This document shows positions 1 through 64,000 of a stretch of 64,000 nucleotides of DNA, piece by piece. A model generated the notes under the pieces. The model saw nothing but the letters and a program-made list of their open reading frames with translations, was not told the origin of the DNA and searched no databases. The stretch is from the NCBI GenBank assembly GCA_965644295.1, contig CBFFRP010000377.1, positions 1-64,000 of the forward strand. The letters are read 5' to 3'. Within the stretch, counting starts at the first letter, position 1; every line of letters begins with the position of its first letter. This DNA comes from Paraphysomonas bandaiensis. Lineage: Eukaryota > Protista > Chrysophyceae. Both the position numbers and the translations under genes were made by a program.

Positions 1-2
1 AG

Positions 3-242
3 GACAAGAGTTGCAAATTTTCTCATGATAAAGAAATTCTTAAGGAAACACTGCGAGCTATGAATGCCAGGTTTGGAATTAAGGAAATGCCGACTAGGAC
101 TTCGCCTTGGCCTCAACAAAGGACTCCGAAAGAGAGTGTTCCTTGGTACCAGAGGAAACTAGGAAACGAGAAAGGGGATGTGCGAATGCTTGTGCGAGAA
201 CAAGAGGACCAGGGAGACACAGATCCTATTGATGATCTTTGA
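3..242 (+). CDS. Gypsy gag C-terminus (partial)
   Basis: Frame open from window start (DKSCKFSHDKEIL...) to TGA at 240-242; same frame as pol. Confidence 0.7.
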   Translation, partial: DKSCKFSHDKEILKETLRAMNARFGIKEMPTRTSPWPQQRTPKESVPWYQRKLGNEKGDVRMLVREQEDQGDTDPIDDL

Positions 243-3200
243 TCGGGTTCTACTTATCATGCTGCCCAGTTGTATAAGATGTCTACCAGCAAATACTGGA
301 GAGCAGCACACAGAGAAGGGATTATAATAAATAATGATAATGATGAAATTGTAGTGGATGTAGCTTTATTTGACTCGGGATCGAGCAATGATAATTTTAT
401 TTCTAAGGAGTATTTGGATGAAGTTGGAGAAAAGTTAAAAAAGCATTTAGTGGAAAGGCCAATTCGAGTGAGAGTAGCCAATGGTAAAGAAGTTCAGATA
501 AAGGGATATGTTCCTGTTACAATGCAGTTTAAGGATTGCGAAAAGATCTACAGTGCTGAGCTAAAGCTGTATGTGTTGGATGGATTGACTAAAGAAGTTA
601 TAATCGGTTTGCCAGCTATATGCGAGCACTTCGCAGAATTGTTTTGTAAAATGGTTCAGTCTACAAGTGATGCGAATTCGGGTGATACTATAATGCATCT
701 AAACTTGCTTGCTGGCGTGGAGTGTCAAATTAACTATTCGATAGATGATTTCGAAACTGACTATAACAAAATTACTAAAGTTCCTACACGAGTGCCATGG
801 GGGAAGCCTAATGCAGGGGTTGCTCCGGAAGATGAGTTGATGCCAGAACCTTGTTCATTTGGTGGACTTATAAATTTTATGGAGATGTCAGTGGAAGAGG
901 CTGAGCAAGAGTACTTGAGCAAGTTGGAGGAGCGAATTCATCCTGAATTTGCGAAGCAGACAAAAGTTTTAGAGCTGTTGAGGACACTTGGAATGGAAGT
1001 ATTTGTACCTAAAAAGTGGACTGGAATCAAGATGACGCCACTTAAACTCAAATGCAAGTCTACAATTCCAGATCGGATTAAACCGAAAAATATGCGAAGG
1101 GTTCCTCCGAAATTGTACGATCGGACCAAGCAGGAGTTTGAAAGAATGTTAAAGTATTTCTACAAAAAGAGTATGAGTCCATACGCTTCGCCTATTGTAG
1201 TTGCACCAAAGGCAACGAAACCTTTCATTAGGATATGTGGAGACTATCGCGTTGTCAATCTTGAGATGGAGAGTCCACACTTCCCGATTCCTGATGTAAT
1301 CAAAGAGTTGCACAAGGCTGCAGGATATAAGGTTTTTGTTGACTTAGACATATGCAATGCATTTCATGGCATACCTCTGGATGAAAATACGTCAGCATTG
1401 TTGTCTGTACAAACACCGTGGGGCCAATTTGAGCCGAAGTTCTTGCCAGAAGGAGTGTCTCCGGCTAGTGGGGTGTTGATGATGGTAATGTCAGAGATAT
1501 TCAGTGATTATACCGAATGGATGATTGTCATATTTGATAATATGCTGATATTAGCGAACGATTATAATGATGCGTACACCAAATTGGAATTGGTTCTAAT
1601 ACGTTGCAAAGAATACAATGTGGTGTTGAAGTTATCTAAGAGTAAGTTCGGATATTCTTCGGTGGAGTTCTTTGGATATTTGTGTCAGGATAATACCTAT
1701 GCGCTGACGCAGGAACGAAAAGAATCTGTAAATTCAATTATATTTCCAGAAGGTGCAAATAAAACTAAACAAATGCAACGGTTTTTGGGAGCTGCAGTGT
1801 ATTTCAAACCATTTATAGTGGACTACAGTCAGTTAACGCATCGGCTCAATGATATGACTAAAAAGGATTTTGATTGGACAGAAGCAAATTGGAAAGTAGA
1901 CTATAGGAATGAGTTTGAAACGTTCAAAAAGGCCATACTAAAGTCTCTTACCTTGTATCACCCAGATTACAATTTGCGATGGTTGTTAATGACTGATGCT
2001 TCAGACTATGCCTGTGGTGGAGTGTTAATTCAGATTGCAATTTCAGATGAGGGTGTAGAATTGTTTCAAGTCATTGCATTGATATCGAAGAAGTTTACCG
2101 CCAATGCAATGAAATGGTCTATCATTGATAAGGAGTGTTTCGGAGCGTTTTACAGCATCTATAAACTGTCGTATTACGTGCGGGGCAAACACTTTACACT
2201 TCTTACTGATCATGCTAATCTGAAGTGGATGGAGCAATCAGAGGTGGATCGTATTGTACGTATGCGTGTGTATATGCAGAATTTTCAGTTTGACTTATTA
2301 CACTTCAAAGGCAAACTGAATAAATTTGCAGATTGGTTGTCTCGCCAAGGTGCTGCTGATGATGCAGTCGCTCTGGTTTCAGTTTTGGATTCATGTATAA
2401 ACTGTGCAGAGGAGAGTGAAATGCCTGAACTGAACTGTATATATGAGAACGGGTGTTTATTGTCAGATGATGAAATATTTAACATAGAGAGCACAACAGA
2501 GCCAGATGTCATAGATATGTTGTGTATGTCTGTATTTCCGGAATCAGTGTTGCTGGATTTAGAGGAGCTGATTCAGGAGAGCCCAAAGCCTCGTTCAGCA
2601 AAGGAAGCCTTCGACATGGTACACAATGGTCGAATGGGACACCATGGATTGCGTAGAACATGGTTAAAATTATGCAAAGTCTTTCCTGGACATGGTATCT
2701 CTATAGAGACTGTACGTAACTTTATTGATGAGTGCGCTTTATGTCAGAAGTTGAACAGTGGTATGTCCGATTCGTTACAAGCGCCTGTCAGAGCTTTGGA
2801 TGCAGAACATTGCAGACATTTTGTGGGTTTCGACACACTTACAGTCAGTCCTCCTGATGCTCAGGGACACTGTTGCATACATGTTGTGAAGCAAATGCCA
2901 GCCCGATTGATAGGACTCTACCCAGCTAAGGACTATAGAGCGGAAGGAGTTGCTAGAGCGTTGTTTCATTACTTTGTTACTTATGGAATTTCAGAAGTAC
3001 TGATTTCAGACCCTGGGTCAAACATTACTGCTGAAGTGGTACAGTTATTGTTGAAGTGGTTTGGAGTTCGATTTCGAGTGTCATTAACTAATCGTCATGA
3101 GTCCAACATGGTCGAGCGATCTCATCGAGAGCTGTTGCGATTTCTACAGGGTTTAGTCCACGATGAGAGGTTGCAAGATTCATGGGGGGACATTGAGTGT

Positions 3201-4217
3201 TACATGTTGATTCAGTTCATTTTGAATGATGAAGTCAGTAGTGAGACTGGACTCTCTCCTTTTCAATATGTGTTTGGTACCGTTGATATTCCATATTTTC
3301 GGTTGGGTGAACTGACTATGGATGAGTCTTCTGCTGCGGGTTACGTGTCTATTTTGAATGAGAACTTACAGAAGATTCGAGCGGTTGCCATGGATGTTCA
3401 GCGCAAGATCCAAGACAAGCGCAAGTCTGCCACGCCTGCACATACTTTGAACGAATATCAGCCTGGTGATTTAGTTTTGTTGCGGCTGGATCCAACTCAA
3501 CATAAGCCCAGCAAATTGTACCCTCGTTTCAAAGGTCCTTACGAAGTGGTATCCACGTATAAGGCTGATGTCACATGCATGCATGTTGTGATGCGTTTTG
3601 AAGTTGTGTTGCACATGTCATGGCTCAAACCGTTCTTTGGTACGCCTGAGCAGGCATATCGTGTTGCGCAAATTGATTTTAACCAGTATACTGTGGTTGC
3701 TGTGATTGCATACCGAGGAGATCCGGAGGTTCGTTCTCGAATGGAATTCCAAGTTCAGTTTGAGGATGGTTCGTTATTATGGCTTCCATGGTCACAGGAT
3801 ATCGCTTCCACCTCGCAATTTCAGTCGTTCTGTGAGCAGAAACCTCAATTGTTCCCTCTGTTGTTTTCTGCTGCTATGGCAAAATCTGAACGTGCACGTT
3901 TGAAACGTATTCCTATTGAAGGGGTGTCACCTGGTCAAACAATTTATGTAGATTTGCGTGCATGGGGTTCAGATTTCTATGATGAACTTAATCTGCCGAA
4001 TTGTTATACAACGATGTATGTTGTCGAATGTTCTTATGTGCGGTGGGCTGGCCGTCGCCAGTTACGTATAGACCTCTATTGCCCTTTGTTTCAATCTACA
4101 TATGAATGGAGTGCCTATGACGTTCACTGCTATGGTCGAGTCACGGAATTTGATCCTTCTACTATGGTATTGGTGGATGCTGCATTCTGCCAACAATATC
4201 CTAATATTCTCCTCTAA
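243..4217 (+). CDS. Gypsy pol polyprotein: aspartic protease, RT, RNase H, integrase, chromodomain, extra C-terminal domain
   Basis: ALFDSGS protease; RICGDYR / DLDICNAF / IFDN RT; TDASD..DKE..TDH..ADWLSR RNase H; HHCC, D-D-E and GPY integrase; chromo-like YTVVAVIAYRG..EFQVQF..WLPW; no stop from 243 to 4214. Confidence 0.95.
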   Translation, partial: SGSTYHAAQLYKMSTSKYWRAAHREGIIINNDNDEIVVDVALFDSGSSNDNFISKEYLDEVGEKLKKHLVERPIRVRVANGKEVQIKGYVPVTMQFKDCEKIYSAELKLYVLDGLTKEVIIGLPAICEHFAELFCKMVQSTSDANSGDTIMHLNLLAGVECQINYSIDDFETDYNKITKVPTRVPWGKPNAGVAPEDELMPEPCSFGGLINFMEMSVEEAEQEYLSKLEERIHPEFAKQTKVLELLRTLGMEVFVPKKWTGIKMTPLKLKCKSTIPDRIKPKNMRRVPPKLYDRTKQEFERMLKYFYKKSMSPYASPIVVAPKATKPFIRICGDYRVVNLEMESPHFPIPDVIKELHKAAGYKVFVDLDICNAFHGIPLDENTSALLSVQTPWGQFEPKFLPEGVSPASGVLMMVMSEIFSDYTEWMIVIFDNMLILANDYNDAYTKLELVLIRCKEYNVVLKLSKSKFGYSSVEFFGYLCQDNTYALTQERKESVNSIIFPEGANKTKQMQRFLGAAVYFKPFIVDYSQLTHRLNDMTKKDFDWTEANWKVDYRNEFETFKKAILKSLTLYHPDYNLRWLLMTDASDYACGGVLIQIAISDEGVELFQVIALISKKFTANAMKWSIIDKECFGAFYSIYKLSYYVRGKHFTLLTDHANLKWMEQSEVDRIVRMRVYMQNFQFDLLHFKGKLNKFADWLSRQGAADDAVALVSVLDSCINCAEESEMPELNCIYENGCLLSDDEIFNIESTTEPDVIDMLCMSVFPESVLLDLEELIQESPKPRSAKEAFDMVHNGRMGHHGLRRTWLKLCKVFPGHGISIETVRNFIDECALCQKLNSGMSDSLQAPVRALDAEHCRHFVGFDTLTVSPPDAQGHCCIHVVKQMPARLIGLYPAKDYRAEGVARALFHYFVTYGISEVLISDPGSNITAEVVQLLLKWFGVRFRVSLTNRHESNMVERSHRELLRFLQGLVHDERLQDSWGDIECYMLIQFILNDEVSSETGLSPFQYVFGTVDIPYFRLGELTMDESSAAGYVSILNENLQKIRAVAMDVQRKIQDKRKSATPAHTLNEYQPGDLVLLRLDPTQHKPSKLYPRFKGPYEVVSTYKADVTCMHVVMRFEVVLHMSWLKPFFGTPEQAYRVAQIDFNQYTVVAVIAYRGDPEVRSRMEFQVQFEDGSLLWLPWSQDIASTSQFQSFCEQKPQLFPLLFSAAMAKSERARLKRIPIEGVSPGQTIYVDLRAWGSDFYDELNLPNCYTTMYVVECSYVRWAGRRQLRIDLYCPLFQSTYEWSAYDVHCYGRVTEFDPSTMVLVDAAFCQQYPNILL

Positions 4218-4447
4218 TTGTTGATTACTTTTATTTATTTAATATTTCATGATTATATCATATATATATTATAACATTCATACTATTATTCATACTTATT
4301 ATCATAATATTGCTCTACGTATGTTTATTACTTTTATTTCATGAATTGGATTTTTATTTGCTAATGCTTGGAATGACGCTTTATTGGCTGATACAAGTAT
4401 TACTTCTATCTATCCCAGATATGTATTCTTATTTCTTTTCTCTAGCT

Positions 4448-4461
4448 GGAGGGAGAAGGGG
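4448..4461 (+). other. Polypurine tract of Gypsy element
   Basis: GGAGGGAGAAGGGG ending 3 nt before the LTR TG. Confidence 0.85.
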
Positions 4462-4464
4462 TAG

Positions 4465-4851
4465 TGTCACGCATACCTGTAGTTACTGTTATACGTGGAG
4501 TTATACTGTGTTATACTGCGGTACTCTAGGTAGCATGCTGTTGTACTTTCATTTTCAGTTTATTTAGTATACATTGCGGTTACTGTATTCTTGAAGGGAT
4601 ATAAGTCCCGTATAACTACAAGTATGATACTGTAAACTGTAGATGATTCACAGCAAGATAGAGTGTTGTATGTTTTCACTTCTTTCTTTACACGTTTTAA
4701 CGTAATTTAATTCATTCTATACTCGCGGTTTGCTTGTGTTAGGAGGCAGTTTCACCGGTTTGGTGTTCTGGACAGTGTATTCTCGGTTTGGGAAGCACTT
4801 TAAATTAATAAAAACGTTGTAAACACGGTCTTTCTCATCAGAAAGATTACA
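4465..4851 (+). repeat. Gypsy 3' LTR (387 bp)
   Basis: Starts TGTCAC after the PPT and ends GATTACA; TATA-like ~4600 and AATAAA ~4807; abrupt AT-to-GC switch at 4852 where the endonuclease coding is cut. Confidence 0.8.
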
Positions 4852-6033
4852 TGTGCAGTCGGTGCTCGTGCGGCGAATGCTTCCCTTCCATGCCTCGCTG
4901 ACCACTGCGATAGTTCCTCCCATATGCGGGTCATGGGGGCCGAGTTTCTTCGTTGTGTTGAGGAAGTTGCATACAAGTACCCCTGGTAGTTGGTCCTGGA
5001 TGTATTCAGCGAGATATGCTGCCTGATGTTGTGACAGACGGACATCAAGCAGGTACAGGCAATCGATGTGCTGCGTGCGAATGTAGTGAAGGATGGCCTC
5101 TATTTTTCCCGGATTGCTGGAGGGGTTACCATTAACATTCCATGTGGAGAAAGTGAAAGTCGTGGTAGGTGTAAGGGGGTTGCAATCCGACGCCGAGGAT
5201 GCGGTTGTGGTGTGTGCGTGTGGGAGCTTGCTGTCGAGGAGGTCTTGCCATTCCTGCGCGCTGAGTTCAACATCTTCGGCGTAGGCCTCTCGCGCTTGAT
5301 GGAGGATCTCGAGCGGCCACTTAGGGTCTTGCCAGTATCGGTACCCGTAGTTTACGAGTAGTTCTTCGTGTGTGGTGATGTTTCTCGTGGCTCTAATGTA
5401 GATTCGACCGTTCGTCGTGTGGAATTCTACGTTAGCAGCCCTGAACTGCAATGGGTCGTTGATGTATCCTGCTGCGCAGAGTATTGTTTTGCTTCGTTTG
5501 TCCCTTGCGTCTATTGCAAATGTGCCCTGCGCATCTTGGACAAGATAGTCCGAGACGTACTCGGTGGACCGTGCTGTTTTGATGGGCATGCGATAGCCGG
5601 TGTACTCCGAGATGATGGCCTGGGCAGGGATTGGCTCTCCGGCGTACAGAGCAGTACCTTTAAGAGGGGTGTCAGCGGGACCCACGAGAACTTTGTGGTT
5701 GAGCGTTGGGTCCCACGTGAGCGGTCTTGGGGGGTGAGCCGAGTTTAGTAGGGTGTTGAAGTGGGCTTTTGGACGGTAGACGGCATGTGTCTGAACTTCG
5801 TCCAGGACTTCGGCGTAGGAGCGTGTATAGTTTGCTTTCCGGGCAGGCTGCTTCCTCGTGGGGGCTGGTGTTAGGGTGCGTGTTTTCCTGGTGGTGGTTC
5901 TCCGTTCTCCAGAGGTGGGTCTGGGGTGGGGGAGATGGGGTGATTCAGGGGATATGGCGGGTTCTGCTGTTGTGTATGGGTTGCGTTGGGAGTAGGTGTC
6001 ACAGGGCTCTGTGGGCGTGGGTTGCCTCACCAT
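4852..6033 (-). pseudogene. SET-domain methyltransferase (~5330-5680) followed by N-terminal part of an AP-endonuclease (EEP) domain (~4852-5156)
   Basis: KGTALYAGEPIP..SEYTG..AIDA..GYINDP..NVEF..IRATRNI..EELLVNYGYRYW; TFSTWNVNG..IDCLYLLDVR; the ORF tail 4717-4851 is read-through into the LTR. Confidence 0.8.
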
Positions 6034-6260
6034 CCCTTCTGACCGTCCAGGGGTCCGGACCTGGCGACATAGCGCTTTTATTTGCCAGAGGTGGGTCTGG
6101 GGTGGGGGAGATGGGGTGATTCAGGGGATGTGGCGGGTTCTGCTGTTGTGTATGGGTTGCGTTGGGAGTAGGTGTCACAGGGCTCTGTGGGCGTGGGTTG
6201 CCTCACCATCCCTTCTGACCGTCCAGGGGTCCGGACCTGGCGACATAGCGCTTTTATTTG
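5909..6260. repeat. 176-bp tandem duplication (5909-6084, 6085-6260)
   Basis: Two adjacent copies, one substitution seen (gatatggcgg vs gatgtggcgg); length is not a multiple of 3. Confidence 0.95.
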
Positions 6261-6741
6261 GTGCTCCATGTGAATGAGTGCATTATCGAGATTGGCTGCG
6301 AGGCCTGCTGGGTTGAGGAGGGAGTAGTGTGCATCGTGTAGGACAATGTGAGGGTGGTCTGTTAGGATGGCTTCCCTGAGCTCCTGCGACGCCCATGCGG
6401 GGCGATGTGCGGTAGCGTCGGTCGGGATGCCGACGATCCGTATGGTCTCGCCGTCTGTTGCCCAGGTGGTTACAGGGGTGAGGAGCATGGCTATGGAGTG
6501 TATCTCACTAACTGATAACCAATGGCGGACGTCTTCAGCGCTGGTGTAGGTGTGTTGATGCTTGTGGATGAGGGCTGTGTGGGCGTGGTGTAGCTTGGCT
6601 ATGGTGGGACCTGTGCAATTGCCCTGGATGTTTTGCAAGAGGTTCTGGATCCACTGGCCAGCGTGGGTCCTGTGGTCATGGCTTCGGAAGTCGAGCTCCC
6701 AGTACGTGGCTGAGGGTTTTGTTTGTTTGTAGCATGTGGAG

Positions 6742-9543
6742 TCAATGTAAGGTACCGTACGCACAGTAGCCATCAGTGGGTATAGGGTGGGCAGTTTGTA
6801 TGTCGGTGATCGGTATGTGGAGTCGGAAAATGCGGCCTGCATTCTGCATTGCGGTGCGCGTGGATATGGGGCACTCAGCGTTCCGATGTTGGACTGTGAT
6901 CTCTCTGATGCCGCGCTGTGAGGTTGCTATTGTTACCGCCCCATCAGTGTGCGTGACAAAGGTGGGGGCGGCATGGGTAGTGTCTGCATGTGTGGTAGTG
7001 TCGTCGGGAAGATTGTGCGTGTGTTGCTTAGGCCGGACTTCAGGTGCCGGCGTGTGCTCGTCGTGAATGGGTGTGTTGCTTAGCCGATGTGGTCGGTGGT
7101 CTGGGTGACTGGGGCGTGCCGTGACTGCGCATGTTGTGAGGTCCGTAGCGTGTGGCTGTGTAGTCCTCTGTGCTTGATGGAGGAATCGGGAGAGTGCCAA
7201 CTGGGCACGTCGGTGCGCGTCTTCAAGTTTGGATTCGATGTCGGGTGTTCGTAGGAGGAAGTAATGTGTGTTAGTGGTAGCAACGTTGTGTGTGGGCTCG
7301 GTCATGGGGGTGTGGCTGTGGTGATTGAGTAGCATGACCCAGCCACTACAGAGGGAGCCTGAATTTCCGTCCCAGAGTCGAATGTTGATACGAAGAAGGT
7401 GGAGCAGTGTTTTGAAATCAGTGATCTTCATGTGATGGTCTGCAGAAAGTACACATCGTTGAGGGGGCATGGTGGTTAGGGCCTTGTGCGCGGATTTAAG
7501 GATGCTGAGTAGGCGGTGCGTGTGTGCCTGTCCGGATGCAAGGCAGAGTCGTTGGAGATATGTGATGAACTTATGCAGTTCTTTTGCATCATCAGCAGTT
7601 TGGAGGGGGGCTTTGGGGTAGTCTCCTGGCGAGGGGGAGTTGTGAAGTTGGTACGCGGTTGCGAGGGGGCCTAGGCCGCGCTCTATCGTGGCTCTGTAGT
7701 CAGCCTCCCAGTCGAAGTTGGCGACTCGAATGTAGTTTGCATCGTCGTGTATGATGTGGAATAGTCGAGTCCAGTCAGTCGTGCCTGCCATGACGGTGTT
7801 GTGTACGTGGCAGAGCAGGTCTTCGCGTAGGGAGACTGCGACTCGGTTTGTGTTGTCGTATGATGCCCAGGCGTTTGCAAGTGAACTGGTGAACGGGGAC
7901 GCTCCTCGTCGGGCAGGCTGGGGTTGCGGTGTCAAGGGGGGTGTTGTCGCGCGTGGGGTTGCCCTGTCTTGCGTAAGAGGTGTTAGTTCCGGGGTGTTTT
8001 CTTGTGGGTTTTGATCTGTGGGCGGGAGTGTACGTGAATCGTTGGGGGTGAACCGGGCGGAGGGCTTGGACTGCGGGATGGGTGGAAAGTAGTCAGCTAG
8101 CGTCAAGCCGCGATTGCATCGCCTGGGGGGGTGTACCGCAGTTTCTGGAGCTGTCAAGGTGGTGGTATCATCGGCTTGGTGGGTTTTTCCTGGGGATGTG
8201 GGTTGTCGGGTCACATTCGGGGGTTTGCGTGGTCGTCGCTTGGGCGGACCATCGCTGCTGTCGTCGCTGCTGTAACCAGGCCCAAATTGTCGTGGTCTGG
8301 GTCCATCTGCTGTCTTACAGGTGAAGAATTGGTCTAGCTCGCCTACATTCGGTAGTTCCAGTGCGTGTCCCGATAATCCCGCCACGGTGCATCCTTTGGA
8401 CGCCGGTCTTACATTGTTCAGTAGTCTTGGGTGTACTACCGAGACATCCGCCTGGTTGTCGAGTAATACCTCGTACCATTGGAATGGCTCGCTTCCTGAC
8501 GTGAAGGCGTTCAACATTGTTGTCGTGCAGTGCTTGTTTTCTGATTCTTGGCTACTGTCTGGGCATTCGTTCATTCTGTGGCCTGGCTCACCGCAGCCCC
8601 AACATATGAGCTGCCTTTTTTTCTGACCACGTTTGCTGTTGTGCGACTTCGTGTCGTTCCCTTGTTGCTGCTCTGGTGTATCATCGCTATCTGCTGATTT
8701 CTTGCCTTTGTCAGACTTCGATTTGCTCACGAATGCGGATCCGCCGCCTGCTCTCGTTGCTCTCTTCGGCGTTAGATATTTTGATGCTTTAGTATATATT
8801 TCATTCACATGCGTAGGTGCTGTTTGCGTTCCCATTGTTAGATCGTTGAGATAGCTAGTTTTGAACTCGCCATATCTCGTGTCGTCCAGCCCTTCGAAGA
8901 AATCCATCGCGATGTCCTCTTCATTCATTTCCGCGTTGTTCATGTCTTTGTAGGCTTCTAATAGATGATCAAACCTCTCCTTATAAGTAACTATACTCTC
9001 ATATGCTCCCTGTTTAGCGTCTTTGTACCTTTTCCTCGCTTCTGCTCGTACCACTGTACTTACGCTGGAGTTAGTGGATACTTTGTGGGTTTGTTTGATA
9101 GCCAGCCATAGTAGTAGAGGATCCTTAGTCCTGTTCATGAGCTCGTATTCATCTAATAGCTTGACTGCATCCATTGATTCGTGGCTCAGATGGTCTACCA
9201 TGAATGAGTAGAATGCCGATCTATCGTTCCGCATCTTGTCTATTAATCTCCCTCTGGTCTTGGTCTTGTCCTTCATCAGGTCGAGGTTAACTCCATAGGG
9301 GTCGTCTTCCAAATCAAAATCCTCTGGGTTTATCGCATCGGGCTCATAATATTTGTCCAGCTCTACTAGGCGTGCAAGATCACCGTACTTTTGCATGCCC
9401 ACCACTACAAGCCTCTGTTTGAATGTGGCGAAGTTCGAGTTGGCACCGTATCTTAAAGTCGGTACATGTTCTGGTCTATCGGTGCTCGGTTTCTTGCCGA
9501 ATCTTGCAAATCTTGTTGGCTTGTCGTTCGTTGTCTTCTTCAT
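6742..9543 (-). CDS. Chimeric ORF: Copia gag-protease fused in frame to Pro-rich linker and OTU-like domains
   Basis: 933-aa ORF; composition and codon usage switch near 8300 (FFTCKTAD|GPRPRQF). Confidence 0.7.
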   Translation of the reverse strand: MKKTTNDKPTRFARFGKKPSTDRPEHVPTLRYGANSNFATFKQRLVVVGMQKYGDLARLVELDKYYEPDAINPEDFDLEDDPYGVNLDLMKDKTKTRGRLIDKMRNDRSAFYSFMVDHLSHESMDAVKLLDEYELMNRTKDPLLLWLAIKQTHKVSTNSSVSTVVRAEARKRYKDAKQGAYESIVTYKERFDHLLEAYKDMNNAEMNEEDIAMDFFEGLDDTRYGEFKTSYLNDLTMGTQTAPTHVNEIYTKASKYLTPKRATRAGGGSAFVSKSKSDKGKKSADSDDTPEQQQGNDTKSHNSKRGQKKRQLICWGCGEPGHRMNECPDSSQESENKHCTTTMLNAFTSGSEPFQWYEVLLDNQADVSVVHPRLLNNVRPASKGCTVAGLSGHALELPNVGELDQFFTCKTADGPRPRQFGPGYSSDDSSDGPPKRRPRKPPNVTRQPTSPGKTHQADDTTTLTAPETAVHPPRRCNRGLTLADYFPPIPQSKPSARFTPNDSRTLPPTDQNPQENTPELTPLTQDRATPRATTPPLTPQPQPARRGASPFTSSLANAWASYDNTNRVAVSLREDLLCHVHNTVMAGTTDWTRLFHIIHDDANYIRVANFDWEADYRATIERGLGPLATAYQLHNSPSPGDYPKAPLQTADDAKELHKFITYLQRLCLASGQAHTHRLLSILKSAHKALTTMPPQRCVLSADHHMKITDFKTLLHLLRINIRLWDGNSGSLCSGWVMLLNHHSHTPMTEPTHNVATTNTHYFLLRTPDIESKLEDAHRRAQLALSRFLHQAQRTTQPHATDLTTCAVTARPSHPDHRPHRLSNTPIHDEHTPAPEVRPKQHTHNLPDDTTTHADTTHAAPTFVTHTDGAVTIATSQRGIREITVQHRNAECPISTRTAMQNAGRIFRLHIPITDIQTAHPIPTDGYCAYGTLH

Positions 9544-9824
9544 AATTTCCTCTTACGCAGAGAAAAATACGGTACTCGGTCGAATGTTACGGATGTTACA
9601 AATCAATAAACGGACGGAATACCCCCGTTGCTTTCACACAGTCTACACTACAGGTAGTCAAAGCAAGGTTCTCTTTATAGTTACTACAGAACTTCTCAGT
9701 AAGAGGAAATTATGCCTCTATTCTACAGCCGTACACTACACACTGCATAATATAACACCATACACCTTTATGTGCCCTATGCATATCTTATACAGTCACT
9801 TCAAGTACTAAACTGAAAAGAACA
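8300..9824 (-). mobile_element. Ty1/Copia retrotransposon 5' portion (LTR, gag, truncated protease)
   Basis: NSNFATFKQRL gag start, CWGCGEPGHRMNEC CCHC knuckle, VLLDNQADVSVV protease; upstream LTR candidate. Confidence 0.8.
9585..9824 (-). repeat. Putative Copia 5' LTR (~240 bp)
   Basis: TGTT...AACA termini just upstream of gag ATG; the second LTR is not in the window, so boundaries are unconfirmed. Confidence 0.55.
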
Positions 9825-10037
9825 TCCTCTCATTCCTCTACGTTCTATATCACCTGGACTACTGGAACTACAGTGCAGTATTAATAGTATACAGCGCAGT
9901 GCAGTGTACAGTGAGAGTTCTTATATCAGCACAGCCCTCTCAGCCCTTCTCTCCATACAAACACTGCATTGGAGGGAATATCTAGGCAAGTGAAATAACG
10001 ACACGGTGTGCAGTTCGAAGATTAACGATCAGCAGTA

Positions 10038-12898
10038 ATGGGAAAGAAAGACAAGTCCAGCAAAAAGAGCTCAGAGCAGGCGGAAGATGTCAAGAGAGAG
10101 CAAAAGCTTCAGGCCATTCTACTGGCAGTGTCATTCACCAAATACTTTCGACCTATCTCTTATGTTAAGCCGAAGGTTCTTGTTCCTCTGGTGAATATTC
10201 CTATGCTCACATACACTATTGAGTTCCTCTCTCAGAATGGGGTTGAAGAGGTGAGTCTTATCGGCGCACAATAAAATGATCTCAGATTCTTTTCTTTACA
10301 GATATTTATATTTTGTGTGCGTCATACTGAGCTACTTCAACGATTTGTTGATAATTTAAAATTGCCATCCAATTTGACAGTGAAGTGTATTTACTCCAGA
10401 TCGTGTCTCTCTCAAGGCGATGCATTGAGAGAACTTGATGCAATGGGGGTGAGTTATATATTGATAAAATATATCAAACATAAACGCGTCCGTGTAGATA
10501 ATTCGATCGGACCCATTTATTCTTATCAACGGCGATGTAGTTTCTAACATGAATTTGAAGAAGGCTATAGCATTCCACAAGAGTCGCCGTCAGCAAGATA
10601 GCAACTGTATAATGACTGTAGTCATGAAGCAGGTTGAGCCTAGAACAGACGTGCGCCCCATTTGCGATGATTTGGTGGTTGCGTACGACCGGCACACCTC
10701 TCAACTGCTCCTTTTTGACAGTGACGTGTGCAAGGATGGGGTTGAGATATCGACGGATATCCTTCGGTCTAGCCCTGGATTGCGCATTCGGACAGACCTC
10801 CTGGATTGCCAGATCGATATATGCTCTCCAGAGCTTCTGCTTCAGTTTAGCGACAACTTCGACTACCAGGATATTCGAAAGCATTTCATCAAGAATGAAG
10901 TGGTCAATTGGGAGCTTGGGGAACACATTTACACATATGTCATACAGGTGGATGAACCATGTGCACAATGTATGCTAACTATCCTGACTGTTGTTGGTGC
11001 AGAAAGAATATGCCGCCCAAGTGCTTGACCCTCGCACGTACCATGCTATATGTCGGGATATTGTCCGCCGGTGGGTCCACCCCTTGACCCCAGACGCGCA
11101 CTTGTTGGGAGACACAGAATACGTGCAGGGCCGGCATTATTGTTACAAGGAGGAAGGTGTAAAAGTGGCCAGATCGGCCCGCATTGGAGAGGGAGTGGTT
11201 CTTGGACGTGGATCTGTGATCGAAGAGGGGGCTTTCATCAGCCATTGTACCATAGGGCGCTCTTGTAGGGTTGGGAAAGGAGCGGTTCTGAGACAGTCGC
11301 ATCTTTGGGAGGGTGCGTACCTTGCACATTCTATTATCGCATAACTTTTCTATTCTCAGGAGTATGCATTGAGGCTGGAGCGACAGTCACACACTCTATC
11401 ATTGCTGAAAATGCAGTCGTAAAGACTGGAGCTTGTTTGGAAAGGTATTGGTAGATGTTGTTAATTGACTGCTCTAATGCTGGCTTAAATATTAGGGGAT
11501 GCATCCTGGCGACAGGTGTAGTAGTGGGTCCTGGGGTCAGATTACCCCCCTTCACAAGAGTAGGTAGTTCGAAGCACCCTGATGAAGAGGTATGATAGTC
11601 TATCTATTCCGCAGTATATGCGCACTTTATTGTGAGAATATGTTGGGCAGTTGAGCGAAGATGAAGATAGTGACAATGACGAAGCGGAGGGCAACAACGG
11701 GGAAGAAAAGGCATCTGGAGTGCTTGGAGAGGGTGGACGCGGTTTCATCTGGGAGTTTGGTGACGACGGTAAGAATTGCTAGATATGCTATGTGGGGTGT
11801 TGACGTCGTACCCAGTTGGGGCGGAGTTTGGAATTGAGTCCGATTCTGATGAGGAGGAAGGGACAAGTGATAATCTGCTTCCGGTGTGTATATCTTACTT
11901 GCTTTCGGGTGATGTCGTAGTCAGCAATGTTTTCCAGGGTGGTAAGGTGGCTGCTTATCGCGCCTCTTGTATCGGGTGCACGGAGCAGGAAATTTGGAAA
12001 CGGGCCCTGTGGAGTGGTCTAGACCCAGTTGTAGACTCGGATGATGATTCTGAGGAAGATGAAGAGCAAATTCTTAGAGATAGACTTTCCTCTTCGGCCT
12101 CAGCTGAAGATTACGATATGAAGCGTTATGACGCTGACTTCTCAAGAATTGTGGGCGACATGGTAACCACAGGTACTGCTGCTAATTACACTGTACTGTT
12201 AAGCCGATCACCGAATTTATGTCAGGCCGCAAAGAGGGGCACCCTGCTGACAACTTACTCATGGAGATTAAAGGCTTCAAGTTCGCTCAAAATAAGGTGA
12301 CTAAACCAGAACAAGTTACACCACTTGTAATCTTTTATTTTGCACCAATAGGAATTTTCGGACTGTGTTCGCGGGGTAGTGCTTGCACTGCTGACAATTG
12401 TCACGGAGGAGTGTGAATCCAGTTCTCCCACAGAGCTCATAGCGAGACTTAAAGGGATGTTTGGACTAGAACAGTGGGGGTATCAACTGGTTTATGCCTT
12501 ACTTCAAGAGCACACAGATGCGTAAGTTTTCGCTTTGTGTGAATTCATTCTGAATAATTTTCTTGGACAGGGCAAGTGCAATTGAAAGCGTCGAAGACTT
12601 TGTGTTGAATGTTGATAGGCGGTTGTACCCTGTATTTCGATTCATTCTTCAAATTATGTACGATTCAGGTGCGTTGCTACTAAGTTGTACGACATTTTAA
12701 TATATTTTGGAAGAACTTCTGAGCGAGGACTCCTTGTTGACGTGGGCTGATACACGTGAATCGGGCAGTCACATTGCAGAGAATAAGAAAACGCTCTTTA
12801 TGGAACCACAAGTACAGGAGTTTGTGGAATGGTTGAGAGAAGGGGACGATGATGATAGCGACGAAGATGAGGACGACAGTGATGAGGACGACAATTAA
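10038..12898 (+). CDS. EIF2B5: Translation initiation factor eIF2B epsilon subunit (multi-exon)
   Basis: KLQAILLA..PKVLVPLVNIPM NTP-transferase-like domain, GDALRELD, DNFDYQD, hexapeptide beta-helix, W2 domain and acidic tail; many short GT-AG introns. Confidence 0.93.
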
Positions 12899-14452
12899 CT
12901 AGTTTTGGTTAGTGAATATTACATGAGATGTTGTAGGTATAAGTGCGAGGATATATCTTATTAACTTACATCACTATCTAATATGCGACTCGTGAAAAAA
13001 TATGCCGGGCCATTTTGGTAATACGAATAGTAATGCATTCTAAACCTCGTAAATATTCTAAATTCTCCTTATGCTAATAACAATACGTAAATACTTACAC
13101 GATGAAATGACCCTCATAGTTTATGGTTTATGTATGTATGTATGCATGCAGTCCAGCTGCAGCAGCAAATTGAAGCACATCCTCTGCAACTTTAAGAAAC
13201 AGCAGTTCAAATTCTTTTAATTCAACTACTAGTAACTGTCGTATGAAAAGCTTTCATGCAGAGTCATGGTTTCAAAGACACAGCAACAGTTTCAAGATCA
13301 TGTGGCTAAACAGTATGAAACCATTTCGTCCGAAAGAACATGAAATACGAAAAATATGATACAAAATCTAATCTTAAACTTTACTCTGATAATATTATCA
13401 AATAGTTACTCACGTATAAAGATATATCTTATGTCGAACTTAAAGTGTATAACATTGAAAAATATATGATCAACTTAAAAGATAGCGATCTGAATGATAT
13501 TCGACTAAGCTCGCATAAGAGGGTTTCCAGTTTGAAATCCCCCAACTACAGAAGAACCACATTTTTAGGTGTCATCGTCACCGTCAATATGTGAATCTGC
13601 TACTGTTCATAAGCACTCTGGTTTACCTACTGAGTCTTGATTATATTTTATCCCGGCATAGTATCGAAGAACCAATGGCCCGAGCATGTGTTCATTTATG
13701 GTCGTTAATGAAAAAGTAGTTAAACTTGGTATATTATGATTTTAGTGACAATATACAAAATTCACTCTTCAATAAATCCAAACTGAATGCTGCCAATGAT
13801 AATATTTCAAATAAAAATTCAACTAATGACTTGGAATCGAAGCTGTAGTTTGCCGATAACCGACATGCTAATATCATACATTAATCGGATAGTCTATGTA
13901 GTATTATAGACATTAATCGTTTATAATCTCCTCCATGTTATGTTACAACACACCGATATCGTCTTGTATGCGTTGTATATGAAGTCAAAATGGCAAATAC
14001 CGTTTGAAATGAAGCAATTGCATTGGATCTTAACAGATAATCGATTTCCAAATCACATTGCCGTGACATTGCAGTGAAAATGCTACCAATTATCTACTCA
14101 TCCGCTGAATCTGGAAACATTGCATCCGAATAGTCAATTGCCACTTGCCGTTCTCTATCGTCAGCCCTGGAACTTGCATATGATAACACTAGACACATCT
14201 CAGCACAATGATTTTCAAGTAGCTATACAGTACAAAAATACATATGTGGGATAAACGAATTTTGTTGCTACAATATAACGAAACTTGATATTAGACAAAC
14301 GGTAACACTTTCACTGCACTGACTCGGCAATGTGATTCGCGAATCGATTATTTGTTAGGGTCTAAAGCTATTACACCCTTTCATACGGCATTTGTCATAT
14401 TATCACAGTAGTATGGTATGGGGTGTTGCGTGTAGTGTGATTGACTATGGCT

Positions 14453-14769
14453 GTTGAGGATACACATACATGCCTCCACACACGGGTCGGGTCAATTGGG
14501 ATACATGAGGCTACTTCACAGTGACCCCTCAAGATGTCAAATAACCTCCACAGGAACACACTTGAGACTTCAAGAGAAGTCTGTATACTCTCATGACAAC
14601 CGCACTCCACTTCGTTGATAATGATCGAAGCGGAGTGAGTGGGTATACTCATCATTCATCTTGTATGTCTTCCCCTTGAGATTAGTAGCTCCTTGAAGAT
14701 ACTCACTACATACATGGGCACAGTGGATGCCTGTGTATGTGTGAGAGGTCGGACTGACCTCCCCTCAAC
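14453..14769. ncRNA. Putative structured RNA / foldback element of unknown identity
   Basis: Nested complementary segments closing 5' and 3' ends plus several internal hairpins. Confidence 0.4.
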
Positions 14770-15260
14770 CCTCATGTACTCCAATAGTACACACATATAC
14801 AGTACATGAGTACATGTATATACCGCACCACTATCGTACTCGTCGTACTGCTGTACTGTACTCGTATACGTATATGTGACATCTTGGAAGTCGTTTTTTT
14901 GAAGAAAGAAGACGACAGGCTCTCCTGTCCTGAAACACGTAACACCCAGACATACCCATACATCTATAGGAGGCAGACAGGATAGAACAGTACAGTACAC
15001 GTGGATGTGTACGTACGTGTACGTGTAGTGTATAGTACTTGTGTGGTACATATATACCACAGTCAGTCCAGTAGAGTGTCTAGAGCATCGAGCCCATCCT
15101 CATTGATTTCAAGTTATGCCCGTCACATCGAAATCAAGACATTAATATCCATATAAGGGTAAGGTGCTCTCTGGTTTGATCGTATGTTTAATTGTGCATC
15201 ACTGATAGTGTCTGACATACATCACTATACGGGACCGTCATATCAGAGGAGAGAGAGGGC

Positions 15261-17538
15261 ATGATATCAATAGAAAGCGACACAAAGAACAGTGACATGT
15301 CTGTCTCTCATGAGTTCGGAGACACCATTGAAGCGAATGGTTTCGGTTTCAGTCAACCGGATGGCACTCCATCGCCCTCAGAGGACGACGAGAGCGTGAA
15401 GCTGTTCATTGGACAGGTTATTATTCTACTTTGATGGATGTATTACTGTGATGTATGTTACAGATACCCAAGCATCTTGATGAAGAAGCACTCAGACCAT
15501 TCTTTGAAGAGTTTGGGCCCATCTTGGAGCTAACAGTAATTCGCGACAAAGCCACCAAATTACACAGAGGTATCCTATCTACTTGAAATCGCGTAGATCT
15601 TATGGTTGGTTCGTAAGGATGCGCATTTTTAACATTAGCGCGAAAGCAGTCTGCCGCCCGAGCTATCCAGACATTGCACGATAAAGTGAAGCTTCCAACT
15701 GTACGATGTATATCCTCATCACATATCGCCTAAATTTTTGTCAGGCATTGAACCCTCTGCAGATACGACCAGCCGAGAGCCAGGCCGAAAGAGAAAATAA
15801 AATTTTTGTGGGAATGCTGCCGAAAACAGTTACTGAAGTCGATTTGCATAACATGTTTTCCCGTTATGGTCAACTGAAAGAGGTAAAATAGCCCTGAAAT
15901 TTTGTAAACTCTTGTAAGTGTTTTTTTTACTACCCTCAGATTCACATCATTCGCGGTCCTGAGGGCCACTCCAAAGGCTGTGCCTTTGTAAAGTTTGTGG
16001 ATAGAGGCGCTGCGATGCTTGCAATCCACGAAATGAATGATACGCTTCCAGAGGTAAATTGATATCGTATTGGAGTCTTGTATATAAAAACTTGGTTAGG
16101 GGTCCACGCGACCTTTGGTAATAAAGTTCGCAGATAGCAAAAAGGTCTCACGCGACGCTGACTCTGATAATGTTGATGTCAACTCTACTGAGCCGTACCA
16201 GCCGCAACACCAACAAGGGGGACAGCAATTCACCTATCCGGTGTCCCCTTCGGCTCACCATAATGTGATGCCAATATCGTACATGTCCTATGGACCGGGT
16301 AGTCCTCATGGAACTAACCCCCATGTGTCCACTCCGCAGTACATGTATTATCCATCGTCTGCGGCCTTCTATCCTGGAAGTGGCGATGGGACAGGGTCGC
16401 CGATAGGTTCGCTGGCTATGTCACCACCAGGAGGCTCTCTTCTCTACCAGCTCCCCTCAATGCAGCCGGGAGTAGGTAGCTCTAGCAATAGAGGCCTGAG
16501 AGAGCCTGGTGTAGGTAGTGGTATGGGGAATCACCTTTCTGCCCCTCAGCGTGGAGGGGGTGGCGGAGACAGGGGTGGGGGTCGCCCACTAGAAGGTAAT
16601 AAAGAAGTTTGTTAACTTTAACATTAATATTGTGGTTATCTCATATAGGTCCCACTGGGGCGAACCTTTTCATTTATCACTTACCACGTGACCTCACTGA
16701 TGCAGACCTCGCAACGCTTTTTGCTCCCTTTGGCAATGTGATAAGTGCTAAGGTCTATGTTGATAAGAAAACGTCAGAATCTAAGGGATTTGGTAAAAGA
16801 TACTCTGGGTCAATTTCACTCAAAATAATATATTTGTGCAGGTTTTGTTTCATATGATGGAGTTGATGCTGCGGAGGCCGCAATTGATGCCATGAATGGG
16901 TTCCAGGTATCTATTTATCAGTGTGTACTACGGCGTGTATAAAATGTCGACAGATTGGATCGAAGCGATTAAAGGTCCAGCATAAGCGCACTGGTGGGGG
17001 CGGGGGAGGGTACTCGGGACACCACATGCCCTCTACACACCCCTCCATACCATCCATGGGTCCTGGTCCCACGGGACCTCACCACCAACAGAACTCCGTT
17101 CCCTTCCCTATTCAGCAGTATTCTTCACAGCACCAGCCTTTAGGTGTGCCGTATACTGGGAACAACGGTCTTGGCATGTACCACTCCACCGTTCCAGGCC
17201 TGCATTCCGGTCCAGGCGGTCACGTGAGTCATCATCCACATGAGCCAGCACCGGTATCTCAATACGGGGCTCAGCACCTTAATTATTATCAACAGCAAAA
17301 TCCACGGGTTTTCTCTGGTTTGACCGTGGACGGTCGAGAAACTGGGGAGGCCGGTGAGCTTTCAATGATGCGTAGTATACACGACTCTGCATCGCAGGAA
17401 GTTGATGGCAATGTTAATGATTCATTGCATGAAAAGCAGACGCACATCATTGATGTCCCGTCACTTAATAGTGTGCCAGATGACTCGTTTGCAATCACCC
17501 AGTCCTTCGAGAAATCACTGACACTTAGTGATCCATAG
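15261..17538 (+). CDS. CELF/Bruno-family RNA-binding protein, three RRMs (multi-exon)
   Basis: VKLFIGQIP..GCAF (RRM1), [18 protein letters not shown] (RRM2), [30 protein letters not shown] (RRM3). Confidence 0.92.
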
Positions 17539-18623
17539 ATATAAGACCCTTTCTGTGCGCGCATATGTATATTGAAGCGTTTGAAGAGAGTCAACATGAA
17601 CTCTGTCATTTCTTCGTTTGCATAGCAATTCTCTTCTTTGGTTCGTCTCCTATTTCGACATTGTGTAACTTTATATTATACCAAGTGGGGTGTTCTGCGT
17701 GTAGTAGTAATCTTTGTCGCTGGTGTGAATTAAGTGTATTGTGGTGAATTGGTTAGGACTTAAATTGTGATGATAAATCAATATTGCTTTTAGCATGAAC
17801 ACAAGATTATTAAATACTCAATACTCTGATTAATTAATAATTGCGACAGGTTCGTTGCATATGTTGGAATATTACGTATGTAGTATGTATCTCTAAGAAG
17901 GTAGAACGGTATAATACGTTAAATTCAATGTAAACACCTGAAATACGATGCCTAATATAGTATATAGTTGTAACTGTGAAACTGAAGTATGATGACATTT
18001 TAAGATACAGAAGTTGATCAGTGGTTTACATTAAAGGAATATAAATGATGTTTACATGACAACGCACAATTTCCTATGCAATTCTAATAATATAATAATC
18101 TATCATCTTTTGCGATCTTCCAACAAACACACACGGCGGAAATATGTCCAAAAGTCAATTGGTAAGTTCTGCAGTACGATGCGAAGTCTAGGCGTAACGG
18201 GTAACGTCTCCTAAGCACTCCTAGGTACTAGAGGCATATACTACGTATGTTGAAACTGTAATCGATAGTTCGTCAATATATTTCATATTGTTGTATTATT
18301 GAGCACTTTAAAAGCTATTGACACAACTTAAACTAATATATTTCAATGAATTGCCAACGAACTTGACGAGTTTGTTTTCTAGCATTTTAGATGTACACTC
18401 GTGTAAATATTTTAGTTCTTATGCGCCAAACTCATACCGCTTACTTTTCTGTATTGTCATTAGCAGGAAATGACACTCCGAAATCATTAGACAGAATCAT
18501 CATTGCCAACAACGGGTGAAATAAGTCTCAGAATATACGTACGTTGTGTGTGTACATGTAAAAGACGATTTTATTAACAACAACTGGATTAATTTCTAGA
18601 ACCTAATATATATAATCCACACG

Positions 18624-20859
18624 CTATGGGTTTCTGAATTCATCGTAGTCCGTTTCTGTGAGAAGTGTTCCGCAATTTGCTCCCTTTACTCCAGGAAAGC
18701 ATGTACATGTGCCAGTATTATAGTCACACGTCCCTCTCCCGGAACAATCATGGTGACACAAATTACCCTCTGCACCCAGCTCAGTTGTAACATTAGAAAG
18801 TTGGTTCTTATTATAGCAGTCAGTTTCATCGATAAGGCTTGAAGTTGGGTCATCGCCTGACGGGCATCTGCGGAATTGACATGCAGGCCCAAAGAATTCT
18901 GCGAGCTGTGTCTCCCCTGCTCCAAGCCCCACGGCCCAGCTGGAATCACATAGACATCCCATGACGCTCTTTGCGTCCCAAGTGTCGCCATCCACCTCTT
19001 GCGCATAGTACGTGTGGTCTGAAGATGTCGAGTTTCTCAACGGATGTGCTTCATACATAGTCGCCAAGCGCCACATGTCATAGCATCGCCCTCTCCCAGA
19101 ACAGGGAGGATTACCCGGACAAGTGCGCCTTTGACAAGCAGCACCAGTGTACCCATCAAAACATTGACATTCTCCCGTAGCCCTATCACATATGCCCGCA
19201 GAAGAGCACTCTGTGCGAGGATGTGCACCACTAAAGGAACTTGATCCTGTGATATACATATAGACATGAAACGAGGAGGCAATGAGACGAAGATATCACC
19301 TGATGGTGACACAAGAGAACCAAAAGATACACCAAATGGACAAATTTTTCCTGAGCAATCTCGGGGAAAGTTATCCACCTCCACCGCAGCTCTATCTGAA
19401 GGAGAGCCGAATCCATCAAAACAAGTGCACTGCTGAGTACAGTAGTCACACGTGCCTCGATCAGAGCACACTGCCATTTGACCTGACATCATCGTCAGAC
19501 TCACAGAAAATAAAATACAGGAAACATACGTGAGCAATTAAGGTTTCGTGGGCATCCCGGACCGATAGGATCAGACTCCATTACAGGTGCCACTGGAATA
19601 GTTAATGTAGTATTCTGTGAATAGACGCCTACTTGGAAACCCGAGTAGTCCTCAGGCCTTCCACAATAGGAGCTGAGGCGGTTTACTCTATCAATTACTA
19701 TGTAAAACTCTTCACCGGCATGAATGAAGGTGTCGTCCGCATCACCTCCGGGTTCGATCCATAAGGTAAGATATGATGAACCGAACATATCTGATGTGGA
19801 GTACGTCCCCTCGAACCAGAGGCCCTTCCATTCCTTCAAGCCGTGGTCGTGCAGAGCGCGTCTGCCACCTGCCCATATATCAATGAGTTCGGCATTTACC
19901 CCGCTGGAAGATGTTCTTCCCCATGAGTTTGATGAGGAGTAGCTTGATCCGTACTCTGCGCCGTTAGTAAACCCTGGTAGATAGAGCGTGATGTTGTCGC
20001 CATACTTGAAATCCGTAGCCAGCTGAAGAGTGAGGTTTACTTGAGTAAAAAATTGCTCGTGCGCAGGGAAGAATGAGAGTGATGTGTTGTACGCAAAACA
20101 AAAACGAGGGGTAAAAGACAAAAAGTTAAGAGCACCCCTTGCTTCAAAGTAATCAGTTGTACCTATCGAGCGAAGTCTAACTTCGAATGCTGTGTCTTGC
20201 ATACAGTGGAATTTGAATCCTTGGTCTCTGTCTATCTTGATTTGAACATTCGTTTCACCTACAAGCACACTTCCTCCTTCAATGTATATTCGCAGCTGAG
20301 AGTCACGATACATTTGCTCGTATGTACCATCATAATAGAGCATAGACAACGCAGATGAGTTAACATAACCCTGTGGGTGGAAATCGAATCCAGGTTCCAT
20401 GACCGTGCAGGGACCGTTAGTAAACCCTGGCATATCAAGGTATATTGATTGTCCACTCTGCAAAGGCCGGTCAAATTCTATGTTAATATTAAGCTCGACG
20501 GGTTTGCATAAATCAGACTCATTTCGGTCGATAGTAATGTTTCCTGAGACTTCAATATGTTCTATCACGAGTGTCGGTGCGAATGATATGGACGGCGCGG
20601 ATGTCGGCTGGCCACTTGGAATTGAACTTGGAACTGACGTTGGCTGAAAAGTAGGCGACGTGGGGGCAAATGTTGGAGCACCTGACGGCATTCCCGTGGG
20701 TTGTCCCGTGGGTTGTCCGGTCGGTTGTCCCGTGGGTTGTCCAGTGGGTTGGCCGGTGGGTTGTCCACTTGGAATAGAAGTCGGAGCAGCTGTCCCTGAC
20801 ACGACATCCGCCAATACAATACACACGATAAAAATCTTCTGAAGAGATAATAGAAACAT
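18624..20859 (-). CDS. Secreted Cys-rich EGF/tenascin-like protein, mastigoneme (Sig1/Ocm)-like, with PTGQ repeats (3 exons)
   Basis: Signal peptide [22 protein letters not shown]; (PTGQ)n; [60 protein letters not shown]. Confidence 0.75.
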
Positions 20860-21556
20860 CTGATGTTCTCTCCGAGTGGGCCTCTTATAAACAGAGTCAG
20901 TGTTATGTAGCAGCAGATATATACAGTTATGTATATATATTCCACAGATCACACCGCACGCATGTGATTCACTGTTATTTAAAGTCGTAACACGAGAAGA
21001 AGTGCGATGAGGATGGTGCTTTGAGTGGATGGGGTTTGTTGAAGGTCTATTATTGATTGATAGACTTCTATCTCACTGTGATGTACAGCCAGCACACATC
21101 ACTGAGATGCCTTCACTCGACTGCTCTGCTCACTGAAGTGGTGCAGAGGTCCAGCCTGCAGTTGTACACTGTGCTGCTGTATACACGTATATGGTACACA
21201 CTGCACTGGCATCATCAGTGTGTAGGGGACTTTATACAGCCACATACCTACTGTACATATAACGGAACCATACATCACGTATACTACGTATTCCGCACGG
21301 TATACTAGTTGGATCTGTGGATGGTATCCATGTGTGTGTATCTTGATGTCCCTCTGCCGCACTTATACTCACAAAAAACAATTTTGGTCACAAGCAGCAG
21401 CAACAGTATGGAAGCAAAGGGGGGGATTTTGCAAAAAGTGGACCTTTCTTATAAAAAATAATGGACTTAATTAATTTGGCAGTCAGCAAGTCGATCGATC
21501 ATCCCAAGCAATCATCTTCGAATTAACTACGTCTAAGCGACTGCAACACTGTTACT

Positions 21557-22549
21557 ATGGAATTTACGTCGTTTGAATCGTTATTGGAGAAGTCCAAAGA
21601 TATGGCGAAAGAGGGAGATACCCTTATGGCTGAAGGGAAGCACATAGAGGCGAGACAGGCACATGACGGAGCATGGGACCTTCTTTCGAGACTCTTGACA
21701 CAATATGAAGAAGCAGATGGCTTTGGTAAGGAAATAGCTGAATACATGAGTAGCTCTGATTTATGTTGGCAACTGCTGAACTCTTTCTTGGCTCAAATCA
21801 AATCAAAAAATTATCAGTCGGGCTTTCAAATTGGCAAATTATTAATTGACCTTTTTTCAAAACGAAAAGGATTTGTCATTGGAAATCCAATGTTTCATTT
21901 ATTTGTGGGCGTAACGAAGTTTGAATCTGATCCCATTAAGGCTGCCACAGCTCGAGGACCTGGTTCTCCCCATGATGACTTTGCGAGGGCCTTAATTATG
22001 GGCGGGATTTCCATTTTTGGAAATGAAGGCGATGAGGAGTATAAATTCCTTTCTTATGTTGTGAATGATCTTCATCCGCCTGAAGGATTTTCATCCTGGG
22101 AAGACACCCGTGGTACAGATTATGGCAAAGAAATGTCCCCATTCCTCAAAACGTCCACGGGGTATATTCGAGAATATTTCCTAATCAAACGAGGCATCAT
22201 ATGTGCCGAGGATGTGTATGAGGAAGAAATAGAAGCTATGAATGAAGAGGACCTAGCTGACTTCCCTGCTGCCGTGGAACATCCGAGTCACTGTCATGCT
22301 CTCAAGAAACAGAAATGTGGATATGATGAGACGCAATATCAATGTGATGTATGTGGCGAGCCAGGTGCGGGGTGGTTGTATGCCTGTGAGGAGTGCTCGT
22401 TTGATGCCCATGTTTCGTGTGTATTTGGTGAGGATTGTGATGATGGTGATGATGATGGTGATGATGATGATGATGATGGAGGTAATAAAGCGAGGGATGG
22501 TAGCCTCGGTAACGACAAGCAGATCAGCAACCAATGTCCACAGTCGTAA
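21557..22549 (+). CDS. Helical TPR-like protein with C-terminal DC1/C1-like Cys-His finger
   Basis: 330-aa uninterrupted ORF; GNPMFHLFVG..DDFARALIMGGISIF; HPSHCHAL..CDVC..YACEECSFDAHVSC. Confidence 0.75.
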   Translation: MEFTSFESLLEKSKDMAKEGDTLMAEGKHIEARQAHDGAWDLLSRLLTQYEEADGFGKEIAEYMSSSDLCWQLLNSFLAQIKSKNYQSGFQIGKLLIDLFSKRKGFVIGNPMFHLFVGVTKFESDPIKAATARGPGSPHDDFARALIMGGISIFGNEGDEEYKFLSYVVNDLHPPEGFSSWEDTRGTDYGKEMSPFLKTSTGYIREYFLIKRGIICAEDVYEEEIEAMNEEDLADFPAAVEHPSHCHALKKQKCGYDETQYQCDVCGEPGAGWLYACEECSFDAHVSCVFGEDCDDGDDDGDDDDDDGGNKARDGSLGNDKQISNQCPQS

Positions 22550-22930
22550 GTGTGTTGGTATTATGTCTGTCATATGTATACTTTCCGATAAGAGTTATGT
22601 CGTATTATATTTGCCTCTGTCGCGAAGAAGCCTTCCAGCACAGGTTATCTGCTAGTCTCTGTCATAACTTCGTTCTCTATTATTATATAATTAAATTATC
22701 AACGACTATATAATTGAAAAATTCGACGTAACTGGGACGACTATCTATATCTATGCCTTATTGTATTATTTGATACCTTCAAAATATACGTGTGATATAA
22801 CAGCTACAACATTATACCTGATCGGCCATGGTGCGTTAATATTATATAGTACTACTTACTACTGTAACAATGAATACTACAGTGAAAAATAAACCAACAT
22901 ATTGCCTCCACAAGGACTAAATTAATACTA

Positions 22931-24345
22931 CTACACTACATCCATATCTTCACCAAGCGTTTCATCAGCAGCATCTGGGTCATTGTGGGTACCATTCACA
23001 CGATGATTTGCCAGCCAATATTCCAAAGATTCTTTTGCCTTATTGAGGGTCCCTTGTTTTTGCACAAGTACTCGCTGCTTTGTATCTACCGTTGCCTTCT
23101 TGGTATTGAGGCTCTTTCTTATCTTACATATGAGCTTGTCACCAGCACCTGTAGTCTTAGCTTCCTGCAACGATGCCAATACGGCCTTCTGATATTATCT
23201 ACCCAAGGCATTATTACATCCTTTAAAAACCATTTATAGAAGGATGCGTTGCAGTTTCTAGTGGAGCAAAACACTAGGTAACCATATGCGCCAGGGACAA
23301 CGCTATTGGACATACCAGGCACAAGTGATACCATTATTTGCCCCTCTGGCATGGAAGGATCAGCGACAACCAACACAACGGGAGCAACCAACCCACCAGC
23401 ATTGTGAAGATGAAATTGTTTGATATACGGCGCCTGCTTAGCATTGTTTTCATATGTAGGACAGACGTTCAGGTCACATTTCGCGGGCATGCATACAGTC
23501 GTCTGCTTAACGCTTCCAACCCTGTATTGTGTGACATCCCAGTTACCCTTCATATGTGGATCCAAAGTATCACCAAATGCCATAAACAACACAACCAACG
23601 TTACAGAGTTACGGATAGCAGCTTCCTCTTTAATTCGTGCTCGCGACTTTCCCTGACCGACCTTGTTCTTCAATTGTAGTAGTTTAATGTGCCTATATAT
23701 TTAGAATATTATACTGATTCGCTGTTAGACATGAGCTGCAGTCTAGGGAACTATACATATCACACATTGGTTTAACTATATACCTGTAGCAGGTGTTCGG
23801 GGAAGGCATCTTCAATAATGGCGGCATTCCATTCCGTACATTTATTTCTTCTTTCACCTTGAAGAAAACGTCTTCGCGCAATGCCACAGGGTCTTGGCCT
23901 TTTTTTTGCTCCTTATTGGCATTTTCGATAAGAATCTCCTTCAATCTTTCATCGTCTGATTTGTTAAAGATACGGGGCTTTCCCCCAAACATTTCACACT
24001 TGTAAATTTGGTGCTTCCTAATTCTACGCTTATATTCTCCCAAAGGCCGTTTTCCAAGTTGAACTGCTTCTCAATATCACTGTTAACCAGGCCAAGTTCA
24101 CGAGTATTCCAAACTCTTCCTATTTCATACTTTTCCTCAGGACTGATGCTCGCTTCTGACAGATCAACTGAACGAAGTACTTTATTCTTTGCGTACTTAG
24201 TTCGGAGGTGCTCCAAAATAGTACCTCCTTCCATCCAACTTCTGTCGCGCTTCTTGAGAATTTCGTCGAAGTTGTTCTCATTACTATTATTCACATTATT
24301 TATGTCATGGTCATTTTCACTGTTATTTTATGTATTGTGCGCCAT
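22931..24345 (-). pseudogene. Decayed pogo/Tc1-mariner-type DDE transposase
   Basis: HTH-like GGKPRIFNKSDDERL, NWDVTQY first-Asp motif, NASFYKWFLKDVIMPWV; premature TAA, frameshift ~24040, second and third catalytic residues missing; intron 23693-23783. Confidence 0.6.
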
Positions 24346-24610
24346 TCTAAATCGTTTTTGATTACATTAGGATGTGGGAAATCACATCATATCCCAATAA
24401 ACAGATGTCCATAGTTCCTGGACACACACGAGCTTGTAATTATATGTGATAATGAACATCAATATTCAAAATTTGTAAATTATGAAAACTGAAATGAAAA
24501 ATCAAAAAAGGTGAATTACATGGTTTGGGTGAATAACAGGGTTTTGGTGGGCACTAGCATTTATCTATAGCCAGTGTAACTACAATCCACAGAGAATCGA
24601 TACATATATA

Positions 24611-24772
24611 TTGAAAGTCTTGTTATTTAGCAATAGGCGTTAAAAACTCGTGCCAATATAATGGCTAGTTGAATGCTAGACATACTAGTTAGACCTCTAC
24701 CCATAACTAATCAGCACAAATTCTATTACCCTACTATTTAGCGCTACAGAAGCTGCTTGTGCGTCCACTTCC
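24611..24772 (-). mobile_element. 5'-truncated retroposon copy, family A (19-bp TSD)
   Basis: Flanked by GAGAATCGATACATATATA at 24592-24610 and 24773-24791; similar to copies at 40152, 47654, 48654. Confidence 0.8.
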
Positions 24773-25767
24773 GAGAATCGATACATATATACAAACAGTG
24801 GTCGGCTTCATCCAGAACTAATAGTCTTCATTTTTCTTGACATAGTTCACAAGATACTAGTATGAAAGAGTTATTCCGGAAGCAGCTGATACATTCTCAA
24901 CTATTAAATATTACAACCTCAATGTAGTTCTTGCTTTGTAGTTATATATACTCAGCTGAATATATTTACCTTTCTGTCCCTTTTTCAGGATGATGGATGA
25001 TGAACGACGTGGCCACTCTGCAGACCTCTTTTGCCCGCGCTGAGAATGAATAGCTTTTACCTGAGAAATACGAGCTCACTGAGTGGTCTCATTGCTTCCC
25101 GCATGAAAATATGTTATGAGCTTAGTAATGGTTTTATTACTGTTATCTGTTAAGTACATAATAAATAATAGTAAAATAGTAACACTTGTGCTTAATTGAT
25201 TTAAATATCGATTCTTTTTTTGAAGTATTGAAACCTAGAAGACAGAAGACAGTGTACAATGCTCTATAATTATAGATCACATCAGTAGGTAACTCGTGGG
25301 ACTTGACACTCAATATCTAAAAAATAAACGTAGTAGGGTTAGGGATATTGTTCTTTGATCTACTACCGTCTACGATTCTCAAATGATCTGTTAAACGTAC
25401 CATCACAGTACAATTCTTGAACCAGCTTTACGCTTTACATATCATGCTTATTAAATCGATCAATCTGATTCTTTTCGTGGTACAAATAAGAAACACAGAA
25501 TACACCATGCAATAAATTAATTATCGACCAAAGGAAAATATTGGTGTGACTGTTACCTTGCGCCAAAAAGCAAGTTCAAAAATAAGTCAAGCAAAGCACA
25601 AAAATCACACAAGTGAATTGAAACACAATCGCAAACTATTTCTCCAAGATAGAGCTTCGGCCTATGCATCATAATACAAACATCATGATGTGCACATTGA
25701 AGCCTACAGAACATAATTAGCCCAGTTCTATACAACATAAATACTCACCAAAACCAATAGAATTCAC

Positions 25768-27069
25768 TCATTCTTGTTCTCCCCTGCTCCCAGCAACATC
25801 TGACGACTCCGAATGGGCTGACGGCAAGGAGACGGGTTTGGCATCCAGTTTCGACGACTTGGACTGGAGGCGAATTTGATTGATTAGTCCTACGGCGCCA
25901 TCGACATTGCTATCGGCTACGTCCTTTTCAACTGCTCCAGATTCTGTACCCGGGTCCACTGGATTATCCAGTTCACTGAATCCTGGAGGTGGAAAGCGAG
26001 AACCTGCCTCGGTTTCAAGTTGAGAGACGCCTGGATCAAAAGCACCAGTAGAAGAAGAGGGTTGTGGAGGAAGAGGGGGTGCAAATGGAGCAGCAGTAGG
26101 TGATAAGAGTTTACCCGGAAAGCCCTGCGTGCTATGGTGGTCACTCGGTACCGAAGACTGGTGCGATGCGACTGACATGGATGGTGATCGATCACCGCTC
26201 TCGAAGATGCCGTTGCTGCTAGTAATTTTTGCATCTCCCATTCTGTCTTCGCTATGAGTGGAGGCTGAGTCTTGCTGCATCAAGTAACGTCCACCATACA
26301 CCAAATTTTGAACCTGGGGGTGACTCTGCTGAGGCTTCTGGGGATACTGCGAGGTAAACAAGCCGCCCAGACCAGGCCCCCCGCTACTGTTGCTGGGCTG
26401 CTGTTTGGCCGAATTGTTGCTGCTAAACCCAGGAGGATAGTAGCCGTGCTCTCCCTCGGGAGACCGCCTTCCTCCTTGCTGCTGCTGACCGTACAGTCCG
26501 ATGTGCTGGTGTTGTGGGGCCCATGTAGAAGGATGCGACCTTTGCTGGCTGTGATCGTAATATGAAGTATGAGGTGACATGGTACGACTGGTGGGGAGAT
26601 CTCCGGCAACAAAAACTTCTCCCCCGAGGCTAGATAAAGGGCTCTGTCCATCTTCAGAAGGCATGTAAGTGGATACAAATTCGTCAGTTTGCGGCTGATT
26701 GAAAGCCCGGCCTTGAACACTATGGCTGCTACATTCACTGGCATCATCATTCTCTAGTTTAAACTCACTTCGTAGTGATTCTATTTTCATATTTGCTTTC
26801 TGTAGCTTTCTTTGCAGCTCTTTATTTTCATTGTGAAATTGAGACAGAAGGGATTTAAGTTTCTTACACTCTGATACGAGAGCGGTAATCTCATTGTTTT
26901 TCGCAGTGATAGCATTCTTGAACGCTTTCTGCGTGTTATACCGCTCAGCTTCATGCTCTGCAACAATAGAATTTGCTAAAGATCTCATTTTCCCTTCGTG
27001 TTCTGCAGCCTGTTCATCCCAAACATGGCATATGTGGTTTACCAACTTGGATAACCTGTCGCTATACAT
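25768..27069 (-). CDS. Hypothetical protein: N-terminal coiled coil plus Ser/Gln/Pro low-complexity region (may have an upstream exon)
   Basis: 433-aa ORF with heptad pattern; acceptor-like ttttcaag just upstream. Confidence 0.65.
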   Translation of the reverse strand: MYSDRLSKLVNHICHVWDEQAAEHEGKMRSLANSIVAEHEAERYNTQKAFKNAITAKNNEITALVSECKKLKSLLSQFHNENKELQRKLQKANMKIESLRSEFKLENDDASECSSHSVQGRAFNQPQTDEFVSTYMPSEDGQSPLSSLGGEVFVAGDLPTSRTMSPHTSYYDHSQQRSHPSTWAPQHQHIGLYGQQQQGGRRSPEGEHGYYPPGFSSNNSAKQQPSNSSGGPGLGGLFTSQYPQKPQQSHPQVQNLVYGGRYLMQQDSASTHSEDRMGDAKITSSNGIFESGDRSPSMSVASHQSSVPSDHHSTQGFPGKLLSPTAAPFAPPLPPQPSSSTGAFDPGVSQLETEAGSRFPPPGFSELDNPVDPGTESGAVEKDVADSNVDGAVGLINQIRLQSKSSKLDAKPVSLPSAHSESSDVAGSRGEQE

Positions 27070-27783
27070 TTCTATAGGTACTTGAAAAGAAATAAGTCAG
27101 GTAGGATTCGTTTAAGTAAGCGTCACTTGTACGATTAGTAAGTGCAAGGACTACGACTTGTTAATCTCGTGACATTGCATTCAATTATTGAAAATGCCGG
27201 TACGGAAAAGTCGAGATGTACAGTCTGATAACAGTGGACTTGAAGAACCCACTACAATTAAACGGATGACATTAGGATATACATGATGATATTATTTACC
27301 TGTGGTGTCTGAAGTGTTAGTTAGTTCATATGTTGGAATAATGCACGCTGCTGTGGAATGCACCCACCTGTTTTCTTGTGTATGCGCATGTAGGTATACA
27401 TAGAGTGGTTTCCGTATGTTGTTCGTCGTTCAATTATGATGTGAGGCTAAAATAGCCACACGATTCAACCATACTGCACAGTTGCTGCTGTACAGACACG
27501 ACTACAGACACAGACTACGGACACCGACTACAGGCAAGTGCATGGAAAAAGTGATATACGTGCGGTAGTCTCAGAATACGCCATCCATCACAATGAAATT
27601 TTGTTTATTTTTTAGTTCGAAATTGCAGCACCGACCGGTCTGTTAAACACGTACCGCATATACACACACTGCTGCTGACAGAGTGCTGCATTATGATCCC
27701 ACTGCCTTCAGACAACTTTATGTGCTCTTTCTTGTGGTAAATGCAACAACCCCATTGTGTCATTGATTAACACTGCTGCTGAA

Positions 27784-30182
27784 ATGTATAAAAGAGTCCG
27801 TGTATTGCTGCATGTCTTCTTAGCGGCACATATACTGCAATGCATTGGTGCCACACTGCACTCAGCTGTACGACAAGCCCAATCGAGTAATAAAACTGTT
27901 CTAGAGAGCTCGTTAAAATCAACAACTTATGAAGCGATTGCCACTCTTGTCGACGAGGAAGATACTCTCTCATCACTGGAATCTAATCCCATATCAACTC
28001 CACACCACACGAACAGTCTCTATAATAGCAATACTCGCACTCCATCTATGTCACCAACTTCTACTACAACGAATGTTGTCGGTAATGAGACCCACACTCC
28101 ATCTATGTCACCAACTTCTACTGCGACAGCGTATCCTACAATTAATGTTGTTGGTAATGAGACCCACACTCCATCTATGTCACCAACATATACTGTGACA
28201 GAGTATCCCACAATTAATGTTGTCGGTAATGAGACTCACACTCCATCTATGTCACCAACTTCTACTGCGACAGCGTATCCTACAATTAATGTTGTTGGTA
28301 ATGAGACCCACACTCCATCTATGTCACCAACATATACTGTGACAGAGTATCCCACAATTAATGTTGTCGGTAATGAGACCCACACTCCATCTATGTCACC
28401 AACTTCTACTGCGACAGCGTATCCTACAATTAATGTTGTTGGTAATGAGACCCACACTCCATCTATGTCACCAACTTCTACTGCGACAGCGTATCCTACA
28501 ATTAATGTTGTTGGTAATGAGACCCACACTCCATCTATGTCACCAACTTCTACTGTGACAGCGTATCCTACAATTAATGTTGTCGGTAATGAGACCCACA
28601 CTCCATCTATGTCACCAACTTATACAGCGTATCCTACGATTAATGTTGTCGGTAATGAGACCCACACTCCATCTATGTCACCAACTTCTACTGCGACAGA
28701 GTATCCCACAATTAATGTTGTCGGTAATGAGACCCACACTCCATCTATGTCACCAACTTCTACTGCGACAGCGTATCCTACAATTAATGTTGTTGGTAAT
28801 GAGACCCACACTCCATCTATGTCACCAACTTCTACTGCGACAGCGTATCCTACAATTAATGTTGTCGGTAATGAGACCCACACTCCATCTATGTCACCAA
28901 CTTCTACTGTGACAGCGTATCCCACAATTAATGTTGTCGGTAATGAGACCCACACTCCATCTATGTCACCAACTTCTGCTACAACTACTGTTGTCGGTAA
29001 TGAGACCCACACTCCATCTATGTCACCATCTTCTATCGGGACACCTTACCCCACAATAAATGACCATCTCAATGAGACTGAAGTTCCCACAATATCACCA
29101 TCCCATCAGCAGTCTGCAGGACCAACTGGATCACCATCAGTTTTTCCGTCTAATATGCCTGTTAGTTCTACTCCGAGTTCACCACCGAGTTTAAAGCCGA
29201 CGTATCTGCCAACTTTATATCCAACATATCGACCGACTAGGAGCCCTACTTATCCTCCCTCGCATATGCCGGTGAAAAATATTATTAAGTTTTATATCAT
29301 TTTAATTGGCTTCTCTTTCAGACGGAAGTCCCAACGCCTGCTGGTGAGAGTGGGTCTGAATGGTGGTACCTCACTCGTGCTGTTGTTGGCGTAAATTGGG
29401 ACTCATCGGAGGCTCCGTTGGATGATGCCTCAAAAATAATAAACGATGCTTTCTATGATGTCTTCAAAGATATGATGTATGCATCGCTGAGTAAGGGCAT
29501 GTCGACTACAGTGGAGGCAAGTGATGGTGGCAGTAGGAGTCATCGTCGTTTACTGAGAATGCACTCTGAGAGGAGCGGATGGCAAGACTTTACTCTTTTG
29601 GTGTGGACTATCCCTTCTGGAAGTGCCCAACAGGTATTCATCTGATTACTTTTATGATATCTGTTTTTGTCGTGTATCTTACATATATTGGTGTATAGGT
29701 GCGGCAAGTGCTGTCTGCGACTCAGCGTGATCCTCAACTTGTAATCACGTAAGCTGTTGACTAAGCTCTTTTATATTTTCTTACATATCGAATGTAGTCC
29801 CATGCGAGAAGATGGACTCACTACTGTGAGTTCAGTATTTGTACATGATATAGTAACTTCAACAACCACAGAGGGTCCGCATGTTGCCAATTCCAATGGA
29901 CCACACAGTTCCCCATTAAGAATTGTGTGGATTATATTTTGGACTGTGGTTGTATTCGCTTTTGGAGTGTGTGGAATTTCAGCTCTAAAGCAACGATGCA
30001 ACTCAAGGCATGATCCTTTTACATACAATGCACCTCGAAGTGTATCGTCTATTTGTTGCCCATGTTTCTTTGATGGAAGTAGAAGACCACGCCTTCCACG
30101 GCGTAACCAGTATATGAAATACGACGATGATGACGGTGGTGCTGTTGGCATGGAGATGTCAAGTGATCGTAATGTTTATTGA
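27784..30182 (+). CDS. Mucin-like type I membrane glycoprotein (multi-exon)
   Basis: Signal peptide, 24-aa Thr/Pro repeats, PTxxP stalk, TM helix IVWIIFWTVVVFAFGVCGISAL; introns ~29272-29321, ~29633-29698, ~29749-29798. Confidence 0.8.
28037..29030 (+). repeat. 72-bp coding minisatellite (~14 units)
   Basis: NVVGNETHTPSMSPTSTATAYPTI repeated with variants. Confidence 0.95.
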
Positions 30183-31726
30183 AGCAGCCAATGAAGTATG
30201 TATATCTTGTATTCGTGCTGTATACTATAGGTAGCTTGTGAAACTTATTGTTAATTTACAGCAATATTTCTGGAGAATTAGCACAGTATGACAGTATATT
30301 ATCTTCTGTTATGCTATAATTACAGTAATTATTAACATACCGTAGCCCACCTTGTTGTACAGTTTCCACTACAAACTACAAACACGACGAAATGTTTTAT
30401 TGTTATGTATTTTGTGTCAGAATGAGAGATTGTAGGACAATGTCAATTATATTGTAGCTAGGGAAAGCACTCCTCAAAATCTATATATTATAAGAGTATA
30501 TTGTGTATTGTACTGAAGATGTCGACGAAACAACAAGGGAATATAAATTTCGTTTTTCTTCCTCTTACATTCCACTTACGCATCATATTGGGCCTTAAAG
30601 ATAAAAAATATGTCAAAATATTTCTTTGTTGTAAACTAAAAATACTTTTGAGATCTGTCCTTGAGTAGCGAAATGATAATATGGTAGACAGTTGACAAAT
30701 AAACTTGTGAGTATGTATGTATATTGTGAAGTGTTGGTGTTACTAAAACGTATTGTAGTATTATTTACGCAAAGTACTTGTGCATGTTAGAAATAAACAT
30801 TTTGAAGCTCGAAGTAATATGCTGAATCACATAAACACCACCTTCAATTAATTAAACTGATAACACATTTTTTACTATTCACTTTTCAACTTGATGCATT
30901 GAGTATTTACAATCTTATTTCCATATTTCAGCTTGCCTAGTATAGTTCATAACACTACATCAGAGCCCTATATTACGGCCTTAAACTACAGTATTTGTCA
31001 CTAACTGTTATAAATTATCAACCTTAAACCGCAGCTTTCTAGTGCTCAGCTTTCACTTAAATATCAACCTGCCTCTCACTTCATGTCGTTGCTACAGTTT
31101 TATACTTGGCCATACAACGATTTGCAGGATTGAGCCAAATCGTACGTTCGTGTCCAATTTAGTTGCTCTAACAGCACAAACTACTTGCGGTCCGTGTCTT
31201 TGGTATATGTCCCATGTATATGCCGGAGATCTTTCCAGATCCTTCAAAGTATTGTTCACAGCAACAGTGGAGATGAGTCCTCTGTCTCACAGGTCAATTC
31301 AAGCTGTCCAATATCCCTATAGCACCTACAGTGTCATTCCATGCATCGATCACTCTGAACAGACGCAGTTGGTGATCTTCTTGATGCTTGAATCATACAG
31401 TTGTGTAGCCTGGAAGCAACTCTAGAAACCCCTGTTTTTTGGAAAATAACTGTTTGGCCTGTAGGAGGATCTACTGTAGGAATTCGTAGATCTGGAAGTT
31501 TTGCTGCACACAATATACCTAAAATCCAGTAATTTAGGTATTTTCTCTAATTATCAAGAATATTCTAGAACTTTAGCAAGTTGTTTTTATACAAAAATTC
31601 TTGAAATTAAAAACTTCAACTTCAAAGTTTCCGCCACACGCGGACTACAGCAGAAGTACAGTGAAGTATTGGGAGTGTTCTTTGTCATTATTGCAGACCA
31701 GACACAACACACACAGTGAGAGGAGC

Positions 31727-34700
31727 ATGATTACTAATATCCATAGGCTACACGCAGTGAGTTATTCGGTGCGAGCTCTACACCTTCGTCCTGCAGTGAG
31801 AGCACTTTCGTCTTATAGCGGAGCGGGTGGGAACCCCTTGAGCCCGGACATGTAAGTTCATACACAGCATGCGTACAACACCTATGCCGTATATAGTACA
31901 TGCATGTAAACACCTGTATCACATTCGTTGCATGTATTTGTACCATGTACGCCTTTGCAAGCTGTCAACTTAGCTGTACATCTTTGCTTGCAGTTACACG
32001 GATAATGCATACAAAGCTATAGCCAGGCTACCGCAGTACGCCTCCAAGTATTCCACCCCGTATATTGAAGCTTCCCATATACTGAAGTCAGTAATTGATG
32101 AAGGGCCAACTGGGATTGGGCAGCGAATTGTATCCAAGGCTGGAATCGATGTTAAAACACTGGACGAGTAAACACTCTAACAGCTATATTACGTATGTTG
32201 TAATGTCGTATTTATTCAGGAAATTGGAATTACATCTAAAGTCCCAACCTAAAGTCTCGGACACTTCGACGACATCACTTGGGAAGAGTGGGATGGAGTG
32301 TATTCAGAAGGCCCTTACTTTGAAGGATGAGTACTCAGATCACTATGTCTCTGTAGAACATATACTTCTCGCAACTGCTCAGACAGCTGGGTTTTCAAAA
32401 GAATTATTTAATAAAGTAGGATCGAATTACAGTAAGCTGAAAGAAGCTGTAGACAGTGTTCGAGGTAGTCATAAAGTGACGTCCCGAACTCCAGAAGCTA
32501 AATATGAAGCACTCGAGAAATACAGCCGCGACCTTACAGACGCAGCTCGTGAAGGCCGGCTCGACCCAGTTATTGGTCGAGATGCTGAGATTAGGCGAAC
32601 AGTTCAGATTCTCTCCCGGCGTACTAAGAATAACCCAATCCTGCTTGGTGAGCCAGGTGTTGGTAAAACAGCTATAGCAGAGGGATTGGCACAGCGCATT
32701 GTGAACGGTGATGTACCAGATTCGCTGAAGGGCCGGCGTTTAGTTTCGCTTGATATGGGCGCATTGATAGCTGGTGCCAAGTTTAGAGGCGAGTTTGAAG
32801 AGCGTCTGAAAGCTGTTCTTTCTGAGGTACAAGCTGCAGAGGGGCAAGTAGTACTTTTCATCGACGAGATACATACGGTTGTTGGGGCCGGCGCAGCAGA
32901 GGGTTCTATGGACGCTGGAAATCTCCTTAAGCCTATGCTAGCTAGAGGAGAGTTGCGTTGCATTGGTGCAACCACTCTTAAAGAGTACAAGCAGTATGTG
33001 GAAAAAGATAAGGCGCTGGAGCGCAGGTTTCAGCAGGTGTATTGCAGTCAGCCTACAGTAGAGGACACCATATCAATTCTACGCGGTTTGCGCGAGAAGT
33101 ACGAGGTGCATCATGGGGTACGTATCACTGATGAGGCCTTAATTCAAGCTGCCGTCCTCAGTGATAGATACATATCCGAGAGATTTTTACCAGTAAGTTA
33201 CTGTTGCTATTCTACTAATTCCGATTGTTGTTGCTGATACTCGACTTCTCAGGACAAGGCGATAGACTTAGTGGACGAGGCAGCCGCTAAATTAAATATT
33301 GAGGTCACATCGAAACCACAGGTTCTTGATGAGGTTGATCGGCGGCTAATCCAGCTGAAAATGGAACGAATGTCGGTTGCCCGGGATGAAGGAGGAGATC
33401 CTGAGAGACTGGAGAAGCTTGATCAATCTATCGCCGAACTGCAACGACAGCAGCAGGATCTCAAGGGTCGATGGGATGCCGAGAGAGCAGGAGTGAATCG
33501 TTTGCAAGAGTTAAAGAACAAAATAGATGCTGCCCTGACCGAACTTGAAAAGGCTGAGCGTGACTTTGACCTTAACGCTGCTGCTGAGCTCAAGTATGGC
33601 ACCCTTCCAGATCTACAGCGGTCTCTCGCAGAGGAAGAAGCACGTGTTGAGAGCCAGCGAGTTAAGGATACAGAAAATATGGCACCAATGATCAATGATA
33701 CCGTCACGGAGGATGATATTGCTGCTGTTGTTTCGAGCTGGACAGGAATACCAGTGAGCAAATTGATGATGGGGGAGATGCAAAAGCTACTTAGGCTGAA
33801 GGATGAATTGGATGCCAGAGTAATAGGCCAGGAAGAAGCAACGAAATTGGTTGCAGAGGCAGTGCAGAGGTCAAGAGCAGGGCTCTCGGACCCAACCAAA
33901 CCGATTGCTTCTCTTGTATTTCTTGGGCCGACAGGAGTAGGTATGTGATGTGGTACGATTTCCGGCAACTTTCGTGATGGACGGATGTGTATTTTTATAT
34001 CAGGAAAGACGGAACTCTGTAAGACCCTTGCCAGGTTTCTTTTTGATTCAGAGGATGCCATGACTCGAATTGACATGAGTGAGTACATGGAACAACACAG
34101 TGTTTCCAGACTGATAGGATCACCCCCGGGTTATGGTATGTAATTTACTTTCCCTTAGTCAATTTCTGGTACTCATAGATATGTTCCTAGTTGGTCATGA
34201 GGACGGTGGACAGTTAACTGAGGCTATTAGACGTCGCCCCTATAGTGTGATTCTCTTTGATGAAATGGAGAAGGCGCATCCCGAAGTGTTTAACATCCTT
34301 CTTCAATTATTGGAGTACGTATAGTTTGTGAATGCTTTGTCTAATTTGACATGTGTATACAGCGATGGTAGACTGACAGACTCAAAGGGCAATACGGTCA
34401 ACTTCAGAAACTGTGTGATAATATTTACTTCGAATGTGGGGTCTGGAACTCTTGGTGAAGTTGATACCAATAATCCTGCCCTCGTGAAAGAGCACGTGAT
34501 GGCTGCACTCAGAAAGCGATTTAGACCAGAGTTTCTCAACAGAATTGATGAATTCGTCAACTTCCGTAGCCTCACGATGGATCAGTTGATTCCGATAGTT
34601 GACTTAGAACTGGAAAAAGTTTCTTCCAGATTAGGAGATAGAAAAATTACGTTGAAAGTTTCCAGTGCCGCTAAGCAACACCTTGCGAGTGTCGGGCATG

Positions 34701-34894
34701 ACCCCACATACGGTGCTCGCCCTTTGAAACGAACAATTCAGAGAGAGCTAGAGACGCCTATTGCTCAAGGTATCCTTGGTGGCAAATATAAGCAGGGTTC
34801 CATTGTGTCTGTTGATTGCACAGATGATGCTGTACTTCCTGGTATGCCGGCCTTGATTATCTCAAGCGAAGATAATGGCGAACAGTCTGCGTAG
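31727..34894 (+). CDS. CLPB: ClpB/Hsp100 disaggregase, probably mitochondrial (multi-exon)
   Basis: Arg/Ser-rich presequence; [29 protein letters not shown], middle coiled coil, [24 protein letters not shown]. Confidence 0.95.
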
Positions 34895-35542
34895 TATATT
34901 ACTGGCTTATTTTTCCAAAGGGCAGTTTATAGTTGTTTAAGATTATCTAGCATTTACATTGTAGTTATTTCTTAGTAGAATCGCTGCATTGGTCATTATA
35001 AAGGGCGTATTATATAATGTGCAATATTTTCATGTTTTGTACATTGTTGTTCTTTGTCCTCGGAATCGTTGAACATGTTCTACACAGTTATTACAAGTTC
35101 GTAGTAGAAGAGGATTTCTTTTACAGTGCTACGGATACACCTATACCTGATATATACCTATGGATGTTTTCTTTGGAAACACTACGCACTAACAAGCAGT
35201 TAAGAATTAAGAGTACAACGACTACATACTTAGCATTCAAGTATAACATAGTTGGCATATAGTAATGCACGAAGAAATTCGATAATTAATTTACTTCTAC
35301 ATGATACGATATTTACTTAGTAGAATACAAGGTTCTCAATCTGACTACAAGACACATAAGGCTAACGGATATGCATATGCTTGCGGCAAATATGTCACAA
35401 AACACTTTCCAAATAGACAGCTATATTTAGATAGCATTGCTTGAGAACACAGTTACAGAGGCAAGGTAAATGCACACCCAGCAGGGCAACTAAACTGCCA
35501 CGGGTATCAAAGTCCAGAGTAGGTAGCCCAGGTCAAAGCAGT

Positions 35543-36272
35543 TTAGCAGCACCCACCCCCCTGGGCTTTCTTGCCATTCTGAAGGCTGACACCACCATCA
35601 GTTCCATAATGTTCTGGGTTTTCTCGCAACCTCTCAACTATATCAGATGCTATGGCCAAAAATGCCTCATCAACATTTGTATTCATTTTTGCAGATGTCT
35701 CGAAAAATTTAATGCCGAATTCATCAGCCAATGCCTTGCCTTGAGCATGGGTCACTTTCTGAAATACAAATTAGAGTGATTAAAGTCGTAAATTAAAACA
35801 TACCCTATCCGATGGATCAACGTCAGACTTATTGCCGATCAAAATGCGGTTCACATTCTCTGCGGCATTCTGTTCAATCTGTCTCATCCAGTTGCGGACA
35901 TTTGAAAAACTGCTTTCGTCAGATATATCATAAACCAAAAGAATGCCCATAGCACCGCGATAATAAGCTGTAGTGATAGTTCTAAATCGTTCCTGTCCAG
36001 CTGTATCCCATATTTGCAATTTCACTTTGGAATCGCCGATAGAAATAGACTTTATCTTAAAATCAATTCCGATTGTGGTTATGAATGAGGATGTGAAGGA
36101 GTCATCTGAATAACGCAGTAAAAGACAAGACTTCCCAACCCCTATACGACACTGCCTAAGAACATGTGGGCTCATATATAATCGAATAGTTACCGCTGTC
36201 TCCTATCAGCAGGAGTTTAATAAGATAATCATACTTCGCTGTCCTCACACCACTTGCAGCTCGATTACTCAT
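35543..36272 (-). CDS. RAB8: Rab8/RabE small GTPase (3 exons)
   Basis: [47 protein letters not shown]-terminal GGCC. Confidence 0.92.
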
Positions 36273-36841
36273 CTCTCTATTGGAACAATAAGTTCAATTG
36301 CTTATTACTTGTACCTATGTATCTCTAAGGGGTAGATATCTTTGACAAGGAAGCAATACAGCAGTCTGTATCGTTGTGTGTGTTACACTGTCATACACAC
36401 ACACATGCATACATACATGCATACATACATCATACAGTTAGCATAGAGATGTAGCTACAGCTTCATACACCTTCTTGTTTTTGTTGTCATTTCTAATCGA
36501 ACCTTGAATGGTCACATTCAGTTTATTTTTTTATTTGGTGGAATCTTTCTGGCGAAAGGATACCAACATACACCAACACAGGAGCAGCATACAACTCATA
36601 CTGTGGAATACTGTACCATGTACATAGAGAATACCGCTGGAATAGAGAAGAGGATGCCTCATATCCACCAGCAGCAGTCCAGAGTGTACATAGGCTACAG
36701 GTGTGTGTACTATCTATAGGAGTGTACATCACGCAGCAGTACTGTAGGAATGTATGTGCGTGTACATATATATACGTAGATAGATGTCGACAGCTTCAAT
36801 ATTACACTGTATGAGCAGAATGAGTGTCGCTAGAATTTGAA

Positions 36842-38257
36842 ATGACAGATAGTGCGCACCACCCTGATCCTACCCTGACAAGAGTAGTCCTATCTGATGA
36901 TGTGGCTCACACGTGTCTCACGCATGCTCTAACTACAGAGCATCAGGAGATCGTCGGGCTGTTGGTCGGATACAGGAGAGAGCATGAGGTTATTATATGT
37001 AGTTCATTGGTGTTATCTCGGGAGGATAGACAGAAGGATAGGGTCGAGGTCGGGTATGAGCATCTGGCATCAGCGAGCACTACAGCTGAGAGGATATCTG
37101 AGTTGGATGGGTTCGAGCAGCATATAGTGGGATGGTATCACAGGTACGGCCTTCATCACTTTACGTATTGTACTAATAATGCGTTCAGTCACCCTCATAT
37201 TACTGTGTTTCCCTCGCACGTGGACGTGAAAACACAAGCCAACTATCAACAGCTGGACACTGGGTTTGTTGGACTTATATTCTCTGTGTTCGATAGGGGA
37301 CACCTAGATATATGCGCTTTTCAGAGTAAATACGGAAGAAGTCCGGATGGGGCATATGAACTTGTAGCAGAGGAGGTTCCAATCGCAGTATCACCAGCGG
37401 CAGAAGTAGGATCTATTCTTTCAACGCCGTCCAAGTTTAGTTCCACTGGTGGTCTTCTAATGCTCCAGCATGTACTGCTGAATGAGGAGAAGGATGCGTT
37501 TTTGTCTAGCACACACAATCTAGTGCAAATAAAAGAGCCTTTAACAGCTTCTGGTGCGTTAGAACTCTCTCGAAAGGAGGGTGTTTATAGAAATTCGTTG
37601 CTGCGACTTATGGATATTCAACTAATTCCGGTACTGTCCTCTATTCGAAGTCGTTACCAGTCATTAGCATTGGAGAGAAACAAACTCTTGGGTGTCCATG
37701 CTGCACATATCCCTGAGCACACCTCTTGTGACCAATCTAGCACCTCTGTGGGTACCGGGTTAGAGGGTATTTTGCATATGCTGGCACCTCACTGTGGCCC
37801 GGAATCCATTGCCGTTAAACACGCCTTCAGTGGAGTGTTCGCCACTGTGACTGGGGTTCCTGTACAATCCTTGAGTTCTGGACCACACATTGTAAAGGTG
37901 CAACAGGCGAACAATTATAGCTGCTGCGGTGGTGTCGCATGGCCATGGTTACTTTGTATAGGTGACAGTTCTGAATGCTGTTTTCCTTTGCTATCCATTG
38001 TAAAAAACGTAGGCGTTATGTGTGACAATTGTGTTGTTGAATGCGAAGTGGCCATAAATTGTTCTGATGACACTGGGGTGAGCAGTACGATTCTACTGAG
38101 TATTGTCGGGAGTAAAAATGCTCATGATCAAGGCACGAACGCACACTTTAAACATGATGAAGACAATGTAACAATTGCGAAGTGTTTGCGTGAAAATCTT
38201 TCGCAAGCTCTGGGGCTTGATGCCCTAGCGATGTTATTTTCTTTATCTTCAAAGTAG
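36842..38257 (+). CDS. BRCC3: BRCC36-like JAMM/MPN+ deubiquitinase
   Basis: CLTHALTTEHQEIVGLLVG, DRVE, VGWYH|SHPHITVFPSHVD after removing the 45-nt intron 37144-37188. Confidence 0.85.
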   Translation: MTDSAHHPDPTLTRVVLSDDVAHTCLTHALTTEHQEIVGLLVGYRREHEVIICSSLVLSREDRQKDRVEVGYEHLASASTTAERISELDGFEQHIVGWYHRYGLHHFTYCTNNAFSHPHITVFPSHVDVKTQANYQQLDTGFVGLIFSVFDRGHLDICAFQSKYGRSPDGAYELVAEEVPIAVSPAAEVGSILSTPSKFSSTGGLLMLQHVLLNEEKDAFLSSTHNLVQIKEPLTASGALELSRKEGVYRNSLLRLMDIQLIPVLSSIRSRYQSLALERNKLLGVHAAHIPEHTSCDQSSTSVGTGLEGILHMLAPHCGPESIAVKHAFSGVFATVTGVPVQSLSSGPHIVKVQQANNYSCCGGVAWPWLLCIGDSSECCFPLLSIVKNVGVMCDNCVVECEVAINCSDDTGVSSTILLSIVGSKNAHDQGTNAHFKHDEDNVTIAKCLRENLSQALGLDALAMLFSLSSK

Positions 38258-38474
38258 TCCAATTTGTAAAAGAAATAGATTTGTTTTGTCCATTTAGTTT
38301 AGTGAATGTATAATTTAACGTCATAATGTTTGGAGTATATGCGACGAGCTAGAGAAGTAGTGGAATACAAGAGCTGTATTTAATCAGCGTCCACCGTTGC
38401 TATTTTATCGCAAATATATACAAAATAACAGTCAATCAGACATATAATTGCAATTTACTCCATATGGGGCCGCC

Positions 38475-38640
38475 GATTGTTATTCTCAAAGCATAGCATG
38501 GTTGAATGTTGAATGCTATCCGAAATTTTTTATTGGTAACTAACTACTTTCATGTTGTGTGTATAACTCTGACATCCTACTATTAGGCGCTATGAAAGCT
38601 CCTTGTGTGTCACCGCAAGCTCCAAGTTGAAACCACTTTT
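38475..38640 (-). mobile_element. Degenerate copy of retroposon family A
   Basis: AACTCTGACATCCTACTATTAGGCGCTATGAAAGCT..CACCGCAAGCTCCAAG matches the 48735-48795 copy. Confidence 0.55.
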
Positions 38641-39071
38641 GTACTCTGTATTTAAGGCAGGGCCTGGTAACCATTAATGGTAGTTATTATAATTGTATTA
38701 CTATTATGGTAATGTTGTAGCACTAAGTTTGCCGCTGATAATGAATAAAAAGTTGTCACAAAGTAGCTGTAAAGTTGAATGAACATTATTTAACATTGTC
38801 TAAAGTTTATTCCGAGTACAGAGGAGATACTATATCTTATATATAGCATACATATATCAAGTACCAGTACATACATGCATACATGCCATTAATGGTAGTC
38901 CAGTTCCCGGAAATTATAATGGCATTAATGGAAAATGTCCCGTTAATTATAATGGCTTTATTGAAAAATTTCCCGGTAATTATAATAGCATTATTATTAA
39001 CGGTTACAAGGCCTGCTATACATTGTATTTCTTGTGTTGGCAGCATTATAGCCCTCCGTGTACTCTTCTAG

Positions 39072-39568
39072 GTCTGCATTCCACTTCAAAATCGGACACT
39101 CCAGTCCCACTGAATAGGACATCTCTTAGTGGAATAAATATTCCTCACCCACCCCCTCCCCTCCACCAGGATGGTGTCGTTAAAGAGTTGATGCAGCAAC
39201 TGAAAGAGTCCCAGGCTATGAATAAGGAGATGAGAGACGAGATGATGAAGCAGATCGTATCAAACAAAGAAGTGGCTCCCTCACCTGTACAGCAGGACCC
39301 TCCTGCTCAGCCTGCTTCTATTGTTGGTGCTTCCGAACCTCCTGTACCTCCTACCATCCCCGTCGTGCCATGCACTACTTCTCTTGGCGCATGTGGCGTT
39401 ACTGGGGGGCCACTTGTACCTCACGCTGTTCGTTTTGGCAATGATCATAATTCTTATATGTTTATGTCAGCAATTCAAGATCAAAGCGAACGACTGCATC
39501 GACTGCATGATGCTGAGAAGAAGAATGTCTTGTATGAGAACTTAGTGTTGCAGAATTATTTCAAATGA
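39072..39568 (+). other. Orphan terminal exon / ORF fragment (Pro-rich, short coiled coils)
   Basis: Coding-like stretch after a cttctag acceptor, with no identifiable 5' exons. Confidence 0.4.
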
Positions 39569-39838
39569 TATATCTTTTTTGATGAATCGTAATTAATTTA
39601 TGAATATTGTCTGCAATTTATTACTTCATAGTATGTGTTGTCTGTGTATAGTATATAGTAGTTACTTTGATGTGAGATATTACAGTAGATTTATATATGA
39701 AAAGTAACAATATATATGAAACAATATTTTAGTAAAATATTTTAAAAATATATATAATTGAAAATATACAACAACTATATTGTAATTAACATTAACCCTA
39801 GTCTTCAAATAAGTACTTATATGCCACTTTTCCATATA

Positions 39839-39871
39839 TGAAACCTGGTAAAATCGCTTTACCAGGTTTCA
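39839..39871. other. Perfect 14-bp hairpin
   Basis: TGAAACCTGGTAAA-ATCGC-TTTACCAGGTTTCA. Confidence 0.85.
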
Positions 39872-40151
39872 CGATCACATCGACTTATTAGCAGTTACCA
39901 GCATATTTACTGGTCAACTTTGCGACTAGGTCGTCATGTTTACATAGGATATTCGGATATTCTAGGTTATTGCGTTAAAAATGAGTTAGTAATAGTTTTT
40001 TCGTTGACGAAGAGTGAGTGATAATCACATATACAAAGTTTCAGAAAGCAACATAATTAGTAGTTAAACTTAGTAAGAAAGCTTAGATTAACACTTTAAG
40101 AAGAAAATTATATATTATAAGAGATATCATACATCCTTCATTGTCATTCAC

Positions 40152-40226
40152 ATATATTGAAGGTCTTATTATTTAGCAATAGTCGTTAAAAACTCGTTTC
40201 GATACAGTGGCTAGTTGAATGCTAGA
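40152..40226 (-). mobile_element. 5'-truncated retroposon copy, family A (8-bp TSD)
   Basis: TCATTCAC at 40144-40151 and 40227-40234. Confidence 0.7.
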
Positions 40227-40523
40227 TCATTCACCAACTCGGTTTAGCTCTACTACACCAATCATTTCTAGTACGATCTTACATGGTCACTATCTTGTAC
40301 AGTCAATATATTTCAGTTCAGTACTATAATAGCTATCACATCATTGGCACTCCTAATACGGTTAGGTACTACTGTATTCTTTGAGTAACGGTTGTAATTC
40401 AATATCTTAGAAACTACAGCTCACAAACAGCAAAACTCAACACAAAGCACAGAGACATAAGATCAAACAGTCAGAGGATAAAGAATTGCGGACCAAAAGT
40501 GACAACGTACAAACTCTTATGTG

Positions 40524-42155
40524 TTATTTATTATTTTCACACTCTTTGGAGAGAACATCATCTAGCACACCACTGATTCTTTTAGGGTCAACTTGCCCTT
40601 TCCCAAGTTTCATAACTTCTCCGAAAAAAAATTTCTTCATATTCATGTTTCCAGCCATATATTTTTTTAACACTTTCTCATTTTTTGGGTCGCGAATCGA
40701 TTTGAGAGCTATATCGCGAATAATTTCATCATTTGAGACCATTTTCCAGCCGTTTCTTTCTACAATTTCCTTGGGATCAATTCCGGCACAAGCAGGATCG
40801 AATAACGCTTTTAACAACGTCTTCGCTTGTGGTCCCGATATGTCCCCACTGGAATTTAAATTTATCACACCAAGTAGTTGCTTAGGCCCAACCGGAGAAG
40901 TGTCAAACGAGGTATATGACGCATTTAGATTTGCCATAAGGTCTCCAAACATCCAATTGAACACAATTTTAGAAGCCACAACTGGGCTCTCCATTTGCTG
41001 ATCACTTTCTGCATAAAGGGCTAATGTGTCTTCGAAGAAGCGCGTTGCCTGGTGCGTTATGAGTTTCTCCACTTGCTTCGAATCTAATCCATATACAGCC
41101 TGTAGTCGTGCAGCAGTAGCTTCCGGAAACTCAACAGAGGAGGACGCCCAGTCCTCAGCTGCGGCAGCGATATCTGACTCCGAGAGAAGCAGTGGCGGCA
41201 AATCAGGGTCCGGGAACACCCGGTAGTCAACAGCTGTTTCCTTTGATCGCAGCCGACGGGTAGTATTGGTACCAGCATCATAAGCTCTTGTCTCTCGTTC
41301 AACTTGCCCTCCGCCTTCAAGTATTGATATGTGCCGCGACACTTCGTACTCTGCTGCAGCGGCCACCATACTAATACTATTTACGTTCTTCACTTCAACC
41401 CGGTTACCCACTATTCGACTACCACTTTGTGTGCGAGCGGAACTCTCCGGCTCAGCAACGGACACGTTCACATCGCAGCGCATTGATCCATCCTGCATAT
41501 TGCCATCGCATACCTTAACGTGGCGAAGCAACCTCTGAACGGCACGAAGAGCACTGGCAGCCTCATCCGGAGAACGTAAGTCAGGTGCGAAAACAATCTC
41601 CAATAGTCCAGTTCCCGCGCGGTTCAGATCAACCAAAGTGTATTTCTTGTGCAAATTGTGCAAGCTCTTACCCGAATCTTGTTCAAGCTGTAGTCTTGTA
41701 ATTCCAACAGATGATTTATACAGAAACTTTCCAGACTTCGAAACGTCGAAATCTAATCGTCCGGACTCTGCCATTGGGCACGCTTGCTGAGTTATTTGAT
41801 AACCAAGTGGAAGATCTTGATAGAAATAATGTTTGCGCTCAAAATATGATCTCCGATTAATGCTGCAGTGGAGAGCAGTAGCGGCCCTCAAGGCCTGATT
41901 GACAGCTCCTCTGTTGAGACGAGGAAGAGTGCCGGGAACTAAAACACACCTTACATCAGTACATGATTACATATAATGAATGGACGAACCAGCAGCATCA
42001 AAGAGAGAGACGCATGTGTTGGGAGCGGAGAGCATACTGGACACAGAAGACACTGAGAACAACTTCGAGGCTGTCGTTATCTGCGCATGAATCTCTAATC
42101 CAATACGAACTTCCCATGCGAAAGACTTCGCTACGGAAGACGCTGTCGCACTCAT
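40524..42155 (-). CDS. GATB: Glu/Asp-tRNA amidotransferase subunit B (organellar), one intron ~41939-41981
   Basis: IGLEIHAQI, PGTLP, FERKHYFYQDLPLGYQITQ, LEQDSGKS, DLNRAG, GSMRCDVNVS, VEVKN, DYRVFPDPDLP. Confidence 0.95.
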
Positions 42156-42203
42156 ATCGGCCTATCCAATACTATAATCCTCAAAACCATGATACCTCAG
42201 ACA

Positions 42204-42657
42204 ACATACATACATACATACATACATACATACATACATACATACATACATACATACATACATACATACATACATACATACATACATACATACATACATA
42301 CATACATACATACATACATACATACATACATACATACATACATACATACATACATACATACATACATACATACATACATACATACATACATACATACATA
42401 CATACATACATACATACATACATACATACATACATACATACATACATACATACATACATACATACATACATACATACATACATACATACATACATACATA
42501 CATACATACATACATACATACATACATACATACATACATACATACATACATACATACATACATACATACATACATACATACATACATACATACATACATA
42601 CATACATACATACATACATACATACATACATACATACATACATACATACATACATAC
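42204..42657. repeat. (CATA)n microsatellite, ~113 units
   Basis: Uninterrupted 454-bp tetranucleotide tract. Confidence 0.98.
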
Positions 42658-42816
42658 GTATACCTATAAGAAACGGCCGTTAGTGGTGTGTTGGAGTGAG
42701 GACATGTAAGAGTGGGTCTCATTAAGAGGACTGCAAAACTGTATCAGTCCAAACACTTCCATCTTCTTCATATTGTGCTGGCTGTTAATTAGATGCGATA
42801 ATCTCCATCTACTCTG

Positions 42817-45153
42817 ATGGAGAAGAGTCAGAGCCTTCACGACGAAATATTTGACGATTTAAGAAACAAATCTGTCGACCCATTCGAGAGGTCTCTTCGA
42901 CCTGAAGAAGACAGTCTTTTCGAAAATGCGAAAGCAAGTGCTCCTGATCTTACAAAGGGGAGAATAACACTCACCTATTGGCGTAATTTTAGTAAAAACA
43001 GGAGATATTTAGAGGCTAAATCTGAGAAAGCTAAAAACGCTACAGATTCCTCCAAATCTCTAAGTCGCTGTGGAAAAATCCGTTCGAAAAACAAAACCAT
43101 TGTTCAACAGGATGTTAGACAACCGAATAGTTTAATTTCTTACAGCTTTGCTCCTCAACCATCTGGTTGTGCGAAGTTTGATGGGCACATTATCGGTCAT
43201 ATAAACAGGGTCGATACTCTTATGCGTGATAAAGGCGAACGTAATTTTATGCCTCCAAAATCAGAATCAGGAGATAAATCCTATAGTTGTCCATCTTATC
43301 ATCCCGGAGATATTGGTTGCAGTGTTCGCGGTGGTACAATGAGTCAGGGCAGTGCGAGGGAGAAACTTAAGGAGGCACTTACGCAAAATACAGCGTTCCC
43401 TAGCGTTTGGGAACTAGATGGCGGCAATAGGTACATAAACGAAACTGAATTTGACTAGGTATGCTAACTGTTAAATTGTCAGGCATATTCCTGGTGGATC
43501 TCTTCCTACGTCTCTCCGTTTCCCGCCTGTATCAACTTCCAGTGGTATGCTTCCTATAATAGTATCTCCGTAGTAAAATAATTGATTTCTCCTAGGTGAC
43601 AGGGTGATAGATACGTTGACACTGGATCGCACTTCGAATTTTAAGGGAAGGTTTTCTTCGTCTGAGCGGTTCCGATTATCCACTCATGATGCTGATGCTG
43701 CGCCTAGCGCGGGGTCTTACAATGTACGATGATGATCATATTCTCAAACTTCGCTGATATCAACATTTTACTATGCAGATACGACGTCTTTTTGATGGGT
43801 CAGAAAAGTTGAGTCCTGAGAAGGCACGACTACTGGTACAGAAGTTTAACAGTGAAGGGGGCATCAAGTACTGTTATCAACTCCGTTTGTGACTCGTTTG
43901 TATTTACTGTTGTATGGCTGCATAGGCGCCACACCTGTCCGGAGCTTGTATCAGATGCAGTGTTCGGATACGGATGCAGCTTTGAAGAGCATATCAGATA
44001 TGGTGTCTGCCTTGATGGACGTTGTGTTCGCAGGTCCATGTGGGAGGAGGTATACGATACAAAACTCTGCAGCTATATCTAATATGTATGAGTAGGTCAT
44101 GCTTTTGAGTAACGATGAGAATCGTCTTCGTGGGGTTTCTAAGGTTAACAGAATTAGGTATTGTTTTGTGTGTAATATTTATGCACTACTTTCAGATTAT
44201 AAGTCGAAGTGAGGCTCACCAAATCAGAGAGGATGCTGACTTTTCTCCGTTGAAGACGGCTGCTCTAAGCGGAGATATCGAAACTATTGTAAAGTATGAA
44301 CATCGTAAGCATTCTTGTACATATGTTATTTTTACTTTTAGACTTTGTACTATTGGAGGTGCGCATACTATAAATGAGGTGGACAGGTAAATTACTGTGC
44401 TGTATTGGTATATGCTTCTTACTTGCTAGCAGAGAGAATAGACAATCTGTATTGCATCACTGCGTTACTCGAAACTTCCTACACTTGGTTAATTATTTAA
44501 CCGGTGGTTCAAATACCTGGAATGAGGACAATAAGCTCGCTATATCTTGTCGTAATCTTTTTAATGGGGTTATTGACATGAATATTCATGATAGTAACGG
44601 TGACACCCCTCTTCACTTAGCCAGCCGGTATGTTTTTATATGCATACTATTTCCATTAACATTGCGGCTGTAGATTTGGGTATCACGATATTACTGAAGC
44701 GCTTTGCGATGCTGGGTCATCTCCAACGAGTCTAAATAACAGAGGTAAATGATATATTTCTAATTTGACTGTCTCGTGACACTATGCCTAGGTGAAACTC
44801 CCTTTGATGTCGCTAAAACGCAAAGAGTATATCAAATAATAAAAATGAATGCTTCTTTGCATGCTGCCAGAGAAGAGTTGGCTGATATTGTGGAAAAACG
44901 TAGTGAGGTCGAATTACGTATAAAGTCGCGACGAAGTAAAACAGGATTAGTTTCTAACCCATTGAATACTGCTTCAGAAGATATGAAACCCGAAGAGGAT
45001 GATATAGAACTAGATGAACAGAATTCAGTTGCTTGCGATGAAAGTGGTGCTAAACAATCGAAAAGCCACACGCCTCGCAAGAAACCTCATTCATATATTG
45101 TTGGGCATCTCCCTGAACCTGCTGTTAGACGTAAACAGGGTTCCACGTTTTAG
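42817..45153 (+). CDS. Multi-exon protein with C-terminal ankyrin repeats (exon joining uncertain)
   Basis: PLKTAALSGD, SVLHHCV, NGDTPLHLASR, GETPFDVAK; upstream exons include a PSAGSYN motif. Confidence 0.6.
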
Positions 45154-45889
45154 TGTAGTTTTTCTATTACTGGTTGCACATTGTATGTTCAGAGAAGAAA
45201 GCCGTTATTAGCAATTAATGCGCTTTGTATATATATTTTTAATAAATCTGAAACTTTTATTTTCATGAGTCTTTTCTGACTTACTCACTCAACTCTTCGG
45301 GTTCGACTCACTCATATCTAATATCTACGATTACTGAAAATCTGAAAATCAATTAATTGTTACGTTGCCGTTATACCTGATACTAATTACCAAACTACCT
45401 TTCGTTGTCAGGATGATAAGGCTCAAAATTTTATATGAATCTTAACCTTGTTATCCATTTTGAAATACTTTACTTTCATTTTGACTGATCCCAACGTTAG
45501 AAAGATGAGCACAACAACCAACATAGAATGAATTGGATCTGGTGTCTTTATTCCCGAGGGCGCCATTAAGTGAAGTGGCTGTGAGAATAAATATATGCTA
45601 ATCATATTTAATAACTAGAAACGTTGCCTATGTCTTTTTTTTCACGCTAGGTAAGCCGCACTATATCTGCTAAATACTTGCATGATACAAACATGAGTTT
45701 AAAATTTAAAACAAGCGTATTTTGAGAGGGGTAGGTGTTTCACACTCGAGTAAAACTTGTATACGTAACTATACTTTTATAATTATTACATTTCATTAAA
45801 AATTGACATCACACAAGAATTAGTGAAGATATAACAACACGGACGTGTCGAAAAGGGGCTCCCTTGATGGGCCGCAAGCTTAATCACTA

Positions 45890-46357
45890 TCACCTTTTGG
45901 AGGTTCCCAGAACCGAAACTTTGAACACAGATACACAGTCAGCCCAACCAGATAATATCTACAGTTAACATTAATTGCAAGGTAGAGAGCGAACATAATA
46001 AAATACCTTAATTCTCAAGTATTGTGCAGTAACTCTAGGAGGAGCTTGAAGTGATATTCTCTGTACTTCGCTATCTGACTCTGCGGACTCCACAGTGGTA
46101 ATCGGTTCCCATGTATTAGCTTGTGGACCTTCGCACTTTCCCAGTTCTACCTTACGTATTCCACACGATACCAATTCCACGCCTTTGATAACACTGGGCT
46201 CTCCAAGTTGTATAACTATCTCTTGAGGAAAACAACCAGTCGTCAACCAAAAGGTGCTATACTCCCCATCAATTATTGCAGATGGAGGATACTTAAGGTC
46301 GAATGATGACGAACTTATAACAGATGCTCCTGAGAACTCATTGGCCAGCTCCGTCAT
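45890..46357 (-). CDS. IFT25: Intraflagellar transport protein 25
   Basis: PPSAIIDG..TFWLTTGCFPQE..YLRIK|ILSGW. Confidence 0.9.
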
Positions 46358-46879
46358 AATAATAATCTAACAGATGTATAACGAACAGTGCACTAACAGG
46401 ACGACTATTGGTTAATTCCGAGAGCAAAGATCAATCGCGACGGTTTGAATAATGCCGATGTACAACCTCCTAGTAGATACTGGACACCAGTCTCATATGT
46501 GTGTGGATGTTTGATATTTCTGGTCGGATATCTCCATATACAGCAGTGCGCTATGTGTGTGTACTGCACTGTACAGTACTGTATATGTATATGTATGATA
46601 TGTATGTGCGCACAAGAGCACACGAGTGATGTCTTGCACCTGAAACTGAAAACTCTACAGCAGTATACAGCTGTACTCAGCAGTAGTGTGGAGTGTGTCG
46701 GCATAGACGGCACACACACACACAGTGACCACAGCTCTGTTCAGTGTATCATGCACACACATATATACACATACACATCAGCCACTCTATCCTCATCTGT
46801 TAGTTGCCTGGTGAACAGTGCAGCTTACTTGTCATTTCCATTAATCAAAGCACAATCACAGGAGGGTAGTGATAGAGCA

Positions 46880-47328
46880 ATGACCGCTAAGAGTGAGTGT
46901 TATCATGCTGCATGACTCGTAATACATTAACATACATACATATATATCAGCTGTTGGAGTGCCGATCAAACTGCTTCATGAGGCCGAAGGACATGTCGTT
47001 ACTGTAGAGCTCAAGAGTGGTGAAACTTACAGAGGAATGTTGGAGGAGTCGGAGGACACGATGAACTGTAGATTGACTGAAGGTGAGCCACACTATCACT
47101 GTGACGCGACTGTTTATAATATCATACACAGTGACAATGACAGCAAAGAATGGCCGAATCTCTCGGCTGGAACAGGTGTTTCTTAGGGGGGGTCACATTA
47201 AATTTATAGTCGTACCAGAGCTGCTAAAGAGTGCGCCCATATTTAAGAAAGTTCAGGCTATGAGAGCAAAGACTGTAGGGGATGGCGGGCCGTCGACGGC
47301 AGGGCGAGGAAAAGGAAAGAAGAAATAA
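46880..47328 (+). CDS. SNRPD3: Small nuclear ribonucleoprotein Sm D3 (3 exons)
   Basis: [49 protein letters not shown]. Confidence 0.95.
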
Positions 47329-47653
47329 GTGTAGTATTAAATATTAACATGGATGAAAGTGTGTTTCAGTTATGTAGACAAAACGTTGCTGTATCAGAGT
47401 TTCATAGCTGCACGGTAATGAAGTATAAGTTCGCGAAATTTCTCACATCTTTATTGCTACTTATCTTACGAAAGTTAATTGCATATTAAAAAATAAGTTT
47501 TCACGGAGCACGTTGATTCAATCAAACTGGTAAGAAAAATTCGTAAAACAAGGGTGATATATAAACTTTTGTGATTACGTACTACGGTTCGTACAAATAC
47601 AATGGTGCAGGGCTGGTGTAACGCGGAACTCAATGAGGAGACCAATATGACAT

Positions 47654-48152
47654 ATATTGAAAGTCTTATTATTAGCAATAGACGTTAAGAATCAGCACCT
47701 GTATAGTTGCTAGAAGAAAACTAGTCAAGCTAGATAGACGTCTACCTGTAACTAACTAGTACAAACTCTATTATCCTACTATTTAACTCTACGGAGGCTG
47801 CTTGTGCGTCGCCACAAGCACCAAGGTGCGACCACCTCCGCTCTATCGCTCAAAGCAAACGCCGTGAGTAAGGAGAATGTTGGTATACCTAACATCTGCT
47901 GACTTCAGGATTCTTGGGTCTTTAAGGTGAACATCTCGGACGCTTGACGTCAGCAGGCAGCCCAAAACCGTGGTTACCCTTTAGGTGGGCCCATTTCCGG
48001 ATGCCTATTTATTCGTCAAGGCCCAAGACGTCTACACAAATGACACTTATTGATGGCCCTTTTACCACATAAGCACTCGGCTATGTTTGCGGCTCACGTT
48101 AGTTTCCCCCAGAACACCACGAAAAGGTGCGAATCCAACTTTGTCGAGGGAT
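47654..48152 (-). mobile_element. Longest copy of retroposon family A (11-bp TSD)
   Basis: CAATATGACAT at 47643-47653 and 48153-48163. Confidence 0.8.
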
Positions 48153-48653
48153 CAATATGACATTACACCTTCTCATGGTGCATTAAGAAGAGTATTTACG
48201 GTATTCAGCAAACATGTCACAATTATTGAGCCTTGTTGAGCAAACACAGAGTAGTGAATATTCAATATTATTGGAATATTAGTAGCTACATCGTGCTCTT
48301 ATCTGATTCAATTAGAATTAACCTATGCCAAAAACAAATTGCAGCAACTTTTCAGCACTATCCAATATATCGTAGAGATCTTCCTGTACTATTATCCTAT
48401 ATGGGTTTTATACTATTATCAGCAAGTTACACAATTCTACATACATTTCGATACTTAACAGACACAATATTGTATACACAATTATGTATTTTTGCAAAAC
48501 CAGCATAATTTTACTTTACTTTATAGATACCACTGATAAACTTCCTTATCTTAAATCGTAGAGGGAATTATTATAAAAGTGAGGTGAGAATGGAGGATGA
48601 AAAGAAACACGTGTTCATCGCATCGTGTACCATGCTTTCGTTTCACAGTTATA

Positions 48654-48881
48654 TAGAAGTGATTGTCTTATTATTAGCAACAGGTGTGTAAGAGCCAGAA
48701 CTAATTTAGCAATGCAATTTAACTAACTAGTGCTTAACTCTGATATCCTACTATTTAGCGCTACGAAAGCTTCTCGTGCATCACCGCAAGCCCCAAGATG
48801 CAACCACGTTCGCTCTATCACTCAAAGAAAACGCAGTGAGCAAGCAGTATGTTGATATACCTATATACCTGACATCTGCTG
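48654..48881 (-). mobile_element. Retroposon family A copy (11-bp TSD)
   Basis: TCACAGTTATA at 48643-48653 and 48882-48892. Confidence 0.75.
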
Positions 48882-49500
48882 TCACAGTTATAAGTTATAT
48901 AGCTATAAAGTACTACGTATTAATGTTTTTCACATTGTCTTTAGCAAATAATACAGTTCTATATTTGGAGAACATACTTATTACAACAGGGCAATTACAC
49001 CCCAATTAAGTCTCGTTTTAAATCATCTATCTCTCCAGTTAATTATCTAGAGTTCTCTGTTACAGAGATACTAACAACTAGTTCCGCTCATATTATTATT
49101 ACTTAAAAGTGATAAATTACATCGCATTACTTTGTAGCTTAAGAACAAAAAAACAACTAAGATTTATGACTAGTCTTATAGCGTTTTATGAAAGATATAC
49201 GTCGTTTTATTTAGAAGGTAAAGAGTGATTATAATAAACATCACATCATGGGCAATAGAGCGTAATAGTATAATAGCAAGACATGGTTGAATAGAGCATT
49301 AGAACCATTCATACATTAGCGTATCTTGTACATTGTACAGTCGCGTATCTTATATATAGGCAATTGGCATTTCATTGTATTATCTTGTTGCATTCATGCG
49401 TTAAGAGATATACGTGAATCAATGAATCTTAATATTATCCAATATATATGCACTTGAAATAAACGTAATTCTGTACAATAAGTGGAGTGGTCTAGGTATA

Positions 49501-52500
49501 TCAGACGTTTTCTAGACCTGAAAAAATATCCAAGCTTTGTTTTGATGTTCCTACGCCATCATTTCGTGTTTTACTATCTCCCAATAACTTTTGTAGAGAC
49601 CTGTATACATGAGATAACAAAAGATAAATAAATAATAGACTACGAGGGCTTACTTGAACTGATTAGAAAAGTCAAGAGAAAGCTGGTCAAATATTTCGAT
49701 TATCGCTCCATCTGGAAGCATCAGGAAGTGGCGATGCAGCGTCCTAAGTAGAAAGTGATGAATTTATACCGTTCTGTATGGTTATATTCATGTCTTCACC
49801 TCTTTCCATCCATTTCGTGCTCATATATGGCATAGTGCTTAGTTATGGCAGTGAAATTCAAATCGTACGGGTCTTTCTCCTCATACTCTGACATTGTCAC
49901 CTTGCGTACGCTTCCCTTGGCACCTCGCCATGTCTCCGCTCGTGAAAGTATACTGCGCAGTTCCTCATACGACATCTACGGGCAGCATGAGAGGACACAT
50001 AATTTCGACGAAATATATACTTACCTCGAAATCGTGAGGAATAAAAAATTCTTCTGCTGGAGCACTTACACGGCGCCAGATGTCCAGAATTCTAAAGATA
50101 CGCAATGCATTTTAGTTTCTTGCAGCGGATAAAATGAAGAAACTTTAACCTCGCATCCTTGTGAATATGAATCATATACTCATAGAGAATTAAAAGGGCA
50201 GTGACTGAGGTAGCTGTGTACACCATAAGTGTTATTATAAGACCAGTTATCCCGCTGTTCTCGTCATTCTCCATGCGGTTCCAGAGCTTCATAAAATCAC
50301 CAACAAAACAGTCACACGCCCGACTCGTGTAGTCTTCTTTGCAGTCGTTGTCCACTTCTGAGCAGCTATAGTTGTGGCCAATAACGTCCACAAGGAATAT
50401 CATCAGAGGATCGAAAAATGTAGCTATTCCGTATGCTGCGACGAATTGCGATGCACTAAAAGATACACAAAAACATTACGAAAGGGATAACAGTGCATGC
50501 ATATAATATCAAACTACCTGTCCGGCATATACCCCGCATACTAAAACAGCAAATGCGTTAGAAGTAATACTATACTCATATTTACATCTTACTCTGTAAA
50601 AGAAAGCTGCTAGCCCAACCAGACAGGAGAGAACGAATACGTTACCCAGTGGTCCCATTACAACTAGTCCGAATTCAACAGAGACTGGCACTGAACTGGC
50701 CATATACTTGAACACCATCTCGTATACCCTCACGCTAAAGCTGTAAACTGGGGTTTCAAAGGCCTGATGATACAAAATAACAGATGATAACATACACTGT
50801 GGTGGGTACACCTTACACCAACCTGCAAGAAAAAATATTGCCCAATGTAGTGCACATACATCCTCATCCAAAACGCGAGAATAAAGGCAAATATGGTGAC
50901 ATGTGACTCAAACGATCCCCATTGACTGGGCGAAAGCTCTCCAAGGGCCTCATAATACAAATAGCGTAACTTACTGTATACAGTTACGACAAAGTTACTA
51001 TCTTAAAACAGGGAATTGACTTAGTCTACCTCTTAATAAGAGCACTGGGAAGAAGGCGTCGCTGCTGACCCGGATCAGGTGCAAGAGATACCGAGTATTC
51101 ATCGTAGTCCTTTTGGTCGACTAGTGGAGTTGTCCAGCTACATAATAATCTCACGCAAAGCTTAAAAAAGGGGGAGAGGATACCTATCACCGCAGAATGT
51201 GTTCGATCTCTTTAGACCACGTTTACGAGACTTTGAAATAGCCTGAGAATCAAGCCTGGGCCCGTCTGCTTGCCAACGACGAACCGTGTTTCCTCCCTCT
51301 ATTCCTGCCGCAGCCCAAGCTCTATCGACTTCTGAGTCAAGCGTGTCCAGGCCCACAAGGTTTCCTTTCTGGTGGTCATGCAGGAAAAAACCATCACCAT
51401 CATCATAACCCCTCTCGAATATCTCTTGTTCCTCCTGATAGTAATTATATTAGCATTAGGAGAGCAACCTGTACGATAACCCACATCTGAAGCCTTCTCA
51501 TCACCGTCGTTAGAATTATCGTCTGAACTCGAAGATTCTTCTTGCAAGGCAGGTTGCCCAGGGTAGGACTGACTGCTGGTACCAGATACAATACGTCCAA
51601 GAGGCTCCCTGGGTCTGTCGTCCGCATCGTCTGCAAGCTGCTTAGCGGTCCACCATCCTGATGCCCCGCCACCACCTTTCGCATTCAGCATATTTCTTCG
51701 CATCGACTCTCTCGGTGGAGCGTCGGCCACTGCTGTAATTGCTGTAAAAACCTATAGAATGTAAATATATCACTCACCATTGACTGTTCTTTCCCCTGCC
51801 TTTTTGTGGCGTCTGCGTCGGTGGAGCTTTCTGTTGAAAAGAGAGGTATCCACATCTACAGCATTCACACTCACGCTCTGCCGGCGGAAATCCTCTTCCT
51901 CTTCTTCACCGTCACTAGCCTTCTTATCACCGTGCTGAGACCCAAGATTGAGCAGTTTGCTCATAAAGTCTAGCTCGATATCATACTCGCTCTGCAAATC
52001 ACAATCACTAAATACAGGATAGTAGGGAGCTGTACACCTACCTTTTCTGCTCCAGTGTCGCCAGTATCCATTGACCTCGGGAGATGGCGCACCTGAAGGA
52101 ATATTTAGTCTGTATTTACCAGCAGAATAAAGTATTTTACGTCAATATATATGTTGCACATCCAAGTATTAAGATCATCGGCCATCATCCGCTCCATTAG
52201 CTTGAAATGTTCTACTGAAGGGTTTGGTTCTCCGCGCATCAACGGCAGTCGAAACTTTCCTGTAACTACTTTGAAATGGGCGTCTATCATTGGTAGGGCA
52301 GTCCACGCAACCACTCTGTCCATGGGGTTCGTGCGGCTTGCTAGTTGAAATAATTCGATGACAAACACGTAGCTTGGCTTTAGTTGTGACTTTGGAGGGC
52401 AAAGAGCAAAAACGCTATCTTCAACTTTCATAACCCGGTCAAAGTATCTGCCGTAGTGCTTCACTGGACGGGTAGTAGCCGGACGGTCGGGACCGATTCC

Positions 52501-53566
52501 GTAAGCACCCAGCTTTGACCACATAAGCGGTCTGCCTCCAAGTCGGTCGTACTGGGTGAGCATAACCACATATGCCCCCTTCGGGAGCTTGTTCTTACAT
52601 GCGCGCAAGTTTCGGATTCGCATCTATAACATCAAGAAATCAACATATTAAGATTCACTTACACACACGTACCTCCACTGGTAAGGGTGACATGTCCCAC
52701 TCGACCTTGTATCTCCTGTTGAGCTTCTGGCCTGGGGAAACTTCTCCATACATCTCCCTCAACCTGGCCCCTTGGCACTCAAGGTACCTGCTCATCTCCT
52801 CTTTCGCGCGCCTGAATTGCAGAGCGAGTGTGCGTTCCCTCTCCAGTGAAGTCAATCTTGCCTGTTGCTTCGCCTGCTTCAATTCATTTTTTGCTATTTC
52901 TTGCTGTTCTTCCACTCTTCGTCTTGCCATATGTTCCCTCCACAGCAAGTCACGTTCCCGCTGCTTAGCGGCAGACAGCAGTTCCTGTCTCTTGGCAGCG
53001 GCCGCCCCCTCAACTTCTAATTGTCGTGCGCGTAGTAATTCTTCCGGTACGCGACACACCTCCAAACTCATTTCTTCTGCAGCGGTCTGGAAGGTGTTGC
53101 TATAGTCGGGAATAGCAGCAAGCAGATTGTTCTCAAGGGGCAGGTCAGACGGATCAACTCCAGCATCAGCTGTAGAAGGGGGATTGTCAACGGTCATGGT
53201 CGGGACGGGTGATGTCGGAATAGGTGGACGGGGTATATCATTGTCCTCCCATATCTGTAAATCTAGCGCATCAAGATCCTCCACATCATCTTCAATTCCT
53301 TCCGCCAGTAAGCTCTCTACAGCACCAGCAGCAGGCTGGTCCTTGTTTTCATCCAACTCACTTAACTCCTGCATATCCTCATCCTCGTCATCTGCGCCGG
53401 ATAACGACAGCATCCTGTTGAGGCTAGAGAACCTCTGATTGAGCCCTGAGACGATAGTCGTGAGCTTGGCTGTTCTCGGGCTCCTCTCCTCCTCATCAGA
53501 CAACACACTCACAGGGGCATCATTAGAGGGGACAGCACTATCGAGAGGAAGAGACAGCTCTGACAT
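49501..53566 (-). CDS. OFCC1: OFCC1/Ojoplano-like multi-pass membrane protein (multi-exon)
   Basis: Coiled coil then LRACKNKLPKG..DRLGG..W, GKFRLPLMRG, several TM helices, FFIPHDFEMS..WRG, LHRHFL..PDGAIIE; recognised from recalled family motifs. Confidence 0.7.
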
Positions 53567-54756
53567 ACTCTCTATATACGCACCAGACTAATTCATACTA
53601 GTTGATAACGACACATCTGCACAGGACATCAGCTCAGCTCAGCTCTACTCCCTCATATCTACTATACTCTACATACACTCCAGCACACAGCACTGTACCA
53701 GTGTACTACAGAGGCTACCTACGTGCATATACTATGGACTACACACTAGACATGTATGTGCAGCGTATACTATACAAACCGCCGCTTACATACCCTGCAG
53801 AATACTCTCGTATACTACACACAAAACGGAACAAAATTGTGTGAAGACTACAGTCGTACTACAGACTGAGAATACAGGGATCCACCTGATATCGTATCAT
53901 TATGTATCGTGTTAATATCATTGGCTTACTTCTCTGTTAGGGTCATTCTGCTAGCTGCTTGTATGCTCGTGATGCGCACATCATATGCACCCACTGCACC
54001 GGCCAGACGCTTGCTGCAGTGAATAGGATTAGAGACTGGAGTGATTCTTGAACCTGCACGCCCGACATGGCCTCACTGTAGGGAGCTTTAGCTAAACCAT
54101 GAGCGCCTCTATAATATACATGAACTAGTACCATATCCTATATATGAGTCATAGCAGATTAGTAATCTATGTTTGAGATTTGAGATGATAGCGTCTAGGT
54201 TACTCAACTGGTCAGAGTATGGTAACTCAGATACTCATGTCACACATACATCTCCAGAGTACGCCGCTCTGATGACTCACATTGCTCTTTGTTGTGCTCT
54301 TTGAGGTCATAGAAATTATGTCAACACTATAGAGTATAGAGCAAAGTTAAGGTAGTAGTCAGTCACTTTTCTAATATTGTAAAGTGTGTGCTTATCGAAA
54401 ATTTCAATGGATTTAGCAATAGAACTACTTCTTTAGTGTTCAATTGTACGAGTGTCCCAAACCTACTAAGTAATATAGTCTTCTATACATACGTAGTCGT
54501 ACTTAAAGACTATTAACTCTCTAAAATATAAAATGCATACGACCTGACACAACGAAAACATAAGTATTTGGTACTTCGTAAGAGAATTTGAACTGAGTAT
54601 GAAAAATAGTGTTAAAATTACATCACAACGATTACTCGAATCTTTACAGCAATGAGTACTTTCTAACCAGGCAATATATTACTAACTGTTCAGTCAAAAT
54701 CCCCTTTTGGTTGAGATAATGGATCATAATACACAATAGTAGAGAATACAGTGCAG

Positions 54757-57332
54757 TTAATCTAGTAGACTGGCCACATCAGTATCACCAAAGTCGTCTT
54801 CGTCGTCCACTTGCCGACTCGGGCGAGCGCTGCGGTCCGGGGCTGCTCCTGATCGATGAGCTTGTTGCTGTCCACCAGCACGAGGAGCCGCTAGTGACCT
54901 GACAAGGCATATAAGGCAAACTATAGAAATTCGCGTACACGCTTACCGTCCCGAAGGAGCGGGGACGCTGTCGTCAACGCCTGATCGGCTCTCCTGTGGC
55001 CTACTTGGACGCTCTGAACGCACCGATTGTCCCCCTCCTTCACCACCACCCTGCTGTCTGTTACCGCTACCTCCCTGAACGGTCTGTTGTCCTGTAGGCA
55101 TTGGCTGCGACCGGCGCAGTTTTTCTAGCTTCGCGGAGTATTCCTCGTGGGGTCTCCCAAGATCCTTACATAGCGCCTCCAAGTACTGCAGAGACTCCAC
55201 ATTGTTGGGATGGTCTTCATGAATCTGTTGGTACAATTCCAATGCTTTAAAATAGTCCCCAAGGCGCCTATAGCAGCTGGTAACCATGAGTCTCCATTTT
55301 ACCTCGCTCGGCTGTACATTAGAAGCCTGCTCGAAAAACTCTATAGCCTGTTCATACATCTCACGCTTCACGTACCAGACCCCTAACCAACTGATAACAT
55401 TCAAGTTTACGGGATGGTATCTGTGAGCTTCAGTGTGCCAGTGACAGGCGGTATTATCGTCCTCAAGTTTCTCATACACCTGTCCCAAGCGCACACAGAC
55501 ATTGGGGTCCCCAGGAACCTTGTTGAGCAACATCTCGTAAGTCTTTGCAGCCTGTTCAAGGGCTCCTGGTTGAGAACTGCGTTCATATATGGCGCCCAAT
55601 TGAAATAAGGCCTCAGGAGAATTGGGAAGAATGGTGTAGAGTTTGTCGAAAGCCTGATGTGCCTCCTGTATAGCATTGAGCTTAAGATTGGCATGTCCGA
55701 GATTGAATATCGCCTCCACACAGTCTGCTTCCACTCCTATGGCTTCCAGGTAAAGTTCCTTAGCTTTAGCATATTCACCAGCCATATAGAAACAGTTGCC
55801 TTTATTTACCAATGCCTTCGCGTTATATCGGTCTGACCTGATTGCCCAGTCCGCATTGGTCTCCGCCTGAGCATAATCCCCTTCAAGGAAGTATATGAAC
55901 GAGAGATTGGTGCCTGCCATGGCCCTTAAGCTTGCGTCCTTCTTCTCAAAACCCTTTAGTACTTGAATAGCCTCTTCGAACTTCCGTCGCCGCATGTATG
56001 TCATGGCCAGGTCTACTTCGAGTTTGCTAGATACCACCTCGAAGTCTGGTCGTAGCTGCTCTGCCACCCACTTGAAGCCCGACACCCATTCCTCTCTGTC
56101 CTCCACTATGAACGGAGCAACAAGTCTAGCTGCGGTTAAAATGCTCTCGCTCGCATATTCGTGCCTACGGGTGAGCTCCTCTTTGAGTGCGTCGTGACGC
56201 TCAGGGTTCAGCAGGGAGCTGTCAAAATCCGCGGTGGCTGCCCCCACAGCAGCAGATAGCTGGTCCTGCATACGCTCTTCGTCCTCTTCCGTCATACCAG
56301 GAATGGGAATTGTAAGCATCTTTATGAAATGTCTTTTAAGCTTGTCCTTGTCTCCCCGCGCGTACAGACATAGCAGTAGGTTAAAAGCTGTCTGGATGTC
56401 AGGCGACCCGCTCATCACCGACTCATAGCTGTCTATAGCATCCTGGAACTGGCCGAGCTTAACAAACGAGTTACCGATATTCCTAAATACCCTGAATCTT
56501 AGTTCTCTACCAGTCGCGGGAATCTGATCCAGTGCCATGCGATACATTTTAATAGCCTGCTGGTACATTTGTTGCTCGTGGTATATGTTCCCCATATTGA
56601 TGCGCAGTCTACCGGATTGCGGGTACTGCTTGTTTTTAACAATCAGTTTGTAGGTATTAAGCGCCTCTTCGTACATTTTGTTGTGATAATGAGCATTGGC
56701 AAGGTTAAAGAAGACAGCGTACGTGAGATCAATATTGATCTGCTCTACAAGTCCGTTGTTCTCCTTGAATTTACAAAGAGCACGCTCAGCCTTGCCCGCC
56801 TCTTTCGCCTTCTCCAGCGCTTTCAGCATATCCTTCGCAACAACAGCCTCAGCGCTCTCCTCAAGAAAACGGTGTACTTTCTTTTCCATCTCCTTGGCCT
56901 GATCCTCAGGGCTGTTGTCACTCTTCTTTGCGAGGGGAGCAGCTGGACCGCGACCCATGTTGAGAGGGTCAAAATTTTTCTGTCCCTCCTTCGATCCAGA
57001 ATACCCCGCACCAGATACAGAAGTCATCGGCCTCGCCTCACCCCCACCTCCGCCCTGGGCAGTCCCAAGCCCCATGCGACTAGCGCCACCACGAGACATC
57101 GGGACTGCCCTATTCGCCTGGGATGCTGCCCCCATGGCAGACATGGGCGGCCTCTGTGCTGTGGGCATGCGGTATGCTGTCAGCGGAGCTCTACCAAAAC
57201 CATCATTTCCATCAATACTGCAGGCAATCAGATAAACATTAGAAAATAATTAGCAGCTATGCAGAGTATTTACTTTGTATTGAAGTCGTAGAGATGGTCA
57301 TCATCATCTTTGACCAAAGGGGACGAAAACAT
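54757..57332 (-). CDS. IFT88: Intraflagellar transport protein 88 (3 exons)
   Basis: ARPMTSVSGAGY, FDPLN, GRLRINMGNI, TPR array, DRYNAKALVNKGN, ISWLGVWY, KWRLMVTSC. Confidence 0.95.
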
Positions 57333-58013
57333 TTATGTAAACAACAATATAGAGAAAACAATTAGTGAAGTAACTGTCAGTGATTGACGCTGGCTCCGAT
57401 ACGGTATCTAACTGTGAAGTTAGTGTGCTGATGAGTTCGATGTGGTTACATACACTCCACTCGGCCTGTATGTGGCACACCCTGCGGCGGTTTAACAGCT
57501 CGCTCTGCGCTGCCGTATTTTGAAAAAACAACAGAAAAAACACGAATTTATACATACAGACGACGACGTTTTTTTGTGATATTTCACTGCGAATACGGTA
57601 CGAACGATACGGCAGGAATACGTATTCGGTATTCCGGTATTCCTGGAGTGGAGTTCCAAAACTGCCGGTATTATGTACCGTTATATATATACCGTATACA
57701 GCAAATACAGCAGTACAGCATCACAAAACAAAAGAAAAAAGAATGTGACTGTTGTATTCGTACTGCTGTATGAGTGGAGGAGTACAGGTAGAAAGGTATG
57801 CGTTCCAACACATACATCATCTGTATACGGTGTATGCGGTAATGTCCAGTTGAGTGGTAGAAGGTATGAACGTACGTACGGACAATGAATACACGTGCAT
57901 ATGATCATGTGGAGGCAGCCAGTCCATTTCATACCATTCATCCGCTCTGTTCTTCTACATCTGTAGATCTGAGCTGCACATCTCTCCTTTACCTTTATTG
58001 TTAACCCCCTAGT

Positions 58014-59867
58014 ATGTCTTCTCACAACGGAGAGAAGCCCAGGAAGCGCATGCGGTCCTCTGGGCCCAAGAAATGTTTCGATTTCCAGCGCGGAGACTGT
58101 AAGCGTGGGAGCGAGTGCAAATTCAAGCACGTGTCTGGAGAGAGCAGCAATCAGCCCCTTCCTTCATCTAATGAAACGAAAATGAGCAGGGCAAACTTCG
58201 CTGCAAATGCTTCCAAAAATCGTTCTGCTCCTTCCAAGAAACAGAACACACCAAGTGCTAATGCCAGAATGGATCTTGATGACCCAAGTTTGAAGGCTTC
58301 TGCAGCTCCAAGCGATGTTAACAATAGCAGCGATGTTAGTAACTTCATGACCACTGATAGGTTTAGTTCTCTTTCCATATCTCCACTTCTTATTCAAGCG
58401 ATTGAGACCAAGATGGGCTACGAGACAATGACCCGTGTTCAGAGCTCCTCGTTGTCTATTATTTTGTCTGGGCGCGACTGCATGGCTAAAGCGAAGACGG
58501 GTACTGGAAAGACTTTGGCATTTTTAATTCCTGCTGTCGAGCGAATGCTTCTGCGAGAAGCGTCTGGTCCCTCCAAATCACAACGGCAACAATCTGGAGG
58601 TATAAGTACACTGGTATTGTCACCGACTCGGGAGCTCGCCAACCAGATTGCACAGGAGGCAATTACCTTGTTAAGTCTTATCCCTGGTAAACGTGTAGTC
58701 ACCCTGGTAGGTGGTACCAACCGCAAGGCCGATGTGCGAGAATTAAATGCTGGGAATATAGCTGTTCTTGTGGCCACCCCTGGGCGGTTGCAAGACCATC
58801 TGGAGAATACTTCTGGGATTAGTGACAGATTAAGCCGTCTTCATACCCTTGTCCTTGATGAGGCCGACAACCTACTTGAAATGGGCTTTAAACCCGCGAT
58901 TGACTCTATCTTGTCTCATTTACCACCAAAAGAACAAAGACAGACTCTCCTGTTCTCAGCAACAGTACCTCCCTCGGTGAGGCAGGTGGCAGCCTCTTCC
59001 CTGAAATCTGATGCTGAGTTTGTGGATACTGTGGGTGAGGATGCTGCCGCGCAAACACACCTGCATGTGGAGCAACGGTGTCTAGTAGCGGGCATGGAGG
59101 ATTTACCTGCCGCAGTGTTGGCAGTGCTTGCCCAGCAAATGCGTGGTACTGGGACATACAAAATCATAGTATTTTTCACTACGGCCCGTGTAACCGCCTA
59201 CATGGCTGCACTCTTCAGGCGTATGAGAGTTTCAGACCGCACCATCTCAGATGGACTATCCAAGGTCATGGAAATCCACTCGAGAAAGAGTCAGGCTCAG
59301 CGCACGAAAACGTCAGCCCTCTTCAGGGACAGCAGTCGGTCTATTCTATTCAGCTCTGATGTGTCTGCCCGTGGTATGGACTATCCTGATGTCACTTTTG
59401 TGCTGCAAGTAGGCCTCACGGAGCGGGAGCAGTACGTGCACCGCCTAGGACGTACAGCCCGTGCAGGTAAAGGTGGATCAGGTGTACTTATTCTCCACGA
59501 CTTTGAAGAAAAGCACATGCTGCAGCGGGAGATAAAGGATATGCCATTGGAAGTTGTATCTGGTGACTCTGTGGGCTTAGATGAAGGGGCAAGGCAGGTG
59601 GCAGCGAGGGCTGTGTCAGAATGTGCTGCAGATAGTGATGGTAGACGTTGTGCAGAGCAAGCCTACCAGGCTTGGCTGGGGTTCTACAACAGTAATTTGA
59701 AAAACCTAAAGATAGATAAGGTGAAACTCGTGGAGATGGCTAATAAGTACGCTCTCTCCATGGGGCTACGAGAGCCGCCCGCCTTGTTGGCGAAAACTGT
59801 TGGAAAAATGAACCTAAAGGGGGTACCTGGACTCAATATCGACAAGGGGCCAAGCAAGCGAAAGTGA
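58014..59867 (+). CDS. DEAD-box RNA helicase (Mss116/RH31-like) with N-terminal CCCH finger
   Basis: AKTGTGKT, PTRELA, TPGR, DEAD, SAT, ARGMD, HRLGRTAR; CFDFQRGDCKRGSECKFKH. Confidence 0.92.
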   Translation: MSSHNGEKPRKRMRSSGPKKCFDFQRGDCKRGSECKFKHVSGESSNQPLPSSNETKMSRANFAANASKNRSAPSKKQNTPSANARMDLDDPSLKASAAPSDVNNSSDVSNFMTTDRFSSLSISPLLIQAIETKMGYETMTRVQSSSLSIILSGRDCMAKAKTGTGKTLAFLIPAVERMLLREASGPSKSQRQQSGGISTLVLSPTRELANQIAQEAITLLSLIPGKRVVTLVGGTNRKADVRELNAGNIAVLVATPGRLQDHLENTSGISDRLSRLHTLVLDEADNLLEMGFKPAIDSILSHLPPKEQRQTLLFSATVPPSVRQVAASSLKSDAEFVDTVGEDAAAQTHLHVEQRCLVAGMEDLPAAVLAVLAQQMRGTGTYKIIVFFTTARVTAYMAALFRRMRVSDRTISDGLSKVMEIHSRKSQAQRTKTSALFRDSSRSILFSSDVSARGMDYPDVTFVLQVGLTEREQYVHRLGRTARAGKGGSGVLILHDFEEKHMLQREIKDMPLEVVSGDSVGLDEGARQVAARAVSECAADSDGRRCAEQAYQAWLGFYNSNLKNLKIDKVKLVEMANKYALSMGLREPPALLAKTVGKMNLKGVPGLNIDKGPSKRK

Positions 59868-60208
59868 AGTGTGTGTTTGGAGTAACGATACAGCTTTTTA
59901 GATGTAAATTGCGCATATAGTTTTGCAACTTTTAGATTTAAAATAATAGCTCTGTTTACTTAGGAAAAGTTGCGTGCCTTTTGAATTGATGGCCGACTAA
60001 TGGTGAAAGGGTTGGAGTGCGTTTAGTGTATTCATTCACAGCAATGTGAGAAACGCACTGTGATTATTTGTAGTTATACACAATTGTGTCGTTTCGCATA
60101 AAACTCATCACCCACATAATTTTAGCTTTCTGATAATAACTAGTCAGTCATTCGAAACTCATAACAATCTTAGCTCTGCTAAACAACCTCTCACAAACAT
60201 TGGTAGTG

Positions 60209-61082
60209 CTATACAAAGGCTACATGCAACGATATCCCGTTGGCTTCTTGTGCTTTCTGCTGGCTCATCGTCCCCATCACCTTTCTTCTCTTCATCGGAT
60301 TCACCTTCGTCTTCATCGGATCATCAACTTTTAACTGGACATCATTCAGATCAAGCTGTTTGTATTCATCTGACTGCAAAAGTTTACATCTTTCTGATTG
60401 AGACAAAAGCACCCCTATCCACTTTCTTCGAATTAATCGCAACATTAAAATCTCACCCATCGTTCCATGCACCTCTTGACCGTATCATGCAGTGTAGTGA
60501 TCCTATTCTTATCGTCGGCTGCATTTTGAAATTAAACATTTACTTGAAGTTAAACAGTTACACTATAAGTTGGGAAATACAAACAATATGAAAGGAGCAA
60601 TCAAAACACAATATGGTGACCGATGCTATACCTGTAGTCTTGAAGCGCTACTTTGTCCTCAAAAGGACTTTGCAATAAAGATCGCACCTTTGATATACTC
60701 GACTCTAGATCGCGTATTGGCCGATGGGGTTAAGAAATATTGAGAAAGAGTTCAGCATGGATTGGGATGGGAGAACATCAACATCACAATACTAGGTTGA
60801 TGGAAAAGTAGAGATATTTCAAGATACTGATCAGAGTAAGTGAAATTTTATTCGATATTCTCCCGGAACCAGCAGGTGATCTTCGGCTTGCATCTACACC
60901 GAACAATCCAGTACATCCCTACGATCGAATTCACGTGTAGTTCTCAGTAGAAATTGTACATCCATCACTCTGTCGCGACAGTCATCAGAGCGTTTGAATA
61001 CAAGAAAATCATACACTTCTATGGAAATACGGTTCTAGAATAACGTTCCTTACGAAGAGTCCGTGAAACTATTGTCTATATG
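60209..61082 (-). CDS. Possible small multi-exon gene of unknown function
   Basis: Short coding-like segments bounded by GT/AG (IRDLESSISKVRSLLQ.., ITTLHDTVKRCMERW); structure not resolved. Confidence 0.35.
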
Positions 61083-61526
61083 ACTCATATTTGGCCTTGA
61101 ATGTCAGGACGACTCTGGAATCAACACAACAAACAACAGACAGAGCAGACATCTTAACGAGACACTGCTGGGAACGCCACTTACTCACCTATCAACTTCA
61201 AAAGCAGACAATACATTGGTCATATTTATACAGTCCAAATACAACTGTATATCAAAGCTGAGTGTGTATCGCTAATTCGAGTGTGTGTATGTGCAGTATG
61301 CGGATATGTATACGGAGGGTACAGCAGTATATCATGTATCGTAGTGGTGTAGTGCACTGTAGTTCTATATGGAGTTGCTCAGACAGTATCAGTCTCCAAC
61401 ATATCAACGAAAACATTCACATAGAGACGAAGAGGAACGAAGAGAACTACGACTGATAATCCCATCCCTTCTCTTGAATCAGAGAGTATCGAATAGACCT
61501 TGCGGCTGATAGAAAGGACACAGGCA

Positions 61527-64000
61527 TGATTCTATTCGGCGGTGCCAAACATGACAAGAGTGTGTCTTACGGCCGCCCGATAACAGCGAGTGAGCTCAAG
61601 AGGTATGGCTGTAGTAGCATGTTATCGCGCTATGTGTTTACGGGTTGTTAGCATATACTTGACGTGTCGACAGCGCTGTGAGCGTGATAATGTACAGCTG
61701 CCCCAAAAATTTGAGCAGGTGCGTCACTGGATTGTCACCTTATTGCATGTCATTTGCTCGGCAGGAGCTGACTCGTCGAATACAACAGGCAGGAAAGACG
61801 TCAACTAAATCAAAATTGTCACTAAATAATGCGGGCATGGAAGATCATCATGTGGGTATTACAACTCTACTGTCGTGTTTATTGATTTGATGACAGGTTA
61901 TCTACCTTGTGGAGTCACTAGCAGTGGCACCTGTTTTAGCTAAGCTAGATATCAGAGATAATAATTTTACTGAAAAGGTAAAAGTTCTTTACCGAGTTCC
62001 GGCTGTGTATTAATGTTCGAGTTTCAGGGTGCAAGTTTTTTACTAAGGCTGCTACGTGGGCAGGTGAAGCTCATCAGATCCGTACATATTGACAAACGGC
62101 TACATGCTAACTTTTTGGGGTCCATCGATATTGGTGAACCATCTGAGCAATTGTCTGAGAAAGTAGTGTCTGACATTCGGAAATACTCGGAGATCCTGGC
62201 CTACTGCAATGCACAGACTGTAGTCCGGAGAATACATGCCGGGAACGGTTCTCCAGTGAGTGTCCTCCATAGTGCGCATTCTTCTATAGCTTACCATGTG
62301 CTGTTACTAGGTCGAGATATCAGCAGATAATCTACAGGTGCTATGGCGGGAGGTTGTGGGTCGACCGGCCAGCAAACAGCTTTTGGCTGATACTATTGAC
62401 GCATATGGCACTGGAACATCCCTCACTTACCCGCAATGCGAAGTCGCATTGCTTCAGGAGCTTCAGGAGAGTGGGGCCATCCCGACATTATCAAAAACGT
62501 GAGTTTCGTATATAGTTGATTTTGGATTGTGAATATTGTGTGCCACTTCATGTACTGTGTCATTGCGTGATCCTATTTTAAAATGGAAAGCTGTGCAGGC
62601 AGTTTGGTATGTTTAAAACTGAGGAGGAAATGGTACTACTTAATCCCATTAGACAATCGAAGAAAGTGGCGGAGGATAATATGGAACAGAAGAACGCTCT
62701 TGATCACCCTGTACTATCGAAGAGCTTTTCTGGAGGGCCAGAATCTGGTAAAAGGTCCCTATCTTTTTCTCCGAAAAAGCACTCTTCTTGGAGGAAGAGA
62801 CTGACCAGCTTTGCATCTACAAGCTCTGCTGGAGAAAAAGAGGAGGAAATGTCGCACAAAGCCGATGATAGTTTCGGTCCTACGCCTGCAGATTGCAGTA
62901 GCCATGGGCCCGATTCTCCTGGTAAAGAAACGACTACCGGCGATGATAGTTGCAAGGACTTGAAGGGGAATTCTCATGCTTCAGAGTCAGATTCCCCACT
63001 TGAGGACGCGATGATTGATGAGAATGATTGTGAGGGTGATAGGGGTCATTCTGAAATTTCAGGGTCAGTGTCCCCACTTAAGGAGGTGGTGACTGATGGT
63101 GATAGGGACCATTCTGAAATTTCAGGGTCAGTGTCCCCACTTAAGGAGGTGGTGACTGATGGTGATAGGGACCATTCTGAAATTTCAGGGTCAGTGTCCC
63201 CACTTAAGGAGGTGGTGACTGATGGTGATGGGGGTAATGAGGGTGATGAGGGATATTCTGAAGTATCTGAGTCAGATTTCGCACTTAAGGAGGCGGTGTC
63301 TGATGGTGATGATGAGGGGGGTGATGAGCGACCTTCTATATGTTCTGTTGAAAGTTCTCCTGGGGATGATGTTTCCGATGGAACAAGTGATGCTACGCAG
63401 GATATAAATGTGGAAGAGTCCTGTACTGATAATATCGAGTCCCAGACTGTGGGGTCAGATATTGGCTGTCTGTCGGGAAGCCATGAGGACAATGAATACT
63501 CTCACCCCAAGGCGTACCTCTTTAGTTTAATTGACCGCAACTGTGACGGGCGGCTGACACTGACTGAGTTCGTTCAGGCTCTTCGGACGCACCCGGAAGT
63601 GTCTCGCGTGCTACGTCTACCGAGCCACATCAGACAGGAAGATGGGAGTCGAGACAAGTGTGTGATGGTTTTCAACGAAATGGACTCGGACAATAGTGGC
63701 ATTATAGACAGACGAAAATTTTTGTTGTATGTCGACAGCTTTGATTTCGACCGGGCGATGGATGAGTCAGGGCGGTCGGGCGATGACAAGGTGGGGTATC
63801 AATCTGGCGGAGATAGCAGTGAAGGAGACGATGAGAAGGTAGTGAAAGATATGGTGCCTCCTCCAATTAGCGCAAGATCGCCGATTCGATACCAAAATAG
63901 TCTGGGAACCCGCAAATCAATTGGCACTCAAAACACAGTTCAGACGTCACTTTTGTCTAGTAGTTACCCTCCTGGCAAGGTGGGCGCAGTTCAGGTACGT
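61527..64000 (+). CDS. Multi-exon protein with LRR-like N-terminus, acidic repeats and an EF-hand pair; runs off window
   Basis: KLSLNNAGM..LAKLDIRDNNFT; long exon ~62600-63994 with DRNCDGRLTLTE and DSDNSGIIDRRK loops. Confidence 0.7.
63035..63229 (+). repeat. 63-bp coding tandem repeat x3
   Basis: GDRDHSEISGSVSPLKEVVTD repeated. Confidence 0.9.

Follow-up and report, generated by a model that had tools for sequence, protein, structure and literature searches.

What is encoded at positions 4852 to 8300 of the window, the 64,000-nucleotide stretch that opens contig CBFFRP010000377.1 of Paraphysomonas bandaiensis, is a question raised by three minus-strand ORFs (6742-9543, 6078-6842 and 4717-6033), which a preliminary description had joined into one LINE-like product with two OTU-like modules, a SET domain and the start of an AP-endonuclease (APE). 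The minus strand from 4853 to 8303 is a dead, truncated member of a family of giant non-LTR (LINE) elements of the APE type (Table 1). Taken as a whole, the explanation developed here, a dead LINE copy from a SET- and OTU-bearing family with an inferred polyprotein and chromatin mechanism, is one that we consider very probable.

Table 1. Features of the LINE copy and of the elements around it (window coordinates).
Feature	Position	Strand	Basis
Gypsy pol ORF (RT, RNase H, integrase)	270-4217	+	Pfam RVT_1, RT_RNaseH, Integrase_H2C2; inserted later, interrupting the LINE
Gypsy 3' region and 3' LTR	4218-4852	+	LTR terminus ...AGAAAGATTACA (GATTACA) at 4852
LINE fragment	4853-8303	-	5' truncation at 8303, 3' cut at 4853, three frame-breaking lesions; DNA matches of other copies cover exactly the same span
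AP-endonuclease domain, N-terminal ~98 aa (FSTWNVNG...)	4853-5145	-	Cut by Gypsy; Pfam Exo_endo_phos E = 0.023
SET domain (SET2 of the full element)	5344-5658	-	Pfam SET E = 1.4e-9, 38.7 bits; also in the genome scan (C377:5344-5658)
Tandem duplication, OTU2-SET2 linker	5909-6260	.	176-nt units 5909-6084 and 6085-6260, 99% identity (repeat search); private to the window copy
OTU2-like module, C-terminal part	6183-6713	-	His motif ...HIVLHDAHY...; 44% identity to OTU2 of C566
Frameshift and in-frame stop	6714-6744	-	Two nt missing near 6716 compared with other copies; stop codon 6742-6744
OTU2-like module, N-terminal part	6745-6840	-	Cys motif IPTDGYCAYGTL (DGYC); alignment to family columns
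Pseudo-OTU module	7150-7914	-	Paralogue of OTU1 and OTU2; Cys position is Leu in the window lineage; NTHYFLL opposite the DAHY of OTU2
Linker motif QFGPGYSSDDSSDGP, then basic run PKRRPRKPP	8224-8283	-	Just inside the 5' truncation point; motif present in all subfamilies
Gag/zinc-knuckle retroelement, 5' 1.54 kb	8304-9842	-	Insertion target of the LINE; high-copy, copies 97-100% identical; zf-CCHC match

The window holds a three-layer nest of Gypsy, LINE and gag element, and the LINE layer is colinear with residues 1027-2117 of the fullest family copy (C644) in protein alignment. Its upper limit, 8303, agrees with the earlier placing at about 8300, and the joining of the three ORFs holds for the LINE part of the frame but not for the first 414 residues (8304-9543) of the 933-residue ORF 6742-9543, which belong to the foreign gag/zinc-knuckle element. 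Upstream of this junction, a copy on contig C574 that is 98% identical to the window has LINE sequence rather than gag and extends into OTU1; the window copy is therefore truncated. At the other end, LINE homology stops at 4853, directly against the Gypsy LTR end, so the endonuclease is cut by the LTR as had been proposed; the same LTR end adjoins a further copy of the LINE on contig C408. Window position 1 is also the first base of its contig, so that the 5' part of the Gypsy and its 5' LTR fall outside. The copy was thus 5'-truncated at insertion into the gag-bearing retroelement and later split by the Gypsy element; besides these events, it has acquired a stop codon, a frameshift and a 176-nt duplication.

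The LINE interval is a single reading frame broken by these three lesions. Alignment to the intact C644 runs through 6745, halts at the stop and picks up at 6713 in a different frame, and the frame changes again between ORFs 6078-6842 and 4717-6033 because the copy has one extra 176-nt unit (176 mod 3 = 2). In contigs of related strains, two bases are added after 6716, position 6744 differs and the 176-nt unit occurs once, as it does in contig C593 of the window genome. Each lesion had been read correctly from the letters (the frameshift near 6720) and, being absent from other copies, all three are private to the window copy.

The test that decides for a retroelement is the presence of a reverse transcriptase (RT) behind APE, and intact copies do run from APE into a non-LTR RT in the same frame. 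Intact members are one very long polyprotein in which SET lies upstream of APE and is preceded by paralogous OTU-like modules: C644 has an open frame of 3731 residues comprising SET1, OTU1, pseudo-OTU, OTU2, SET2, APE, RT, RNase H-like and CCHC. SET, APE and RT share one stop-free frame in C661 (2001 residues), C644, C440, C143 and C426, and three further subfamilies, 39-58% identical in amino acids to the 3731-residue copy, likewise have SET-APE-RT in one frame; across uninterrupted frames of five subfamilies (39-58% amino acid identity) module order is colinear. SET stands directly upstream of APE in all members, including P0006, a metagenomic relative at 30% identity with SET-APE-RT and no OTU modules. 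Pfam scans of the full ORFs place RT behind APE and find no Rep/helicase; solved structures of R2 and L1 ORF2p match the RT, which has very few relatives among 5.8 billion proteins.

The family is abundant and diverse in the genome of this marine protist, reportedly a stramenopile. Matches to OTU2 occur in at least 76 places and those to SET2 in at least 83, many of them within open frames of 1000-3700 residues, as befits the mobile element that had been proposed rather than a single-copy host gene, and LINE SETs dominate the SET repertoire in a genome scan. Every module is under purifying selection: pairwise dN/dS between C644 and C505 is 0.10 for OTU1, 0.24 for pseudo-OTU, 0.22 for OTU2, 0.13 for SET2 and 1.06 for linker 2, and between C644 and the window copy 0.30 for pseudo-OTU and 0.10 for SET2.

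The SET domain is found by Pfam where it had been placed (about 5330-5680) and scores above the Pfam cut-off (22.4 bits) in every copy tested, its motifs being kept even in P0006. It belongs to the minimal SETs and most closely resembles the small SET proteins of 135-250 residues that stand alone. Judged from its motifs, catalytic competence is uncertain, given that NH(S)C reads INDP in the LINE family. The endonuclease start FSTWNVNG is likewise present, from about 5145 down to 4853; its weak score in the window is explained by the cut, and complete APE domains in relatives reach Exo_endo_phos E-values down to about 9e-13.

The OTU-like modules require more caution. Profile comparison identifies OTU1, pseudo-OTU and OTU2 as paralogues (hhalign OTU1 against pseudo-OTU, probability 87%, E = 4e-6; pseudo-OTU against OTU2, 32.3 versus 13.6 +/- 2.4 for column shuffles, maximum 19.1 in 150). 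The OTU assignment itself is borne out in part: it agrees with the fold match of OTU2, the language-model match of OTU1 and the paralogy, but not with sequence profiles or the pseudo-OTU fold. No module has a Pfam OTU match at E <= 10, and none is recognised in a genome-wide PF02338 scan or a PDB profile search, or supported by hhalign against the host OTU alignment. The OTU-like fold of OTU2 comes from an AlphaFold model of low confidence (the two models, of OTU2 and of pseudo-OTU, have pLDDT 48 and 52) with a fold match of Z <= 5.4, under the safe level of the tool: in an unbiased search against 48,161 PDB chains, OTU domains fill 16 of the 19 best rows, spanning residues 2-176, and the best Foldseek rows are likewise nairovirus OTUs. 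Deubiquitinases and proteases of the OTU class (Wolbachia OTU 6w9r, nairovirus vOTU 3phu, OTUD1/2/3) are the best structural matches of the OTU2 model along its full length. As in those enzymes, OTU2 has [ND]-G-x-C ahead of a helix, while H-[YF] lies in one of the last strands; [ND]GYC and AH[YF] are kept in every aligned copy, and the DGYC and AHY of the window align with these conserved family columns. The modules differ in having no detectable sequence-profile similarity to OTU deubiquitinases, a larger helical insert and one paralogue without the Cys. For OTU1, language-model features reach 0.94 to PF02338 clusters of haptophytes and giant viruses, with 193 of 256 features shared and 78 of the 100 matches listed in the PF02338 set. 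The pseudo-OTU model, also of low pLDDT, gives no OTU match, only helical hairpins being matched.

How might such an element work? The LINE would produce one polyprotein, in which SET could methylate a lysine during target-primed reverse transcription, the most plausible substrates being a histone of the target nucleosome, an RNP or a host factor. The OTU modules may be isopeptidases or proteases that strip ubiquitin-like marks, cut the polyprotein at the linker motif QG..[FY]SSD.SGDGP, or both. A chromatin function of the SET and OTU modules, including the earlier proposal that they deubiquitinate and methylate where the element nicks its target, so as to remodel chromatin or oppose silencing, is a prediction.

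SET and OTU could also be real enzymes that serve polyprotein maturation or self-regulation instead of chromatin, a possibility that we find less convincing but take seriously. OTU-like proteases of tymoviruses and arteriviruses cleave polyproteins; by analogy, the OTU might cut at the linker motif while SET methylates proteins of the element or a host restriction factor. The single 3731-residue ORF with its module-linker-module layout agrees with this, as do the motif and basic run kept by all subfamilies in otherwise fast-evolving linkers, the resemblance of the minimal SET to standalone proteins and the viral OTU proteases among the best structural matches. The motif is, however, to our knowledge unlike known OTU or ubiquitin-like cleavage sites, which end in Gly-Gly, and SET adjoins APE even in the OTU-less P0006, a placement that fits action at the target site. 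More doubtful is a reading in which the OTU-like modules have another, lineage-specific fold or role (a nucleic-acid chaperone or an ORF1-like RNP protein) with fortuitous Cys and His, leaving only SET, APE and RT enzymatic. As LINEs of this family lack a separate ORF1, RNA binding must fall to some N-terminal part; the profile searches above, the low pLDDT and the Cys-less pseudo-OTU lacking an OTU fold match point the same way, and the N-terminal 1071 residues retrieve only 3 fragments by phmmer among 1.84 billion representatives. This is countered by two independent structure aligners that rank OTU domains first for OTU2, by the PF02338 proximity of OTU1 and by Cys/His motifs at the positions expected of an OTU.

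It hardly deserves credence that nesting or assembly produced the appearance of a fusion, or that the DNA represents a host gene or Helentron. The nest itself and the 933-residue ORF, a chance gag-LINE chimera, could prompt the idea, and stramenopile Helentrons carry SET, OTU and APE (PMC4067079); it is contradicted by the colinear order in five subfamilies and in the 30%-identical metagenomic element, by APE followed by RT and not Rep/helicase, by the copy number and by purifying selection across module junctions.

The SET- and OTU-bearing LINE family can be set against several known systems. Non-LTR elements with accessory enzymes include NeSL/Hero (Ulp1 protease), Dualen (cysteine protease) and CR1/L2 (esterase or PHD). 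The family shares with accessory-domain APE-type LINEs the APE, RT, RNase H-like and CCHC backbone, an RT similar to R2 and L1 ORF2p, 5'-truncated copies and a long single ORF with extra domains, but differs in the SET directly before APE, up to three OTU-like modules, a second SET, an ORF of up to 3731 residues and a 3' end without a poly(A) tail. We found no LINE with SET or OTU described in the literature searched, and could not find the combination of SET with up to three OTU-type modules described for LINEs. In domain content the family recalls Helentrons and the Phytophthora proto-Helentron, stramenopile elements with an OTU-like cysteine protease, SET and APE; there, OTU, SET and APE occupy separate ORFs around Rep/helicase, APE forming a fusion downstream of the helicase (PMC4067079), whereas the LINE fuses SET and OTU ahead of APE-RT in one frame without Rep/helicase. 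An epigenetic writer encoded by a transposable element has a parallel in DNMT-carrying retrotransposons (de Mendoza 2018, cited in PMC6338049), and a survey of chromatin-TE fusions has SET methyltransferases among 823 fusion gene models (bioRxiv 10.1101/2021.11.30.470311). In the fusion literature consulted, neither a SET-APE-RT LINE clade nor the SET and OTU combination is described; compared with the modifier-capturing retrotransposons covered there, the LINE SET fusion is family-wide, under selection and dominant in the SET repertoire of its genome. Closer at hand, two Gypsy elements of the same genome (L049 and L050) carry SET between RNase H and integrase, and no SET outside the LINEs is closer to the LINE SET in this genome (29-33% identity). 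The LINE and Gypsy domains are both PR/SET-like minimal SETs within a retrotransposon polyprotein, but L049 and L050 are LTR elements with an integrase, another SET position and no OTU modules. As a side observation, sequencing runs marked 'RNA?' behave like DNA.

The minus-strand element at window 4853-8303 belongs to a family of APE-type non-LTR (LINE) retrotransposons with an ordinary backbone, a recently expanded clade whose single polyprotein sets a SET domain beside the APE endonuclease and OTU-type modules ahead of both, and keeps them under purifying selection. Relatives at 76-80% nucleotide identity contain long open frames; the copy on contig C644 is a 3731-aa frame without interruption, and the preliminary description was right about the architecture, which this copy displays in full (table). 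The subfamilies of contigs C426, C143 and C440, at 39-58% amino-acid identity to C644, have SET-APE-RT in a single frame of 2479-2913 aa. The prediction that APE would continue into a reverse transcriptase in intact copies holds: RVT_1 lies 400-500 aa downstream of Exo_endo_phos, in the same frame, in C661, C644, C440, C143 and C426, and Pfam finds neither Helitron Rep nor PIF1 helicase in the complete ORFs of these five subfamilies, compared through five representatives of ~76 copies. The best solved matches of the RT are R2 and human L1 ORF2p, while the APE of the relatives is recognized by Pfam (Exo_endo_phos, E ~1e-12) and conserves STWN.NG, GGDFN and SRIDHI. Among 5.8 billion proteins the RT has very few relatives, nearly all of them unnamed metagenome ORFs. 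C644 and C661 have a 3' end in common, ...GATCTATTTATAT, with no poly(A), and no target-site duplications were detected. Only one second copy, on C408, spans the 5' region, where it is broken by the same Gypsy LTR as in the window.

Features of the window copy and of its intact relatives, with pairwise dN/dS (Nei-Gojobori) by module
Feature	Position	Strand	Length	Basis	dN/dS, C644 vs C505	dN/dS, C644 vs window
Window ORF 1	6742-9543	-	933 aa			
Window ORF 2	6078-6842	-	254 aa			
Window ORF 3	4717-6033	-	438 aa			
Window Gypsy pol ORF	270-4217	+		Pfam		
Window linker motif	8224-8283	-		sequence motif		
C644 linker motif	aa 373, 1011, 1045			sequence motif		
C661 ORF			2001 aa			
C661 SET	aa 119-223			Pfam		
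C661 Exo_endo_phos	aa 290-532			Pfam		
C661 RVT_1	aa 978-1255			Pfam		
C644 SET1	aa ~518-641			mapped from C566		
C644 OTU1	aa ~790-975			motifs and alignment	0.10	
C644 pseudo-OTU	aa ~1160-1420			motifs and alignment	0.24	0.30
C644 OTU2	aa ~1470-1685			motifs and alignment	0.22	
C644 SET2	aa 1849-1953			Pfam	0.13	0.10
C644 APE	aa 2020-2262			Pfam		
C644 RT	aa 2708-2985			Pfam		
C644 RNase H-like (DGS...E...D...H...D) and CCHC tail	past RT			sequence motifs		
Linker 1					0.38	
Linker 2					1.06	

The combination of SET, OTU and APE could also be read as a Helentron, but in Helentrons and proto-Helentron OTU and SET are separate genes and APE stands behind Rep/helicase (PMC4067079), whereas here the modules are fused in one frame, RVT_1 is present and no Rep/helicase is fused to APE in the five subfamilies; we therefore reject that reading. 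A relationship of another kind is conceivable, in that this LINE and the stramenopile Helentrons might have their OTU/SET/APE sets from a common ancestor, and the origin of the Helentron SET, OTU and APE genes now becomes testable. We likewise reject a host gene and an artefact of assembly or nesting, given that SET-APE-RT frames recur in five subfamilies and that the OTU2 module matches at least 76 genome places. In the literature on such architectures we found no LINE with SET or OTU, and a survey of chromatin-TE fusions includes SET among them without this architecture (bioRxiv 10.1101/2021.11.30.470311).

Of the two folds that the preliminary description had proposed, SET obtained profile support and OTU did not. 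Pfam OTU matched none of the three modules at E <= 10; a genome-wide PF02338 scan located 10 host OTU loci, none within a LINE; sequence and profile searches of the PDB, with OTU2 and OTU1 as queries, returned no OTU; the modules had no significant hhalign match to the aligned canonical host OTUs of the genome; and phmmer with OTU1, pseudo-OTU and OTU2 against 1.84 billion representatives found only three short unnamed metagenome fragments. Against these silent profiles, three lines (motifs, fold and language-model features) converge on OTU, so that the OTU-like reading stands on its DGYC/HY motifs, the OTU2 fold ranking and the OTU1 features. OTU2 keeps IP.[ND]GYCAY, HWLS, TTW and H.[IV]L[HQ][DN]AH[YF] in every copy aligned, and its Cys/His motifs (D/N-G-x-C, H-Y/F) occur in all subfamilies, both halves of the window copy included; those of OTU1 are GNGFC and QHFF. 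In the predicted OTU2 model (pLDDT 48) the Cys stands at the start of a helix and the His comes after a late strand. Compared with 48,161 PDB chains, this low-confidence model retrieved OTU domains in 16 of the 19 top rows, over residues 2-176 and at Z <= 5.4, among them Wolbachia OTU (Z 5.4), CCHFV vOTU (Z 5.1), OTUD1/2/3, OTUB1 and yeast Otu2. Foldseek ranked nairovirus OTUs first at a non-significant E >= 0.4, and an ESM-Atlas feature search and a model shape search with OTU2 gave nothing informative. The features of OTU1 score 0.94 (193/256 shared) to PF02338-bearing ESM-Atlas clusters, and 78 of its 100 feature matches fall in the PF02338 cluster set, mostly haptophytes and giant viruses. 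We consider an OTU fold probable, and any protease or deubiquitinase activity putative.

The middle module connects the other two. Direct comparison of OTU1 with OTU2 by hhalign gave no signal, and pseudo-OTU bridges them, matching OTU1 at a probability of 87% (E = 4e-6) and OTU2 with a score of 32.3 against 13.6 +/- 2.4 (maximum 19.1) in 150 column shuffles; judged from these alignments, the three are paralogues. In the window lineage pseudo-OTU has Leu at the Cys position, and the C426 subfamily retains GRGFC. Its model returned helical hairpins only in a fold search, and its ESM-Atlas feature search gave no usable match; with Leu for Cys and no OTU match by model or features, "pseudo-OTU" is therefore a fair name.

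In the relatives SET scores 34-56 bits, above the Pfam cut-off of 22.4. The domain is minimal and PR/SET-like (Pfam PRDM2_PR also matches), and among solved structures Set1 and S. pombe Set7 match it weakly. Every SET2 copy aligned conserves EELLVNYGYRYW, with its Tyr, and the Asn of 'YINDP'; methyltransferase activity is not assured, since other residues stand in place of the His/Cys of NH.C, and the same variant is found in small standalone SET proteins. G.ALYAG, EYTG, C.A.Y.ND.L and EELL..YG..YW are conserved as far as P0006, a metagenomic ORF of 2005 aa at 30% identity with SET-APE-RT-RNase H-like-CCHC and without OTU modules. A metagenome scan yielded no further SET-APE elements but ~20 or more standalone SET proteins of small size, most of 135-250 aa, that share two SET motifs and from whose lineage the TE-borne SET possibly derives. 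Outside the LINEs, the closest relative of the LINE SET in the genome is the SET of Gypsy polyproteins ordered RT-RNase H-SET-integrase (locus L049, C476:1500-9500, at 1718-7558 on the minus strand, and locus L050 on C654; SET Pfam E = 1.7e-13). The genome has 98 SET hits at Pfam E <= 1e-5, of which ~60 or more belong to LINE copies and several others to further long ORFs that are repeated. By this count most of its SET domains are transposon-borne, and in annotation most of its 'SET-domain proteins' are transposon ORFs rather than host chromatin regulators. Another multi-copy SET group carries the domain within a 1526-aa open frame. The standalone proteins (L052-L080) have C.A.Y.ND and EELL..YG at 27-39% identity, some of them on 40-190 kb contigs.

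The OTU2 module matches at least 76 places in the genome and SET2 at least 83; the two share contigs and stand ~0.9 kb apart, and many of these matches belong to frames of 1000-3700 aa that no stop interrupts. Judged by near-identical copies and long open frames, the family looks recently active. Pairwise dN/dS for C644 against C505 and against the window copy (table) places every module under purifying selection, the Cys-less pseudo-OTU included, with linker 2 neutral. Within one copy pair dS is several-fold unequal among adjacent modules (OTU2 0.12 versus OTU1 0.91), and window OTU2 is 44-45% identical to its C566 and C644 counterparts while window SET2 is 79% identical to that of C644. With divergence so unequal between modules of one pair, the subfamilies are mosaics, and the dS contrast indicates recombination or module swapping among them. 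On C505 (57816-63169, locus L024) an internal LINE segment, from the tail of OTU2 to where APE begins, stands three times in tandem with a period of 2178 bp.

The otherwise fast-evolving or neutral linkers hold a motif, QG..[FY][SAT]SD.S[GS]DGP with a basic run (PRKRRPRKPP) behind it, which occurs one to three times per element in all subfamilies; the distant relative P0007 has it close to its N-terminus. Processing or cleavage, localization (NLS) and phospho-regulation are candidate roles for this site.

LINEs are, to our knowledge, usually seen as delivering nucleic-acid enzymes alone to the target. Here, SET would methylate a lysine of a histone or another factor close to the nick, and the OTU modules would strip off ubiquitin-like modifications or cut the polyprotein, or do both. 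The wider scenario is a chromatin system run by retrotransposons, in which the LINE SET writes lysine-methyl marks and OTU erases ubiquitin-type marks at integration sites, Gypsy elements bear a related SET, and TE-encoded writers shape heterochromatin; we regard it as unlikely. In that scenario such writers could shape heterochromatin, given the predominance of TE-borne SET domains, and could even guide other TEs, the same Gypsy family being inserted in two LINE copies. Three possible-RNA sequencing runs gave DNA-like contigs of 30-50 kb, and no confirmed RNA run was listed. The family offers a concrete example of histone-code-type enzymes within a retrotransposon, in parallel with the DNMT-carrying retrotransposons cited as such in PMC6338049, which are a precedent. 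It can now be tested whether mobile elements act as editors of chromatin, or of ubiquitin signalling, at the sites where they insert.

The same Gypsy LTR end (...CATCAGAAAGATTACA) adjoins two different LINE copies, one at window 4218-4852, in APE, and one at ~543-660 of L027, the C408 locus, in the 5' region. Two abundant families may meet in this way by chance, or this Gypsy may favour LINE loci.

The window copy is itself a dead fragment, and its interest lies in the LINE family that it exposes. The minus-strand ORFs all fall within 4717-9543, where GC is 0.55-0.59 with strong strand skew against ~0.40 around. That they are one broken frame, interrupted by a stop, a frameshift and a 176-bp duplication, is agreed by ORFs, repeat and alignment: a repeat search of the window found a 176-nt unit twice in tandem (5909-6084 and 6085-6260, 99% identity), one copy of which accounts for the frame change from ORF 2 to ORF 3 because 176 mod 3 = 2, and protein alignment against an intact relative reaches 6745, meets the stop at 6742-6744 and restarts in another frame at 6713. 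Related-strain contigs have a single 176-nt unit, two more bases after 6716 and a different base at 6744, and the unit is single on C593 of the same genome as well, so all three lesions are private to the window copy. SET followed by a cut APE start had also been recognized correctly: ORF 3 matches Pfam SET (E = 1.4e-9, 38.7 bits), and only the first ~98 aa of APE are left, a truncated domain with a weak Pfam match (Exo_endo_phos E = 0.023). The cut is a later Gypsy insertion in the APE domain, as proposed, with a Gypsy pol ORF beside it and an LTR that terminates ...GATTACA at 4852. Contig C377 begins at window position 1, the far side of the Gypsy lying beyond it; the LINE copy opens at a point corresponding to aa ~1027 in the full ORF and ends before RT.

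When its DNA is searched against the genome that the window comes from (62.6 Mb, 669 contigs), the region falls into two parts, 8304-9842 and 4853-8303 matching two separate families, and the 933-aa ORF is therefore a chance gag-LINE chimera. The former stretch, with at least 17 genome copies at 97-100% identity, is the 5' end of a distinct gag/zinc-knuckle retroelement. The C574 copy, 98% identical to the window, has upstream of the junction no gag but a module end (...FCCNQHFFLDL...), which makes the window copy a 5'-truncated LINE insertion into the gag element. The gag retroelement (8304-9842, minus strand) encodes a polyprotein open for at least 916 aa in which Pfam matches a zinc knuckle only, and at the shared 5' end just ~300 nt stand ahead of gag.
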